Under the pieces are notes generated by a model. It was not told the DNA's origin. It was given only the letters and a program-made list of their open reading frames with translations, and searched no databases. Shown here one piece after another: positions 1 to 64,000 of a stretch of 64,000 nt of DNA (positions are counted from its first letter, which is position 1; every line of letters starts with the position of its first letter). The stretch comes from Acidobacteriota bacterium (GTDB taxonomy: Bacteria; Acidobacteriota; UBA6911; RPQK01; JAJDTT01), in assembly GCA_965217775.1 (NCBI GenBank), contig CBDCJH010000002.1, forward strand, positions 160,001-224,000. The letters are read 5' to 3'. Both the position numbers and the translations under genes were made by a program.

Positions 1-536
1 ACGTCCGGTGAGCCGGGGACGGGCGGCATCCAGGTGTGCAGTTTGATGGCCTTGAAGCCGTCCCGCACCAACTCCTCCGAGAATTGCGCGTACTCCTGCG
101 GCGTGCTGAGACCCTCCGGGATGTCGTCGCCGGGATTGATGCTGGCGTAGGCCGGTATCCGGGTTCGCGCAGCGCCGATCATCTTGTACACGGGGATCTG
201 CAGACAACGTCCGGCCAAGTCCCAGAGGGCGCAGTCCACGTGGGAGATCACCATGTCGGGCAGCGAGTTGGTGAGTTTCTGCATGCGCCGCATCCGTTGC
301 CAGATCTGCTCCCGGAAGAAGGGGTCCTGACCCAGAAGGGCCGGCTTGATCCAGGAATCCACGATCTCCTGGGAAGGTCCGGCAAAAAAATAGCCCTCGG
401 CTCCCTCGTCGGTCCGGATCGTCAGCAGGTTGTTGATGGCCCAGTGCTCGGGTCCGGGATGAGGGTGGCCCTCGTAGTCTCTGTGCCACTGGGTCCGGTA
501 GCGGAAGGTGTCCACCCTGATGTCTGAGATCTTCAT
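1..536 (-). CDS. Mandelate racemase/muconate-lactonizing (enolase superfamily) protein, N-terminal part; runs off the window start
   Basis: Hand translation from ATG 536 (AGGAG upstream): MKISDIRVDTFRY...LLTIRTDEGAEG...ISHVDCALWDLAGRCLQIPVYKMIG...GFKAIKLH, with the typical D-x-ALWDL and KxK motifs. Confidence 0.85.
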   Translation of the reverse strand, partial: MKISDIRVDTFRYRTQWHRDYEGHPHPGPEHWAINNLLTIRTDEGAEGYFFAGPSQEIVDSWIKPALLGQDPFFREQIWQRMRRMQKLTNSLPDMVISHVDCALWDLAGRCLQIPVYKMIGAARTRIPAYASINPGDDIPEGLSTPQEYAQFSEELVRDGFKAIKLHTWMPPVPGSPD

Positions 537-609
537 TTCTCAACTCCTGGTTGGGGCGCCGGTCCGGGATGAGCCGGCAATTCTCTCTAGTGGTGCTTAA
601 ACGAAATAG

Positions 610-2052
610 TCAGGGGCGAAATCGAAACGCATAGATGCTCGCGTCCCGCAGGCGCACCCGCAACCGGACGGGTTTGCCGGAAAGGCCTGCGAGGTCGGGG
701 TTGGACTTCCATTGCACCACGCCGTCGATCCGGTCGCCGACCATGGGGGCGCAATCCTCCAACTGGAATCCCTCCAGCTTCCCCCCTTCAGCATCCTGGA
801 TTTCGACCTGTATGGAGCCTCCGCCGCTGGTCTTGTAGTTCAGCTCCAGTTCCTTTCCCTGGAAGAGAAGCGGCCGGATGGTGAATTCTCCCCAGCCTTC
901 GTAGGGGCCGTCCACCGAAACGAAGCCCTCGGCGCGAAGTGTGCAGCGCCGAATCCGGCTTTCCCGTTCCCGGAAGAGATCCGAGTAATAGAGCGAGAGC
1001 TCTCCGGGCCCGGTCTGGATCACGCCCTGTCCCACGATGGGATTGCGGTCCAGCCAGTTGCGCTCGTCCGGTCCCGGGGTGAGGAAGGGCTCCCGGTAAT
1101 TCCTCTCCCATTGGAGGCCGTCCCGGCTGTACGCGAACCGCACGTCGGAGAGGCCAGGATAGGGCGCCCCCGGGTAGGAACGGTCGGTGTACAGGATCAT
1201 GGGAAACATGAAGAATGCGGAAGCGGCCCGGGAATACTTGACGGCGGCGTTGGTGTAGAGGTGGAAGTCGGGAGGGTCCTGCTCGTCGGCGGTGAAGACC
1301 AGCTTCGGTTCGGTCCAGTGGAGAAAGTCGGAGGACTCGGACCGCCGGATGGCCCGGCGGCCGCCTTTGAACGGCCCGGGCACCGACGGATCGACCCCCC
1401 TGAGGTAGATGACGTACCGCTCCCGCTCGTCGTCCCAGAGCAGGATGTTGTGGCTGTCGAAGGGACCGTTGGACAACAGGGGGTTGGTCGCCACCGGAGT
1501 CCATCGGATCCCGTCGGGTGAGGCGAACCCGGAGATGCCGTCGACCCGGGAGATCATCTTGTAGCGGGTCCCACTGCCCGCTTCCCGATTCGGGTCCAGC
1601 AGGACGCTGATGTTGGTGAAGTCCTCCGGCGGCCCCAGGATATTGTTGTCCGTGGAACCCTCGAATTCATATCGCCCCAGACTCGGTTTCTCCCAGACGA
1701 TCCCGTCCCGGCTCTCAGCGTAACAGGTCAGCACCGTGTCCTCGGGTAAGTCCTCGCGAGGGTCCCCCAGGGCGACCCGGTACCACATGCGAAACGTCCC
1801 GCCGTCATCCACCACCGTGGTGTAGTGGAGGCTCTTTCCCTCCCAGGGACGATCGCACCGAATCACGGTCTCTCCGGGCGTGGGCCGGTGCAGGGTCAAT
1901 ACCACGTTGTCGCTGTGGTCGAACCAGGAGGCGTCCAGCAGCAACTGCCGCCTGCTCCCCACGTCGAGCGGCTCGCGGACTTCCGGAGGCGAGGTGCAGG
2001 CAGAAGGCGCCAGCAGACCGCACAGGAGCAGCAATTTCCAAACGTCTCGCAT
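610..2052 (-). CDS. Secreted or lipoprotein five-bladed beta-propeller glycoside-hydrolase-like protein (GH32/GH43-like)
   Basis: Signal/lipobox-like MRDVWKLLLLCGLLAPSAC; repeated S-x-DG-x-x-W boxes (SRDGIVW, SPDGIRW, SRDGLQW); start taken at ATG 2052. Confidence 0.7.
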   Translation of the reverse strand: MRDVWKLLLLCGLLAPSACTSPPEVREPLDVGSRRQLLLDASWFDHSDNVVLTLHRPTPGETVIRCDRPWEGKSLHYTTVVDDGGTFRMWYRVALGDPREDLPEDTVLTCYAESRDGIVWEKPSLGRYEFEGSTDNNILGPPEDFTNISVLLDPNREAGSGTRYKMISRVDGISGFASPDGIRWTPVATNPLLSNGPFDSHNILLWDDERERYVIYLRGVDPSVPGPFKGGRRAIRRSESSDFLHWTEPKLVFTADEQDPPDFHLYTNAAVKYSRAASAFFMFPMILYTDRSYPGAPYPGLSDVRFAYSRDGLQWERNYREPFLTPGPDERNWLDRNPIVGQGVIQTGPGELSLYYSDLFRERESRIRRCTLRAEGFVSVDGPYEGWGEFTIRPLLFQGKELELNYKTSGGGSIQVEIQDAEGGKLEGFQLEDCAPMVGDRIDGVVQWKSNPDLAGLSGKPVRLRVRLRDASIYAFRFRP

Positions 2053-2180
2053 GCTGTCAACCCTCCACGCCGGAGCGCCAAGTCTACTACGTCCGGGCGC
2101 AGAAAATGCAGGGCAATGGTCCATCCGCAAGACTACGGGGCTTGCGGATAGCCAAGTCGGATGCGGACAATGAACCGGAC

Positions 2181-3386
2181 ATGGAAGAGACTGTTCCAGA
2201 CCGCGGCGAAAGCGTCGGCTTGATGGAGCCGCTGCTCGTCAGCGACACGGCCAGGCACCGTTCCGGCCTGGGCGACCTCGCCGTCGATCTGGCTGCAAAA
2301 GCGGCCGGGCTGCGGCACAGTCTGCCAAGGGGAGTCGTCAGTTCGCTGGCCGATCTGGTGCGGGCAGTGAATTGCCATTACAGCAACTTGATCGAAGGTC
2401 ACGACACCCCTCCGGTCGACATCGAGCGTGCCCTCAACGATGACTACAGCACGGACCCGAAAAGGCACAATCTGCAACTTGAGGCCAAGGCGCACATTGC
2501 CGTGCAGACCTGGATCGATGAGGGCGGAGTCGACGGTCATGCCGTGACGGCAGAGGCCTTGCGCCAGATTCACAGACGGTTCTGCGACCTCGTTCCGGAT
2601 GATCTGCTTGGGCTGACCGAACCGCAATCCGGAGACCGGACCCGGTGCATTTCGGGGGAGTTCCGCACGCGGGACGTGCAAGTTGGCCGACATGTTCCAA
2701 TCAGCCCGGGCGCGATTCCGCGCTTCCTGGCCCGATTCGAGAGCGCCTACGCCAACCTGGGCAGGACCGACGCCATTCTGGCGGCCGCAACGGCCCATCA
2801 CCGCGTGCTCTGGATTCACCCGTTTCTTGATGGCAACGGCAGAGTCGCGCGGTTGATGTCCCATGCCGTGTTGCGTGAAACGCTGGATACCGGAGGCGTC
2901 TGGTCCGTGGCACGAGGCCTGGCCCGGAGTGAGGGCGCTTACAAGGCACATCTTTCCGCCTGCGACCAGTCCCGCCGCAACGACCTGGATGGACGAGGCC
3001 ATTTGAGTGAGGAGGCGCTGGCGGAATTCACGTCATTCTTCCTGACCACTTGCATCGATCAGGTCGAATTCATGGAGAGACTCATCCAACCGAACCGGCT
3101 GCGGGACCGTATCCTGGTCTGGGCTGAAGAAGGGGTCCGTGGGGAACGGCTGCCCCGGCACGCAGGCGCCGTGCTCGAGGCGGTCCTCATTCGGGGTGAA
3201 CTTCCCCGGGGCCAGGTGGGAAGGATCCTGGGCGTCGGCCGCCGCCAGGCCCGGCGGATCACCTCAGCCTTGCTCGACCGCGGCGTCTTGACCTCTGCAA
3301 ACACCCGCGCTCCATTCAGACTCGCTTTTCCGGCCACCCTCGCCCACCGCTGGATGCCGGGGCTGTTTCCGGAGAGGATGCTGTAA
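2181..3386 (+). CDS. Fic-domain protein with a C-terminal HTH-like region
   Basis: Canonical Fic motif HPFLDGNGRVAR; N-terminal SNLIEG motif. Confidence 0.9.
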   Translation: MEETVPDRGESVGLMEPLLVSDTARHRSGLGDLAVDLAAKAAGLRHSLPRGVVSSLADLVRAVNCHYSNLIEGHDTPPVDIERALNDDYSTDPKRHNLQLEAKAHIAVQTWIDEGGVDGHAVTAEALRQIHRRFCDLVPDDLLGLTEPQSGDRTRCISGEFRTRDVQVGRHVPISPGAIPRFLARFESAYANLGRTDAILAAATAHHRVLWIHPFLDGNGRVARLMSHAVLRETLDTGGVWSVARGLARSEGAYKAHLSACDQSRRNDLDGRGHLSEEALAEFTSFFLTTCIDQVEFMERLIQPNRLRDRILVWAEEGVRGERLPRHAGAVLEAVLIRGELPRGQVGRILGVGRRQARRITSALLDRGVLTSANTRAPFRLAFPATLAHRWMPGLFPERML

Positions 3387-3511
3387 CGGCGCTGTCGCTG
3401 AGGGCAATCCAACCCCGGGGTGAACTCGCGAGACGCTCGGTCCCGTTCCTGACTGCCAAGCCCGCTCCGATCGAGTTCGGGGTCTTTGGCGAAGGATTCG
3501 ATACCGGAGTG

Positions 3512-3718
3512 TCACGATTTCTCCATCGGTGTGTCCCAAAGTAGTCGAATCGGCACGACATAGAGCCGTTCACCAAACCGGGTGCACATCTCTCCGTCGT
3601 AGACGACCACACCTCCGGTGAAACGACTGCCCATTACCGCTTTCAGCTTGCGGAGGCCTCGGAAGTCTGCTCGGGTGACGGTTGCACCGGCCTTGATTTC
3701 CACTCCCGCACGCGCACG
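3512..3718 (-). pseudogene. 3' remnant of an AAA+/DUF4143-type ATP-binding protein gene
   Basis: GVEIKAGATVTRADFRGLRKL...GVVVYDG...LYVVPIRLLW matches the C-terminus of this family; homology ends at the repeat at 3721. Confidence 0.7.
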
Positions 3719-3720
3719 CA

Positions 3721-3747
3721 AGAAGGGGACAGTCTATTTCTACCCGG
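3721..3747. repeat. Direct repeat R1 of the cassette-like array
   Basis: AGAAGGGGACAGTCTATTTCTACCCGG. Confidence 0.9.
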
Positions 3748-3784
3748 ACATTCCTACCGCGCAGACTCCAGGTAAGTGCCGTGG

Positions 3785-4117
3785 TCACGCCTCGTCTGTA
3801 TGGACGCCTGTGTCAATTGGTCTCATGACATGCGTCCCTGGGGCGATCGGCAATTCACGTACGACCGCCCCGATACGCCGGGCAGTGACAGCGAGATCGA
3901 ATTGGGTCTGGAGGTTTAGCCAGAATTGGGGATCGACTCCAAACCAGTGACCAAAACGTAGGGCCGTGTCACCGGTCACGGAACGCTTGCCAGAGATGAT
4001 CTGACTAATTCGGTTGGGCGGCACCTTGATTTGGCGAGCGAATGACGTAGGCGTCACACCAAATTCGGCGAGTTCGTCTTTCAGAATCTCACCGGGATGA
4101 ACGACACGCTTCAACAT
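3785..4117 (-). CDS. higA: HigA-family antitoxin (HTH)
   Basis: HPGEILKDEL...RISQIISGKRSVTGDTALRF...FWLNLQ, directly downstream of a HigB-like toxin. Confidence 0.9.
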   Translation of the reverse strand: MLKRVVHPGEILKDELAEFGVTPTSFARQIKVPPNRISQIISGKRSVTGDTALRFGHWFGVDPQFWLNLQTQFDLAVTARRIGAVVRELPIAPGTHVMRPIDTGVHTDEA

Positions 4118-4137
4118 GTCTCACTTCCTCCTAGCTG

Positions 4138-4422
4138 CTAGTGATAGTCCACTATCTCGACATCGGTTGGACCCGGCACCCCGTCCGGCCACGTGAAGCA
4201 GATGCGCCATTTCCGATTAATCCTAATGGAATATTGACTGTCTCTCGTGCCTTTGAGGGCCTTGAGGCGATTGCTCCGCAAAGCTCTCAAGGTGTCCAGC
4301 GACGGTGCTGCGTTCAAGATTGAGAGTCGTTTCGCTGCCTGTTTTTCAAACCCATGAAAAGCCGCGACAAAAGCTCCACGGGCGAACTGCTCGGTTCTCC
4401 GATCCTGGTATCCGAGAATCAC
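4138..4422 (-). CDS. higB: HigB-like (RelE/ParE superfamily) toxin
   Basis: GTG start at 4422; LKALKGTRDSQYSIRINRKWRICFTW...VEIVDYH. Confidence 0.88.
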   Translation of the reverse strand: MILGYQDRRTEQFARGAFVAAFHGFEKQAAKRLSILNAAPSLDTLRALRSNRLKALKGTRDSQYSIRINRKWRICFTWPDGVPGPTDVEIVDYH

Positions 4423-4444
4423 AGCGGGTCCAGGGTATCCATTG

Positions 4445-4461
4445 TTGACGATGGACGTCAA
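4445..4461 (-). promoter_or_regulatory. Palindromic operator/-35 region of higBA
   Basis: TTGACG-N5-CGTCAA perfect inverted repeat just upstream of higB. Confidence 0.55.
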
Positions 4462-4493
4462 GCGTCAATGGACTAGTCGAAAGACGAGAGACA

Positions 4494-4519
4494 AGAAGGG
4501 GATAGTCTATTTCTCCCGG
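4494..4519. repeat. Direct repeat R2
   Basis: AGAAGGGGATAGTCTATTTCTCCCGG. Confidence 0.9.
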
Positions 4520-4671
4520 TCGGTCATCCGAGGTGGACGCAGCATTGGCAAAATTTAGACTGCCGTCGCCGCTGGGGCAATGGTGGTGAAGGGAAAAGCC
4601 TGAATGACCCGGTCTAACGTGCCGGGCTTCGGATGGGAGGTGAGCGAATAAAAGATGGACGCCGCCACGCG
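4520..4671 (-). pseudogene. Internal fragment paralogous to the DUF6338-like gene at 8282-8569
   Basis: Minus strand reads VAASIFYSLTSHPKPGTLDRVIQAFPFTTIAPAATAV*, versus LAASIFYSLTSHPKPGTLDQVIQALIFTAIGQAATAA at ~8400-8515. Confidence 0.85.
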
Positions 4672-4697
4672 AGAAAGGGACAGTCTACTTCTCCCGG
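4672..4697. repeat. Direct repeat R3
   Basis: AGAAAGGGACAGTCTACTTCTCCCGG. Confidence 0.9.
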
Positions 4698-4749
4698 TCT
4701 ACGAGGCGAAGCGGGTTCCAGGTCGTCTCGCGGGGCGCGAGAGGTGGCA

Positions 4750-5136
4750 TTACCAGATGCGGTTGACGCCGTACCGGTCGAAAAGCGTCTCGATCGACAC
4801 GAGAGGCAGGTCCAAGGTCAAGGCTTGCGCGATCAACATGCGGTCGAAGGGATCGCGATGCGGACCCGGCAGCCGCCCGGCGCGTTGTCCGTCATGGACG
4901 GTGATCGGCAGCTCTTGGAACCCTTGGCTCGCGATGCAGCCGGCCATGTCGAGCGCCGCGGCTTCGGCTCCCGGGAGTTTTCCGAGGCGATACTTCGTAG
5001 CGATCTCCCAGGCGGACGCGGCGCTGATGAGGATATCGTTCCCGGGTTCGGCGATGGTGCCGTGGGCAGCCGCGGACAAACGTTCGCTGCCGCCCAACCA
5101 CCATAGGAAGACATGGGTGTCGAGCAGAATGCGCAC
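4750..5136 (-). CDS. vapC: VapC-family PIN-domain toxin
   Basis: ILLDTHVFLW...SAASAWEIATK...HRDPFDRMLIAQA. Confidence 0.92.
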   Translation of the reverse strand: MRILLDTHVFLWWLGGSERLSAAAHGTIAEPGNDILISAASAWEIATKYRLGKLPGAEAAALDMAGCIASQGFQELPITVHDGQRAGRLPGPHRDPFDRMLIAQALTLDLPLVSIETLFDRYGVNRIW

Positions 5137-5141
5137 CTGGA

Positions 5142-5375
5142 TTACGACTCCCAGGCCGCCAGTTCGGCCTCCGGTAGCGGCTCGAAGAACCTGTCGTCGA
5201 CCACAACTCGGCCCTTCATGGCGCCGAACCGCCGGACACCTCGACTGTTCCCATAACGGACCAACCTCGCAATCGGTGTACCGTTGCGAGCAATCACGAC
5301 CTCTTCACCGGCCTCAACTCGCGCCAGCAGCCGGGAGAGATGGGTCTTGGCCTCATGTACGTTGACGACTGACAT
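5142..5375 (-). CDS. Phd/YefM-family antitoxin
   Basis: VNVHEAKTHLSRLLARVEAGEEVVIARNGTPIARL; AGGAG RBS upstream. Confidence 0.92.
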   Translation of the reverse strand: MSVVNVHEAKTHLSRLLARVEAGEEVVIARNGTPIARLVRYGNSRGVRRFGAMKGRVVVDDRFFEPLPEAELAAWES

Positions 5376-5410
5376 GGTCGGACTCCTTTGACAACAGCCT
5401 CAGCTTTGGT

Positions 5411-5448
5411 TTAGCTAATTGTATGACTAAGCAGTCGGCTCGCGTCAA
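5411..5448 (-). promoter_or_regulatory. Probable promoter/operator of the phd-vapC module
   Basis: Minus strand TTGACG (5448-5443) and TACAAT (5423-5418), with a long 19-bp spacer; palindrome TTAGCTAA at 5411-5418. Confidence 0.45.
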
Positions 5449-5501
5449 GCTCTTGGAGCGATTTCCCCGCCCCTTCCGGCAGCTTCCCTGGCAGAAGGGC
5501 G

Positions 5502-5525
5502 AGAAAGGGACAGTCTACTTCTCCC
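5502..5525. repeat. Direct repeat R4 (3' end truncated)
   Basis: AGAAAGGGACAGTCTACTTCTCCC. Confidence 0.9.
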
Positions 5526-5846
5526 ATGCTTGAAGGTCGGCGATCTCAATGTCCGCAAGCGGCTGCTGATCCATGTATGCGGTTTCAACCTGGGGTTGCT
5601 GATGCGCCACCTGACGGGGGTCGGCACGCCCCGGAGTCCCCAGGGCCGCGTCTGGGCGCGTCCTTTTACGGTTTTTTGGACCCCAAGGGGCCGTTGGATC
5701 GGCTGGAATCGCCTACTGGGGCGCTTCTGGGCGTCGACCCGGCACGATTCGCTGTTTTGGGCTCCCGGAGTCCATCACTAGGCCATCTCAACGTCAGCGT
5801 TCGAAAAGAATATTAACCCGCGAAATCAGGATATTTCCACGGGCTG
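5526..5846 (+). mobile_element. Remnant right end of an IS1182/IS5-like element
   Basis: Transposase C-terminal peptide NVRKRLLIHVCGFNLGLLMRHLTGVGTPR; terminal TTTCCACGGGCTG (5834-5846) followed by GTAG. Confidence 0.65.
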
Positions 5847-6283
5847 GTAGCCAGTCCAGTAGTTCCAAAATCGGGTAGTGTACCAGTTTGGGGCAGTCAG
5901 TCCATAAGTCCAACGGCCCCGTTCCGCATCCTCCATCCGCTAGTCTCCTGCCTGTTACTCCCAAATAAATGTCGTCACACTTATTCTAGACGACGATCGA
6001 CAGATCGGCTATGCGCCTAGCAGACTTCCCATTCATGATAACAACCTCCGTCTTTTTCACGAACCCAAACGGAGGAGTTTTCAGACACATCCTGAGCTGC
6101 ATGGTGTGCCGCTTCTATGTGTGGTCCTCTGCGTTCTCAAACTCTTCTGGCTAAATGTCATGTCCACCAAATCATGAGCGCAACAACTTTGTGTTGATCG
6201 GTGTTCTTGGACCAGATGACGGTGATGGTCAACTCCAAAGCCACGGAAAGCGCTACGGATGGGCCGTTGTTGCGAGGGGGTAA

Positions 6284-8281
6284 CCCAGATTATTCATCAT
6301 GCAAACATAAAATGGGAAAGCGTTCCCGCCATGTCGAGTCGGATCAGAGGGTTACGGGATACCCACAGAAAAAGGTCGAGAGCCGCCGTGGGTGAAACGC
6401 TATCGTGGTTTTCGACTCCGCCTTAATCTTTGGGTTCAGAGGGGTCCGAAACCCTCGCATTTCCAAGGTTTTCTCCCCTTCCATGGGCGGCAAAAAGAGG
6501 CGGCGTGCCCGTCATTTGTGGTATAGTTATGGTGTTACAAAAACAACCACAATAAACGGAGCACGCCACGCCTGAGACGATACCGCAGATCCGGCCCTCA
6601 TTCAACCGATCCCTCCGCCTCGAGACCCGCCCCGAGTTGCTCAGTGCGGACACGGGCGCTCTGGTGCAACGGGAGCTGATGGATCGTAGCGGCCTCATCG
6701 ACTGGTTGACCGAGCGGTTGCACGATCCGCGACACCCGAGTTCGATCCGCTATCCGCTGTCGGATCTGCTGCGGACTCGACTCCTGCTGTTGGGGCAGGG
6801 CTGGCGCGACCAGTCTGACGCCGACCGCCTGCGTCAGGATCCGAGCTTGCGGGTGGCGAGCCAGACCCGTCGGGGCACGGCGGCCTTGGAGGAGGGCACC
6901 GGGCTGGCCTCACAGCCGACCTTGTCCCGACTACTGGACACGCTCAGCCGGAAGGAGAACCTTCCGGTCCTGCACCAGGCGGTGACGGAGTTGGCGTGCC
7001 GTCGGATCGAGATGATCGAAGGCCGGCGGCGAAGACGGGGGAAAAAGACCCCACGGAAGAAGAGACGGAAAAAGACGATGTACCTGGACGTGGACGGTCT
7101 CCCGGTCGAGGTCCATGGGCATCCCCCGGGAAGCGAATGGAACGGATACTATCGCCAGCGGATGTACCACGGGTTGGTGGCGAGTTGTGCCGAGACGGGG
7201 GACCTGATCGACGGGGAGATTTTTCCGGGAGCCAGCTACCTGGGGAAGAAGGCGCTGAAATTGACGCTCCGGGTGGTGGACCGCTGTCGGGGGCGTCTGT
7301 GCGGCTCGATGATCGTGCGGATGGAATGCGGGGTTCCCGGAGCCGGGGCTGCTGAAGGGGCTGGAGTCGAGAAGCGTGCCCTATATCGCTCGAATCCGCA
7401 AGAATGAGGTCCTGAACCGGATGGCGAAGCTCTACTTGACCCAACCGGCGGGGCGGTCCCCGAAAGCACCACCGAGGCTCTGGTTCCATGAGTTGACCTA
7501 CCAGGCGGGGACGTGGGATCGGGCGCGCCGGGTGGTGCTGGTGGTGCGGGAGCGACCGGGGGAGTTGTATCTGGATCATTTCTGGTTGCTGACGAGCCTG
7601 AGTCGGAAACGATACGAGGCTCAGGAGTTGCTGGCACAGTATCGAAAGCGGGGGAAGGCGGAAGGCCACATGGGGGAGTTGATGGACGTGCTCGATCCGG
7701 CCTTGTCCTCCGCGAGCCGGCCCAAGACGCACTATCGGGGCAAACCACTGAAGCCGGGAGCCAAGCCGGAAGCGAGGACCGAGGCCGGGGTTCGCCCCCA
7801 CAACGAAGTCTTGTTCCTGCTGAATCTGCTGGGGTACGAGATCCTGCACCTGGGTCGGGTGCTGATGGAGCAGGCGACGCGTCGGGGCTGGAGTCTGCGT
7901 CGTTTTCGTGAGCGGGTGTTGCGAGTGGCGTCTCGGGCGCTGCGCCAGGGGAGGCGATTGATTTTCGTCATCAGTCAAGGGGCGACAGACTGGAAGCGGT
8001 TGTGGAAGAGCCTGGCGCGGGTGTCCTGGGCGCCGGCATAGTGGACGGCGGAGGCATCGGGCCCGTGGAAGAGACCGAAACGGTGGGAATTTCTCACCGG
8101 AAAGTCAACCTGTCGGCGGATGACGGTCCCTCTGGCCGGTAAACGGTTTATGACTGGTTCAATCGTCCTGTTTTTGAGCCGATTCAGTCGAATCGACAGA
8201 GCTTCAAGAGAAACTGGGCTGCGACCGCACGAAAACGCCGGGTCGGAAGCCCTTATCAACATGTTCCATGAATAATCTGGG
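6284..8281 (+). mobile_element. IS1380-family insertion sequence (defective)
   Basis: Perfect 14-bp terminal inverted repeats CCCAGATTATTCAT (6284-6297) and ATGAATAATCTGGG (8268-8281) around a DDE transposase; no target-site duplication visible. Confidence 0.88.
6568..8041 (+). pseudogene. IS1380-family transposase, frameshifted
   Basis: LSADTG, LASQPTLSRL, LDVDG, NGYY, YRKRGKAE motifs; an extra A near 7325 (ATGGAATGCGGG in place of ATGGATGCGGG, MDAG) splits it into ORFs 6637-7407 and 7376-8041; the likely start codon after GGAG reads ACG. Confidence 0.85.
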
Positions 8282-8569
8282 CGAAATCGCTGCCGCTGCC
8301 AACCCAACGACGATCGCGACGAAGACAGACAAGACCAATTGCAATTCATAGTATTTTGTCCACTGAGGATGCTCCCATATCAGGTTGAATATTAAGAGGA
8401 GCGCCGCCGTAGCCGCCTGTCCAATAGCGGTGAAGATTAGAGCCTGAATGACCTGGTCGAGCGTGCCGGGCTTGGGATGTGAGGTGAGCGAATAAAAGAT
8501 GGATGCCGCCAGAATACCCGGCAGAAGAAATACGAGTACGCCAATCACCTCACTGGATGTCCAACTCAT
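8282..8569 (-). pseudogene. DUF6338-like membrane protein, 5' part truncated by IS1380
   Basis: MSWTSSEVIGVLVFLLPGILAASIFYSLT...; the frame runs into the IS end at 8281. Confidence 0.6.
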
Positions 8570-9014
8570 GCTCGCTTAACCTCAAGAGCTATGGCTTACG
8601 ACGCATCCCAGCGGTCGACGAAGGTCGATGACGATTCGTAAACAACACTAGCCACTTGTCAATATGGCGTATTCTATCAGTCGCCACGGCCAACACCCCG
8701 ATCGCACCAAATCGCTCAATGGCCTTGGAAAGGCCCTCGTCGCCGATGTGGGCTCAGACTTCGACAATTCGATGCCGCCGTTGTGCGAGCGGCTCGTCCA
8801 ACGGAAAAGGTTGTCATCCCACGTAACGGCAGGAGTTGAGAAGGCGCGAAGGAAATCGTATTTCTGCGGCTTTTCGGCGGGGGCATCCCTGCCCACTTGG
8901 TGCCGTCTCCATCTTGGTCTTGTGAGCTACAAGACCGACCGTCACTATAGAAGGCAATGGTGGTTCCGCCAGGGATCGCGAACCCAGTAGCTGACGGCGT
9001 CCGGAAGGAGACCG

Positions 9015-10106
9015 ATGATGCACGGAGCGTGGACTCTCAAATGGCTTGGGGTTGTCGTTTTTCTTCTGGCAACCGCAGCTTGGCCCCGTGGCGCCATCTT
9101 CGGCGGCGCGGGGATGGAGGGGGCAACCGTCGAACCGGTGCGGTTGATCTACGACACCGACATGGGAAACGACATCGACGACGCCCTGGCGCTCGGCGTC
9201 ATCCATGCGCTTCAGAGCCGGGGAGAATGCCGGTTGCTGGCGGTGACCGTCAGCAAGGACAATTTCTTTGCCGCCGCCTACTGCGATCTCCTCAACCACT
9301 TGTACGGGAGATCCGGGATTCCCATCGGGATAGTGCGAAACGGGCCGACACCGGAGGACGGCCGATACGTTCGCCAAGTCTGCGAGGCCAGGGATCAGGG
9401 CAGGCTGCGATATGCACGATCTCTCAAGCGTCCCGGCGACGTCGAGGAGGCCACCGCGTTGCTGCGGCGCACGTTGGCGAGTCAGCCCGATCATTCGGTG
9501 ACCGTGGTCCAGGTGGGTTTCTCCACCAACCTGGCCCGTCTGCTCGATTCTCCCCCCGACCGGTACTCCCCGCTTCAAGGAAAAGATCTGGCGGCCAGGA
9601 AGATCCGCCTGCTCTCCGTGGTGGCAGGCAGCTTCGGCCAACCTGGGCCGAAGGATGGGCGCGAGTACAATATCTACAAGGATCTGCCGTCCGCGCGGAA
9701 GCTTTTCGACGCTTGGCCCATGCCCATCGTTGTGAGCGCCTACGAGATCGGGGCGTCCATCCTCTACCCCGGAGAGCGCATGCGGCAAAGTGACGACGGC
9801 GCCGGGCGCCATCCCATCCGCGAGGCGTACCGGTTGTATGTCCCGAGCCTTCCCGACCGGCCGACCTGGGATCTGACCAGTGTCCTTTACGCAGTGCGCC
9901 CCGGCCGCGATTACTTCCGAGTCTCGGCACCGGGGGAGGTGATCCTTGATCCGGTAGGCCGAACCCGTTTCAAGCGGGGCGGCCACGGGCGCCATCGGCA
10001 TCTGAAGATCGATAATCGGCAGGTTCCGCGAATCCGTGAACTGCTTGTGGAACTGGTGGAGCATTCACCACAATCCGCGCTCGGTTCTCCGGCTCCGGTG
10101 CACTGA
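9015..10106 (+). CDS. Secreted nucleoside hydrolase (IU-NH family)
   Basis: LIYDTDMGNDIDDALAL motif, TNLARLL, EYNI, WDLTSVL; N-terminal signal peptide. Confidence 0.85.
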   Translation: MMHGAWTLKWLGVVVFLLATAAWPRGAIFGGAGMEGATVEPVRLIYDTDMGNDIDDALALGVIHALQSRGECRLLAVTVSKDNFFAAAYCDLLNHLYGRSGIPIGIVRNGPTPEDGRYVRQVCEARDQGRLRYARSLKRPGDVEEATALLRRTLASQPDHSVTVVQVGFSTNLARLLDSPPDRYSPLQGKDLAARKIRLLSVVAGSFGQPGPKDGREYNIYKDLPSARKLFDAWPMPIVVSAYEIGASILYPGERMRQSDDGAGRHPIREAYRLYVPSLPDRPTWDLTSVLYAVRPGRDYFRVSAPGEVILDPVGRTRFKRGGHGRHRHLKIDNRQVPRIRELLVELVEHSPQSALGSPAPVH

Positions 10107-10208
10107 AAAACGCCGGAGGCCCAGACGAAACATCAGAGATCCGGGGTAAACTGCCATCGAACGCTGTGGTTGGCGCTCACAGGTTTTTCTGGAGGAGATT
10201 GGGCCGTG

Positions 10209-10514
10209 ATGAATTTCCGTTGTCTCAGCGCGTTGGCCTTTGTCGTCTGCCTGCTGCTGGCGGGCGGCTATACGGTAACCCTTACCGGGCAGGCTGCCGG
10301 CACCATGTCCATCGGCGAACCCATCCGGATCCAGGCACCTCTGGGGTTACCCCCCGTTCACGTATACGCAGACCATCCGACGACGGCCGAGTCCATCTCC
10401 CTGGGCCGCAGCCTCGACTACGACAAGAACTTCTCGCAGGAACGGAAGGAATTGGTGGCCTTTCCGGAGTCTCCGACCTGCGAGATCCCTCCCGCCGTGG
10501 GAGCACCCGTCTGA
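10209..10514 (+). pseudogene. N-terminal remnant of a di-heme cytochrome c peroxidase/MauG-like gene
   Basis: Signal peptide, then PLGLPPVHVYADHPTTAESISLGRSLDYDKNFS (cf. PLGLP..P.DNP.T..KI.LG..LF.D..LS); ends before any CxxCH. Confidence 0.55.
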
Positions 10515-10534
10515 TCGAAGCTCGCGGAGGAGAT

Positions 10535-10777
10535 GCCCGGGACACGGCAAAGCGCAGATTCCTGGAAGAGTTGGACAATTTCGTCCTCTTTCATCTGGGG
10601 TCGGACGCCCGGGTCGAAGTGAATTCGGGGGAAGATGGACTCACGATCGAGATCAGTCATCTTCGGGTGAGAAGTTTTCGTCTGGAGTTGTCCTGGGAGC
10701 GGGTCCAAGCCTTGGCCAGTGACGACGAGCTTCTGGAAGATTTCCTGCTCGACCAATTGACGATTCACCGGAGGTAG
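10535..10777 (+). CDS. Small acidic hypothetical protein (start uncertain)
   Basis: Protein-like RFLEELDNFVLFHLG...LLEDFLLDQLTIHRR; the GGAGG-ATG at 10533 is out of frame. Confidence 0.35.
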   Translation, partial: ARDTAKRRFLEELDNFVLFHLGSDARVEVNSGEDGLTIEISHLRVRSFRLELSWERVQALASDDELLEDFLLDQLTIHRR

Positions 10778-10946
10778 TGCTCCGGCGCCGTCGCGCCACG
10801 TTTCCGTCCCGTCGAATGGCGGACTCGGACCGGTCAGAAGGCCACCAACCGCGCCGAGTGTTTTCCGCCACGAAACGATCATCGTCTCGTCTCCGGCGGA
10901 GATTCTGAGCATCGGAAAGGATCCAGGCACGCCGGTTGGGATCCAT

Positions 10947-11000
10947 TTGACAGTCGCTCCGATTTTTTTGTAGAACAATCGTACGTTTTAAACGATTGTT
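10947..11000 (+). promoter_or_regulatory. Sigma70-like promoter and TetR operator
   Basis: TTGACA 10947-10952, TAGAAC 10971-10976; inverted repeat AACAATCGT-N9-ACGATTGTT at 10974-11000. Confidence 0.65.
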
Positions 11001-11014
11001 TCACTTGGGGAGCC

Positions 11015-11671
11015 ATGCAGGGCACCAGATCCAGGATCCTGACGGCGGCGGAAGGGCTCTTTGCCGATCGGGGATTTTCCGCGACCTCGGTCCGCATGAT
11101 CACTTCTCGAGCCCAAGTGAACGTGGCCGCCATGCACTATCACTTCGGCTCCAAGGACCAACTCATTCAGGAGCTCTTCGCCCTTCGTCTGTCTCCTCTC
11201 AACCGGCAGCGTCTGGCACTCCTGGGCCGTTGTCACGTGGACGCGGACGGTGGGGTCCCCTCTCTGGAGAAGATCCTGGAGGCTTTTGTCAGACCGCCGG
11301 TGCAGTTGATCAGCGATCCGGAGAGAGGTGGCATGCGCTTCATGCAGCTCCTTTCGCGGGCTTTCAACTCGCCCGACGGAGCCATTCGGGAAATGATCTA
11401 CGTGCAGTTCGCCGAAGTGATCGAGCGTTTCTCCGGCGCCCTCGGCCCGAGGCTCCCGCACCTGTCCCGAGAAGAAGCGTTCTGGAGATTCCATTTCATG
11501 GTGGGGGCCATGTCCCATACCCTTCACGTGATCGCCGACTGGAAGAACCTGGAAAGCCTCTTTCTGGATGTTCCCGAACCTTCTCGGGTGGACCAGGTCG
11601 TCGATCGTCTGGTGACGTTTCTGGCAGCCGGATTTCGGACTCCGATTCCATCTCAGGAAGACAGCGGATGA
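11015..11671 (+). CDS. TetR/AcrR-family regulator
   Basis: ILTAAEGLFADRGFSATSVRMITSRAQVNVAAMHYHFGSK HTH. Confidence 0.92.
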   Translation: MQGTRSRILTAAEGLFADRGFSATSVRMITSRAQVNVAAMHYHFGSKDQLIQELFALRLSPLNRQRLALLGRCHVDADGGVPSLEKILEAFVRPPVQLISDPERGGMRFMQLLSRAFNSPDGAIREMIYVQFAEVIERFSGALGPRLPHLSREEAFWRFHFMVGAMSHTLHVIADWKNLESLFLDVPEPSRVDQVVDRLVTFLAAGFRTPIPSQEDSG

Positions 11672-13134
11672 GATCCACACTCCTTCTCTTGCTGGCCGTG
11701 CTCCTTCCGGGAGCCGCATGCGTCCGGACCGCGGCGCCACCCGAACGGCAGCCGAGCCTGCCGATTCCGGAAGGATGGGATTCGGAAGCGGCGGAGGAGG
11801 GAACGGTCGACGTCCATTGGTGGAAACAGTTTCAGGATCCGCAATTGGATGCGTTGATCGAGGAAACGCTCCGCCACAATCCTCAACTTCGGGCCGTCGC
11901 CGCCCGCTTGGAGACGGCCCTTATCGAGGCCCAGATCGCCGGTGCCGACCGGATTCCATCGGTTGGACTCAGCTTGAACGGGCGCCGTCAGCGGCAAAAC
12001 TTCATCGGTTTTCCCATCCCCGGTTTCGAGGGCCGGGTGCCGCGCGCCACCTTCACCAACCTGGGCGCCTCCCTGGACATCAACTGGGAGGCGGACCTCT
12101 GGGGAAGAATCCGCAGCGGCGAGATACAAACGGGTGCTCTCGCCTCCGCACATGCAGCGGATCTGGCGGCGACGAGGCATTCGCTGGCGGGCCAGACGGC
12201 CAAGGCTTGGTTCGCCTGCTCGGAGGCAAGTCTTCAGTTGGCTCTTGCCCGTGAGACGGTGGCCAGTTTTGAAGCGACCTCCCAATGGCTCCGAAACCGC
12301 TTCGAGGCGGGTCTCGGACCGGCCGTGGAAATCAGTCTGGTCCAGGCAGACATTTCTACCGCTGAATCTGCCGTCCATCTCCGCCGCGAGCAATTGGACC
12401 GCGGCATACGCCAAGTCGAACTCCTGGTCGGACGCTATCCTTACGGGGAGCTGCAAGTTCGGGAGAGCCTTCCCCAGGTTTCCTCCGGCGTTCCGGCCGG
12501 TGTCCCCTCCCAGCTTCTGACGCGCCGACCCGATCTCATCGCGGCGCAGCGGCGTCTGCTGGCCTCCGATGCCGGAATCGTCCAGGCTCAAACCGCCCTG
12601 CACCCTCGACTGAGTCTCACCACGGCCGGTGGAACGGCCACCAAATCGCTGTTGAGCCTGTTGAATGGGGACTACGCCGTCTGGAGCCTGCTGGGCAACC
12701 TGGTTCAGCCCCTCTTTCAGGGAGGGCGCCTCAAGCGTCAGGTCGACATTGCCCAGGGCCAGTCCCAGGAAATTCTGGAGACCTACGCTGGTGCTGTCCT
12801 GCAGGCCTTCGGCGAGGTTGAGACGGCCCTTTCGGTTGAAAGTTTCTTGCGAGATCGGCTGCGTGAACTGGAAAAATCAGTCGTGGAGGCCGAAACGGCC
12901 CGGGCCCAGGCCCAGTTTCGCTATCGCTATGGCCTGGGGGATATGCTGGTGGTGTTGCAGACGGATCGTCGGATCCTCAACTCCAAGAGTCAGATCCTGA
13001 CCCTGCAACGCCTGCTGCTGGAAAATCGGATCGATCTCCACTTGGCGCTGGGAGGCGGCTTTGAACCGGGCGCCCCGCCAAGTGCCCCGGGAGCACTTCT
13101 CCCGGTGACTCTCACCGGAGAGAATGGCAATTGA
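11668..13134 (+). CDS. Outer-membrane efflux lipoprotein (NodT/TolC family)
   Basis: ATGA overlap with tetR; lipobox GAAC; WWKQFQDPQL, WEADLWG, PSQLLTRRPDL, LALGGG. Confidence 0.9.
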   Translation: MRSTLLLLLAVLLPGAACVRTAAPPERQPSLPIPEGWDSEAAEEGTVDVHWWKQFQDPQLDALIEETLRHNPQLRAVAARLETALIEAQIAGADRIPSVGLSLNGRRQRQNFIGFPIPGFEGRVPRATFTNLGASLDINWEADLWGRIRSGEIQTGALASAHAADLAATRHSLAGQTAKAWFACSEASLQLALARETVASFEATSQWLRNRFEAGLGPAVEISLVQADISTAESAVHLRREQLDRGIRQVELLVGRYPYGELQVRESLPQVSSGVPAGVPSQLLTRRPDLIAAQRRLLASDAGIVQAQTALHPRLSLTTAGGTATKSLLSLLNGDYAVWSLLGNLVQPLFQGGRLKRQVDIAQGQSQEILETYAGAVLQAFGEVETALSVESFLRDRLRELEKSVVEAETARAQAQFRYRYGLGDMLVVLQTDRRILNSKSQILTLQRLLLENRIDLHLALGGGFEPGAPPSAPGALLPVTLTGENGN

Positions 13135-14318
13135 TCAAACTGCTCCTGAAGGTCTTGCTGCCCGTGGTGACTTTGGCCGTTGCCTCGACCTGGGCCTGGA
13201 AGATATTCAATGATCGGCCCGTGGTCGAGACCCGGCCTCCGGAGATTCCCGTTCCGGTGATCCGGGTCGTTCCCGTGAAACTTCAAACACTCCGCCTGAA
13301 GGTCATGTCCCAAGGGACCGTGGCTCCCCGAACCCAGACCACTTTGATTCCCGAGATTGTGGGCCGGGTCCTGGAAGTCTCCCCCTCTCTCGCGGACGGG
13401 GGGTTCTTCGAGGCGGGAGCTGAGCTTCTCAGGATCGACCCCACGGACTATCAACTGCAGGTGGTTCAGACCGAAGCCCAGATCGCGCAGGCTCAACTTT
13501 CTCTGGAGACGGAAGAGGCGCAAGCCGAGGTCGCCCGAAAAGAATGGGAGAGTCTGGGAGAAGGAGAGGCTCGGCCCCTGTTGCGGCGAGTGCCCCAGAT
13601 CGCTCGGGCCAAGGCCGCGCTTTCGTCGGCGCAAGCCGCTTTGGCCCAGGCCCAGCGAAATTTGGAGAAGACCAGGATCGCCGCTCCGTTCGCGGGGCGG
13701 GTCCTGCGAAAAAACGTGGACATTGGCCAATACGTGACCCCGGGAACTCCCGTGGCCACGATCTATTCCGTGGACCATGCCGAGATTCGGCTGCCGCTTC
13801 CCGACGAGGAGCTGGCCTATGTGGATCTGCCCCTCAGCTATCGCGGCGACGGCTCGGAGAAACGCCAACCCGTCGTCCTCTTGCGGGCCGAGTTCGGCCA
13901 GCGGCAACACTCATGGACCGGGAGAATCGTGCGGACCGATGGGACCATCGATCCTCAGACAAGGATGATCCACGCCATCGCTCAGGTGGCTGATCCTTAT
14001 GGCCGGGGCCCCGATCCGGACCGTCCCCCCCTCGCCGTGGGCATGTTCGTGGAAGCTGAAATCCAGGGCCATCGTCTGGAGAATGTCGTTACGCTGCCTC
14101 GGGCGGCTCTTCGAGGAGAGGATCAGGTGTTGGTCGTGGACTCCGAGTCCAGGCTCCGTTTCCGCGACGTGAACGTCGTGCGGTTGGAGCGGGAACAGGT
14201 CATCATCGATTTGGGTCTGGAAGAGGGAGAACTCGTTTCGCTGGCCACCCTGGCCACCGTTGTCGACGGGATGAAGGTCCAAATTCAGTTCGATTCCTGC
14301 CCCGAGGCTCTACCATGA
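13131..14318 (+). CDS. RND efflux periplasmic adaptor (MFP)
   Basis: IAAPFAGRV, GQYVTPG, IDPQTR, LPRAAL motifs. Confidence 0.9.
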   Translation: MIKLLLKVLLPVVTLAVASTWAWKIFNDRPVVETRPPEIPVPVIRVVPVKLQTLRLKVMSQGTVAPRTQTTLIPEIVGRVLEVSPSLADGGFFEAGAELLRIDPTDYQLQVVQTEAQIAQAQLSLETEEAQAEVARKEWESLGEGEARPLLRRVPQIARAKAALSSAQAALAQAQRNLEKTRIAAPFAGRVLRKNVDIGQYVTPGTPVATIYSVDHAEIRLPLPDEELAYVDLPLSYRGDGSEKRQPVVLLRAEFGQRQHSWTGRIVRTDGTIDPQTRMIHAIAQVADPYGRGPDPDRPPLAVGMFVEAEIQGHRLENVVTLPRAALRGEDQVLVVDSESRLRFRDVNVVRLEREQVIIDLGLEEGELVSLATLATVVDGMKVQIQFDSCPEALP

Positions 14319-17300
14319 AGAGACTCGTTTCCTGGTTTGCGTCCAACGGGGTCGTGGCCAACCTGCTGATGGTCGTGATCCTGGTCGGCGGCGCCCTCTC
14401 CGTTTCCGAGATTCGGAAGGAGGTCTTCCCCGAGTTCTCGGCCGACCTGATCAGCGTGTCGGTTCTCTACCCGGGCGCCGCGCCCGAGGAGGTCGAGGAG
14501 GGTATCTGTATCCGGGTCGAGGAGGCCATTCAGAGCCTTCCCGGAGTGAAGCGGATCACGTCGACGGCCTCCGAGGCCATGGGCATCGTGAACGTGGAAC
14601 TGCTGGAGGGGACCGACATCCGGGAACTCCTGGATGAGGTCAAGGCCCGGGTGGATGCTATCAGCACCTTTCCGGAGGAGGCCGAGCAGCCGGTCATCCA
14701 GGAGGTCATCGTCCGCACTCAGGTCATCAACGTGGCCGTCTCGGGACCGGCGGACGAACATACCCTCAAGCGGGTGGCAGAGCAGGTTCGGGACGAGGTC
14801 GTCTCCCTGCCCGGGATCACCCAGGCCGAATTGTCCAGCGCCCGCCCCTATGAAGTCTCCATCGAGGTCTCGGAGGAAGTCCTGCTCCGCCACGGCCTTT
14901 CTTTCGATCAGGTGGCGCAGGCCGTCCGCCGATCCTCCCTCGACCTGCCTGGGGGCTCGGTGAGGACCCAAGCCGGAGAGATCCTGCTGAGAACCAAGAG
15001 CCAGGCCTACGTGGGAGAGGAATTCCGGCAGTTGACTCTGCTCTCGAGACCGGACGGCACCCGGGTCCTTTTGGGAGACGTCGCCCGGGTGGTGGATGGA
15101 TTCGCCGAGACCGATCAGGCGGCCCGGTTCGACGGCCAGCCGGCCATTCTGGTCCAGGTCTTCCGAGTCGGGGGACAGAGCGCTCTGGAGATTGCCGCAG
15201 CCGTCCGCGAGTACGTCAAGCAGAAACAGCTACAGTTGCCGGAAGGGCTGACGCTGACCACTTGGAAGGACGACTCCCGCATCCTGCGGAGCCGGCTCGA
15301 CCTGCTGATCAAAAACGGACTGGCGGGGTTGGCGCTGGTGGTTCTGACTCTGACGTTGTTTCTGAGAGTCGGTCTGGCATTCTGGGTCAGCCTGGGCATC
15401 CCCATTTCCTTTCTGGGCTGCCTCATGGCATTGCCTCACCTGGACGTCTCCATCAACCTGATCTCCCTGTTCGCCTTCATCGTCGTCCTGGGAATTGTGG
15501 TGGACGACGCCATTGTCGTCGGCGAGAACATCTTTTCCCAATACGAGCAGGGGAAGCCCAAACTGCGGGCGGTCATCGACGGGACACAGGAGATGATGAT
15601 TCCCGTGTTCTTTGCAGTGGCGACCACGGTGGCTGCCTTCTCTCCGCTGCTGATGATCGAAGGCCCCACCGGGAAGATCATGCGGGTCATTCCCCTGGTG
15701 GTCCTGCCCACGCTGGTCTTTTCGCTGGTCGAGTCCCTGCTCATCCTGCCCTATCACCTCTCCCATCTGAGACGCTCCGAGAAACTGCGGAAACGGGGAG
15801 TGTCCGGGTTGTGGAACCGCTTCCAGGACCTGATCTCGCGACTGCTCAAGCGATTCGTCAAGCGAGTCTACGAACCCCTCCTGGGCTTGGCCGTCGAGTG
15901 GCGTTACCTGACGGCGGCCCTGGGGGTTTCCATTCTGGTGCTGGTCGTCGGCATGATTCTGGGTGGAAGAATCAAGTTCAATTTCTTCCCTCCGGTGGAG
16001 GCGGACAACGTCATGGCCTTCCTCACCATGCCTCAGGGCACTCCGGCCGAGATCACGGCCCGCGAGATGGAGAAAGTGGAGCGGGCCGCCACGCTGCTCC
16101 GGGAGGAGATCGACTCGTCCAGCCGGGGAGACGGCTCGTCCAGCGTCTTCCGTCATGTGCTGACTTCAGTGGGGGAACAGCCCACCCGCGTCATTCAGAA
16201 TCGGCACAATGGAGGCGTGTCCCGATTTTCCGGTGCTCACCTGGGAGAGGTGAACATCGAATTGGCGCCATCCGAAGAACGGCCCCTGTCCCAAGAGGGC
16301 AGACTCTTCAGCAGCACCGAAATCGGCAACCGTTGGCGGGAACTGACGGGAACCATCCCAGATGCCGTGGAACTCACCTTCTCGGCTTCACTCTTCGCCG
16401 CGGGAGCTCCCATCAACGTTCAGTTCTCCGGTCCCGACCTGGACCAACTGCAGGAGGCTGCACACAAGGTCAAGCTGAAATTGAACGAATATGCCGGGGT
16501 CTACGACATCGCCGATTCGTTCCGGGCAGGCAAGCAGGAAATCAAGCTCAAGATCCATCCGGCAGCGGAATCGCTGGGTCTGACCCAGTCGGACCTGGCC
16601 AGACAGGTGCGGCAAGCCTTCTACGGGGAGGAGGTCCAGCGAATTCAGCGGGGCCGGGACGAGGTCAAGATCATGGTCCGGTATCCTTCGGATCGGCGCC
16701 GTTCCCTGGGGCAGATGGAGGGGATGCGGATCCGGACCCCGGACGGCGGAGAGGTTCCCTTTTCAGTGGTGGCCGATTCCGAGCTGAGCCGCGGCTTCGC
16801 ATCCATCCGCCGGGTGGACCGGAATCGCTCCATCAGCGTGACCGCGGAAGTGGACACTCAACGGGCCAACTCCAATGAAATCCTGGCAGAAATGGAGAGT
16901 GACCACCTTCCCTCCCTGTTGCGGCAGTTTCCGGGCCTGACCTATTCGTTGGAGGGCGAGCAGGAGCAGCAGAGCGAGACGCTGGCCGGACTCGTCCAAG
17001 GCTTCGGCGTGGCTCTGGCCGCCATCTTTGTGTTGTTGGCCATACCTCTCCGCTCCTACTTTCAGCCCTTGCTCATCATGAGCGCGATTCCCTTCGGTCT
17101 GGTGGGGGCCTTTCTGGGTCACAAGATCTTGGGAATGGACCTGAGCATCCTCTCCGTGTTCGGCATTGTGGCCCTGGCCGGCGTAGTCGTGAACGACAGC
17201 TTGATTCTGGTCGATTACGTCAACCGGCAACGGCGTGCCGGAGTCCCACTCCGAGAGTCGATCCTGACGGCCGGGTCGGCTCGGTTCCGACCCATCTTCC

Positions 17301-17569
17301 TCACCTCCCTGACCACTTTCGCCGGCCTGACTCCATTGCTTATGGAAACGAGTCTACAGGCCCAATTCCTCATTCCCATGGCTGTCTCTCTGGCGTTTGG
17401 CGTCGTATTTTCGTCCCCGGTCATCCTGGTTCTGGTGCCGTGTACCTACATGATTCTGGAAGACCTGGGACGAGCTGCCCGCTGGCTTCTGGGCCGGCGA
17501 CCCGGGCAGGAGCCGGAAGCCCCGACTCTGATCCCGGCTCCGGTGAAAGCTGGGAGTCCCCGGAACTAG
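14315..17569 (+). CDS. RND efflux permease (AcrB family)
   Basis: LGIVVDDAIVVGENI, GVVVNDS, RFRPIFLTSLTT; 1084 aa. Confidence 0.95.
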   Translation: MKRLVSWFASNGVVANLLMVVILVGGALSVSEIRKEVFPEFSADLISVSVLYPGAAPEEVEEGICIRVEEAIQSLPGVKRITSTASEAMGIVNVELLEGTDIRELLDEVKARVDAISTFPEEAEQPVIQEVIVRTQVINVAVSGPADEHTLKRVAEQVRDEVVSLPGITQAELSSARPYEVSIEVSEEVLLRHGLSFDQVAQAVRRSSLDLPGGSVRTQAGEILLRTKSQAYVGEEFRQLTLLSRPDGTRVLLGDVARVVDGFAETDQAARFDGQPAILVQVFRVGGQSALEIAAAVREYVKQKQLQLPEGLTLTTWKDDSRILRSRLDLLIKNGLAGLALVVLTLTLFLRVGLAFWVSLGIPISFLGCLMALPHLDVSINLISLFAFIVVLGIVVDDAIVVGENIFSQYEQGKPKLRAVIDGTQEMMIPVFFAVATTVAAFSPLLMIEGPTGKIMRVIPLVVLPTLVFSLVESLLILPYHLSHLRRSEKLRKRGVSGLWNRFQDLISRLLKRFVKRVYEPLLGLAVEWRYLTAALGVSILVLVVGMILGGRIKFNFFPPVEADNVMAFLTMPQGTPAEITAREMEKVERAATLLREEIDSSSRGDGSSSVFRHVLTSVGEQPTRVIQNRHNGGVSRFSGAHLGEVNIELAPSEERPLSQEGRLFSSTEIGNRWRELTGTIPDAVELTFSASLFAAGAPINVQFSGPDLDQLQEAAHKVKLKLNEYAGVYDIADSFRAGKQEIKLKIHPAAESLGLTQSDLARQVRQAFYGEEVQRIQRGRDEVKIMVRYPSDRRRSLGQMEGMRIRTPDGGEVPFSVVADSELSRGFASIRRVDRNRSISVTAEVDTQRANSNEILAEMESDHLPSLLRQFPGLTYSLEGEQEQQSETLAGLVQGFGVALAAIFVLLAIPLRSYFQPLLIMSAIPFGLVGAFLGHKILGMDLSILSVFGIVALAGVVVNDSLILVDYVNRQRRAGVPLRESILTAGSARFRPIFLTSLTTFAGLTPLLMETSLQAQFLIPMAVSLAFGVVFSSPVILVLVPCTYMILEDLGRAARWLLGRRPGQEPEAPTLIPAPVKAGSPRN

Positions 17570-17575
17570 GAGCCG

Positions 17576-19000
17576 ATGCCCGCACGATTTCCGGCCTGGG
17601 ATGTCCTGGACTCTTACCTGGGTCCGACCCTCTCGGCGGATCCCGGCCAAGCCCGGAAAGGGACCCAACGCCTGTTCCAAGATCTGATCGAACCTTTGGG
17701 TGACTCCTTCCTGGTCCGAGACCGCAGGCTCCAGCAGCAACTGTTGGCTCGGATCGTCTCCCGGGTCCGTGGGCTCCCGGAGGCGCTGTCGTTCCATGAG
17801 AGGCTCAGCCGGATGGGCCTGGAGGATGAAGAAGCCCTTTTGGCCCGGATTCAGAGACTGAGCCAGAGGGAGACTCCGGCCCTCCCGCGGCGGGTCGAAC
17901 GTCTGCTGGTCCCCTCCCGCGTGACCCTCGGTGCCGACCTCCTGCTCACCGGCGTCATCGTCCGGACCTGCCTGGACGCCTTTCCCGATGCGGAGGTCGT
18001 GTTCCTGGGCAGCCGCAAGAACGCCGATCTGATCGCGGCTGACTCCCGCCGTTTCCGGACCCGCGAACTCTCCTATCCGCGCCGCGGCTCCCTGCTGGAA
18101 CGCTTGTCGACCTGGGTGGATCTGGTGGATGCCGTCCGCGAAGAGACCCTTGGCCTGGTGGCCGGCCGCGACTTCGTCGTCATCAATCCCGATTCCCGGT
18201 TTCTCCAGAGCGGACTCCTGCCGCTGGTTCCCGCGGGCCGGGAGGCGAGGGGCTACTTGGGTTGGGATCCGTCGGTTTCAGGGAGAGAGACGGAGGAACG
18301 CAGCCAGTTGGAGGACCTGAACCGGTGGCTTGGTGAGATGTTCCGATCCCACCCTCGGAGTCCGCTTCAGGGTCCGTCCCTGCATCTTGAGGATTCGGTC
18401 CGGGGTTGGGCGAAAGAGATGCTGACCCCCCTGGACCTGGGCCGGGAGCCGGTTCTGGTGGGCATGAATCTGGGAGTCGGAGGCAATCCGGACAAGAGAA
18501 TTCATCGGGATCGGGAAACCGTCTCCGATTTTGAGCGGCTAGTGGTGACAGGCTTGCTGGGCCAGGGGGCGACGCTGGTGCTGGATGCCGGCTGGGGCGC
18601 GGATGAGTTGGAGCGGGCCCGGCAGCTCTACGTCGAGACCCGGGAGCGAGGCTTGAGAACGGCCCGAATCGCCGGGGGGCGGCTGCTGCAAGATGACTCG
18701 GGCTCATCGCCCGTCCGGCTGATTTTGTTTCAGGGGCCGGTCGCGGAGTTCGGGGCGCTTCTGCAGAAGTGCCGGATCTACGTCGGCTACGACTCGCTGG
18801 GTCAGCATCTGGCCGCTGCCCTGAACCTGGATCTGATCACCGTCTTCGGCGGACATGCCACCCCCCTCTTCGCACGCCGCTGGAGACCGGGTGGCGGCGG
18901 AAGGATTCGAGCGGTCGAGTCAGGGCCCGGGCCCTTCGACACGCGGCGCCAGGCAGAGTTGGCCGACAACGTATTGGCTGAGGCCCGATCGCTGCTTTGA
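17576..19000 (+). CDS. GT9 (heptosyltransferase)-like protein
   Basis: RVTLGAD near the N-terminus; YVGYDSLGQHLAAALNLDLITVFG at the C-terminus. Confidence 0.65.
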   Translation: MPARFPAWDVLDSYLGPTLSADPGQARKGTQRLFQDLIEPLGDSFLVRDRRLQQQLLARIVSRVRGLPEALSFHERLSRMGLEDEEALLARIQRLSQRETPALPRRVERLLVPSRVTLGADLLLTGVIVRTCLDAFPDAEVVFLGSRKNADLIAADSRRFRTRELSYPRRGSLLERLSTWVDLVDAVREETLGLVAGRDFVVINPDSRFLQSGLLPLVPAGREARGYLGWDPSVSGRETEERSQLEDLNRWLGEMFRSHPRSPLQGPSLHLEDSVRGWAKEMLTPLDLGREPVLVGMNLGVGGNPDKRIHRDRETVSDFERLVVTGLLGQGATLVLDAGWGADELERARQLYVETRERGLRTARIAGGRLLQDDSGSSPVRLILFQGPVAEFGALLQKCRIYVGYDSLGQHLAAALNLDLITVFGGHATPLFARRWRPGGGGRIRAVESGPGPFDTRRQAELADNVLAEARSLL

Positions 19001-19033
19001 GGCTTCTCAGAAAAACATAGGGGCACCCTGGGA

Positions 19034-19093
19034 GGGGGACAGTCTTGTCCCCCGCTTCAACACCGACCCGGAATCGGGGGTTGCAAACCCCCG
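19034..19093. repeat. Two GC-rich hairpins (REP-like or terminator)
   Basis: GGGGGACA-GTCT-TGTCCCCC (19034-19053) and CGGGGGTT-GCA-AACCCCCG (19075-19093). Confidence 0.6.
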
Positions 19094-19141
19094 CTCCCAC
19101 GCCCCCTTTTTATCGGCCGTTGCATGTGCTTGAATAGCCCC

Positions 19142-20854
19142 GTGCTAGAAGTCATTCGAAGTCCCAAGGTGTACGACGTCGTGGTCATCGGTTCCGGCGC
19201 CGGCGGCGGCACCGCGGTCCAGGTCCTGACCGGGAAGGGCATTGAGGTGGCCCTCCTGGAAGCGGGTCCCATGCTGGATCCCGAAAAGGACTACAAGGAG
19301 CACATGCTCCCGCATCACGTGGATCACCGGGGGGCCGGCGTGGGTGGCGCCCACTACTTCGGAAAGCAGCCCTGGGGCTTCTTCCGGGCGCCCAACGGAG
19401 CCTGGGAGCTGGAGGGCGAACCCTACACGGTGGCGCCGGGCAGCGATTTCCGCTGGTTCCGCTCCCGGATCCTGGGTGGACGCACCAACCACTACGGCCG
19501 GATCTCCCTTCGGTTCGCCGACTACGATTTCCTGCCCTACTCCATGGACGGACTGGGCACCGACTGGCCCATCACCTACGACGATCTGGCCCCCTACTAC
19601 GACAAGGCCGAATCCTTTATCGGTGTCACCGGGAGCATCGAGGGCATCCGGAGTGCGCCCGACGGCATCTTCCAACCGTGTCCGCCCCCGAAGGCCCACG
19701 AGCATCTCATCAAACAGGCCTGCACCCGCATGGGCCTTCCCTGCATCCCCATGCGGCGGGCGGTCATTACCCGTCCCCTCAATGGACGCGCCGCCTGCCA
19801 TTACTGCGGGCAGTGCGGGCGGGGCTGCATCACCGCCTCCAACTACGCCTCCAGCCAGGTACAGATCCTGCCCGCCCTGAAGACCGGCAAACTGAAGATC
19901 TTCGACCAGGCCATGGCCAGGGAGATCCTCAGCGACGAGGACGGCCGCGTCACGGCCGTCTCCTACATCGACAAGAAGACTCGAACGGAACGGCAGATCC
20001 GGTGCCGGGTCGTGGTGCTGGCCGCCAGCGCCTGCGAGTCCACACGGCTCCTTCTGAATTCCCGGTCCAGCCGTTTTCCCCAGGGCCTGTCCAACAACTC
20101 GGGGGTGGTGGGCCGGTTCCTGATGGACACGGTGGGCCTTGGAATCCAGGGGTACGTCCCGGCTCTGGAGGGTATGCCCCGTTACGACACGGACGGGTTC
20201 AGCGGCGGCCACGTCTACTCTCCGTGGTGGGAATGGGACAAGAAGAACAAGGAATTCCCCCGCGGGTACCACATCGAGATCGGCGGCGGCTTCGGAATGC
20301 CCGGCGTCGGCAGCTTCCAGGGGCAGGTGAACCGGATCGGCGGCTACGGCCGGGAACTCAAGGGGCGGATCCGGAAGGAGTACGGCGCCTTCGTGTCGTT
20401 TGCCGGACGCGGTGAGATGATCCCCAACAATCTGAGCTACTGCGAGCTGGACCCGGTGACGGTGGACAAATGGGGGATTCCGGTGCTGCGCTTCCATTTC
20501 AAGTGGAGCGACTACGAATGGAAGCAGGCCCGGCACATGGAGCGAACCTTCGTCGACCTGATCGAGACCATGGGGGGGAAGGTGCTGGGTCACCGGTCAC
20601 CCCAGGTGGACGGAAAGGGAATTTCGGTTCCCGGCACCATCATCCATGAGTTGGGGACCGTCCGCATGGGGAACGACCCTCGCAGTTCGGCCCTGAACCA
20701 GTACTGTCAGGGCCACGAGGTGCCCAACCTCTTCGTGGCCGATGCGGCTCCTTTCGTCAGCAATCCCGACAAGAATCCCACTCTGACCATCACGGCTCTG
20801 GCTTGGCGCACATCGGACTACATCGCCGAGGAAATGAGGAAGGGCCATGTCTGA
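19142..20854 (+). CDS. GMC-family oxidoreductase (glycoside 3-dehydrogenase-like flavoprotein)
   Basis: DVVVIGSGAGGG FAD motif, CHYCGQCGRGC, HELGTVRMG, NPTLTITALA. Confidence 0.9.
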   Translation: MLEVIRSPKVYDVVVIGSGAGGGTAVQVLTGKGIEVALLEAGPMLDPEKDYKEHMLPHHVDHRGAGVGGAHYFGKQPWGFFRAPNGAWELEGEPYTVAPGSDFRWFRSRILGGRTNHYGRISLRFADYDFLPYSMDGLGTDWPITYDDLAPYYDKAESFIGVTGSIEGIRSAPDGIFQPCPPPKAHEHLIKQACTRMGLPCIPMRRAVITRPLNGRAACHYCGQCGRGCITASNYASSQVQILPALKTGKLKIFDQAMAREILSDEDGRVTAVSYIDKKTRTERQIRCRVVVLAASACESTRLLLNSRSSRFPQGLSNNSGVVGRFLMDTVGLGIQGYVPALEGMPRYDTDGFSGGHVYSPWWEWDKKNKEFPRGYHIEIGGGFGMPGVGSFQGQVNRIGGYGRELKGRIRKEYGAFVSFAGRGEMIPNNLSYCELDPVTVDKWGIPVLRFHFKWSDYEWKQARHMERTFVDLIETMGGKVLGHRSPQVDGKGISVPGTIIHELGTVRMGNDPRSSALNQYCQGHEVPNLFVADAAPFVSNPDKNPTLTITALAWRTSDYIAEEMRKGHV

Positions 20855-21545
20855 GCCGGGCGGCCGCCAGGCCATCGAAGTTTCCCGCCGCGTCCTGCTC
20901 CAGCGGATCGCCATGGCGGTGGCTTCAACCGGCGTGCTGGATCTGAGGGCGGCCCAGCATGTCCACAAGGCCGTGTCTCACGAGAAGCAGCGGACCGGCG
21001 AATACACGCCGCAATGCTTCAACGCCGGCGAGTATGAGACGCTGCAGCGGCTGAGCGAGTTGATGGTTCCGGCCGACGATCATTCCGGCAGCGCCCTGGA
21101 TGCCGGGGCTCCGGAGTTCATCGACGTGCTTGCCAGCCAGAACGAGGAACTGGCCAGGATCTTCATCTCCGGGATCTTCTGGCTCGACCGCGAGATGGGC
21201 CGCCGTCAGGCCAGCCGTTTCAAGGATGCCTCCGAGGGGGAGCAGACTCGGCTGTTGGATGATCTGGCCGCCGAAGCCGACGGGTCGGAAGAGGCCCTGC
21301 AAGGCTCTCGCGCCGGTGTCGAGTATGCCGGCTTCAAGGACTACACGGCCCGGGCCGATCGGCGCCTCGGGCCCGGAGCCCGCTTCTTCGTGTGGGCGCG
21401 GCGCCTGATCGTCGACGCCTTCTACACCAGCCCCATCGGATTTGAGGACGTGGGGTACAAGGGCAACCAGTACCTGACCGATTACGAGGTCCCGCAAGAG
21501 GCCATCGACTACGTCATGAAGCGGAGCCCACTCGGAACGGCGTGA
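20847..21545 (+). CDS. Gluconate 2-dehydrogenase subunit 3 family protein
   Basis: Tat-like SRRVLL; SALDAGAPEFID; AFYTSPIG..GYKGN; coupled to the GMC gene. Confidence 0.85.
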   Translation: MSEPGGRQAIEVSRRVLLQRIAMAVASTGVLDLRAAQHVHKAVSHEKQRTGEYTPQCFNAGEYETLQRLSELMVPADDHSGSALDAGAPEFIDVLASQNEELARIFISGIFWLDREMGRRQASRFKDASEGEQTRLLDDLAAEADGSEEALQGSRAGVEYAGFKDYTARADRRLGPGARFFVWARRLIVDAFYTSPIGFEDVGYKGNQYLTDYEVPQEAIDYVMKRSPLGTA

Positions 21546-21566
21546 TTCTTCGAGTCGTGGCCGGAT

Positions 21567-22859
21567 CTAGGCTGCGCTGGATGTCCCATTGCCCGGCTGG
21601 CGATTCCCGTAGATGGTCACGACTCCGGTCCGGTCGTCTCCCCCTAGATTCGCCGCCAGACCGAACTCGGGACGCCGGGCGATCTGGTAGCCGCCGCATC
21701 GGCCCTTGAGTTGCTTGAAGATCTCCAGGGCCTGCTTGACCCCGGTGGCGCCCACCGGATGGCCGAAGCCCATGAGGCCGCCTCCCGTGTTCACCGGCAG
21801 ATCTCCTTCGATCTCCGTGGCGCCGTTACGGACCAGCTCCGAAGCTTCGCCCTTCCGGCAGAACCCCAACGCCTCGTAAAGGAGCAACTCGGTAACGCTG
21901 AAGCAGTCGTGGACCTCGGCGACGCCGATCTGCCCGGGCCCGACCTGTCCGTCCTCATAGGCTTCCTGGGCGGCTATCGCGGCCGTGGAGAGACTCAGGG
22001 GATCCGGGATTTCGTCCAGGGGAGCGGTGGCATGGCCGTAGGAAAGGATCTGAACGGCGTCCCGGACGGGAGACTTGCCCAGCGTCTCCAGCCCCCGGTC
22101 CGAAACCAGGACCAGGGCCGAGGCTCCGTCCGAGACCTGAGAGCAGTCGCTCACTTTCAGGTAGTCGCGGAACTCGGGATGACTGAGGAATTGGGGGTTC
22201 CGATCGGAAGGAGTCGAAGCCTCTTCCAGGGTCAACCGGACGGCCTGCATGTGGGCGTTCGGGTTCCGGTTGGCGTTGGAGTAGGCCTTGACCACAACCC
22301 GCGCCAGGTCTTCTTCCCCCACGCCGTAGGCTTGCCGGTAGGCCTTGGAGCGGCGGGCGAAAAGGCAGGGAAAGGTAAAGGGATCGCAGCTTCGCTGGGT
22401 CTCGTAGTGGGCGGCTCGAGCCAGATAGTCGGCCCCTTCCTTGGCACTGACCGTGGTCTGCACCTCGACCCCGGCCACCAGGACGAAGTCGCAGCCTGCG
22501 GAAATGGCGTCGATCCCGGCGATCAGCGCCAGACCACCCGAGGCGCAGGCCCCCTCGACCCTGGAGAAGGCCTTGTTCTTGAATCCGGGCCGGACGCCGG
22601 CCAAGAGGGAACCGAGATGCCCCTGTTTGGAGAAGAGCTCGCCGGTGAAGTTGCCCACGTAGCCCCGCTGGATCTGGTGGTCTGAGACGCTGGTGTCTTC
22701 CAAGGCGCCGATGACGGCCCGCTTCAGGTGCCCTTCCAGCGACGGGTTGGCTCGCCGGCCGTAGTCCGGATGGCCTTTCCAGATGAAGTCGGGATGAAAT
22801 TTTCCGATGAAGCCGCTGTGTGCACCCCCGATCAGGTGCACGTTTCGGGAAGGTTTCAT
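21567..22859 (-). CDS. SCP2-type thiolase
   Basis: RVEGACASGG, EVHDCF, GHPVGATG motifs; ATGA overlap with the cupin gene. Confidence 0.88.
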   Translation of the reverse strand: MKPSRNVHLIGGAHSGFIGKFHPDFIWKGHPDYGRRANPSLEGHLKRAVIGALEDTSVSDHQIQRGYVGNFTGELFSKQGHLGSLLAGVRPGFKNKAFSRVEGACASGGLALIAGIDAISAGCDFVLVAGVEVQTTVSAKEGADYLARAAHYETQRSCDPFTFPCLFARRSKAYRQAYGVGEEDLARVVVKAYSNANRNPNAHMQAVRLTLEEASTPSDRNPQFLSHPEFRDYLKVSDCSQVSDGASALVLVSDRGLETLGKSPVRDAVQILSYGHATAPLDEIPDPLSLSTAAIAAQEAYEDGQVGPGQIGVAEVHDCFSVTELLLYEALGFCRKGEASELVRNGATEIEGDLPVNTGGGLMGFGHPVGATGVKQALEIFKQLKGRCGGYQIARRPEFGLAANLGGDDRTGVVTIYGNRQPGNGTSSAA

Positions 22860-23206
22860 TCGGTTTCTCCGTTGGTCCACAAGGCGGCATAGTCCTCCCG
22901 GACAGGACTGAATACGTCCAGCGCGCGCGCTGGCCCCCCCACGGCCGCCGCACGATGGGGGGTATCGGGAGGAATGATGTAATACTCTCCGGGTTCCAGA
23001 ATTCTCGACTCGGAACCGATCTGCAGCTCCATACGGCCCTGCAACAGCACGCCCCCCTGCTCATGGGGATGGGTGTGGAGGGGGACCTGGGCACCGGGCT
23101 CGAAGTCCACGATCGAGAGCATGAGATTTTCGCCATGAGGCGCCCTGATCCTGATCCCGGGGAAGATCTCCCGGGCTTCGATTCGGGCCAGATCCAGAAA
23201 AGGCAT
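22856..23206 (-). CDS. Cupin-domain protein
   Basis: PLHTHPHEQ...IPPDTPH...DVFSPVREDY. Confidence 0.88.
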   Translation of the reverse strand: MPFLDLARIEAREIFPGIRIRAPHGENLMLSIVDFEPGAQVPLHTHPHEQGGVLLQGRMELQIGSESRILEPGEYYIIPPDTPHRAAAVGGPARALDVFSPVREDYAALWTNGETE

Positions 23207-23316
23207 GCGGGCACTCCTTTCCATCCGTTCCGCTCAGTCTACATGGTACAGCGTCATGCCGGTCGCTGTCATTGAGAGCCGCCTACCATCCGGGTCTGCG
23301 GGACGCCTGTTTTTCT

Positions 23317-23347
23317 CTCACTTTTCATTCCTCACTTCTCACTCCTC
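23317..23347. repeat. CTCACTC heptamer tandem repeat
   Basis: CTCACTT TTCATTC CTCACTT CTCACTC CTC. Confidence 0.65.
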
Positions 23348-23453
23348 CAATTGCTATATATGATGGCCGTCATGCATCGGATCCTGGGAGATTTCTCCTT
23401 CCCACACCATACTTGTGAGGAGCGAGACGGGGTCGTCTTCGGGGAGCGGAAGC

Positions 23454-24323
23454 TTGCCTGAGCTTCCCGAAGTCGAAACCTTGCGCCGGGAGCTGGAGCC
23501 TCGGCTACGGGGCCGGGTCATCAGATCGCTGAGCACGTTTCCATCGCGGGTCTTCCAATTGGATCCGGCTACCCTGGAAGCGGCCGTCACCGGCCAGACC
23601 ATCCACGCCGTATCCCGCCGGGCCAAGTACCTCATTTTCGAGCTGGACCGCTGGTACTGGATCATTCACCTGGGTATGACCGGACAGCTCACGATCCTGG
23701 ACGAACCCATGGAGAACAACGGATCGAGTTCCAGTGGCGGGGACACCCACGTCGCCCTCGTGGCCCGTCTTTCCCGGGGCCGGGCGCTGGCGTTCCGGGA
23801 CGTCAGGAAGTTCGGCCGGGTCATGCTGCTCTCCAAGGAGGGAGGCGGCCTGGGGTCCCGCCTCGGTTCCCTGGGTCCGGAGCCCTTGGGCAGCGACTAT
23901 CTCCTGGAGGACTTTCTGGGGAAATTGGCCAAGAGGAAGGCCCGGATCAAGTCGTTGCTGCTGGATCAGAAGGTCGTGGCCGGGGTCGGAAACATCTATG
24001 CCGACGAGGCCCTCTTCGAAGCCGGTGTGCACCCGGCCAGACGAGTCCGGTACATCCGCCGCTGGGAAAAAGTGAAGCTCTTCGAATCGATCCCGCGAGT
24101 GTTGGAAAGGGCCGTGCTCCATGGCGGGACGACGCTTCAGGACTATCGGAGGAGCAGCGGCAAACCGGGAGAGTATCAAACTTTGCTCAAAGTGTACGGG
24201 CGCGACGGCCAACCGTGCACTCAATGCGGTTCAATCATCCAGAAGACGGTCATCAGCCAGCGAGGCAGCCATTTCTGTGCCTGTTGCCAGCCCCGGATGC
24301 CTCGCCCCAGACCAGGCTGTTGA
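23454..24323 (+). CDS. mutM: Formamidopyrimidine-DNA glycosylase
   Basis: TTG start then PELPEVE; HLGMTG; GVGNIYADE; C-terminal zinc finger. Confidence 0.93.
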   Translation: MPELPEVETLRRELEPRLRGRVIRSLSTFPSRVFQLDPATLEAAVTGQTIHAVSRRAKYLIFELDRWYWIIHLGMTGQLTILDEPMENNGSSSSGGDTHVALVARLSRGRALAFRDVRKFGRVMLLSKEGGGLGSRLGSLGPEPLGSDYLLEDFLGKLAKRKARIKSLLLDQKVVAGVGNIYADEALFEAGVHPARRVRYIRRWEKVKLFESIPRVLERAVLHGGTTLQDYRRSSGKPGEYQTLLKVYGRDGQPCTQCGSIIQKTVISQRGSHFCACCQPRMPRPRPGC

Positions 24324-24349
24324 GGTTGCATTCAGGAGGAGGGAAGAGA

Positions 24350-26023
24350 ATGAGCGGTCGAGTCCAATGTGCTCCGATTCCAGGCGCAGACGAGTTGATG
24401 AGTCCCGAATTCCAGAACTACCTGCTGGTCCTCCACGACCAGTTCGCCGGCCGCATCCATGAGCTTCGCCAAAAGCGGGCCCAGGTGTTGAAGCGAGCGC
24501 TCCATGACGGCGCCGGCCCGGCCCATCTGCCTCCGAGCAACGCCACGACCGGGGACTGGAGCGTTCCCGAAGTGCCGGAGGAGCTCTACGAACCGGGGAT
24601 TGAAATCTCCGGACCTGCCTCCATCACCGGAATGTTCATCAACGCCCTCAATCCGGGTCCGGGTGGATTCCGGGCCCAAGGCGACCTGGACGACGACGAA
24701 GATTCGGCCGGCCACCGGCTGGTGGACACCCTGCAGGCGGCAGCCAACCGCAAGGGTGCCGTTGAACGTACGCTGACCTACTACAACGCCGCCAAGGGAA
24801 AGAAATACGAACTCGCGGAAGGGGGTCTCCCTTTCTTCATGCATCGGGAACGGGGGCTTCACCTGGACGAGCCGGAGGTCCTGGTGGATGGGGCTCCCAT
24901 CTCCGCCAGCATTCTGGGAACGGCGCTGACTCTCTTCCATGCCGGTCAGGCCCAGGCCCGGCGGGGTCAGGGGATCTACTTCTACCTCCCCAAGATGGAG
25001 TCGGCCGAGGAAGCCGGGTTCTGGAGGGACTTCTTCGCCGCAAGTCAGGACTCTCTGCCGGGTCTCCGGAGCGCCACCATCCGGGCCATCGCCTTGGTCG
25101 AGTCGGTTCCGGCCGCCTTTCAGATGGAGGAGATCCTGTACGCCCTGGGGGAGTACGCGGCCGGTCTCAACGCGGCTCGCTGGGACTTCAAGGCCAGCAT
25201 CCTGGAATACGTGATGGCGGACCCGGCTTCGGTCTGGCCCGACCGTTTCGACGTGGACATCAAGACCACCGACTTCCTGACGCGGATATTTCGACGGCTG
25301 GTGGCCATCTGTCTCAAACGCGGCGCGGTTCCCATCGGCGGCATGGCCACGGCGCTGCCGAGCCGCGACGCCGAGGTGAACCAAGTGGCGGCCGAGGCGA
25401 TTCGGGCGGACAAACAGTGGGAGGCCGAGCAGGGTTTTCTGCGGGGGTGGGTCGCGCATATATTCCATATGAAGACGGCGGCGGATCCCTTTCGGGACCT
25501 GAGGGGCTCGGGTTGGAAACCGTCTGCGGAGATGGCTCGGCCTGAGAACTACCCCATCGAGATCATGGTCCCGGAGGGTCCCATAACCGAGGGGGGAACC
25601 CGCCGGAATGCGCGCATGCTGCTGGAGTACGTGGAGGGGTGGCTCAATGGCCGGGGCGCCAAGGGAATCGACAGTCTGGCGGGGCAGCCGGGCAAGCGCC
25701 CGGCCCTGATGGAGGACCTGGCCACGGCCCGGATCTCGGTGGCTCAGATCGCGCAGAGAGTGATCCACGAAGCCCGGGATGCCCGGACCGGCCGGAAGCA
25801 CGATTTTGCTCTGGTCAAGAAGCTGATGGGGGAGGAGTTGGAGAGTATCCTGGAGTTGAGCGCGGCAGGCTCCTCCGGGTCCGGCGCCGCCAAGCGCTAT
25901 CGGAATTCCTACAAGATCGCGCTGCAGTGGGTCAGAAACTATACGGAACTGGACTTCAGAAGTCTGGGCTCCTACACGCGCGGCGATCTGGCCCGGATTG
26001 CAGCCAGTGAGGATGCTTTCTAG
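24350..26023 (+). CDS. Malate synthase-like protein
   Basis: RGLHLDE, YFYLPKME, GLNAARWDF, IGGMA, WVAH, LMEDLATARIS. Confidence 0.8.
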   Translation: MSGRVQCAPIPGADELMSPEFQNYLLVLHDQFAGRIHELRQKRAQVLKRALHDGAGPAHLPPSNATTGDWSVPEVPEELYEPGIEISGPASITGMFINALNPGPGGFRAQGDLDDDEDSAGHRLVDTLQAAANRKGAVERTLTYYNAAKGKKYELAEGGLPFFMHRERGLHLDEPEVLVDGAPISASILGTALTLFHAGQAQARRGQGIYFYLPKMESAEEAGFWRDFFAASQDSLPGLRSATIRAIALVESVPAAFQMEEILYALGEYAAGLNAARWDFKASILEYVMADPASVWPDRFDVDIKTTDFLTRIFRRLVAICLKRGAVPIGGMATALPSRDAEVNQVAAEAIRADKQWEAEQGFLRGWVAHIFHMKTAADPFRDLRGSGWKPSAEMARPENYPIEIMVPEGPITEGGTRRNARMLLEYVEGWLNGRGAKGIDSLAGQPGKRPALMEDLATARISVAQIAQRVIHEARDARTGRKHDFALVKKLMGEELESILELSAAGSSGSGAAKRYRNSYKIALQWVRNYTELDFRSLGSYTRGDLARIAASEDAF

Positions 26024-26080
26024 CCCCCATCATATACTTCCTGGGGCCAGTGGCCCTTGGTGCATCGGATGCGTTAGGTC

Positions 26081-27835
26081 GTGCTGGCTCTACTGTCCCT
26101 GCTCCCCATTGCCGTCGTCGGTCTCTTCCTGGTCGGACTGCGTTGGCCGGCCAGCCGGGCCATGCCCATCTCCTACTTCACCGCGGCGGGACTGGCGCTC
26201 CTGGTCTGGAAGGTCCCGCCGGCTCAGGTGGCGGCCGCCTCGGTGAACGGCCTGGTGGTTGCCCTCTCCCTGCTCTATATCGTGTTCGGGGCCATCCTGC
26301 TCCTGAACACCCTGGAACAAAGCGGGGCGTTGGGAACCATTCGCCGCATCTTTACCGAGATCACCCCGGACCGCCGGATCCAGGTCATCATCATCGCCTG
26401 GCTCTTCGGCTCCTTCATCGAAGGGGCGGCCGGTTTCGGGACGCCGGCGGCGGTGGCGGTGCCGCTCCTGGTGGCCCTCGGGTTTCCGGCCCTCGGCGCC
26501 GTGATGTCCGGAATGATCATCCAGAGCACTCCAGTCTCCTTCGGAGCCGTCGGGACCCCCATCCTGGTGGGCGTGAGCACGGGACTCTCGGCGGATCCCT
26601 CCGTCGTTGCCTTCGCCTCCCAGGCCGGCTATCCGGACTGGTCGCAGTTCCTGACCATGATCGGGACCAAGGTCGCCTTGCTTCACACGGTGACGGGCGC
26701 CCTGGTCCCGCTCTTCGTGCTGGCACTTCTGACCCGATTCTTCGGCCGGAATCGTTCCTACCGGGAGGGCCTCCAGGTCTGGCGGTTCGCGCTCTTCGCC
26801 TCCTTCGCCATGACGCTTCCCTATCTGCTGGTGGCATGGCTTTTGGGGCCCGAATTCCCCTCCATGTTCGGAGGACTGGCCGGACTGGCCGTCGTGGGCG
26901 GGGCCGCCAAGAGGGGTTTTCTCATGCCCGACCCGGAGGAGTGCTGGGAGTTCGACGACCGGGCGCGGTGGCCGGCGGAGTGGTCCGGCACGGTCCGGGT
27001 CGGAGGCTCCGGCGGCGCCCGCACGGACCTGGGTGCACTGCGGTCATGGCTCCCGTACCTGCTGGTGGGCGTGCTTCTGGTCCTGACTCGTCTGCGGGAA
27101 CTGCCGTTTCTGGGCTGGGTCAATTCCTGGACCATCACCCTGACCGACCTCTTCGGGACCGGTATCACGGCGTCGGTGCGTCCCCTCTACCTTCCGGGAA
27201 CCATCTTCATCCTGGTCTGCTGCGTGACCTTTTTTCTCCATTCCATGGAGTGGCCGCGCTTCCGCTCGGCTTGGAGCAAGTCGGCCCGGACCATGTTGAC
27301 GGCGTCCGCCGCGCTGGTCTTCACGGTGCCCATGGTCCAGGTCTTCATCCACAGCGGGGGAGGGGATTCGGGCTTGGAGAAGATGCCCATCGTTCTGGCC
27401 GACGGGGTGGCCGCCGTGGCCGGCTCCGCATGGCCCTTCTTCTCACCCCTCATCGGGGGCTTGGGAGCGTTCGTCGCCGGCAGCAATACGGTGAGCAACA
27501 TGATGTTCTCCCTGTTCCAGTTCGGGGTGGGAGAGAGGATCGGCGTCGATCCCACCTGGGTGGTGGCGCTTCAGGCCGTGGGCGGGGCCGCCGGCAACAT
27601 GATCTGCGTCCACAACGTGGTGGCGGCCTCGGCCGTGGTGGGGCTGGTGGGCCGCGAGGGCCTGGTGTTGCGCAAGACGCTGATTCCCTTTGCCTACTAC
27701 GCTCTTTTGCCGGGAGCCCTGGGATATTCGATCCTCTGGTCCGCCGAACGTGGCTTGGCCAATGCAGGCGTCTTCGTGGCGTTGGCCGTCTGGACGGCTG
27801 CGGTCTACCTGATCGCCACCCACCGGAGGGGGTAG
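26081..27835 (+). CDS. lctP: L-lactate/glycolate permease
   Basis: [38 protein letters not shown]. Confidence 0.9.
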
Positions 27836-27878
27836 TCGCGGAATCCCTGGCGGGTGTTGCGTCCGGCCGGACCCGTGT

Positions 27879-29198
27879 TCAGGAAGCGCCCGCCCGGGCC
27901 ATTTCCAGGGCTCGGGTGGTCACGAAGTACTTGGAGATCATGTTGGTGATCTCCCATTGGGGCATGGATCCCGACTCCAGGAAACCAAGGTACTTGCTCG
28001 CCACTTCTCCGAAGTGGGCCTCGTGCCCGACACGGTAGCGGTCGGGAATCGACACCTGCCAGCCCGATTCCAATGGCTCCAGGGCCAAGCCGGGATATCG
28101 ATCGGAGATTTCCTCGATGAAACGCCGCAGTCCATTCTCCAGCGTTCCGGAGTCGGCCCCCGGGGCGGGCTGGACCGACAACTCGGGCCGAAACGTCTGT
28201 TCCTCCCCCTGAAGGATGCAGAGATGGGCCTGGGTCCCGCGAATCACCGAGAAGTGGGTGTCGCCGCCTCCGCTGGGCGCCTCGAAATCCCAGGCCACCC
28301 AGATCCTGGCGTGGAGGTCGTCCACCCGGAAGAGGATCTCTCCGTTGCAGAAATAGGGCAGGCAGCCATCCCGGTCCAGTTTCTTCCGCAGGTAAGGAGG
28401 GAAATCGTCCTGGCCCGTGATCTGACCGTACTGCTCCCGGCTCAGGACCGTGGGCCAATGGCGGGCCGCCAGGACCTGGATTCGCGAGCGGTCGACCGCC
28501 TCCCCGGGGAATCCCTGCCACAATACGAGGTCCACCAGATGAGTGGACACGTCCACGATCCCTTCGCCCTGCTGTTCGATGTCGAAGTACCACTCGGGGC
28601 GGATCAAGGTCTGGCCGGCGACCTCCTTGTAGAGATGGTGGACGCTCTCCTTGACCATTCCCGGATCTCGGGAGTCTCCACGGACGGGCGTGCCGATGAC
28701 GTGTGGACAGCGGGCCAACTCCCGCTGCAGGATCGTCGTGATCTCGAAGCGCTCGGTCATGATGTCGTAGATCAGGAGTCCCTTCTCTTCTGCTGTCGAG
28801 AAGGCGCTCTCCAAAACCTTCCAGGCCCCATGACTGACGCACATGGGTTTGTCCGAGAGGACGTTGAGCCCCGATCGGATGCTCTCGTTGAGGTACTGAG
28901 TCTTTCGCCGATTGTTTCCCGCCACCACCACCACGTTGCCGGGCCGGCGCCTCAACATGCGTTCCAGGTAATCGGCCCCCTTGTAGATCTCCTGCCGCCA
29001 GCAGGTCGGGTCCTGCTCCCGCCGGTTGAAACCCTCGACTCTCCGGACGTGGTCCCGGACCTCCGGTCCATCGGGAGCAAAGACGTGCACTTCCGGCGAC
29101 ACCTGGGAGTAGGAGGTCTTCAGCACCAGCGTCGCGTGGAAGTGGCCTGGATTCAATATGATGAGTCGGACGGGACGGGATTCTTGTGAATCTTTCAT
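27879..29198 (-). CDS. Gfo/Idh/MocA-like oxidoreductase
   Basis: PGHFHA, VLSDKPM, DIMTERFE, GEGIVDVSTHLVDL, GHEAHF. Confidence 0.8.
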   Translation of the reverse strand: MKDSQESRPVRLIILNPGHFHATLVLKTSYSQVSPEVHVFAPDGPEVRDHVRRVEGFNRREQDPTCWRQEIYKGADYLERMLRRRPGNVVVVAGNNRRKTQYLNESIRSGLNVLSDKPMCVSHGAWKVLESAFSTAEEKGLLIYDIMTERFEITTILQRELARCPHVIGTPVRGDSRDPGMVKESVHHLYKEVAGQTLIRPEWYFDIEQQGEGIVDVSTHLVDLVLWQGFPGEAVDRSRIQVLAARHWPTVLSREQYGQITGQDDFPPYLRKKLDRDGCLPYFCNGEILFRVDDLHARIWVAWDFEAPSGGGDTHFSVIRGTQAHLCILQGEEQTFRPELSVQPAPGADSGTLENGLRRFIEEISDRYPGLALEPLESGWQVSIPDRYRVGHEAHFGEVASKYLGFLESGSMPQWEITNMISKYFVTTRALEMARAGAS

Positions 29199-29287
29199 GT
29201 CGATTTCCGTGCAGTCGGCGACATTTTGACCTCCCGGCGCCGCCAATGGCAAGCTGCCGAAACCAAGTTCTCTATAATGGATCCCGT

Positions 29288-30157
29288 GTGCCGGATCTAA
29301 CGGGTGAGCTTCAATTCAGGTTGAGGGGCCACGTCCAGTTCCTGGCCGGAGTCGTGGGGGAGAGAAATTCGCGCCGCTACCGCCGTCTGGAGCGGGCCAG
29401 GGAATACATCGAAGAAGTCTTCACTCAGTCCGGATATTGGATCGGCCACGATCTGTACGAATGCGGCGGAAAGGAGTATCGCAACGTCGTCGCCACTATT
29501 CCCGGTGCCGACTCCGGTGCTCCGGTTCTGGTGGTGGGCGCCCACTACGACACGGCGTGGGGTTCTCCAGGTGCCGACGACAACGCCAGCGGTGTGGCGG
29601 TTCTCATGGAACTGGCACGGATCCTGGTGGACGAACCGGCCGCCGCGTCGATCCGTTGGGTGGCGTTCACCTTGGAGGAGTCTCCCCATTTCAAGACCGA
29701 TTCCATGGGGAGCCGGGTATACGCCCGACGCTGCCGGCAGCGGGGAGATTCGATTCGGGGAATGATCTCGCTGGAGATGGTGGGCTGCTACAGCAGCGCC
29801 CGCAGGTCTCAGGGTCACCCCATTTCTCTGATGCGCTGGTTCTACCCCGACCGGGGAAACTTCATCGCCGTGGCCGGAAACTACGCGTCACGGAGCCTGG
29901 TCCGGCGTCTGTCCCGTCTGCTCTCGGCCCACGGGGAGTTGCCGGTGGAGCACATCGCCCTCCCCTTCGTTCCCGGCGTCGACCTCTCGGACAACTGGTC
30001 CTTTTGGGAAGAGGGTTACCCGGCCCTGATGGTGACGGACACGGCCTTCTTCCGGAATCGACACTACCATCGTTCCACGGATCGGCCGGAGACCCTGGAC
30101 TATCGGTCCATGGAGCTCCTGGTGCGGGGACTGGCGGAGGCCCTGTTCCGGTTGTGA
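29288..30157 (+). CDS. M28-family metallopeptidase
   Basis: GAHYD, GADDNASG, EE, SDNWSF, YHRSTD. Confidence 0.88.
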   Translation: MPDLTGELQFRLRGHVQFLAGVVGERNSRRYRRLERAREYIEEVFTQSGYWIGHDLYECGGKEYRNVVATIPGADSGAPVLVVGAHYDTAWGSPGADDNASGVAVLMELARILVDEPAAASIRWVAFTLEESPHFKTDSMGSRVYARRCRQRGDSIRGMISLEMVGCYSSARRSQGHPISLMRWFYPDRGNFIAVAGNYASRSLVRRLSRLLSAHGELPVEHIALPFVPGVDLSDNWSFWEEGYPALMVTDTAFFRNRHYHRSTDRPETLDYRSMELLVRGLAEALFRL

Positions 30158-30162
30158 AAGAG

Positions 30163-30321
30163 CAGTCCGTGGTGAAAGTCGCGCGAGTACCGAGACCGTT
30201 CCTGCGCCCGCCGGACAAGGCGCTTCGGAGGGAGCATACCGGGAGTATGTGAGCCGATAGCAACGCAGTCCGCCGGGATGCAGGGACGGTCGAATGCCGC
30301 GACGACTTTTGCCACCGGCTG
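30163..30321 (+). mobile_element. MITE family A, copy 1
   Basis: Ends CAGTCCGTGGTGAAAGTC and GACTTTTGCCACCGGCTG; similar along its length to the copies at 32006, 33125 and 59098. Confidence 0.85.
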
Positions 30322-30327
30322 CCAGTC

Positions 30328-31059
30328 TCAGCCGGTAGCCCGTTTCGCGAGTTCGGCGATGCGGCGGCGGCATTCCTTCCGGGCTTGCTGGAGCCTGGTC
30401 AAATCGGGTCCGTGCGTGCGCAGGCACTCCAGCACCACCTCCTCGGCAGCGACGAATTCCGGGCAGATACGAGCCACTTCGGAGGCGATTTCCCCGGGTA
30501 TGTTCGTCACGCCGTTGGCGTCGCCGTGGAGCAGGTCGCCCGGGCGCACGGTGAGCCCGCCGACGTGCACCGGGACGTCCACGTCCAGGGTGTGACAATA
30601 GCCGTGGGAGCAGTTGGTGCCGCTGCTGAAGACGGGGAAGCCGATTTGCCGGACCTGGTCGAGGTCGCGGCCCGTCCCACTGGTGATGAGCCCGACGGCG
30701 CCGAAGGTCTGGTATGAGGTGCACATTACTTCGCCGAAAGTGGCCGCCGTCGACGGATCGTCCAGGTCCTGAAACACGATGACATGCGGTCCGGAGCGCT
30801 CTTGTAGAACGGAAAGCTGTTTCTGCATGGCGTCGTAAATGTCCAATCCCTGAGGCGGCGCCGAGGAGCGATAGGTGGCGGTGGACGCATACCCCACCAT
30901 GGGGGGCATCTCGGGGAAGTGGGCCTTGATTCTCTGGTCCATGTAGCCGGAGGTCCTGGGACGCACGCCGAAGAGCTCGATCACGTTGCAGATGGTCGGG
31001 GTGTCATATTGCCTCAGCATCGCCAGGACGTCCGGCGGCAACGGGCTGGATTCGTTCAT
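30328..31059 (-). CDS. RraA/HMG-aldolase-like protein
   Basis: DTPTICN, FGEVM, GTGRD, VRPGDLLHGDANGV. Confidence 0.85.
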   Translation of the reverse strand: MNESSPLPPDVLAMLRQYDTPTICNVIELFGVRPRTSGYMDQRIKAHFPEMPPMVGYASTATYRSSAPPQGLDIYDAMQKQLSVLQERSGPHVIVFQDLDDPSTAATFGEVMCTSYQTFGAVGLITSGTGRDLDQVRQIGFPVFSSGTNCSHGYCHTLDVDVPVHVGGLTVRPGDLLHGDANGVTNIPGEIASEVARICPEFVAAEEVVLECLRTHGPDLTRLQQARKECRRRIAELAKRATG

Positions 31060-31086
31060 GTCTTCTCCTTGTCAGCGGTTATGGCG

Positions 31087-31108
31087 TCGACTCGCAAGTT
31101 GCAGTCGA
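31087..31108. promoter_or_regulatory. Palindrome between divergent genes (possible operator)
   Basis: TCGACT-C-GCAA-G-TTGC-AGTCGA. Confidence 0.3.
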
Positions 31109-31196
31109 TTCGGCTAAGAGGATACTTTACGTGTGCCTGCCGACATTGGCTATCAGGACCGGGGCTGTCCCGAGCCGGGAAGAACAAGAGGAGGTC

Positions 31197-31976
31197 ATGA
31201 GAACGAACAAGATCTTGCACAGACTCAGGAATGACGAGCCGGTGATGCTGGCCTGTCCCACTCCCTATCCCTCGCCCAAGCTCATCGAGATGATCGGCCT
31301 CATTGGATTCGACGGCGTTTGGATCGATATGGAGCACCAGGACTACGACTACGACCAGCTCTTCGCCATGGGACTGGCCTGCCGAGCCTCCGGGATGGAC
31401 CCTTTGGTCCGAATGAGGAAGGGCCCGTATTGGAGTTATTTCCGCTGTCTCGAGGCGGGGGCGAACGGCATCATGGTTCCCCACGTCTGCTCGGCGGCGG
31501 CGGCGCGCGACGTGGTTCGCAACAGCCGCTTTCATCCCCTGGGACAGCGGGGCATGGATGGCGTGGAAGTCGCCTCCAACTACGGAATGGAGGCCATGCC
31601 CGAGTACATGGCTTCCGCCAACGAGGAGACCCTGGTCTCGATTCAGATCGAAGACCGGGAAGGCGTCGAGGCCGTCGATGAAATCCTGGCAGTCGAGGGG
31701 CTCGACGGAATCATGGTGGGACCCGGCGATCTGACCCAGAGCTATGGCATCCCCACCCAAGGGGGACATCCCCTCATCGTCCAGGCCGTGGACCGGGTCG
31801 CCGAGGCCTGCCGCCGTCACGGCAAGTGGTGGGGCATTCCGGTAGCGAGTCCGGAAGCGGCCATGCCCTACTACGAGAAGGGAGCCCGGTTCTTCGTCTG
31901 CGGGGCGGCCATCATCATTCTGCAACAGGGATATTCCCGGATCTGGAAGGAATTTACCGACACCTTCCGTTCCTGA
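31197..31976 (+). CDS. HpcH/HpaI aldolase family protein
   Basis: WIDMEH, GIMVPHV, PLGQRG, QIE, GPGDL. Confidence 0.88.
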   Translation: MRTNKILHRLRNDEPVMLACPTPYPSPKLIEMIGLIGFDGVWIDMEHQDYDYDQLFAMGLACRASGMDPLVRMRKGPYWSYFRCLEAGANGIMVPHVCSAAAARDVVRNSRFHPLGQRGMDGVEVASNYGMEAMPEYMASANEETLVSIQIEDREGVEAVDEILAVEGLDGIMVGPGDLTQSYGIPTQGGHPLIVQAVDRVAEACRRHGKWWGIPVASPEAAMPYYEKGARFFVCGAAIIILQQGYSRIWKEFTDTFRS

Positions 31977-32005
31977 CGGTTGCGGCGGTCCGGGACCGCT
32001 ATTGA

Positions 32006-32163
32006 CAGCCCGTGGGAAAAGTCATCACGGCATTCGACCGTCCCTGCATCCCGGCGGACAGCGTTGCGATTCGGGCACATACTCCCGGTATGCACCCGAA
32101 TCGCGCCTTGTCCGGCGGGCGCAGGAACGGTCTCGGTGCTCGCGGGACTTTCACCACGGACTG
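32006..32163 (-). mobile_element. MITE family A, copy 2
   Basis: CAGCCCGTGGGAAAAGTC...GACTTTCACCACGGACTG; flanks TTGA/TTAA. Confidence 0.85.
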
Positions 32164-33099
32164 TTAAGGCGCGTCGATGATCCTTACCGGCGCCGGAATG
32201 AAGGTGAGGATCAGCAGCAGCAGACCGGCGATGGCGGCCAGGACTCGCCGCCGATCCAGCGGCCCGGCCGGGACGCTGGGTGGCGGGTGTTTCAGGCCCA
32301 TGAAGATCAGGATCACCGCGAAGCACAGGTATCCGTAGAAACACCAGATTCCCAAGGCGACCAGTCCACCCAGGGCCGCGTAGGAGACGGTTCGGTGTCC
32401 GCGGCGGCCCAGCAGGGCGTAGACGACATGGCCTCCGTCGAGTTGGCCGATGGGCAGGAGATTCATGCCCGTGGCCAGCATCCCGAACCAAGCCGCCCAG
32501 CCGATGGGGTGGAGGTTGATACTCCAATCCTCTCCGGCCGGAACGAAGAGCTCGGCAGCGAGACGGAAGAGAAGGGGTTCTCCAAACTCGTAGGTTGTTC
32601 CGCCGAGACTGGACGGAGTGAAGTCGGTGGAATAGCCGAGCCCGATGATAAGCGCCGGGACGATGAGTACGAACCCCGCCAGGGGTCCGGCGATTCCAAC
32701 GTCGAACAGTTGGCGCCGGTCCCGGAACGGGGACTTGATCCGGATCACGGCCCCCATGGTGCCGAAGGGAAAGGGGACTGGAGCCGGAATCGCATACGGA
32801 AGAGTAGCGCGGATTCCATAGTAGCGGCAGGCGAGATAGTGACCCATTTCGTGAGCCAGGAGAATCGCCAGGACGGTGATCGAATAAGGGAGTCCGAGAA
32901 GGAGGTCGGGCCACCCGGCGAAACCCGCCGTGTCGGGTGAGGATTGACCGCTGCCCATGATAAAGCTGGCGTGCCAAAGCGACCCGGCCCACAGGGTTGT
33001 GGCGAAGGTGACGAACAGCAACAGAAGGGCCAACCGGAAACGTGGTTTCTCCGTTTCCGGCGCCGGCAGGTTCTCGTCTTGGGGAGAACGTTCCGTCAC
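32164..33099 (-). CDS. Site-2 protease (M50 family)
   Basis: HEMGH, AGPLAG, NLLPIGQLDGG; GTG start estimated. Confidence 0.88.
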   Translation of the reverse strand: MTERSPQDENLPAPETEKPRFRLALLLLFVTFATTLWAGSLWHASFIMGSGQSSPDTAGFAGWPDLLLGLPYSITVLAILLAHEMGHYLACRYYGIRATLPYAIPAPVPFPFGTMGAVIRIKSPFRDRRQLFDVGIAGPLAGFVLIVPALIIGLGYSTDFTPSSLGGTTYEFGEPLLFRLAAELFVPAGEDWSINLHPIGWAAWFGMLATGMNLLPIGQLDGGHVVYALLGRRGHRTVSYAALGGLVALGIWCFYGYLCFAVILIFMGLKHPPPSVPAGPLDRRRVLAAIAGLLLLILTFIPAPVRIIDAP

Positions 33100-33124
33100 T
33101 GACGTTGAACTCGTCCGGGGGTAG

Positions 33125-33283
33125 CAGCCCGTGATAAAAGTCATCGCGGCATTCGACCGGGTCTGCATCCCGGAGGACTGCGTTGCTCCTCGGTCACATA
33201 CTCCCGGTATGCTCCCTCAGAGCGCCTTGTCCGGCGGGCGCAGCCCCGGTCTCGGTGCAACGCGAGACTTTCACCACGGACTG
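33125..33283 (-). mobile_element. MITE family A, copy 3
   Basis: CAGCCCGTGATAAAAGTC...GACTTTCACCACGGACTG; flanks GTAG/CTAG. Confidence 0.85.
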
Positions 33284-33292
33284 CTAGGCGTG

Positions 33293-33559
33293 TCAGCCGG
33301 AGCGGATTTCTTTCCCGGGTTTGAAGCGAACGGTCTTGCCGGGAGGAATGGGGACCACGGCTCCCGTCCTGGGGTTGCGTCCGATGCCACTCTTCCGTGG
33401 CTTGACCAGAAAGACTCCGAAGCCCCGCAACTCGATGCGTTCGCCATGCTTCAGGGCGCGCTTCAACACATTCAGCACGGTGTCGACGCCCTCCTCGGCC
33501 CGCGCCTTGGTCAGATCCGCCCGCTCGGATACGCGTGACACAATATCCTGTTTGATCAC
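33293..33559 (-). CDS. HU/IHF-family DNA-binding protein
   Basis: IELRGFGVF, GRNPRTG, FKPGK. Confidence 0.92.
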   Translation of the reverse strand: MIKQDIVSRVSERADLTKARAEEGVDTVLNVLKRALKHGERIELRGFGVFLVKPRKSGIGRNPRTGAVVPIPPGKTVRFKPGKEIRSG

Positions 33560-33740
33560 GGCTTGGAAATGCCCCCTGAGTTGCTAGCCGTTGTCTTATA
33601 CTGGGCGCAGGTTCCGGATGTCAAGGTTCGATTAAGGCTCCGCTCAAATGGAGTCAATGGGGAACCGGGACCGGGCTTTTCCGGGAGGGGAAATCCGGCT
33701 GAGAGACTGGTAGACTTTTGCGATTCGCTGAGTGAATTCC

Positions 33741-34313
33741 ATGAGTATTCGGCCGGACCACTGGATCGCTCGCAAGGCGCGGGATGGAATGATCGAGCCA
33801 TTCGAGGAGAGCCTCATCGGGAAGGGAACCATCTCGTACGGAGTCTCCTCCTACGGCTATGACTTTCGCGTGGACCGGCGGTACAAGCTGCTCCAAGATG
33901 GTGCGAGTGCAGTTCTGGATCCCAAGCAGGCATCGGAGCATTGCTTCCGGGACTACGAGGGCGATTCCTGTCTGATCCCCGCCCGGGGCTTCGTCCTCTG
34001 CCGGTCCTACGAATACTTTCGTATTCCCAGGGACGTCCTGGGAGTCTGTGTCGGTAAATCGACCTATGCCCGGTGTGGGGTTTCCGTCAACGTCACTCCC
34101 TTGGAACCGGAATGGGAAGGACGCCTGACCATGTCGGTGATCAACAACGGTCCCGTTCCGGTGAAGATCTACTCGGGCGAGGGCATTGCCCAGCTCCTGT
34201 TTCTTCGGGCTCGCGACGTCTGTCGAGTCTCTTATTCCGACCGGAAAGGCAAGTACCAGGCACAGCAGGAAATCACTCTGTCCCGGCTGGAGGACGGACG
34301 GGACCTGGCATAG
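33741..34313 (+). CDS. dcd: dCTP deaminase
   Basis: SYGVSSYGYD, GKSTYARCG, TPLEPEWEG. Confidence 0.93.
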   Translation: MSIRPDHWIARKARDGMIEPFEESLIGKGTISYGVSSYGYDFRVDRRYKLLQDGASAVLDPKQASEHCFRDYEGDSCLIPARGFVLCRSYEYFRIPRDVLGVCVGKSTYARCGVSVNVTPLEPEWEGRLTMSVINNGPVPVKIYSGEGIAQLLFLRARDVCRVSYSDRKGKYQAQQEITLSRLEDGRDLA

Positions 34314-34325
34314 AGTCGGTTCGCA

Positions 34326-36806
34326 ATGCAGGAGCAATACGATTTCCGGACGATCGAGTCCAAGTGGCAGAAACGCTGGGAGGAGAACTGCGAATTTGTC
34401 GTCGCCGAGGACCGGGACAGGCCCAAATACTACGTTCTGGAAATGCTTCCCTACCCCTCGGGAGCGCTTCATATGGGCCACGTTCGCGTTTACTCTTTGG
34501 GTGATTCCGTAGCCCGGTTCCGGTCCTTGCAGGGCTTCAACGTTCTGCACCCCATCGGCTGGGACGCCTTCGGACTTCCGGCCGAGAATGCCGCCATTCG
34601 CCACCAGGTTCCACCGAAAACGTGGACGCTGAAGAACATAGAGCGGATGAAGCAGCAGTGCCTGCGCATGGGTTGGTCCTACGACTGGGACCGGGAGCTG
34701 GCCACCTGCACTCCGGAGTACTACCGCTGGAACCAATGGTTCTTTCTCCGGATGTACGACCGGGGTCTGGCCTACAGGAGCCGGGGGTCCGTCAATTGGT
34801 GCGAGAAGTGTCAGACGGTCCTGGCCAACGAGCAGGTGGTCAACGGGCTCTGCTGGCGCGACGACAGTCCCGTGGTCCAGAAGGAGCTGGAGCAGTGGAA
34901 CTTTCGGATCACCGATTACGCCGAGCAGTTGCTCCAGGATCTGGACCAGCTCGAGGACTGGCCCGAACGAGTGATCACCATGCAGCGCAACTGGATCGGC
35001 AAGTCCGTTGGGGCACGAGTCCGTTTCCGGCTGGGAGGCCCATCGGGAGAGGGGATCGACATCTTCACCACCCGGTTGGACACCATTTGCGGAGCGACCT
35101 TCATGGTGTTGGCTCCCGAACATCCCCTGGTGAAGGCCTGGTTGGGAGACGATAGCGACGGCAGCAGGCTGCAGGCGCTGTTGGAGCAGGTGCGCCGCCA
35201 GGACCAGAACCTTCGCACCGCAGAGGATGCAGAGAAGCTGGGAGCTTTCACCGGACGCTACGCCTGGAATCCGTTCCGCGGGGAAATGATTCCCATATGG
35301 GTGGCCAATTTCGTCCTGATGGAATACGGGACCGGCGCAATCATGGCCGTCCCGGCCCATGACCAGCGAGACCTGGAGTTCGCCCGCAAGTACGGGCTGC
35401 CGGTACGGAGCGTGATCGAGCCGAGCGAAGGACCGCCGCCTGCCCGCACGGACCAGGCCTTCGTGGATCCGGGCAGACTGGTCGACAGCGGTCCCTTCTC
35501 CGGACTCACTTCGGATGAGGCCAAGCGGAAGATGGCCGAGTACGCCAGCAAGCAGGGCTTCGGCGAGGCCACCGTCTCCTACCGGCTCCGGGACTGGGGA
35601 GTGAGCCGCCAGCGCTACTGGGGTACCCCTATTCCCATCGTCTATTGCTCCGGATGCGGGACGGTCCCGGTTCCGGAGGATCAACTGCCGGTGATTCTGC
35701 CCCGAATGGAAGGCATCGATTTGGGTCGCTCCCCGCTGGCGCAGGTCCCCGATTTCGTCCAGACGGCCTGCCCTTCCTGCGGCGGCGCGGCCCGGCGGGA
35801 AACCGACACCATGGACACCTTCGTGGACAGTTCCTGGTATTTCTACCGCTACACCGACGCCCGCAATTCGGACGGAGCGATTTGCCGGGAAGCCGTGCGC
35901 TACTGGTTCCCCGTGGACATCTACATCGGCGGAGTGGAACACGCCATCCTCCATCTCATCTACATGCGCTTCTTCACCAAGGTCATGCGGGACCTGGGTA
36001 TGGTCGAGTTGGATGAACCGGTGCGCACCCTCTTTACCCAGGGCATGGTCATCAAGGACGGCGCCAAGATGAGCAAGTCCCTGGGGAACGTGGTCGAGCC
36101 GGACCAGATCGTCCGGAAGTACGGCGCCGACACGCTCCGGCTCTTCATCCAGTTCTGCGCTCCACCGGCCAGAGACCTGGATTGGAACGATCGGGGACTG
36201 GAGGGGTGTTGGCGTTTTCTGAGTCGACTCTGGAGGTTGCTGCATCGATACCGGACCGAGTGGTCCGGCGACGGTATGCCGACTGCCGGGAAGACTCCGG
36301 CAGAGACGTCTCCCCCGGCGCGCGTCCTGCAGCGGAAACTTCACCAGACCATCCGGAAGGTGACGCGGGACCTGGAGCGGCTGCACCAGAACACGGCCAT
36401 CGCGGCCATCATGGAGTTGTTGAACTCGGTGCAGGATTATGTGGACCAGGGGGAGCCCGACCGGAAGCTGCTCCGGGAAACTCTGGAAAACATGGCCCTG
36501 CTGCTGGCCCCTTTCGCTCCCCACTTCGCCGAAGAGATCTATTTCATCCTGGGGCATCGCCACGGGATCGGATCCGCCTCCTGGCCGGAGCACGACTCCG
36601 ATCTGGCCCGGGAAGAGACGGTGGAGTTCGCGGTCCAGGTCAACGGAAGGGTCCGTTCCCGGATCCAGGCTCCGGCCGATGTGCCGTCGGAGAAGATGGA
36701 GGAACTGGCCCTGTCCGATGAGCGGGTCCGGGGGCACATCGAGGGTCGAAACGTCATCAAGGTGATCGTGATCCCGAAGCGGCTCGTGAACGTGGTGGCG
36801 CGATGA
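34326..36806 (+). CDS. leuS: Leucine-tRNA ligase
   Basis: [11 protein letters not shown] and KMSKS. Confidence 0.97.
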
Positions 36807-37333
36807 AGCGGACCCGTCCCTTGTGCCTGCTCTCCCTCTGGGTGGGTCTCGTACCGGTCTTCCTCGCCGGATGCGGTTATCGGGTAGCGTCCAAGAATCG
36901 GCTGTCTCCCCAGCTCCAAACTCTGGCCGTTCTTCCCCTGGAGAATGAAACCACGACATTTCAAGTGGAGCAGATCTTCACGCGATCGCTGATTCACGCG
37001 TTTGTTGAGAGATCTTCCTACCGTCTGGTCCATGAGCCTTCGCAGGCCGATGCCGTTTTCAGTGGAGTCATCTTCTCCACTACCGCCAATCCCGTCATAT
37101 TCCGGCAACGGGCCTTCGGCTCCACCTTCCTGGTCACACTGCAGGCCCGGGTCCAGCTCCAGGACCGGCGGGACGGTCGAATTCTCTACCGGAACGACCA
37201 GTACCTCTTTCGGGAGCAGTACGTCATCAACGTCGACGTCCGCAATTTCTTCACCGAACTGAGCCCGGCCCTGGAGCGGGTGGCCCGGGATTTCTCCTCC
37301 AGTGTGGTCGCGACTCTGATGGAGGGGTTCTGA
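36803..37333 (+). CDS. lptE: LptE-family LPS assembly lipoprotein
   Basis: Lipobox LAGCGY; conserved leuS-lptE-holA order. Confidence 0.8.
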
Positions 37334-37369
37334 TGATCTCCCGCTTTCGGGCGATTCGCCTCTTGGACC

Positions 37370-38317
37370 ATGCGGTTCTCTGAGTTCCGGAAGTCCCTGG
37401 CGCAGCCTCATCCCGTCTACGTCGTGGTTTCGACCCAGGAACTCTTTCTCAAACGCGTTTACGACCTCTGCCGGGAACAGGTAAAGGAGTCGGCTCGAGA
37501 TTTCGATTGGTCCGTTTTCGATCTGGAGAGGGACTCTGTCGGGGACGTGGTCCACGCCGCTCGCACGCTTCCGTGGGTTTCCAGGAGGCGCTGGGTGTAC
37601 GTTCGGGACCACGGGGGCTCCGGCTCCGGTCTGAAGGCGTATCTGGCGCGCCCGGCGCCCCGGACCGTCCTGGTTCTGGAAGCGAAGAAACGTTCCAGGG
37701 CCTGGTCCCGTTTGCCTTTGATCGAGTTCGACAAGAAGGTGGGGCCGGCCCGATGGCTGCGGGCCTGGGCCAAGCAGGAGGGCTACGTTCTGGAACCGGC
37801 GGCCACCCGCGCCCTGGTCGAGTTGGTGGGGGACGACCTGGGGCGCCTCAGAATGGAGTTGGAGAAACAATTTCTGGCCTGCTGGGAAAGCCGGAAAATC
37901 AGTTCGGAGTCGGTCGCCGAAATGACCCTGGAGAGTCGGGAATACGACGTGTTCAATCTCATCGGCGCCATGGCCAAGGGGCAGGCCTCGACGGCCCTTC
38001 TGATTCTGAACCGCCTCTTCGCAAAGGGCGTCAGCTTCTCCCAGATCCTGGCCATGCTCTACTGGACCTTCAGACGGCTCTTGGTGGCGCGGGAGATGCT
38101 GGACCAGGGACGATCCTTTCGGGAGGTTCTCCGCAAGCTCAAGATCTGGAGCTATCGTGGCCAGGAGGGGGAGGTGCGCCGCTATCCGCCGGAGTGGATC
38201 GAGAGAGTCCTGATCCGGATTCGAGAGACCGACCGGGCCTGCAAGAGCGGCGTCTCCGAACCCCGGTTTCACCTGGAGCGCCTGCTCATTGACACCTGCC
38301 GCCGGGGACAACTATAA
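37370..38317 (+). CDS. holA: DNA polymerase III delta subunit
   Basis: LVELVGDDLGRLRMELEK, VFNLI; position between lptE and rpsT. Confidence 0.85.
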   Translation: MRFSEFRKSLAQPHPVYVVVSTQELFLKRVYDLCREQVKESARDFDWSVFDLERDSVGDVVHAARTLPWVSRRRWVYVRDHGGSGSGLKAYLARPAPRTVLVLEAKKRSRAWSRLPLIEFDKKVGPARWLRAWAKQEGYVLEPAATRALVELVGDDLGRLRMELEKQFLACWESRKISSESVAEMTLESREYDVFNLIGAMAKGQASTALLILNRLFAKGVSFSQILAMLYWTFRRLLVAREMLDQGRSFREVLRKLKIWSYRGQEGEVRRYPPEWIERVLIRIRETDRACKSGVSEPRFHLERLLIDTCRRGQL

Positions 38318-38342
38318 TGCGCGCTGTTTCCCGGGAGTCCAT

Positions 38343-38621
38343 ATGCCCAATATCAAGTCGGCGGACAAGCGTATGCGTCAGAGCCGAAGGCGCAGGATGC
38401 GCAATCGCCACTATCTGAGCCGGATGAGGACTGAAATCAAGCGCTTCCGCCGCATGTTGGAGGAGCAACGGTCTGCAGACGCCCAGAGTCATCTTCCCCA
38501 GGTCTACACCGTCATCGACCACACTGCCCAGAAGGGTGTCATCCATCGACGGACGGCCGCACGGTACAAGTCCCGGCTGACCCACTCTTTGAATCGGACC
38601 CTGGCGGCTGCCGCGGGCTAG
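38343..38621 (+). CDS. rpsT: 30S ribosomal protein S20
   Basis: MPNIKSADKRMRQ...KGVIHRRTAARYKSRL. Confidence 0.95.
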   Translation: MPNIKSADKRMRQSRRRRMRNRHYLSRMRTEIKRFRRMLEEQRSADAQSHLPQVYTVIDHTAQKGVIHRRTAARYKSRLTHSLNRTLAAAAG

Positions 38622-38685
38622 CAGTGGTTGCCTGGACCCCGACCCCATACATGGCCCCATTGGCACGGTTGCAAAACCCCCACTC

Positions 38686-39657
38686 TTGAAGAAGGTTCTT
38701 CTCCCGGACCAGTGCGCTGAGATTCTCTTCGACCTCCGGGACCGGAACGTGCGGCTGCTGGAGTCGCTGTTTCAGGTACGGATCGGCGCCCGGGGCCCCC
38801 AGGTCTTCATCCAGGGAGATGAGAAACACGAACGGATCCTGGTGAACATCCTCACCGACTTCTCGTCTCTGGTCTCCAATGGATGCTCCTTTTCCAATGG
38901 TGAGTTGAGGGAAGCGTTCCAGCAGATTGCCGAGGGGGCGGCCGAGAGTCTCCACGATTTCTTTCCCAAGGCTCTGGTGCTGAAGACCCCCATACGGGAA
39001 GTGTCGCCACGGAGTCTGAACCAGTCCCGATACGTCCAGGCCATCCACCGTAATGATCTGGTCTTCGGTATCGGTCCGGCCGGCACGGGCAAGACCTATC
39101 TTGCGGTGGCGACGGCGGTCTCGTTTCTTCTGGAAAAAAGGGTCCAGCGGATCGTATTGTCCCGTCCCGCAGTGGAAGCGGGCGAACGGCTCGGGTTCCT
39201 GCCGGGAGATCTTCAGGAGAAGGTCAACCCCTATTTGAGGCCCCTATCGGACGCCCTGATCCACGTGATCGGGGCGGAAAGGGTGCGGAAGCTCATGGAC
39301 AGGGAGATCATCGAGATCGCTCCCCTGGCCTTCATGCGGGGGAGGACGCTGGGTGACTCGTTCATCATTCTGGACGAGGCCCAGAACTGCACTTCCGAGC
39401 AGATGAAGATGTTTCTCACTCGAATCGGCCTCAATTCCAGGGCGGTCGTCACCGGGGACATCACCCAGATCGATCTTCCGCCGGGTCAGAGGTCGGGGCT
39501 GGTGGAGGCACGTGGACTGCTCAAGGGCTTGCGGGAGATCTCCATCTGTGAGTTCGATCGTCGGGACGTGGTCCGCCATCGACTCGTCAAGCGCATCATC
39601 AAGGCCTACGAGTCCCAGGGATCCGGAGGGAAGAAAGGACCGAGAAGTGAGGAGTGA
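38686..39657 (+). CDS. phoH: PhoH-family ATPase
   Basis: GPAGTGKT, RPAVEAGE, RGRTL, DEAQN, GDITQID. Confidence 0.93.
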   Translation: MKKVLLPDQCAEILFDLRDRNVRLLESLFQVRIGARGPQVFIQGDEKHERILVNILTDFSSLVSNGCSFSNGELREAFQQIAEGAAESLHDFFPKALVLKTPIREVSPRSLNQSRYVQAIHRNDLVFGIGPAGTGKTYLAVATAVSFLLEKRVQRIVLSRPAVEAGERLGFLPGDLQEKVNPYLRPLSDALIHVIGAERVRKLMDREIIEIAPLAFMRGRTLGDSFIILDEAQNCTSEQMKMFLTRIGLNSRAVVTGDITQIDLPPGQRSGLVEARGLLKGLREISICEFDRRDVVRHRLVKRIIKAYESQGSGGKKGPRSEE

Positions 39658-39664
39658 GAGAAGA
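39633..39664 (+). repeat. 32-bp heptamer-containing element, left copy of an inverted pair
   Basis: GAAAGGACCGAGAAGTGAGGAGTGAGAGAAGA; 31/32 match to the reverse complement of 41359-41390. Confidence 0.8.
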
Positions 39665-39738
39665 CAGCAGATTCTCAGCCGGTTGGGTCCTGGTGCGGCT
39701 GTCGCGGTGACCCTCCGGAGACCGGACTTTCAGCGCCG

Positions 39739-40812
39739 ATGACAGACCGCAGGATTCATGTGGTGGTCCTCTGCGGAGGACGCTCCGCCGAGCATGACGT
39801 TTCCCTCGTCTCCACCCGCTCGATTCTGAATCACCTCGACCAGAGACGATACCGGGTTTCGGTCATGGGTCTGGACCGGCAGGGCGGAAGCTACGATCCT
39901 CAGGTTCTGCGCCGGAAGTTGGAGCTCTCGCCGGACGGGCCCTGGGAGTTGCCCACCGGAACCGATCACTGGCTCGCGGTTCTGGCCGGCTTGCCTCCCC
40001 CATTGCCCGTGGTGTTCCCGGTTCTGCACGGACCGTTCGGCGAGGACGGCACGGTGCAGGGCGCGATGGAGATGTTGGGCCTACCCTATGTGGGAGCCGG
40101 CGTTCTGGCCTCCTCGCTGGCCATGAACAAGGTTTACTGCAAACAGGTCCTGGCCCAGGCCGGACTACCGGTTCTGCCTTTCGTGAGCACCACCAAGGCC
40201 GAATGGGGCGAGGCTCCGGACCAGGTTCTGGCGCGGATCGAGAACGAGCTCGCTTACCCCGTATTCGTCAAGCCGGCCAATATGGGTTCGTCCATCGGAG
40301 TCGGTAAGAGCCGCAACTCCGGGGAGCTCCGGAAACATCTGGAAGAAGCCTTGAGATATGACTTGCTGGTTCTGGCCGAGCAGGGAGTCGATGCCCGCGA
40401 GATCGAAGTCTCGGTTCTGGGGAATGAGTATCCGCGGGCGTCCATCGCGGGCGAGATCGTTCCCTCCGGGGAATTCTACGACTACGCAGCCAAGTACCTG
40501 GATGGGATCAGTCGGTTGTTGGTCCCGGCCCCCCTTTCCGGGGAGCAGATGGATGAGGCGCGGCGTTTGGCCGTAGAGACCTATCGGACGCTGGGTGTGG
40601 AGGGAATGGCCCGAGTCGACTTCCTGCTGGACAAGAACAGCCTCCGGCTCTGGATCAACGAAGCCAACACCATTCCAGGATTCACCCAGATCAGCATGTA
40701 TCCCAAGCTCTGGCAGGCGTCCGGTCTGAGCTATCCCGACCTGATCGAAGAGCTCATCGATCTGGGTCTGGAGCGCCATCGTGCCCGGCAGGGCCTCTCG
40801 GTCGAGCGCTGA
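39739..40812 (+). CDS. ddl: D-alanine-D-alanine ligase
   Basis: GGRSAEHDVS, HGPFGEDG, GSSIG, YDYAAKY, NEANTIPG. Confidence 0.95.
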   Translation: MTDRRIHVVVLCGGRSAEHDVSLVSTRSILNHLDQRRYRVSVMGLDRQGGSYDPQVLRRKLELSPDGPWELPTGTDHWLAVLAGLPPPLPVVFPVLHGPFGEDGTVQGAMEMLGLPYVGAGVLASSLAMNKVYCKQVLAQAGLPVLPFVSTTKAEWGEAPDQVLARIENELAYPVFVKPANMGSSIGVGKSRNSGELRKHLEEALRYDLLVLAEQGVDAREIEVSVLGNEYPRASIAGEIVPSGEFYDYAAKYLDGISRLLVPAPLSGEQMDEARRLAVETYRTLGVEGMARVDFLLDKNSLRLWINEANTIPGFTQISMYPKLWQASGLSYPDLIEELIDLGLERHRARQGLSVER

Positions 40813-41041
40813 GAAACAGAGGAAACAGGAGTGAGGACTGAGAGGAAGAGGCGATGCCGGCTGAATCCAGGATGGCTCGATCTCACTCGGAGTAAGTGAC
40901 GTGGGAGTGAGGAGCTGCCCGACCTGCCTGCGGTCCGGCGAATTCAGGGGAAAATCCGGTCTCGGTTCGGGTGGCACGAGTGATAAGCCGGCTGGCAGTT
41001 CCCCGTCTTCGGTTTGGAATTTGGGACTTCCAAGCAGTTAG

Positions 41042-41282
41042 CCCGCATTTCTCTCCAGGGGGTGCGATGATCGCGCAGGATTTTCGCCCTCAGCGCGTGC
41101 TCGCGACTGAAAGCGTAGTGGGGACTACGTTTGAGGGAGCATGTGCACGCTGAGGGCGAAAAGACCAGCGAGGGCGCGCGAGCGCGCAGTCTGTTCCGGA
41201 GAGACATTGGAAAAAATCTCGTAAGTGCCCGAGAATAAGATGTGTTTCATCATGTGCATAGCGGCTTGGTGAGAAATTCGGG
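41042..41282 (+). mobile_element. MITE family B, copy 1
   Basis: Ends CCCGCATTTCTC and GAGAAATTCGGG; TTAG duplicated on both sides; internal hairpin TTTTCGCCCTCAGCG...CGCTGAGGGCGAAAA. Confidence 0.85.
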
Positions 41283-41358
41283 TTAGGATGTTTCCGGCTG
41301 ACCGAGACCGGTCGAAGTCCCAAGTGAATCGGGGCGCCGAATTTACTCGGAAACGTCC

Positions 41359-41390
41359 TCTTCTCTCACTCCTCACTCCTCGGTCCTTTC
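41359..41390 (-). repeat. 32-bp heptamer-containing element, right copy of the inverted pair
   Basis: TCTTCTCTCACTCCTCACTCCTCGGTCCTTTC. Confidence 0.8.
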
Positions 41391-41477
41391 CTTGAAGGTC
41401 GAGATCCCGTTTGCTAAATTCATGCGTCGGTACGAGGCATGACGTGCCGTGGCCCGGGCACCAGGAGGAAGCGCGCG

Positions 41478-41708
41478 ATGGATGAGGCCGCTCTCAAGAA
41501 TCATCTGATGGAAACGGACAAGGAGTTTTCCCGGCTCGCCCTGGAGCATCAGGGATACGAACGCCAACTGGAGGAACTTGTTCGCAGGGTCTACCTGAAC
41601 CCGGAAGAGAAGTTGCGTGAGAGCGTCATCAAGAAAAAGAAGCTGGCCTTGAAGGATCAGATGCAGGTGATCATCCATCGGCACCAAATGGAGGCCCGGA
41701 CCGGCTAG
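41478..41708 (+). CDS. YdcH/DUF465-family small protein
   Basis: AGGAGG RBS; EFSRLALEHQ...IKKKKLALKDQM. Confidence 0.75.
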   Translation: MDEAALKNHLMETDKEFSRLALEHQGYERQLEELVRRVYLNPEEKLRESVIKKKKLALKDQMQVIIHRHQMEARTG

Positions 41709-41863
41709 ACGATCGTCCGGCTGCGGCAGATCCGGGCTTTCGTTCGTACCTATCTTGATTTCCGTTCATCCAGGCTGGGAATGCCCTCCTGGCAGAAGCC
41801 CCAGGTCTTGCCGGGGACCCCAATCCGGAGTCGACTCCCAGCCAGAGTCCGGAGCATCCGCCT

Positions 41864-42469
41864 ATGGCCCGAGACGGATACTATTTTTTTCTTCCACTAG
41901 TCGCATTGACTTTGGTCCTGACTTGGCTCCAGGTCGTCGCCCTGGGTGTGGTGACCTTGGTCCTGGCGGCTTTCGTCGCCTACTTTTTCCGCGATCCGAA
42001 ACGATCCATTCCTGACGATCCCGACGCCGTGGTCAGCCCGGCGGACGGAAAAATCGTTCGTGTGAGACCGTTTGAGGACGGCACCGAGGTCAGCATTTTT
42101 CTTTCGATCTGGAACGTTCACGTCAATCGTTCACCCGTGGAGGGTATCCTGGTCCGGAAGGAACATCGCTCCGGGCGGTTTCATCTCGCCTGGGACGACC
42201 GGGCTTCGGTGGAGAACGAGCGGGTCATCCTCACCATTTCCGGGGACCGGCCCCTGACCTTCGCTTTGGTGGCCGGGGTCCTGGCGCGCCGAATCCGGGT
42301 CTGGAAGAATGAGGGAGACGTGGTCGGCAGGGGTGATAGAATTGGCCTGATCCGATTCGGCAGCCGAGTCGATCTGTTCTTCCCACGGAGTTGTGACATG
42401 GTTGTCAGCGAAGGCGATCGAGTCTACGGCGGCAGCACCGTCCTGGCGTATTGGAACCCCGGGCCGTGA
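41864..42469 (+). CDS. psd: Phosphatidylserine decarboxylase (short type)
   Basis: FFRDP, SPADG, VHVNRSP, FGSRVD cleavage motif. Confidence 0.9.
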   Translation: MARDGYYFFLPLVALTLVLTWLQVVALGVVTLVLAAFVAYFFRDPKRSIPDDPDAVVSPADGKIVRVRPFEDGTEVSIFLSIWNVHVNRSPVEGILVRKEHRSGRFHLAWDDRASVENERVILTISGDRPLTFALVAGVLARRIRVWKNEGDVVGRGDRIGLIRFGSRVDLFFPRSCDMVVSEGDRVYGGSTVLAYWNPGP

Positions 42470-43263
42470 GCAAGTTGAGACGTAACGAACGCCGATTTCC
42501 GGCTTCCGGGGCCCCCAGGCGACGATTGCGCCGTAGCGTCTTGATCCTGCCTTCGCTCTTCACCGTGGGGAACATGTTCGCGGGCTTCTTCGCCCTGGTT
42601 TCCATACTCAACGAGAACTACCAGACGGCGGCGGTCGCCATCGGGATCGCCGTGGTCCTGGACGGACTGGACGGCCGTGTGGCACGACTCGCCAATGCCA
42701 CCAGCGATTTCGGCGTCCAGTTGGACTCGCTGGCCGACGTGGTCAGTTTCGGGATCGTTCCGGCGGTGCTCATTTATTCTTGGGGGCTGGCCGACCTGGG
42801 CAATTTCGCCCGTTTTTCGGCCTTCTTTTTCTTTATCTGCGGAGCGGTGCGTCTGGCCCGGTTCAACGTCCAGTTGAAGGAGATGAAGTATTTCGCCGGT
42901 CTGCCGATCCCGGCGGCGGCGGCCTTCGTGGCGGCGATCATCCACTATTTCGAGACGCCTCCGGATACAGTCTTCTTCAAGGTCTCACTGGTCGCCATGA
43001 ACTATGCGGTGGCCCTTCTCATGGTCAGCACGGTCCGATATCCGTCGTTCAAGCGGCTCAATCTCGGAGGCAGAAAGTCTCATCTTCTGGTTGTGATCCT
43101 GGCCTTGATGGTGGCCGCCGTATTCTTCTATTCCCGGCAGTCTTTGATGGCTATGGCTTCTGGTTACCTTCTCAGCGGTGTTGTTCTGAGGGGTTACCAG
43201 TATGTGCGTTATCGACTCAAGAAGCCGGCCTCTCTGGAGGAGCAGGAAGTTCGTCCGGATTGA
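42466..43263 (+). CDS. pssA: CDP-diacylglycerol-serine O-phosphatidyltransferase
   Basis: DGLDGRVAR...G..LDSLAD; RLARFN; GTGA overlap with psd. Confidence 0.92.
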   Translation: MSKLRRNERRFPASGAPRRRLRRSVLILPSLFTVGNMFAGFFALVSILNENYQTAAVAIGIAVVLDGLDGRVARLANATSDFGVQLDSLADVVSFGIVPAVLIYSWGLADLGNFARFSAFFFFICGAVRLARFNVQLKEMKYFAGLPIPAAAAFVAAIIHYFETPPDTVFFKVSLVAMNYAVALLMVSTVRYPSFKRLNLGGRKSHLLVVILALMVAAVFFYSRQSLMAMASGYLLSGVVLRGYQYVRYRLKKPASLEEQEVRPD

Positions 43264-43316
43264 GAACCCATTCGCTGCTTCATTTCACAATACAGGAAGA
43301 CGCCGGTAGCGAATGG

Positions 43317-43448
43317 CCCTCAGTTTTCACCGGGGAGCGCGCCCGGGACAGTCTGGGTCCGGGAGATTTCGATCCAGGACTAGACGGAAAAATGCCCCGC
43401 AATTTGATCTTTTTCGTGGTCGCGCAACGACCCGACGAGAAATCTGGG
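43317..43448 (+). mobile_element. Degenerate MITE-B-related element
   Basis: Left end CCCTCAGTTTTCACCGGGG; right end GAGAAATCTGGG followed by TTAGGATG, the same 8 nt that follow MITE B copy 1. Confidence 0.4.
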
Positions 43449-43531
43449 TTAGGATGGCGCCGAACGGACCTATCCTGTGTCCGGCCGCCGCGGCGAGATT
43501 GAACTGAACCGCTTTCGCCGGGGGTGAGAAT

Positions 43532-44899
43532 ATGCAGACGCATAAGATTCATCTGCTGGCACAATCCGTCCGCCGCCTCCTGAGGCGGAGTGCGTTCGAG
43601 CACGTCACCAACCTTCTGTCCAAGCTGCGCCCCGGCGACATCTCTCACATCATGCTGGAGCTGGGGGAGCTGCAGCAGCGGCGGGTCTTCGCACTGCTCA
43701 TCAAGCAGGACAAGGATCTGGCGGGACAGACTCTCACCGGGATGGGGCTCGATCCTGCCATCGCTCTCCTGGCCCACTTTTCCGCCGAAGAGGCGGCCGG
43801 GGTCCTCCAGGAGCTGGAGAGCGACGACGCCGCCCAATTCATCTCGGCCCTTCCCGAAGAACGGGCCGGGGCGATCCTGGATCTGATGGCCACCGAGGAA
43901 TCGGCCGAGGTCCAGGGGCTGCTGGAGCATGAGGCGGAAACCGCAGGGCGGATCATGACCCCCAACGTACTGCCCTTTCGGGAGGTCGTGACGGTGGGCG
44001 AGGCCATCCACTCCATCCAGACCACTGAAGACCTGGCGATGTCCTTCTATGTCTATGTGGTGGACGAAAGGTCCCATCTGGTAGGGATCGTCTCCTTGCG
44101 GGAATTGCTCATGGTCCCGCCCAGCACCCCCCTGAGAAAGATCATGACCACCGACATCCTCTCGGTGCGGACCGACACGGACCAGGAAGAAGTGGCACGG
44201 CAGGTGGCCCTCTACGATCTCCTGGCCATCCCGGTGGTGGACGAGGAGAACAAGCTCGTGGGCGTGATCACCGTGGACGACGTGATCGACGTCATCAAGG
44301 AAGAGGCGACCGAAGACATCTTCTACATGGCCGGCGTCGAGAGTGACGACCGGATCTACACGCCGCCTCGGAAATCGGTGAGGAAGCGGCTCCCGTGGTT
44401 GCTCATCAATCTGGTGACGGCCCTCATGGCAGCCACCATCGTGGCCTTCTACGAACCCACCATCGCCAGATTTTCGTATCTGGCCGTGTTTCTGCCGGTG
44501 GTGGCCGGGATGGGGGGGAACTCGGGGACCCAGACCTTGACCGTGATCGTTCGCGGACTTGCCCTGGGAGAGGTGACCTGGGAGAGCAGTCGGGCGGCGT
44601 TGGGAAAGGAACTGGCGGTAGCCCTCACCAACGGAGTCGTCTTGGGATTGCTGTGCGGGGCCGTGGCCTTCGCCTGGAAGGGCAGCTTCGAGTTGGGATT
44701 CGTCCTGGGCGGAGCGCTCGTCATCAACATTATGGTGGCCGGAATCATCGGAACCTTGATTCCCCTGTTTCTGATCAAGCTCAACGTCGACCCCGCCGTC
44801 GCCTCGAGCATCATTCTGACCACCTTCACGGACATGGTGGGTTTTCTTTCTTTTCTGGGATTGGCAACCTATTTCCTGGTCGTTGTCTCTCCCTCATGA
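43532..44899 (+). CDS. mgtE: Magnesium transporter MgtE
   Basis: CBS domains, RLPWL, GMGGNSGTQ, DPAVAS..TTFTD. Confidence 0.95.
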   Translation: MQTHKIHLLAQSVRRLLRRSAFEHVTNLLSKLRPGDISHIMLELGELQQRRVFALLIKQDKDLAGQTLTGMGLDPAIALLAHFSAEEAAGVLQELESDDAAQFISALPEERAGAILDLMATEESAEVQGLLEHEAETAGRIMTPNVLPFREVVTVGEAIHSIQTTEDLAMSFYVYVVDERSHLVGIVSLRELLMVPPSTPLRKIMTTDILSVRTDTDQEEVARQVALYDLLAIPVVDEENKLVGVITVDDVIDVIKEEATEDIFYMAGVESDDRIYTPPRKSVRKRLPWLLINLVTALMAATIVAFYEPTIARFSYLAVFLPVVAGMGGNSGTQTLTVIVRGLALGEVTWESSRAALGKELAVALTNGVVLGLLCGAVAFAWKGSFELGFVLGGALVINIMVAGIIGTLIPLFLIKLNVDPAVASSIILTTFTDMVGFLSFLGLATYFLVVVSPS

Positions 44900-45537
44900 G
44901 CCGCCACCAATCGGAGGCGCTCACCCTTAGAACCTACCCTTACGCCGAGTCTCACAAGATTGCCGTCTTCTTCACCCGGAGTTTCGGAAAATTGCGGGGC
45001 ATCGCCCACGGCGCCAGAAAGTCAGGAGGCAAATTCGGGGGCAGCCTGGAGCCCCTGAACTACGTGAAGTTGAGTTTTCATCGCAAGGAGCACCAGGAGT
45101 TGGCGGTGATCCGGAATTGCGACGTGCTACGGGTCTTCTGGCGGGGGGCCGTCTCCTGGGAGTCCACGCTGTATCGGAGCTATTTCACCGAGCTTCTGCT
45201 CGAGTTCAGCCGGGAGCAGGAGGAAAGCGAGCGTTTCTTCCGCTTGGCCGTGGCTGTTCTTGCGGCGATGGACACGGTCCCCGCCTCCCTGCTGGCTCGT
45301 TATCTGGAGCTCTGGACTCTCAAGTTGGAAGGAATTCTTCCCGATCTCGACAGTGAACTGCCTCGTCCTGTGGCTGCCCGGGCCAGGTCCCTCATGCGGA
45401 TGCCGCCGGGCTCGTTGGAGGTAGACTGCCTGACCCTTGAGGACGACAAATCGATAGCGCGCCTTTCGGAGAAGTTGTTAGAATACCACCTCGAAAAACC
45501 GCTGAAGAGTCTGAAACTGCTGAAGGAACTCCTCTGA
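44896..45537 (+). CDS. recO: DNA repair protein RecO
   Basis: FTRSFGKLRGIAHGARKS..GGSLEP; upstream of glyQ. Confidence 0.85.
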   Translation: MSRHQSEALTLRTYPYAESHKIAVFFTRSFGKLRGIAHGARKSGGKFGGSLEPLNYVKLSFHRKEHQELAVIRNCDVLRVFWRGAVSWESTLYRSYFTELLLEFSREQEESERFFRLAVAVLAAMDTVPASLLARYLELWTLKLEGILPDLDSELPRPVAARARSLMRMPPGSLEVDCLTLEDDKSIARLSEKLLEYHLEKPLKSLKLLKELL

Positions 45538-45546
45538 AACCCGGCG

Positions 45547-46452
45547 ATGAACGAATCGGTCTGTGCAGCACCCAAGGAAGTTGCGGAAGCCCCGCAGACA
45601 TTTCAGGACATCGTGCACTGTCTGCTCGAGTTCTGGATGGCCTCGGGTTGTGTGGCGCAACAGCCCTACGACACCGAGGTGGGTGCCGGGACCATGCACC
45701 CCGAGACTTTCCTGCGGGTTCTGGGTCCTGAACCCTACAGGGTCGTCTACGTCCAGCCCAGCCGGCGACCGGCGGACGGGCGGTACGGCCAGAATCCGAA
45801 TCGTCTCTATCGCCACCATCAGCTTCAGGTCATTCTCAAGCCGTCGCCAGAGGACATTCAGGACCTTTACCTCAAGAGCCTTGCGAGCATAGGCGTGGAT
45901 TTGAAGCGTCATGACATCCGCTTCGAAGAGGACAACTGGGAGAGTCCCACCCTGGGTGCCTGGGGAGTGGGCTGGCAAGTGCTCCTGGACGGGCTCGAGA
46001 TCACGCAGTTCACCTATTTTCAGCAGGCCGGCGGTATCGAATTGATGCCCGTCCCGGTAGAGTTGACCTATGGGCTGGAAAGGATCGCAGCCTTTATCTC
46101 GGGCGAGGACAGCGTCTATCGTCTCAGATGGAATCACGAGAAGACCTATGGACAGATCCGGCGGCTGGAGGAAGCCGAGTTCTCCCGCTACAGCTTCGAG
46201 GTGGCCGACACGGATCTGCTCTTCAATCTGTTTCGTCTCTACGAGGAGGAATGCCGGCGTTGCCACGCGGCCAGATGCGTTCTCCCTGCTTATGACTACT
46301 GTCTGAAGTGCTCCCACACCTTCAACCTGCTGGATAGCCGGGGCGCCATCAGCGTCACCGAGCGTGTCGCCCTGATTGCCCGGGTGCGTGCCCTGGCGGT
46401 GGCGACTGCACGGCTCTACCTGGAAGATCATGGGTCACAGCTTTCTGCTTGA
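45547..46452 (+). CDS. glyQ: Glycine-tRNA ligase alpha subunit
   Basis: [35 protein letters not shown]. Confidence 0.96.
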
Positions 46453-48481
46453 GTTGGGCCTGGAGGAGATGCCCGCCGACGTCATCGCTCCGGCGCTGGC
46501 CGAGCTTGGCCGAAATCTGAAGGGTTTGCTGGCCCAGGAAGGGGTCTCCGCCGCCTCGGTTCGTTCCTACGGCACTCCCAGGAGACTGGCCTTGCTGGCC
46601 GACGGGCTGCCCGAGCGCCAGCCGGGGAGGGAGGAGCTTGTCCTCGGTCCCCCCGTCCGGGTCGCCCTGGGACCCGACGGGGGCCCAGCGAGGGCTGCTT
46701 TCGGATTCGCTCGCAGCCAGGGTCTGAACGTGGAACTGCTGGAGAGGGTAGAGACTCCAAAGGGCGAATACCTGGGATACCGAAAGAGGATTCCGGGCCG
46801 GTCCCTCCCGGAAATACTCCAGGAAAAGACGCCCCAGCTCGTGTCCGGCCTCTCTTGGCCCCGCAGCATGTACTGGCGGGAGAGCCGGTTTCGATTCATT
46901 CGGCCTCTTCGCTGGTGCACGGCGCTCTGGGATTCAAAGATCGTTTCCTTTCGATTCGAGGGAATCGATTCGGGACGTGTCACGCGTGGCCACCGGTTCC
47001 TGGGGGAGGACGAGATCCGTTTGGCTCACGCCACCGAGTACCCGGATCAGATGCGCAGGAACTACGTTCTGGCCAGTGCGGACGAACGGCGCAGCAAGAT
47101 TTCCGGAGAGCTGGCGGACAAGGTTCCCCCCGGACTGTCTCCCGTGGATGACGAACGTCTTCTGGAGACGGTCGTTCAGCTCAACGAATTCCCCACCGTT
47201 CTGTGCGGAGACTTCGACGAGGCCTTTCTGAATATCCCCCGGGAGGTGCTGGTCACGGTCATGCGGCACCACCAGAAGTACTTCTCGGTGACTGACGCCG
47301 GAGGGGAACTCCGGCCCCACTTCATGACCGTGGTCAATACCGACGGAGACTCGGACGGCCGAATCCGAAAGGGACACGAGAGGGTTTTGAGAGCCCGTCT
47401 CGAGGACGCGGCGTTCTTCTGGCGGACCGATCTCAAGACCAGCATGGAGGCGCGGTGCGAAAGGCTGGCGGAGATCGTCTTTCACCAGCGCCTGGGAAGT
47501 TACCTGGACAAGGTAAGACGGGTCAAGGCGCTCTGCTCCCGATTGAAACCGGACCCTCGGCTGGAACGTGCGGCTCTGTTGTCCAAGGCGGATCTCACCT
47601 CCGATATGGTTCGTGAGCTTCCGGAATTGCAGGGAGTCATGGGGGGACTCTACACACGCCGGGAGGGCTATCCCGCCGAAGTATGGAAGGCAATCCTGGA
47701 GCATTACAAGCCGGTCTCTCTCAGTGATGCTCCTCCCTCCACACTTGCCGGAGCCCTGTTGGCTCTCGCCGACAAGCTGGACACCGTCACCACCTGTATT
47801 TCCGGTGGAATCGTTCCCACGGGCTCGAGCGATCCCTTCGCACTGCGTCGTCAAGCCCTGGGTATCGTCAAGATATTGTTGGAGTACCGCCTCGATTACC
47901 CGCTTGAAGACTTGGTCCGGATGGCGCGGCAGTCCCTCTCGGACGATGCTGCCGGAACCGAGTCGGAAGACCGGGTCCTGGCATTCCTGGAACGCAGGGT
48001 ACGGTATGTTTTTCGTAACCGGGGTGTTTCCGAGGACGTCATCCGGGCCGTACAAGCGGTAGACTCCCGTCGGAGCCTGCATCTCCGGCTCAGGAAAGCG
48101 GTCGCCCTGGAGGAGATGAGGAGCGAAGTGGATTTCGAGGTGTTGGCAACGGCCTACAAGAGGATCAAGAATATACTGGCCGGCCAGGCGATCGAACTGG
48201 ATCGGGTCCGCGCCAGCGAACTGAGGGAACCGGCGGAACGGACTTTGAACCGGGTGGTCCAAGAGACCCGCCCCCAGGTCGTCGCCAGGCTGGAGAAGGG
48301 GGAGTTTGTGGAAGCGCTGAAGCAGATGGCCCGCCTGCGCGGACCCGTCGACCGTTTCTTCGAGGACGTGCTCGTCATGTCGCACGAGGAAGACCTGCGC
48401 AGGAACCGATTGAGAATCCTCCATGAGATCTCACAGCTTTTCTTGTCCTACGCGGACATATCCATGGTGGCGAGGACTTGA
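46430..48481 (+). CDS. glyS: Glycine-tRNA ligase beta subunit
   Basis: [34 protein letters not shown]. Confidence 0.95.
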
Positions 48482-48541
48482 TTCGGAGATCGGACGACGA
48501 AAAACTCATGCCTTGCCCGAGGCAGGATGAATTCGAGGTGA

Positions 48542-49867
48542 ATGGACATGATTGAAAAGGGTGTAAGAATCGAGGAGCCCCGGGGAAAACTGGGGGTGCT
48601 GTTGGTGGGACTGGGTGCGGTGAGCACCACCTTCATTGCCGGCGTCGAGGCTGTCAAGAGGGGACTGGCCCAGCCCATCGGGTCTCTATCCCAATTCGGA
48701 ACCGTCCGGCTGGGGAAACGGACCGAGGGGCGGTCGCCCAAGATCTCCGATTTCGTTCCCTTGGCCCAACTGGAGGATCTGGAATTCGCGTCCTGGGACC
48801 TGTTCGACGACGACGCGTACACGGCGGCCGTCAAGGCCGGCGTGCTGGAGATGAGTCTTCTGGAACAGCTCCGGCCGGTGCTGGAAGAAGTGCGACCCTA
48901 TCCGGCGGTCTTCGACAACCGGTACGTCAAGAGGCTGGATGGAACCCATGTCAGGAAGGGCCGGAACAAATGGGATCTGGCCCATCAGTTGATGGAACAG
49001 ATCCGGTCGTTTCAGCGGGAGAAGCAGGTCGATCGCATGGTGATGGTCTGGTGCGGCAGCACCGAGATCTTTCTGGAGACGGGACCCGTTCATCAGGACG
49101 TTGCCGCGCTGGAGGAGGGTCTCAAGAACAACCATCCCGACATTCCGTCCAGCATGGTCTACGCCTATGCGGCCCTCAAGCTGGGGATTCCCTACGCCAA
49201 CGGCGCTCCCAACCTGACGGTGGATGCGCCGGCCTTCCAACAGCTGGCCCTTGAGCAGGGCGTTCCCATCTGCGGCAAGGACTTCAAGACGGGCCAGACT
49301 CTGATGAAGACCATCGTCGCCCCTGGCCTCAAGGCCAGGCTCCTGGGGCTCTCGGGCTGGTTTTCCACGAATATCTTGGGCAACCGGGACGGCGAGGTTC
49401 TGGACGATCCCGGGTCCTTCCGGACCAAGGAGGAGAGCAAACTCTCGGTTCTGGAATACATCCTGCAGCCCGAGCATTATCCGGACCTGTACGGCGACTT
49501 CTATCACAAGGTTCGGATCAACTATTACCCGCCGCGCCGGGACGACAAGGAGGGTTGGGACAACCTGGATATCTTCGGCTGGCTGGGATACCCGATGCAG
49601 ATCAAGATCGACTTCCTCTGCAAGGACAGCATCTTGGCCGCCCCCATCGTGCTGGATCTGGTGCTGTTCCTGGACCTGGCCAAGCGGGCTGGGATGACAG
49701 GAATCCAGGAGTGGCTCTCCTTCTATTTCAAGAGTCCCATGACCCTGCCCGAGCTCTATCCCGAGCACGATCTCTTCATCCAGCTCATGAAGTTGAAGAA
49801 CACCCTCCGCTATATGCGTGGAGAGGAACAGATCACCCATCTGGGTCTCGACTACTATGAATCCTGA
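48542..49867 (+). CDS. ino1: myo-Inositol-1-phosphate synthase
   Basis: GLGAVST, NGAPN, GKDFKTGQT, NILGNRDG, DSILAAP. Confidence 0.92.
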   Translation: MDMIEKGVRIEEPRGKLGVLLVGLGAVSTTFIAGVEAVKRGLAQPIGSLSQFGTVRLGKRTEGRSPKISDFVPLAQLEDLEFASWDLFDDDAYTAAVKAGVLEMSLLEQLRPVLEEVRPYPAVFDNRYVKRLDGTHVRKGRNKWDLAHQLMEQIRSFQREKQVDRMVMVWCGSTEIFLETGPVHQDVAALEEGLKNNHPDIPSSMVYAYAALKLGIPYANGAPNLTVDAPAFQQLALEQGVPICGKDFKTGQTLMKTIVAPGLKARLLGLSGWFSTNILGNRDGEVLDDPGSFRTKEESKLSVLEYILQPEHYPDLYGDFYHKVRINYYPPRRDDKEGWDNLDIFGWLGYPMQIKIDFLCKDSILAAPIVLDLVLFLDLAKRAGMTGIQEWLSFYFKSPMTLPELYPEHDLFIQLMKLKNTLRYMRGEEQITHLGLDYYES

Positions 49868-50013
49868 CCCGCATCGCCGGCGACGCGGGACCAGGAGTCT
49901 GCGCAGTAGATCAATTTCTGCGGCGCAGGCTCCCAGGTCCCGCAGGCCCGCCGGTTTCAGCGGGGTTCCCGTTTCGGATCCTTCTATTCGTATCTCCGTT
50001 TGAGGCGGTTTGC

Positions 50014-52731
50014 ATGGACAGCGGCAAATGGGTGTTCCGGTTTGACGAAGTGCCTCCCGTGGAGACTCATCACGAAAGGGAGTCATTGCGGTCCCGGCTG
50101 GGTGGCAAGGGTGCGAGCCTGGCCGAGATGAGTCGCATCGGCCTGCCGGTGCCACCCGGTTTCATCATCACCACGGACGCGTGCGTCGAGTATCTGCGTT
50201 CGGGAGGCGACCTTCCGGAGGGGCTGTGGGACCAGGTGTTGGAGGCCATGGGGCGAATCGAGGAGGCCACCGGCAAGGGCTTTGGCGATGCGGAGAACCC
50301 ACTGCTCGTCTCCTGCCGGTCCGGGGCCATGCACTCCATGCCCGGGATGATGGATACGGTGCTCAACGTAGGACTCAACGACGAGACCGCTGCGGGGCTG
50401 ACGGCCGCTTCCGGAGACGAGCGGTTCGGGTTCGACGCCTATCGCCGTTTGATCCAGATGTTCGGAAGCGTGGTTCTGGAGTTGGGTGACGACGCATTCG
50501 AGGAGTCTCTGGAACGGATGAAACGCGATCGGCAGGTGGCGTCGGACGCAGAGATGACGGCTTCGGACTGGAAGGAGTTGACGGCTGGTTTCAAACGGAT
50601 CATCCGTGCGCAGGCTGGCATGGAGTTTCCCCAGGACCCCGTCGAACAACTGCGGATGGCGGTCCAGGCCGTCTTTGGAAGCTGGAACGGTAAACGCGCA
50701 ATCGACTATCGAAATGTCTCGGGCATCCCCCATGACCTGGGGACTGCGGTCAACGTCGTCTCCATGGTCTTCGGCAACATGGGTCTCGATTCCGGCACGG
50801 GTGTGGTCATTTCGCGGAATCCGGTGACCGGAGAACGGACTCTCTACGGCGACTATCTCCCGAACGCCCAAGGCGAGGACGTGGTGGCGGGAATCCGCAA
50901 CACACAGAGCATCATCGATCTCGGCGAACGGATGCCGGAGGTCGCCCGGGAGCTGACTCGGATCTGCCGGAAGCTGGAAGAGCGGTATCGTGACATGCAG
51001 GACGTGGAGTTCACCGTCGAGCGGCGCAAACTCTGGATCCTGCAGACGCGAACCGGGCAGAGAACCGCCAGAGCGGCGATTCGCATTGCGGTGGATCTCT
51101 GCAATGAAGGACGCGTCACCCGTGACGAAGCGCTGCTCCGGGTCCGTCCCGAGGATATCGACGTGTTTCTGCACCCGGCCTTCGCGCCTCGTGCCAAGGA
51201 TACGGCCAGGGACGCCGGAAACTTGCTGGGCCGCGGAGTCAACGCCTCTCCGGGGGCCGCCGTCGGACGGGTGGTTTTCGACGCCGATACGGCCGAGAGA
51301 TGGAGTCGAGAAGGAACCGACGTGGTCATGGTGCGCCCCTTCACCCGGCCCGACGACGTTCACGGCATGCTCGCGTCCCGTGGCATCCTCACCATCGAAG
51401 GCGGGGCGACGAGCCATGCCGCCGTGGTCGCGCGCCAGTTCGGCGTGCCCTGCGTCGTCGGAGCCGGAGGAATGGAACTTCGGGAGACGAAACGCCGGCT
51501 CAAGGCCAATGGACATCGGGTGCGCGAGGGGGATTGGATCTCCCTGGATGGGACCTCGGGAGAGATCTTTTTGGGAAGGATCCCGACTGTCGAATCCGAT
51601 CTGGAAAAACAGGAGGACCTGCAAACGCTTCTGTCCTGGGCCGACAGCCGTCGTCATCTCGGCGTCTTGGCCAACGCGGACCACCCCCAGGATGCCGTCC
51701 GGGCGCTGGCCTACGGCGCCGAAGGCGTGGGTCTTTGCCGGACCGAGCACATGTTCTTCGAAGCCACCCGCCTGCCCATCGTTCGGCAGATGATCCTGTC
51801 GAGTGACGAGACGGAACGCAAACCGGCTCTGGATCGTCTCCTTCCATTGCAGCGGGGGGACTTTGAAGGCCTTTTCAGGGTGATGGATGGGCGTCCCGTT
51901 GTGATCCGGCTCATCGATCCACCGCTGCACGAATTTCTACCCACGGAGAAGGAGATTCGGGACCGGCTGCGACTGTGCCGCGATGAGGGGCGGACTGAAG
52001 AGGTGAGTGAGTTGCAGCGAACCCTGGCCACGCTTCGAAAGCTGCACGAGAGCAATCCCATGATGGGGCTGCGGGGGATTCGGCTCAGTATCGTGATGCC
52101 GGGGATCGTGAGCATGCAGGTCCGGGCCGTCTTCGAGGCGGCCTGTAACGTGGTTCAGGAAGGCGGGACGGTCCGGCCCAAGATCCTGATCCCTCTGGTT
52201 GGGCACGTGAACGAGTTGAAAGTGGTCCAGCCGGTTCTGGAACGGGTGGCCGTGGAGGTCATGGGCGAAAGGGGATGCCGGCTCGAGTACATGTTCGGGA
52301 CCATGATCGAAGTTCCACGGGCCGCCATCACGGCGAATCAGTTGGCCGAAGTGGCCGAGTTCTTCTCGTTCGGCACCAACGACCTGACCCAGATGACGTT
52401 GGGCTATTCCCGCGACGACGCGGAGACGCACTTCTTGTTGCGCTATGTGGACGAGGGCATCCTGCCCTCGAATCCTTTCCAGACCCTGGATCAGGAGGGT
52501 GTGGGAAGGCTGGTTCGGATCGCGGTTCGAGAGGGAAGGGCGCGGCGTCCCAATCTTGAAATCGGGATCTGCGGCGAACACGGTGGGGATACGGAATCCA
52601 TCGATTTCTGTCACCGGATCAAGATGGACTACGTGAGCTGTTCCCCGTTCCGGGTTCCCGTGGCCCGCCTGGCGGCGGCCCAGGCCGCCATCCGGGCGGC
52701 CCCCCTCTTCGCCGAGGGGCAGATCCACTGA
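50014..52731 (+). CDS. ppdK: Pyruvate phosphate dikinase
   Basis: LGGKGA, SMPGMMDT, TSHAAVVAR, GLCRTEHMF, GICGEHGG. Confidence 0.96.
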   Translation: MDSGKWVFRFDEVPPVETHHERESLRSRLGGKGASLAEMSRIGLPVPPGFIITTDACVEYLRSGGDLPEGLWDQVLEAMGRIEEATGKGFGDAENPLLVSCRSGAMHSMPGMMDTVLNVGLNDETAAGLTAASGDERFGFDAYRRLIQMFGSVVLELGDDAFEESLERMKRDRQVASDAEMTASDWKELTAGFKRIIRAQAGMEFPQDPVEQLRMAVQAVFGSWNGKRAIDYRNVSGIPHDLGTAVNVVSMVFGNMGLDSGTGVVISRNPVTGERTLYGDYLPNAQGEDVVAGIRNTQSIIDLGERMPEVARELTRICRKLEERYRDMQDVEFTVERRKLWILQTRTGQRTARAAIRIAVDLCNEGRVTRDEALLRVRPEDIDVFLHPAFAPRAKDTARDAGNLLGRGVNASPGAAVGRVVFDADTAERWSREGTDVVMVRPFTRPDDVHGMLASRGILTIEGGATSHAAVVARQFGVPCVVGAGGMELRETKRRLKANGHRVREGDWISLDGTSGEIFLGRIPTVESDLEKQEDLQTLLSWADSRRHLGVLANADHPQDAVRALAYGAEGVGLCRTEHMFFEATRLPIVRQMILSSDETERKPALDRLLPLQRGDFEGLFRVMDGRPVVIRLIDPPLHEFLPTEKEIRDRLRLCRDEGRTEEVSELQRTLATLRKLHESNPMMGLRGIRLSIVMPGIVSMQVRAVFEAACNVVQEGGTVRPKILIPLVGHVNELKVVQPVLERVAVEVMGERGCRLEYMFGTMIEVPRAAITANQLAEVAEFFSFGTNDLTQMTLGYSRDDAETHFLLRYVDEGILPSNPFQTLDQEGVGRLVRIAVREGRARRPNLEIGICGEHGGDTESIDFCHRIKMDYVSCSPFRVPVARLAAAQAAIRAAPLFAEGQIH

Positions 52732-52825
52732 TCCCAGGTGCCTCGGATCTCCATGTCTTCAAATGAGTGCCGGAGGGGTGTTTCTTTCTGCTAAGATGAG
52801 CCCCGCGTACCGTGGGTAGCGACCT

Positions 52826-53842
52826 ATGAGGGTGACTCAGGCACAGAATCGGTGGAAACTGCTCTCCGGATATCTTACGGGGCGCGCCGATCTGGAAGCC
52901 TACCCCATCACCCTCATCATCGAGAACACCGGGAAATGCAACCTCAAGTGCCCCATGTGTCCCCGGGAGCTGGGCTACTACCCTCCTGAGGACTTCGACT
53001 TCGGCCTCTTCCAGCAGATCATCGACGAGATCAGCCAAAAAACCGAATTGGTATTCCCCTGGGGAGGCGGCGAGCCTCTCATGAATCCCGACATCTTTCG
53101 CATGGTGCGATATTGCAAGGACGCCGATATCTACACCGTGGTTTCGACCAACGCCACCCTGTTGGACCGGCGCCGGAGCCAGGAACTCCTGGAGTCGGGG
53201 CTGGACAGTCTCATCATCGCCTTCGACGGGACCACTCGCGAAACTTACGAGAAGTACCGCAAGGGAGCCAATTTCGAGAAGGTCAGCGCCAACATCCTGA
53301 GCTTCCTGGAGATGAAGAAGGTCCAGCGTCCCGATCTGTTCGTGGTGCTTCAGATGGTCCGTCTACCCGAGAATCAACACCAGGTCCGGGACTTCCAGAA
53401 GATGTGGTCCATCGACGGGGTCGACGAAGTTCGCATCAAGGAGGACGAGATCGTCATTCCGGACGTGGCGTTGGAGGAGAGAATCCAGCACACCCGGCGG
53501 CGGCATCCCTGCTACCAACTCTGGCAGGGGCCGGCCATGGTCAATTACAAGGGGGAATTTTTCCCCTGTTGCCACACCTGGCAGACCGAGCCCATCGGCA
53601 ACGTCCGAGACTCCTCCATCTACGACCTCTGGAATTCGGAGAGGATGGAGCGGATGCGGGAGGCTCATCTGAAGGGAGACCTGACCGACTATCCCGAGTG
53701 CCAGGACTGTCACGCGCCCAATCCCCGTCTCCCCGTCATCCTGGGCAGCTTCATGGTGGACACCCTCAAGGTCCGCCGCTGGATTCCCCGGATGGAGAAG
53801 CTGGCGATCTTCTACAAGATGCCGATCTTCAGGGACCACTAG
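52826..53842 (+). CDS. Radical SAM protein with SPASM/twitch domain
   Basis: CNLKCPMC, GGEPL; C-terminal C...PCC...IGN...CQDC. Confidence 0.9.
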   Translation: MRVTQAQNRWKLLSGYLTGRADLEAYPITLIIENTGKCNLKCPMCPRELGYYPPEDFDFGLFQQIIDEISQKTELVFPWGGGEPLMNPDIFRMVRYCKDADIYTVVSTNATLLDRRRSQELLESGLDSLIIAFDGTTRETYEKYRKGANFEKVSANILSFLEMKKVQRPDLFVVLQMVRLPENQHQVRDFQKMWSIDGVDEVRIKEDEIVIPDVALEERIQHTRRRHPCYQLWQGPAMVNYKGEFFPCCHTWQTEPIGNVRDSSIYDLWNSERMERMREAHLKGDLTDYPECQDCHAPNPRLPVILGSFMVDTLKVRRWIPRMEKLAIFYKMPIFRDH

Positions 53843-53859
53843 CCCGAAATGCGGGCTGG

Positions 53860-54099
53860 CCCGCATTTCTCACCAGGGGGCGTGACGATCGCGCAGGATT
53901 TTCGCCCTCAGCGCGTGCTCGCGACCGAGAGCGTAGTGGTGACTACGTTTGAGGGAGCATGTGCGCGCTGAGGGCGAAAAGACCAGCGAGGGCGCGCCCA
54001 GCGAAGTCTGTTCCCGAGAGACCTTGGCAATAGGCCGGTAAGTGGTGAAGAATAAATTCTTTTTCATCATAAGCATAGCGGCCTGGTGAGAAATGCGGG
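53860..54099 (+). mobile_element. MITE family B, copy 2
   Basis: Ends CCCGCATTTCTCACCAGG and CCTGGTGAGAAATGCGGG; flanks CTGG/CTAG; similar along its length to 41042-41282. Confidence 0.88.
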
Positions 54100-55763
54100 C
54101 TAGAGTTCTGATCCTGTTGATTCTGGGGACTCAGCTCCCTTTCCTCTTCCAGGCATTCCACATCGACGACCGCATCTATCTGCGGGTGGCCGAAAACATT
54201 CTGCAGACGCCCCTCTATCCCTACGACTTCCGTATCAGTTTCGAGGGCATGGGGGCGCCCGATGCCGCCAGTCACAGCCACCTGCCCCTGGTGAGCTACT
54301 ATCTGGCATTGCTGAAGTGGGTGACCAACAGCGAGGCCGAGTGGGTCTACCATCTCGGCTTTCTGGTCTTTCCCTTCTTGGCGGCGTGGGGGTTCCACGA
54401 TCTGGCGCGCCGCTATGTCCGGTTTCCCCTGGCCGCATCCTGCCTCCTGGTCACGGCGCCCGGTTTTCTCGTTTCCAGCCACACCGTCATGACCGACGTC
54501 CCCTTCTGGTCCCTTTGGATCGTGGCCCTTTCCCGTTTCCTGCGGGTGCGGGACGGGACCGCCACGGGTTGGGACTGGCTGATCTGGGGAGTTTCATTGC
54601 TGGGAACCTGTTTCATCTCCGTTTTGGGGGCCGGCTTGGTACTGCTGATGCTGGTCTGCCTCTTCCTGCGGGAGGCTGGGGCTCCCCGGATCTCCAGGGG
54701 AAAGATGCTGCTGGTCCTGGCCTCTCCGCTGCTGCTGTGGGGTCTTTGGTACCTGCGCGCCTTTCTCCACTACGATCGCTTTCTGCTGCTGAACACGGCT
54801 ATTCACGCACTCGGACGAGACATCTATTCGGGTTCGATCGTGGGGGAGAAAACACTCTCCCTGCTGCTGAACCTGGGTGGAACGGTGCTCTTTCCCGTGG
54901 CGCTCTGGTACGGTCTGGCCGGCCGCATCGGCGCCCGCATTCTGGCCGTCCTGTTCCTGCTCGCCTTCGTCCCCTTCTATCTGTGGTGGGAGGACTGGAC
55001 CTGGAGCCAGGCATTTCTGTTTTCCCTGTTTCTCTCCAGCGGCGTGGCGGTGTTCTGGCGTTTTCTGTCCGGCTTCGGGACCGAACTCCTCTTTAAACGG
55101 GACTGGCGCTGGCTTCCCATCTGGCTCTGGTTCTTCGGGGGCTGCCTGGCGTGCCTCCTCATGTACTATTCGGGATCGGTGCGATACTCGACGCTGGTGG
55201 CGGGACCGGTGATTCTGCTCTGGATCGCCTCCCTGGAGCAACGGGTCAAGGAGGCCTATCTGCTCCGGAACCTGGTCTGGCTCGGGGTGGTCCTGACCGC
55301 CGTCTACTCTCTGACCATAGCCCACGCCGACTACCGTTTCGCTCGGAGCTACCGGCAGGCGGCCCAGGAGATCGCACAGGATTACGGACACGAGGGGAAA
55401 ACGCTCTGGTTCACGGCCGAGTGGGGTTTCCGCCATTACCTGGAGCGGGAGGGAGCCAAGATACTGGAGCGGACCGAAGTCGGCCCCGAGGCCGGAGATA
55501 TCCTGGTCAAGCCGGTCCTGGCTTCCCCGTGGGTGACCCTCTACGATTCCGACGAATACCTCGATCTGCTGGAGCAGCGCCCGGCCCGCATGAGCACTCC
55601 GTGGCGCATTCTGGACCCGTCCTCCCACGCTGGGTTCTACAGCACGGGCTGGGGCATGCTCCCCGTCAGCATCACCGGAGGAATGCCTTGGGAGTGGTTC
55701 AATATCTTCCGGGTCAAGAAGCCCTATGATGGTCCCGTCCCCGAGCCTGCAACCCACTGGTGA
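54093..55763 (+). CDS. GT-C fold (ArnT/PMT-like) membrane glycosyltransferase
   Basis: HIDD acidic motif after the first TM, HLPL..YYLA, MTDVP, many TM segments. Confidence 0.7.
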   Translation: MRARVLILLILGTQLPFLFQAFHIDDRIYLRVAENILQTPLYPYDFRISFEGMGAPDAASHSHLPLVSYYLALLKWVTNSEAEWVYHLGFLVFPFLAAWGFHDLARRYVRFPLAASCLLVTAPGFLVSSHTVMTDVPFWSLWIVALSRFLRVRDGTATGWDWLIWGVSLLGTCFISVLGAGLVLLMLVCLFLREAGAPRISRGKMLLVLASPLLLWGLWYLRAFLHYDRFLLLNTAIHALGRDIYSGSIVGEKTLSLLLNLGGTVLFPVALWYGLAGRIGARILAVLFLLAFVPFYLWWEDWTWSQAFLFSLFLSSGVAVFWRFLSGFGTELLFKRDWRWLPIWLWFFGGCLACLLMYYSGSVRYSTLVAGPVILLWIASLEQRVKEAYLLRNLVWLGVVLTAVYSLTIAHADYRFARSYRQAAQEIAQDYGHEGKTLWFTAEWGFRHYLEREGAKILERTEVGPEAGDILVKPVLASPWVTLYDSDEYLDLLEQRPARMSTPWRILDPSSHAGFYSTGWGMLPVSITGGMPWEWFNIFRVKKPYDGPVPEPATHW

Positions 55764-57354
55764 GCGGCCGCGGCCGGCGCCGGATCGATTCGCGGTCCTC
55801 TTCCTGGGACTGGGCGTCCTGGTGCTGCACCTGGTCTGGCTGGCGCAGGATGAGCAGCCCCAGGTCTGGGACATGGCGCACCATCAGATCAAGGGCTGGG
55901 AGTCGCTCCGGACCCTGAACGCCGGGAGGCTGCCGGAAGACTTTCCCTCACTCTCCTCTTACTACCCACCCCTCTACTACCTCCAGGAAATGGTGGTTCT
56001 GTCCCTGTGGCCCAACCGGGACGCCCTGGTCTTCCTTTCCAATCTTCCGGGGCTGATCATGCTCTTCGGCGGCGTCTGGTGGCTGGCCTCCAGATGTCTG
56101 ACGCAGGGAACCGCCCCCTGGGCGGCGCTGCTGGCCTGGTGCTTTCCCCTCGTGGCCTGGACCAGCCGCTTCTCTCTCTTGGACGTGGCGCTCAGCGGGT
56201 GGGTCATGCTGGCCCTCTGCCTGGTGGCCAAAAGCCGCCATCTGGAACGAAAGGGCTACAGCCTGTTGCTGGGTCTGGTCATCGCGGCGGGGCTCTTGAC
56301 CAAGTGGACCTTCATCCTGTTTCTGGTGTTTCCGTTGGTTTGGGCGCTGGTCCGCTCCCGGAACCGGAAGCGTTCGCTCCTGAATCTGGTCGATGCCGCG
56401 CTGGTGGCTGCTCCTCCGGTCTTCTGGTGGTACCTGCCCAATGCCGGGAACCTGCTGGAGCGCTTCACTCTCACCATGCAGGCGGCTGGATGGGAACACG
56501 ACCCCGGTCTGGGTTCCCTGCTGGGCTGGCTTTACTATCCCAGGTCGCTGGCCAGCTACTACCTGTTCCTTCCCCTCACCGTGCTCTTCATCGTGGGGGC
56601 CGTCCTCAAGTCCGAGCGGAAGCGGGACCGGCCTCCGGAGGTGGGCCTGATCCGATGGAGCTTCTGGGGGGGACTTTTTCTGCTGACGATGTTGGAGGCC
56701 AAGGATCCAAGATATGTCCTTCCGCTGGCCGGACCGTTGGCCATTATGATTTTCCTGCCCTGGGATCGGCGCCGGTGGGTCGTACGCCTGGCGGCGATGC
56801 TGGCGCTGCTCCAATTTCTGGCCGTCTCGTTCCCTCTGCCTCTGGTCCCCGGAAAGCTGGCTCTTTTCCAGGTTTCTGACGATGGAGACTACCGGGGCGC
56901 CGGACGGGAGTGGGTCTTGTTCGCGTCCCGCTATTTCGACGTGGCCGGTCCGCCGCGGCGGGAAAACTGGCGCCACCGGGAGATCCTGGAGCAGATTCCC
57001 GAGGGGGCCGGAGTCGGCTTCGTCCCCGACTTGGCGCACTTTCATCTCTTGGCCCTCCGCCTCCAGGCTCTGGAGTCGGGAAGGGAACTGGACGTCATCC
57101 GGCTGGGCCATTCGGCGGAGTCAGTGGAGCATCTGCGCCGCGTGCAGGCCGTGGTCGGGAAGACGGGACACCAGGGGATCAGCTATCTCACCGCCTTCAA
57201 TCCAGCGGTGTACGAGCGCCTGGAGCAGACCGGTTGGCGTGTCTCCCGGCGCTGGCCGCTGCCCGACGGCAGCGAGGCACTTCTCTGGTTGCCTTCCGGC
57301 CATGGTGAAACGGCAGCCAACGGCCGGTCGAATGCCGTGCGTGACGATCTCTGA
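55726..57354 (+). CDS. GT-C fold (ArnT/PMT-like) membrane glycosyltransferase
   Basis: WDMAHH, YYPPLYY, LLDVAL, GLLTKWT, KDPRYVLP. Confidence 0.75.
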   Translation: MMVPSPSLQPTGERPRPAPDRFAVLFLGLGVLVLHLVWLAQDEQPQVWDMAHHQIKGWESLRTLNAGRLPEDFPSLSSYYPPLYYLQEMVVLSLWPNRDALVFLSNLPGLIMLFGGVWWLASRCLTQGTAPWAALLAWCFPLVAWTSRFSLLDVALSGWVMLALCLVAKSRHLERKGYSLLLGLVIAAGLLTKWTFILFLVFPLVWALVRSRNRKRSLLNLVDAALVAAPPVFWWYLPNAGNLLERFTLTMQAAGWEHDPGLGSLLGWLYYPRSLASYYLFLPLTVLFIVGAVLKSERKRDRPPEVGLIRWSFWGGLFLLTMLEAKDPRYVLPLAGPLAIMIFLPWDRRRWVVRLAAMLALLQFLAVSFPLPLVPGKLALFQVSDDGDYRGAGREWVLFASRYFDVAGPPRRENWRHREILEQIPEGAGVGFVPDLAHFHLLALRLQALESGRELDVIRLGHSAESVEHLRRVQAVVGKTGHQGISYLTAFNPAVYERLEQTGWRVSRRWPLPDGSEALLWLPSGHGETAANGRSNAVRDDL

Positions 57355-57360
57355 CTCCGG

Positions 57361-57780
57361 TCAGTCCGATTCGGGAAGAACCGCTACGGTCCTGATTTCC
57401 ACGAGGGCCTTGGAGCCGGCCAGAGACTCGATATTGAGCAAGGTGTTGGTGGGATAGTCTCCATTCGGGTAGAGAGCGGGGAACAGTTCCCGGCGGGCCT
57501 CCAGGAAGGGACCGACCGATTCCACACCCACCAGGTAGGTGGTGAACTCCACCACGTCACCGAAGGAGGCGCCGGCGCCTTCGAGAATCCGGCCGATGTT
57601 CTCGAAAACCTGCCGCGTCTGGGCCGCGGCATCTCCTTCACCCACCAGCTTGCCGTCGGGTGCAGAGGCGGTCTGACCGGCGATGAAGAGAAGGCCTCCG
57701 GCACTCACGGCGTAGGAGTATTCTCCACCCGGAGGAAACACCCCCGGTGGATTGATGGCGGTTCGTTTTTTTCGGCTCAT
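57361..57780 (-). CDS. RidA/YjgF-family protein
   Basis: YSYAV, LFIAGQ, QTRQVFENI, LVEI. Confidence 0.88.
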   Translation of the reverse strand: MSRKKRTAINPPGVFPPGGEYSYAVSAGGLLFIAGQTASAPDGKLVGEGDAAAQTRQVFENIGRILEGAGASFGDVVEFTTYLVGVESVGPFLEARRELFPALYPNGDYPTNTLLNIESLAGSKALVEIRTVAVLPESD

Positions 57781-58481
57781 CGACTCGTCTCCATGGGTGA
57801 GCTCGGCTTTCTGGCCGTACAGACATAGCCCAGTGTCGTGTTTCGGGTTGGGTCCAGGAAGTCGAGAATGGGCAGTAGGATTCCCAGGACTCCGCCCAGG
57901 ACGGCAGCCAATGGGAACAGCAGCCACCGCCATCCTCCCTGGAAGTAGAGTGTCGAATCCAGCAGCCGTCTTCCCAGAAGCGTGAAGAATCCACCGCCGG
58001 CTTCGATGGCAATGTCGGCAAAACCGGCCCGCTCCAGCAGCCAGTGGAGGCCGGGACGGGTATAGCGGAAGTAGTCGTGGGGAGCCTGATGGACTCCCCA
58101 TTCCTGGGGCGCCGCCAGGAGCAAGCGGGCACCGGGAGCCAGTACCCGGCTCAGCTCTTCCAGCACCGCCCGGGGGTCCCGGACGTGCTCCAGGACCACG
58201 ATGTTGATGGCCGCGCCGAAGGAGCCGTCCCGAAACGGCAGCCGCGCCAGATCCGCCACTCCGTCGAGCTGCGAGTAGTCCCAATCGGCGTCTCCCACGG
58301 CCAGGTCCACGGCCAAGTAGCGGCAATGGGAGAATTCGCGGGCGTACCGGCACTCGCCGGCGCCCGCGTCCAGCACCCGGGTGCCGGCCGGCAGGGAACG
58401 GGCGAACTCGGCCACACGGTCCTCGATCAAGGCTTCGAACCGGAGAATCAGCCGATGCAGCCAACGGGGCAGCCGATTCAT
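57777..58481 (-). CDS. Class I SAM-dependent methyltransferase
   Basis: VLDAGAG, LPFRDGSF, VLEHV, PHDYFRYT. Confidence 0.88.
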   Translation of the reverse strand: MNRLPRWLHRLILRFEALIEDRVAEFARSLPAGTRVLDAGAGECRYAREFSHCRYLAVDLAVGDADWDYSQLDGVADLARLPFRDGSFGAAINIVVLEHVRDPRAVLEELSRVLAPGARLLLAAPQEWGVHQAPHDYFRYTRPGLHWLLERAGFADIAIEAGGGFFTLLGRRLLDSTLYFQGGWRWLLFPLAAVLGGVLGILLPILDFLDPTRNTTLGYVCTARKPSSPMETSR

Positions 58482-58604
58482 CGTCCGCCGGTGCCAGGGT
58501 GTGATTTCGTTGGGACCGGTCATGCTGCTGAGAAAGGACGAATGACGAACCGATAGACGAATAGTGCAGCGCACCGGCGTTCCCACCGATTCCGCCCCCG
58601 GCCG

Positions 58605-59048
58605 TTACGGGCCATCATCGAGACGGCAGGCTCGCAGAAAGTAGTCGGGGAACGTGCACGGTCGGCCGTGCCCGTTGGTGGCAATGTGCCGGCTTTCTCC
58701 CCGGGCGTAGTTCACGCTTCCGGTGGGGTCCACGATCCGGTAACCAAAGGTCATCCCCCGCCGGCCCAGGCGCTTGAGACGGGTTCGTATCATGAACTCG
58801 CGGTCGTAAGAGAGTGGCTTCATGTAGCGGCAATTGATTTCCACAACCGGAAGGAACGTCTGCGATTCCCGTTCCAGATGGTCGTAGCTCAAGCCCAACT
58901 CCCGAAAGAACTCGAGCCGCGCGACCTCGAACCAGATCAGATGGTTGGAATGGTGAGCGAACCCCATCTGGTCGGTCTCGGCGTAGCGCACCCGGAATCG
59001 GGTTTCAGCGACACGGTCTCGAATCATCATGATGTCACCGGGCTCCAT
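58605..59048 (-). CDS. YbgC/FadM-type acyl-CoA thioesterase
   Basis: RVRYAETDQMGFAHHSNHLIWFEVAR. Confidence 0.88.
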   Translation of the reverse strand: MEPGDIMMIRDRVAETRFRVRYAETDQMGFAHHSNHLIWFEVARLEFFRELGLSYDHLERESQTFLPVVEINCRYMKPLSYDREFMIRTRLKRLGRRGMTFGYRIVDPTGSVNYARGESRHIATNGHGRPCTFPDYFLRACRLDDGP

Positions 59049-59097
59049 GGCTCCCAGTCTACTACGGACGAAAGAGGAGAGAGGATCATTACGATAG

Positions 59098-59255
59098 CAG
59101 TCCGTGGTGAAAGTCCCGCGAGCACCGAGACCGTTCCTGCGCCCGCCGGACAAGGCGCGATGAGGGAGCATACCGTGAGTATGTGACCGAATCGCAACGC
59201 AGTCCGCCGGGATGCAGGGACGGTCGAATGCCGTGACGACTTTTGCCACGGGCTG
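59098..59255 (+). mobile_element. MITE family A, copy 4
   Basis: CAGTCCGTGGTGAAAGTC...GACTTTTGCCACGGGCTG with a perfect ATAG 4-bp duplication. Confidence 0.9.
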
Positions 59256-59353
59256 ATAGGCAGCCGACGCTTCAACACCGTTCTATTCTTTATCTCACCC
59301 GCAAGTCGGATACCTCGAATGGGACCGATCCACCCCGGAGCCACGCGGCACCT

Positions 59354-59383
59354 CCTCTTCTCTCACTCCTCACTCCTCACTCC
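59354..59383. repeat. CTCACTC heptamer element
   Basis: CCTCTTCT-CTCACTC-CTCACTC-CTCACTC-C. Confidence 0.75.
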
Positions 59384-59432
59384 TTCTCTTGAGCCTTGAT
59401 TCGTATGGGCCGGGACTGGAATACTCGGGTCC

Positions 59433-60152
59433 ATGGTTCCACATCGTCGGCTGCTGGCCACCTCTATTCTGTGTGTCTTGCCATTGTTCTCCCTCACGGA
59501 GGTCCCGGCCCAGAAGTACGTGCCCGACCTGCCGGTGGTGGAGACCGATTCCGATGGCCGCCCTCCCGCCGACGCCCTGGTTCTGTTCGACGGCTCCGGA
59601 AACTTTGGCTTCACCCAACCGGATGGCAGTCCGGCGGACTGGAAGGTGGAGGATGGCGTGCTGATTGCGGGGGATCACGACCTCATCAGCAAGGATTGGT
59701 TCCGGGACGCCCAGGTCCACGTCGAGTTCAATCTACCCGGCGACGACCCGTCCCACGGCAACAGTGGCCTCTATTTTCACGACCTGTACGAGGTCCAGAT
59801 CCTGGATTCCCACAACCCCAACAGATTCACCGCGAAACAGCAGTGCGCCTCACTCTTCAACCTCTACGCCCCCATGGTCAACGTGACCCGGGCGCCGGGC
59901 GAGTGGCAGAGCTACGACATCCTGTTTCGAGCCGCCCGCCTGGACCGGCGATCAGGCAAGGTCGTGAAACCGGCCCGTTTTACGATTCTTCACAATGGAG
60001 TCCTGGTCCAGTACGAGCGCACCCTCAGGGAAGGGACGGGCCGGGGCCGGAGAAACCCCATGGTCTCGGAGGGACCGCTGAAGCTGCAGGCCCATGGGAG
60101 TCCGGTTCGATTCCGCAATATCTGGATCCGGCGCCTGCCGTATCAGCCCTGA
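59433..60152 (+). CDS. DUF1080 (3-keto-disaccharide hydrolase-like) secreted protein
   Basis: LFDG, GNSGLY, YEVQILD, GEWQSYDI, LQAHG..VRFRNIWI. Confidence 0.88.
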   Translation: MVPHRRLLATSILCVLPLFSLTEVPAQKYVPDLPVVETDSDGRPPADALVLFDGSGNFGFTQPDGSPADWKVEDGVLIAGDHDLISKDWFRDAQVHVEFNLPGDDPSHGNSGLYFHDLYEVQILDSHNPNRFTAKQQCASLFNLYAPMVNVTRAPGEWQSYDILFRAARLDRRSGKVVKPARFTILHNGVLVQYERTLREGTGRGRRNPMVSEGPLKLQAHGSPVRFRNIWIRRLPYQP

Positions 60153-60236
60153 ACCCACCTGGTCCACACGCCGTTTCCGTACAGAGGCAGGATGTACGGG
60201 GGAGCCTGACGGCCCCCCCGGTGAGAAATACGGTCG

Positions 60237-61526
60237 CTAGACCTTGGGTTCCCAGCCCTTGGCGTATTCCTTGGACCAGTAACCCATGGCCTCATCGTCT
60301 CCCAGGATATGGCCGTTGCCGGGGTCGCATCTGAGGTTTCGGCCGGTGCGGTGAGCGATGTTGCCCAAGTGGCACATGAGCGTGCTCTTGTGGGCCTCGA
60401 GGATCTCGGCGTTGCAGATCGTGGGGTCGTCGTTGCGGATTGCAGCCAGGAAGTTCCGGGCGTGGGGGAGGTCTCCGTAGCTGTCTTCTCCCTTCTTCGC
60501 GACCAGTTTGTCGTCCTTATCGTAGAGGGCGTAGGATCCCATCGTGCCCAGGTCCAGAGCTCCCCGGTCCCCATAAAAGGTGATGAAGCCGGGGCTGTGG
60601 CGGTTGTTGCTCAAACCGGCCCAGGAGATGGATCGCTTGCCTTCGAATTCGTAGCAGACGGTGTGGGTGTCGGGAGTCTCCTGATCGTCATCGAAGAGAT
60701 AGCGGCCGCCGCTGGAGGTCACCCGGATCGGGTAATCGACGCCCATTCCCCAACGGCACAGGTCCAGGGTGTGGACACCGTTGTTTCCCAACTCCCCGTT
60801 GCCCCAGTGCCAGTGCCAGTGCCAGTTGTAGTGGATCAGGTTGTCCTTGTAGGGAACACGGGTGGCCGGTCCCTGCCAGAGGTCGTAGTCCAGGTGAGCG
60901 GGGACGGGCACCGGCTTGCCCCGGCCCAGGGTGCCCCGGCCGCTGTTGTACCAGGTGCGAACCATGTATACGCGGCCGATGGCCCCTTCCCGCAGTTGTT
61001 GAACGGCCTCTCGGGTTCCGGGGGAGCTTCGTCGCTGGGTCCCCATCTGGACCGCCCGGTTGTACTTGCGCGCGGCGGCGACCATGAGTTCTCCCTCGCG
61101 GGGGGTGTGGCTGCACGGTTTCTCCACGTAGGCGTGCTTGCCGGCGGAACAGGCCAGGATGGTGGCCGGGGCGTGCCAGTGGTTGGGCCCGGAGTTGAGC
61201 AGGGCGTCCACCTCGGGATCGTCCAGGATTCGCCTGAAGTCTCCTACTTTCTGAGGCGCTCTTCCCGTCTGCTGCTCGACCGTGCGGGCCACCTTGTCCA
61301 GACGGAGCGAATCGACGTCGCAGACGTATTTGATGTGGACATTGGGTTGTTGTCCGAAACTTTCGGCCAGGCGTCTGCCCCGGCTCATCCCCATGATCCC
61401 GACGACGACGCGGGTGTTGGGCGAATCGTATTTGGCGGTGCTCTTGGCCGAGACCGACAGTCCGGAAGCGGCTACTCCGATGGCGGCGCTCCCCAGAAAA
61501 CGTCTCCGGTCGATGGATTCAGACAT
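60237..61526 (-). CDS. Gfo/Idh/MocA oxidoreductase, Tat-exported
   Basis: DRRRFL Tat motif, NHWHA, YVEKP, GTQRRS, GVHTLD. Confidence 0.9.
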   Translation of the reverse strand: MSESIDRRRFLGSAAIGVAASGLSVSAKSTAKYDSPNTRVVVGIMGMSRGRRLAESFGQQPNVHIKYVCDVDSLRLDKVARTVEQQTGRAPQKVGDFRRILDDPEVDALLNSGPNHWHAPATILACSAGKHAYVEKPCSHTPREGELMVAAARKYNRAVQMGTQRRSSPGTREAVQQLREGAIGRVYMVRTWYNSGRGTLGRGKPVPVPAHLDYDLWQGPATRVPYKDNLIHYNWHWHWHWGNGELGNNGVHTLDLCRWGMGVDYPIRVTSSGGRYLFDDDQETPDTHTVCYEFEGKRSISWAGLSNNRHSPGFITFYGDRGALDLGTMGSYALYDKDDKLVAKKGEDSYGDLPHARNFLAAIRNDDPTICNAEILEAHKSTLMCHLGNIAHRTGRNLRCDPGNGHILGDDEAMGYWSKEYAKGWEPKV

Positions 61527-61612
61527 TGTGGCTCCTCCTTAAAGTGACGATGATTCGCCATTATCGCCGGGGGGTGTTTTCCGATCAAGCCGCCGCATGG
61601 ATTAACGACGGC

Positions 61613-62767
61613 TCACAGGCTGATCTTCACCAGTCCCAGGAGAGCGATGACGGCGGTGGCGGCCAGACCCAGTGAAAAGGCTTTGGTCCCACCCGTTCTG
61701 AAGGTCCGCAGGTCGGTCATCAGTCCGACTGCGGCCATGGCCCCCGTGATGATCCAGCGGGCCGAACTGCCCAGCAGCAGCGCCAGATCCACCCGGTAGT
61801 CTCCTGGACCCAGGATGAATCGATCCGTCAGGTGGAGAGTGACTTCCGGAAAGAAGCCCAGGGTCCGTAGCAGCGCCATGCTCAGGAAGAGGAGGACGAA
61901 GCTCGGCAGAAGTTTCCCGTAGTGGATGGTGCGCCGGGGAAAGGCGGCTACCCGGCGCCGTCTGCGAGCGTAGAGAAATCCGATGACGAAGACGGCGGGA
62001 CCCAGAACCGAGATCCGCGTGAGCTTGACGATCGTGGAGAGCTCGCCGGCCAGTTGCCCGTTCAGATGGTGGGCAAATCCGGCGGCCAGCACCTGTGGGG
62101 TGGCGTGGATGGAGAGGCCGCACCAGACGCCGTAGCTGGAGGCGGTCAGGTCCAGGAGCGCGCCCAGGAGGGGGAACAGGAGCATGGCCAGCACGCCCAT
62201 CAGGTTGACGGTGGCAATGGACAGTGCCACGTCTCGTTCCTCTCCATCCACGACGGGCGCCGTGGCCACGATGGCGGAACTGCCGCAGATTGCCGTCCCC
62301 ACCCCGATCAGCAGGGAGAGCCTTTCCCCCATTCCCAGCAGGCGTCCCAGAAGCCACGTGCTCGCCACCACGCCGGCGATGATGACCAGGACCGCCAGCA
62401 GCACGTCCAGACTCACTTGAAGCATGGTGTAGAAATCCAACCGGGCGCCGAGCAATATGATTCCCACGGGGAGCAGCTTCCTGACCACCAGGTCCACACC
62501 GGGTTTCAGATCCGCGGAAGCCCGAACCAGATTCCGCAGGGCCATGCCCAAGAGCAGCGCCAGCAGGACTTCGCTGACGGGATGAAGTCCGTCGCTCGTG
62601 GTGAACGGGGGGTAGGGCAGGTGGTTCAGCCAAGCCGCGATCCCGGTCAGTACACTGCAGACCAGCAGGCCCGGCCACCGGGAGGCCTTTTGGGGAACCG
62701 CCAGTTTCTTGCGGAACTGTCGTTCGAACCTCCGCTCCGACCGGCTCAGGTCCGATTTCCAACTCAA
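61613..62767 (-). CDS. YeiH/putative sulfate exporter family membrane protein
   Basis: GTAICGSSAI, VKLTR, AMAAVGL; TTG start overlaps the cysK stop. Confidence 0.85.
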   Translation of the reverse strand: MSWKSDLSRSERRFERQFRKKLAVPQKASRWPGLLVCSVLTGIAAWLNHLPYPPFTTSDGLHPVSEVLLALLLGMALRNLVRASADLKPGVDLVVRKLLPVGIILLGARLDFYTMLQVSLDVLLAVLVIIAGVVASTWLLGRLLGMGERLSLLIGVGTAICGSSAIVATAPVVDGEERDVALSIATVNLMGVLAMLLFPLLGALLDLTASSYGVWCGLSIHATPQVLAAGFAHHLNGQLAGELSTIVKLTRISVLGPAVFVIGFLYARRRRRVAAFPRRTIHYGKLLPSFVLLFLSMALLRTLGFFPEVTLHLTDRFILGPGDYRVDLALLLGSSARWIITGAMAAVGLMTDLRTFRTGGTKAFSLGLAATAVIALLGLVKISL

Positions 62768-63723
62768 AGCAGAAGACTCTCGTCGTAGTCTTTCTCTTCC
62801 TTGAAATACTCTTCCACGCTGAAGTATCGGGAGCCTGTGTCCGGAAGGACGGTGACCACGTTCTGGTCCGGGGACAGTCGCTCGGCGACTTGCCGGGTCG
62901 CCAGCACGGCGGCGCCGGAGGAGACGCCGACCAGGAGCGATTCCTCCCGGGCCAGCCGCCGCGCCATGCGGAAGGCGTCTTTGTCGTCGACCGGAATCAC
63001 CTCGTCGATCACCTCCTGGTTCAGCACCGGAGGAATGAACCCGGCGCCGATCCCCTCGATGGCGTGCAGTCCCGGCGGCCGGCCGCTGAGCACGGCCGAA
63101 CTGGCCGGCTCGACGGCGACGATCCGGACGTCGGGTATGTGTTCCTTCAGATACTCGCCCACTCCGGTAATGGTTCCACCGGTTCCCACGCCCACCACGA
63201 GGGCGGCGACGTTCCCGCCGGTCGCCTCCATGATCTCGGGTCCGGTGGTCTCCCGATGCACCTGGGGGTTGGCCGGGTTCTCGAACTGCCGAAGCTCGAT
63301 CCAGCCCGGATTTCGCTCCGCCAGCCGGCGCGCGCGCCGAACTGCGCCCGGGATGTCTTCCTTCCCCGGCGTCAGCACCACCTCGGCTCCATAACGGATG
63401 ACCAGGGAGCGCCTTTCGAAGCTCATGGTCTCCGGCATGGTGAGGATCAGGCGGTATCCCCGCTCGGCACAGATCATGGCCAGTCCGATGCCGGTGTTCC
63501 CGCTGGTCGCTTCCACGATCCCCATTCCAGGCTGAAGCCATCCTTCAGTCTCGGCGGCATCGATCATGCTCCGGGCGATCCGGTCCTTGACGCTGCCCCC
63601 CGGGTTCAGGTACTCGAGCTTGGCCAGGATCGTCCCCTGCCCTTTTCGGCCCAGCCGGTCCAACCGCATCATGGGCGTCTTGCCGATCAGGTCCCCGATT
63701 TGAGTCTGGATGAAAGGATCCAT
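62764..63723 (-). CDS. cysK: Cysteine synthase A
   Basis: NPGGSVKDR, TSGNTG, GTGGT, IEGIG, PDTGSRY. Confidence 0.93.
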   Translation of the reverse strand: MDPFIQTQIGDLIGKTPMMRLDRLGRKGQGTILAKLEYLNPGGSVKDRIARSMIDAAETEGWLQPGMGIVEATSGNTGIGLAMICAERGYRLILTMPETMSFERRSLVIRYGAEVVLTPGKEDIPGAVRRARRLAERNPGWIELRQFENPANPQVHRETTGPEIMEATGGNVAALVVGVGTGGTITGVGEYLKEHIPDVRIVAVEPASSAVLSGRPPGLHAIEGIGAGFIPPVLNQEVIDEVIPVDDKDAFRMARRLAREESLLVGVSSGAAVLATRQVAERLSPDQNVVTVLPDTGSRYFSVEEYFKEEKDYDESLLL

Positions 63724-63919
63724 CTCGCTTCCGCTCGAAAAAACCGGCCGAACCCGCAGCCGGTCACCCGAGTCAATCCTCTCCCCGGAGGACTCCCCAA
63801 GGGATTCCGGCTCCTGGTGGATTCGTGTCACGGACCAAGGTAACGTATGTCGCGGCCAAAGAGGAGTCGTTCCCCAGCTTCTACTCCATGCCGGATTCAT
63901 CGGAACTCAGGAGCAGCGA

Positions 63920-64000
63920 ATGAAGGATCACCCGACCATCGATTATCGAGACTGCGACCGGCAGATCTGGGAAGAGGAACTGAGCGAATTTGTTCCGGAC
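63920..64000 (+). CDS. 5' end of a gene (possibly an amidohydrolase); runs off the window
   Basis: AGGAG RBS then MKDHPTIDYRDCDRQIWEEELSEFVPD. Confidence 0.45.
   Translation, partial: MKDHPTIDYRDCDRQIWEEELSEFVPD

What the first reader, a model, noticed from the sequence alone, without database searches (positions are those of the whole stretch)
3512..5846. Cassette-like array: four ~26-bp direct repeats delimit TA modules and truncated genes, with no integron, dif or CRISPR signature
Seen: AGAARGGGAYAGTCTAYTTCT(A)CCCGG occurs at 3721, 4494, 4672 and 5502 in the same orientation. The segments between repeats are 746 bp (complete higBA with its operator), 152 bp (gene fragment) and 804 bp (complete phd-vapC with its promoter). 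All of these, and the DUF4143 remnant left of R1, are on the minus strand. Homology of the DUF4143, DUF6338-like and IS fragments stops within a few bases of a repeat. Known: integron arrays and pdif modules also carry TA units, but this repeat lacks attC RYYYAAC/GTTRRRY ends and XerC/XerD arms, and the spacers are too long and irregular for CRISPR. From memory (unverified), GGGG[AT][CG]A[GC] motifs occur beside some Y1/HUH RAYT-like transposase genes, and R1 contains GGGGACAG. Inference: the repeat is a recombination or cleavage site that lets a trans-acting enzyme capture, stack or delete DNA modules. This is the best candidate here for an undescribed system.
Basis: partly seen in the sequence, partly recalled or inferred. 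Interest (0 to 1): 0.82.

Follow-up and report, generated by a model that had tools for sequence, protein, structure and literature searches.

The report
Solo repeats of a Y1 transposase family
The four repeats are scattered copies of the inverted repeat that flanks a multi-copy tyrosine (HUH/Y1) transposase gene of a described but untested kind, and in this genus such copies mark the edges of DNA segments that are duplicated, shuffled or missing between strains.

Summary
Four same-orientation copies of a ~26-30 bp motif lie at 3721, 4494, 4672 and 5502, against 0.01 expected by chance. They bracket higBA, a 152-bp gene fragment and phd-vapC.

The motif is not local. RRAARGGGACAGTY occurs 157 times in this genome and its reversed control 0 times. 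Copies are mostly intergenic and clustered in same-orientation arrays.

A 311-aa HUH/Y1 protein has 11 paralogues in the genome. Its model is closest in fold to E. coli TnpA(REP). All 11 genes have the motif upstream, and 10 of 11 have an inverted copy downstream.

Motif and protein lineage co-occur across 41 genomes. A sister genus has a diverged protein with its own motif variant.

This matches the published "TIRtron/TIRYT" class (Y1 subclass 2.1, TIR consensus GGGGWSAS). It is therefore a new member of a known, experimentally untested kind, not an undescribed system.

The cassette idea is partly supported. Homology blocks end at motif edges about 4-5 times more often than controls. Motif-bounded units are duplicated or permuted between species. 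Contigs of related strains lack "R2 + fragment", and a 3.3-kb block ending at R4.

No excision or insertion event was observed, and action of the Y1 enzyme on the motif is inferred.

The parts
3717..3746 (+). R1, a solo copy of the TIR-like motif (CGCAAGAAGGGGACAGTCTATTTCTACCCGG). It lies downstream of higA.
   Evidence: Degenerate or intact motif copies sit at the same place in G008, G001 and G002. A 10-bp indel at 3707-3716, directly 5' of it, is seen in contigs of 4 runs.
4490..4519 (+). R2, a solo motif copy, 33 nt upstream of the higB start codon.
   Evidence: It is absent, together with 4475-4667, from one contig in each of 4 runs. A motif sits at the same place in G002 and about 50 bp further out in G008.
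4668..4697 (+). R3, a solo motif copy, downstream of vapC.
   Evidence: The right edge of the 193-bp indel lies 4 nt 5' of its 14-mer. G006, which has the phd-vapC module, has no copy here.
5498..5526 (+). R4, a solo motif copy, 127 nt upstream of the phd start codon.
   Evidence: An identical copy occupies the same place in G006, where homology ends at its 3' edge. The 5526->8862 joint in contigs of 2 runs starts at its 3' edge.
3785..4461 (-). higB (4138-4461) and higA (3785-4117), a toxin-antitoxin module between R1 and R2.
   Evidence: Pfam HigB-like_toxin 40.9 bits and HTH_3 25.4 bits. The module is found at 82-89% identity in other contexts in G001, G002, G005 and G008.
4562..4667 (.). 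Gene fragment between R2 and R3. It is an 84% copy of window 8406-8511, which lies inside the DUF6338-like ORF.
   Evidence: Self-BLAST. G007 matches 4559-4669 at 90% inside its counterpart of window 8282-8985.
4750..5375 (-). phd (5142-5375) and vapC (4750-5136), a toxin-antitoxin module between R3 and R4.
   Evidence: Pfam PIN 56.4 bits and PhdYeFM_antitox 41.4 bits. The module is present at 77% identity with an R4-like motif in G006.
3512..3721 (-). Short ORF or gene remnant left of R1.
   Evidence: No Pfam family at E<=0.01, and only a chance-level hit at E<=5. The DNA 3498-3710 is conserved at 90-94% in G004, G007 and G008, next to the conserved block.
5547..5849 (.). A ~300-bp repeated element that starts about 20 nt after R4.
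   Evidence: Five further full-length or near-full-length copies and one 58-bp partial match in G000 at 77-84%, none next to a motif. Many copies in relatives.
6281..8282 (+). A ~2-kb insertion sequence with a DDE_Tnp_1_4 transposase split into two ORFs. It is part of the 3.3-kb block that related strains lack.
   Evidence: Pfam. Multi-copy in G000 and relatives. The 5526->8862 joint is.
8204..8569 (-). Truncated DUF6338-like ORF, the source of the fragment at 4562-4667.
   Evidence: Pfam DUF6338 E 1.8e-4, 21.6 bits, below the cut-off. Self-BLAST.
2106..3386 (+). Fic-domain gene bordering the array. It sits at a different position in four relatives.
   Evidence: Pfam Fic 62.7 bits. In G001, G004, G005 and G008 it lies on the other side of the conserved block window 1-2094.

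Best explanation
R1-R4 are solo copies of the terminal-inverted-repeat motif of a RAYT-like HUH/Y1 tyrosine transposase family. This is the 'TIRtron/TIRYT' kind, most likely Y1 subclass 2.1 (RAYT group 1). The enzyme is encoded elsewhere in the genome by 11 diverged paralogues and would act in trans.

Shown: the motif family, its physical association with the Y1 genes, its lineage-specific co-occurrence with them, and the coincidence of motif edges with the ends of duplicated, permuted and strain-variable segments.

Inferred: the Y1 enzyme recognises the conserved GGGGACAGTC core with short flanking arms. It nicks and rejoins DNA beside it, probably on single-stranded DNA during replication, as TnpA(REP) and IS608 TnpA do. 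This would spread the motif and make each copy a preferred breakpoint. Segments lying between copies, here two TA modules and a gene fragment, would then be duplicated, moved or lost as units. The window locus is a variable hotspot between two conserved blocks in which such motif-delimited segments have accumulated.
For: (1) Family. The strict pattern gives 157 copies against 0 for the reversed control. Only 26 of 157 lie inside crude gene calls that cover 86% of the genome. 97 of 156 neighbour gaps are <=3 kb (about 11 expected), and 73 of those 97 pairs share orientation.
(2) Enzyme. tblastn finds 11 full-length 311-aa paralogues at 83-90% identity. The protein scores 37 bits on Pfam Y1_Tnp. 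Its only NCBIfam hit is REP_Tyr_transpos, at 50.7 bits. An HxH motif (HFHF, HFHL in one copy) and the YVELN tyrosine are kept in 11 of 11, and 10 of 11 are intact. Median dN/dS is 0.35. The AF2 model has pLDDT 83, and its top Foldseek match is 4ER8, TnpA(REP) bound to a REP hairpin, at E 5e-6.
(3) Architecture. All 11 genes have a sense motif copy 127-298 bp upstream. Ten of 11 have an inverted copy 1091-1250 bp from the start codon. DNA homology among the copies decays near those sites.
(4) Co-occurrence. The motif has 29-157 copies in all 9 genomes of the genus and 81 in G023 of another family. These are the 10 genomes whose best Y1 homologue shares 79% identity or more with the query; the other genomes have 0-9 motif copies. 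Sister-genus homologues at 53-54% identity are flanked at the same distances by a variant, GGGGACAGACTGT. That variant has 25-47 copies in all 6 sister-genus genomes, 0 in eight genomes of this genus and 1 in the ninth.
(5) Literature. The published TIR consensus GGGGWSAS is met by GGGGACAG (passages).
(6) Breakpoints. 61 of 157 motifs have a paralogue-block end within 35 bp. Random intergenic sites give 12.1+-2.9 and shifted sites 15.1+-3.6. The ends pile up at -20..-1 and +25..+34. Motif-bounded units are duplicated (L060 2328-3749 = 8572-9992 at 90.8%) or abut motifs (L061 7424-7799 = 12184-12558 at 98.4%). Segments are permuted between species with junctions at motifs. Contigs of related strains show joints 4474->4668 (4 of 4 runs, 2 studies) and 5526->8862 (2 of 4 runs, 2 studies).
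Against: No biochemical or read-level evidence shows that the Y1 protein binds or cuts the motif.
No empty site was found within the genome: 0 pairs.
No circle or excision junction could be sought, because the public runs are held only as contigs.
Hairpin potential is weak. The mean DNA folding energy is -3.99 against -3.14 kcal/mol for shuffles, and the window's subtypes give -1.0 and -3.0. Only the ACCTTCT subtype folds well, at -10.7. An IS608/REP-type hairpin recognition is therefore not evident.
The junction offsets fall in a range, not on one fixed base.
The 193-bp indel does not equal the R2-R3 period of 178 bp. It is not a simple site-to-site exchange.
The roughly 60 copies of the 'GTCAC' subtypes flank no Y1 gene in this genome.
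The NCBIfam score is below the curated cut-off of 80 bits.
The C-terminal 142 residues match no Pfam family, so the subclass 2.1 assignment is not proven.
Gene calls are crude, and clustered copies are not independent observations.
Confidence: 0.78

Rival explanations
1. The motif copies are passive. They are short dispersed repeats, left by past TIRtron activity, that host processes use as breakpoints. Candidate processes are RecA recombination between 25-30 bp repeats, replication slippage, and template switching at protein-bound or weakly structured sites. No present-day Y1 catalysis would be needed.
For: Direct-orientation arrays with local subtypes fit unequal exchange and local duplication. 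So does the duplicated unit that includes both bounding motifs. The Y1 paralogues are old, with median dS 0.19. No empty sites or circles were found.
Against: The 193-bp indel differs from the 178-bp repeat period and shows no microhomology ('both' = 0). Several junctions join a motif edge to non-repeated sequence with variable far ends. Homologous exchange between repeats does not produce that. Ten of 11 Y1 genes are intact and under purifying selection.
Confidence: 0.3
2. The motif is chiefly a regulatory or structural site, such as a binding site for a nucleoid or HTH protein, a terminator or an mRNA stabiliser. Its association with Y1 genes would be secondary.
For: It is strongly intergenic, 131 of 157. 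One subtype is a near-perfect palindrome with a stable hairpin. Regulatory roles are recorded for REPs (background passage).
Against: There is no preference for gene 3' ends. In tandem intergenic regions 26 of 54 copies lie nearer the upstream stop. Copies occur in 17 convergent and 17 divergent regions, and the orientation bias is only mild at 35:19. No T-run follows the motif. No Rfam family matches 3000-6500. Motif variant and Y1 lineage are reciprocally specific, including a probable horizontal transfer into G023.
Confidence: 0.1
3. The array is an integron-like, pdif-like or CRISPR-like structure served by a tyrosine or serine recombinase or by Cas proteins.
For: Same-orientation repeats delimit small modules that include TA pairs.
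Against: The conserved unit is only about 26-30 bp. It has no RYYYAAC/GTTRRRY ends and no XerC/XerD-type arms. Spacings of 152-804 bp are irregular. The gene found flanked by inverted motif copies in 10 of 11 cases is the Y1 gene. The 6 other facing (+ then -) pairs hold no Y1 gene; recombinase genes were not searched for.
Confidence: 0.03

Closest known systems
TIRtrons / TIRYTs (Di Nocera et al. 2013, PMC3733652), equated with TnpA-Y1 subclass 2.1 (Quentin et al. 2018, PMC6006769) and RAYT group 1 (Bertels et al. 2017, bioRxiv 10.1101/119735)
   Same: A RAYT-like HUH/Y1 gene longer than classic RAYTs. It is flanked by inverted repeats rather than GTAG-tagged hairpins. The upstream repeat carries GGGGWSAS (here GGGGACAG). 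Copies of the repeat are dispersed in the genome as singles, pairs and clusters. The family is patchy and partly horizontally distributed.
   Different: Copy numbers are high for the class. There are 11 gene paralogues, whereas the papers describe low copy number for class 2. There are 157 motif copies, against 'moderately abundant' TIR families and about 12 for group-1 flanking 16-mers. The downstream repeat type reads AGGGACAG, not GGGG. The C-terminal extension shows no detectable HTH or DnaA-like Pfam match. Motif copies form long same-orientation arrays at the edges of shuffled segments, a feature absent from the passages of these papers I read. Their supplements could not be seen and may bear on this.
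REP / REPIN-RAYT systems (REPtrons; E. coli TnpA(REP), PDB 4ER8)
   Same: The closest solved fold. The gene is flanked by inverted copies of a short repeat that is dispersed in intergenic space. Repeat and enzyme lineage co-vary. Copies cluster, as in BIMEs.
   Different: There is no 5' GT[AG]G tag. Palindromy is weak or absent in most subtypes. Close pairs are mostly direct, not inverted REPIN doublets. The enzyme is multi-copy and about twice as long.
IS200/IS605 elements and ISCR/IS91 rolling-circle elements
   Same: These use HUH chemistry. In ISCR/IS91, adjacent DNA is captured with one fixed end and one variable end. That is analogous to motif-abutting gene fragments whose far ends vary.
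   Different: IS200/IS605 ends are same-strand subterminal hairpins around a transposase of about 130-150 aa. ISCR/IS91 use Y2 enzymes and ori/ter ends. None of these features is present here, so the likeness is functional analogy only.
Chromosomal integron cassette arrays / CALINs
   Same: Same-orientation short sites punctuate small, often TA-bearing, strain-variable modules.
   Different: There is no attC structure or sequence ends and no integron-integrase association. The site is one third to one half the length of an attC. The associated enzyme is a HUH/Y1 nuclease.

Membership tests
TIRtron/TIRYT (Y1 subclass 2.1) | Protein with the HUH motif and catalytic tyrosine of the Y1 (IS200-like) fold | tested here: met
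   Pfam Y1_Tnp 37.3 bits against a cut-off of 23. HFHF (HFHL in one copy) and YVELN are kept in 11 of 11 paralogues. Foldseek top hits are 4ER8, then IS200, IS608 and ISDra2 transposases.
TIRtron/TIRYT (Y1 subclass 2.1) | Gene flanked by terminal inverted repeats instead of GTAG-tagged REP hairpins | tested here: met
   A sense copy lies upstream in 11 of 11 genes. An inverted copy lies downstream in 10 of 11, within the 700-bp flanks examined. No conserved GT[AG]G sits next to the motif in the position table.
TIRtron/TIRYT (Y1 subclass 2.1) | TIR carries the GGGGWSAS / GGGG[AT][CG]A[CG] consensus | tested here: met
   The copy nearest the start codon reads GGGGACAG in 9 of 11 genes and AGGGACAG in 2 (cp8, cp10). 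The downstream type reads AGGGACAG. The consensus is taken from passages read. The paper's figure lists upstream TIRs only, according to its legend.
TIRtron/TIRYT (Y1 subclass 2.1) | C-terminal extension with HTH-like similarity (Bac_DnaA_C, HTH_23 or HTH_28) | tested here: inconclusive
   An extension of about 130 aa beyond the Y1 core is present and modelled as mostly helical. Residues 170-311 match no Pfam family even at E<=10. A profile search of PDB sequences gives only a chance-level hit.
TIRtron/TIRYT (Y1 subclass 2.1) | Class 2 tyrosine signature Y---NP | tested here: inconclusive
   The sequence reads Y-V-E-L-N-A. The Y and N are kept, but A replaces P in all 11 paralogues.
Canonical REP/RAYT (REPtron, REPIN) | Stable imperfect palindrome with a 5' GT[AG]G tag | tested here: not met
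   Mean folding energy is -3.99 against -3.14 kcal/mol for shuffles. The window subtypes give -1.0 and -3.0. There is no conserved tag.
Canonical REP/RAYT (REPtron, REPIN) | Single-copy RAYT with repeats mostly as inverted doublets | tested here: not met
   There are 11 paralogues. Of 33 neighbour pairs <=200 bp apart, 29 are in the same orientation.
Integron cassette array | attC sites (R''/L''/L'/R', 55-140 bp) and an intI gene with attI | tested here: not met
   The conserved unit is about 26-30 bp and lacks RYYYAAC/GTTRRRY ends. A search for intI was not run.
CRISPR array | Regularly spaced repeats with short unique spacers | tested here: not met
   Spacers are 746, 152 and 804 bp and contain whole operons.
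IS200/IS605 | Same-strand subterminal LE/RE hairpins around a ~130-150 aa TnpA, with or without TnpB | tested here: not met
   The flanking copies are inverted. The protein is 311 aa and closest in fold to TnpA(REP). The only NCBIfam hit of the 311-aa protein is REP_Tyr_transpos, with no transpos_IS200 hit.

The most novel reading that the evidence does not exclude
The Y1 (TIRYT) enzymes and their dispersed motif form a HUH-driven cassette system. A segment lying between two same-orientation motif copies would be cut out and re-inserted beside another motif copy, or copied with one fixed end at the motif. Accessory modules such as TA pairs, Fic, AbiE and gene fragments would then be captured, stacked, duplicated and lost at hotspots. 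This would be a functional analogue of integrons or ISCR elements, built on a domesticated-looking RAYT relative whose role has never been tested experimentally.
Probability: 0.25. Interest if true: 0.75.

Novelty: new member of a known kind. Interest (0 to 1): 0.5.

Why it matters
TIRYT / subclass 2.1 proteins are, according to the 2018 survey, the second-largest Y1 subclass (14.9% of strains). In the full-text library only two works (three records) use the name TIRYT, and the passages I read from them report no experimental function.

This genus offers an unusually rich natural system for testing what these enzymes do. It has up to 12 gene matches and 157 cognate sites per genome. A sister genus carries a one-base-shifted site variant. 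One case looks like horizontal transfer. Strain polymorphisms end at the sites.

If the enzyme does act at these sites, it would explain how TA and defence modules are shuffled in these genomes. It would also give RAYT group 1 a concrete role. If it does not, the repeats remain useful markers of rearrangement hotspots.

Tried and rejected
Terminator or promoter reading: rejected. There is no positional bias toward gene ends and no T-run.

Hairpin/REP reading: simple column pairing and mutual information gave a blurred signal. Folding showed weak structure except in one subtype. I built no covariance model.

Replication-strand bias: only a weak, non-independent trend, so it was dropped.

Empty sites within the genome: none found with megablast HSP pairs.

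The idea that the repeated elements after R4 and after the L060 motif carry the motif as their own end: rejected. Their other copies lie far from motifs or are truncated at different points.

Single-sequence and profile searches of PDB sequences found no relative. The fold search did.

Rfam search of 3000-6500: no match.

Literature search for the 10-mers returned only unrelated primer-type hits in its listing.

The joint 4697->9129 (side 27, 'between: not known') and the joints inside vapC/phd (sides 21-30) are too short to interpret. They probably come from a motif copy or paralogues in other organisms, and I do not use them. Parts of the stretch without contig cover are not interpreted.

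Supplementary files of the papers were not available. They may list planctomycete TIRYTs, the subclass profiles or the TIR sequences.

Rows dropped. In one search, 51 motif copies within 1.6 kb of Y1 genes were excluded, leaving 106 of 157. In one search, neighbour segments shorter than 250 bp, longer than 3.5 kb or containing a Y1 gene were excluded. Pfam was run on 29 ORFs: 27 from 57 such segments, picked by hand from the arrays for which loci had been fetched, and 2 from a longer segment of the L060 array. It is not a random sample.

Full report
OBSERVATION. The four repeats are real. Shuffles give 0.01 expected matches, and 0 of 100 reach four. The alignment shows a conserved core of about 26-30 bp with unrelated flanks. 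The minus-strand ORFs between the repeats are a HigB/HigA pair and a Phd/PIN (VapC) pair by Pfam. The 152-bp segment holds an 84% copy (4562-4667) of an internal part of the ORF at 8204-8569. That ORF is only weakly DUF6338-like, at 21.6 bits and below the cut-off. The DUF4143 label for 3512-3721 was not confirmed.

THE MOTIF IS A GENOME-WIDE FAMILY. The window is C2:160001-224000 of a 6.43-Mb, two-contig genome. With up to 3 mismatches the 21-mer has 121 matches, against 0 for the reversed control. The invariant part is GGGACAGTC, and the information content spans about -6 to +18 around it. A strict pattern, RRAARGGGACAGTY, gives 157 copies against 0 for its control. Only 26 of the 157 fall inside crude gene calls that cover 86% of the genome. 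The copies are clustered. Of 156 neighbour gaps, 97 are <=3 kb where about 11 are expected, and 73 of those 97 pairs share orientation. Each array has its own sequence subtype.

THE ASSOCIATED ENZYME. A Pfam Y1_Tnp search of the genome found three loci, one of them about 300 bp from two motif copies. That ORF of 311 aa (C2:2626206-2627141) has two motif copies upstream in sense and two downstream in antisense. tblastn then found 11 full-length paralogues at 83-90% identity. All 11 have a sense copy 127-298 bp upstream, of the type RAGAAGGGGACAGTCT[AG]TTTT. Ten of 11 have an inverted copy 1091-1250 bp from the start codon, mostly of the type CGGAAAGGGACAGTCTCGATTCC. DNA homology among the 11 units runs from about -185 to +1060 and decays near the repeats.

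The protein matches Pfam Y1_Tnp at 37 bits. Its only NCBIfam hit is REP_Tyr_transpos, at 50.7 bits and below the 80-bit cut-off. The HUH and tyrosine motifs are kept in 11 of 11, and 10 of 11 are intact. Median dN/dS is 0.35. An AlphaFold2 model has mean pLDDT 83. Its best PDB match is 4ER8, E. coli TnpA(REP) bound to a REP hairpin, at E 5e-6, followed by the IS200, IS608 and ISDra2 transposases. Some database homologues are named 'REP element-mobilizing transposase RayT' by their source. The C-terminal 142 residues match no Pfam family.

CO-OCCURRENCE ACROSS GENOMES. Among 41 genomes (this one plus 40 relatives), the motif is abundant in all 9 genomes of the genus (29-157 copies) and in G023 of a different family (81 copies). 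The remaining genomes have 0-9 copies. The ten abundant genomes are those whose best Y1 homologue shares 79% identity or more with the query. They show 3-12 matches each, and G023 has two full-length genes at 79%. This suggests transfer of gene and motif together into G023.

The sister genus has homologues at 44-54% identity and essentially none of this motif. Its genes are flanked at the same relative distances, -203 to -217 and +193 to +256 inverted, by a variant, GGGGACAGACTGT. Flanking repeats of this kind were seen in 5 of the 6 loci examined; the G028 locus had none. The variant has 25-47 copies in all 6 sister-genus genomes and 16 in G031. It has 0 in eight genomes of this genus and 1 in the ninth. 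Motif variant and enzyme lineage are thus reciprocally specific.

WHAT IS KNOWN. I read passages of three papers. Di Nocera et al. 2013 (PMC3733652) describe RAYT-like genes flanked not by REPs but by TIRs. They name them TIRtrons and TIRYTs. Many of these TIRs share GGGGWSAS, and some form 'moderately abundant' dispersed families organised in dimers or clusters. Quentin et al. 2018 (PMC6006769) equate TIRYTs with their subclass 2.1. These are long proteins with a C-terminal HTH-like extension and no REP-like hairpins nearby. The authors quote the consensus GGGG[AT][CG]A[CG] and state that class 2 genes have low copy number. Bertels et al. 2017 (bioRxiv 10.1101/119735) call the corresponding set RAYT group 1. 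It is the group most like an IS, with flanking 16-mers repeated about 12 times.

A full-text search finds the words TIRYT or TIRtron only in these two works, in 3 records. A search for the 10-mers of the motif lists only unrelated papers. The supplements were not available.

NOT A CLASSIC REP. There is no conserved GT[AG]G tag. Folding is weak: the mean is -3.99 against -3.14 kcal/mol for shuffles. The window's subtypes give -1.0 and -3.0, and only the ACCTTCT subtype gives a strong hairpin at -10.7. Close pairs are mostly direct, 29 of 33 at <=200 bp. The enzyme is multi-copy. There is no preference for gene 3' ends, and only a mild antisense bias of 35 to 19 in tandem intergenic regions. The replichore bias is weak. 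Rfam finds nothing in 3000-6500.

DO THE COPIES DELIMIT MODULES? Within the genome, 61 of 157 copies have the end of a paralogous block (>=150 bp, >=75% identity) within 35 bp. Random intergenic sites give 12.1+-2.9 (maximum 22), and sites shifted by 150-600 bp give 15.1+-3.6 (maximum 26). For the 106 copies not next to Y1 genes, block ends pile up at -20..-1 and +25..+34 relative to the 14-mer.

The window locus is a variable hotspot between two conserved blocks, window 1-2094 and about 9000-10000. G003 has only about 390 bp there. G006 has phd-vapC with an identical R4-like motif, after which homology stops. G002 has motif-higBA-motif. In G001 and G008 higBA lies elsewhere, with degenerate motif copies at the corresponding edges. 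The Fic gene sits on the other side of the left block in four species.

Two other arrays show the same behaviour. In L060, 12 copies all share one orientation. A unit 'motif-oxidoreductase gene-motif' (2328-3749) is duplicated at 8572-9992 with 90.8% identity, and blocks shared with relatives start or end at motifs. In L061, a 98.4% copy of 12184-12558 lies between two motifs. G002 and G003 have one motif or none where this genome has about 5.9 kb of motif-delimited segments. In G007 the segments are permuted.

The content of the segments is mixed accessory material. It includes TA or defence-type genes: HigBA, Phd-VapC, two Fic genes, AbiEii/AbiEi and an AAA_21 ATPase. It also includes an oxidoreductase, an enolase-superfamily enzyme, an HTH regulator, a protease and DUFs. 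Of the 29 ORFs scanned, 15 have no Pfam match. The link to TA modules is therefore not exclusive.

STRAIN POLYMORPHISM. Six public runs from two studies hold 41-60% of the sampled words of 3400-5900, all kept as contigs. Four of them were laid on 1500-9500.
- One contig in each of the 4 runs joins 4474 to 4668, with the shorter side 30-181 nt. These strains lack 193 bp made of 18 bp, R2 and the fragment. The right edge lies 4 nt 5' of the R3 14-mer.
- Contigs in 2 runs, one from each study, join 5526 to 8862 with 12 other letters between them and the shorter side 124 nt. These strains lack the 3.3-kb block holding the IS, starting at the 3' edge of R4.
- All 4 runs show a 10-bp gap at 3707-3716, directly 5' of R1.

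The 193 bp differ from the 178-bp R2-R3 period and show no microhomology. The event is therefore not a simple exchange between the two repeats. These are assembled contigs, one per run. They show that such forms exist, not how they arose.

MECHANISM, WITH ITS STATUS. Shown: the motif family, its association and co-variation with the Y1 lineage, and the coincidence of motif edges with the ends of duplicated, permuted and polymorphic segments. Inferred from the established chemistry of HUH/Y1 enzymes (TnpA of IS608 and ISDra2, and TnpA(REP)): the enzyme recognises the GGGGACAGTC core, nicks and rejoins DNA next to it, probably on single strands at the replication fork. This would both spread the motif and make every copy a breakpoint.

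Open question: whether whole segments between two copies are mobilised by the enzyme, which is the novel case, or whether host recombination and slippage merely exploit the repeats, which is the first rival. Against an active system, I found no empty site in the genome and no single fixed junction base. I could not look for circles.

VERDICT. The repeat is very probably the cognate site of a trans-acting HUH/Y1 enzyme. It does mark module boundaries and strain-variable indels. It belongs, however, to a described class (TIRtron/TIRYT, RAYT group 1, subclass 2.1) and is not an undescribed system. It is a new, unusually expanded member of that class.

Noticed in passing
window 6281-8282: A ~2-kb insertion sequence with a DDE_Tnp_1_4 transposase. 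In the window the transposase is split into two overlapping ORFs (6637-7407 and 7376-8041). At least 10 copies at 91-97% identity exist in this genome, and many more in G006.
   Followed up: partly
window 5547-5849: A ~300-bp repeated element at 77-84% identity. It has five further full-length or near-full-length copies and one 58-bp partial match here, and many in relatives. Other copies lie next to the 2-kb IS, so it may be an accessory end or a companion element of that IS.
   Followed up: partly
G000:C2:5635244-5635945 and C2:4665597-4666268: Two further, shorter RAYT-like Y1 genes of 233 and 223 aa. They score 70 and 78 bits on NCBIfam REP_Tyr_transpos. No GGGACAGTC-type motif lies nearby, and their own repeats, if any, were not sought.
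   Followed up: no
G000:C1 (144 kb) versus C2 about 5.168-5.227 Mb: Several motif copies on contig C1 have identical 40-nt contexts, in inverted order, in C2. Examples are C1 68158 / C2 5225279, C1 91665 / C2 5201726 and C1 116938 / C2 5177296. C1 may be a second copy, as a plasmid or an excised form, of a chromosomal region. This may relate to the 7.5% 'contamination' figure.
   Followed up: no
G023:C1:1.42-1.49 Mb: Very dense tandem clusters of the motif in a genome of another family. One has 14 copies in 1.5 kb and another 17 in 2.2 kb. They lie next to two Y1 genes 79% identical to this genome's, which looks like a horizontally acquired and locally amplified system.
   Followed up: partly
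G000:C2:4256141-4257213 and C2:4741160-4742624: Two loci have the TIRtron geometry, with facing 'TCGATTC' and 'TATTTTT' motif types 1.07 and 1.46 kb apart. They hold a Fic/DOC gene with a small upstream ORF, and a ClpP-like SDH serine protease gene, instead of a Y1 gene. These may be cargo-carrying non-autonomous units.
   Followed up: partly
window 19031 (C2:179031) and C2:5686986: A different, perfect hairpin, GGGGGACA-GTCT-TGTCCCCC, lies 31 nt after a gene call. It looks like a terminator-type stem-loop that shares the GGGACAGTC string by chance or by descent.
   Followed up: no
window 2106-3386: The Fic-domain gene lies between the conserved left block and the array in this genome and in G007. 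In G001, G004, G005 and G008 it lies on the other side of that block, so the Fic gene itself has moved.
   Followed up: partly
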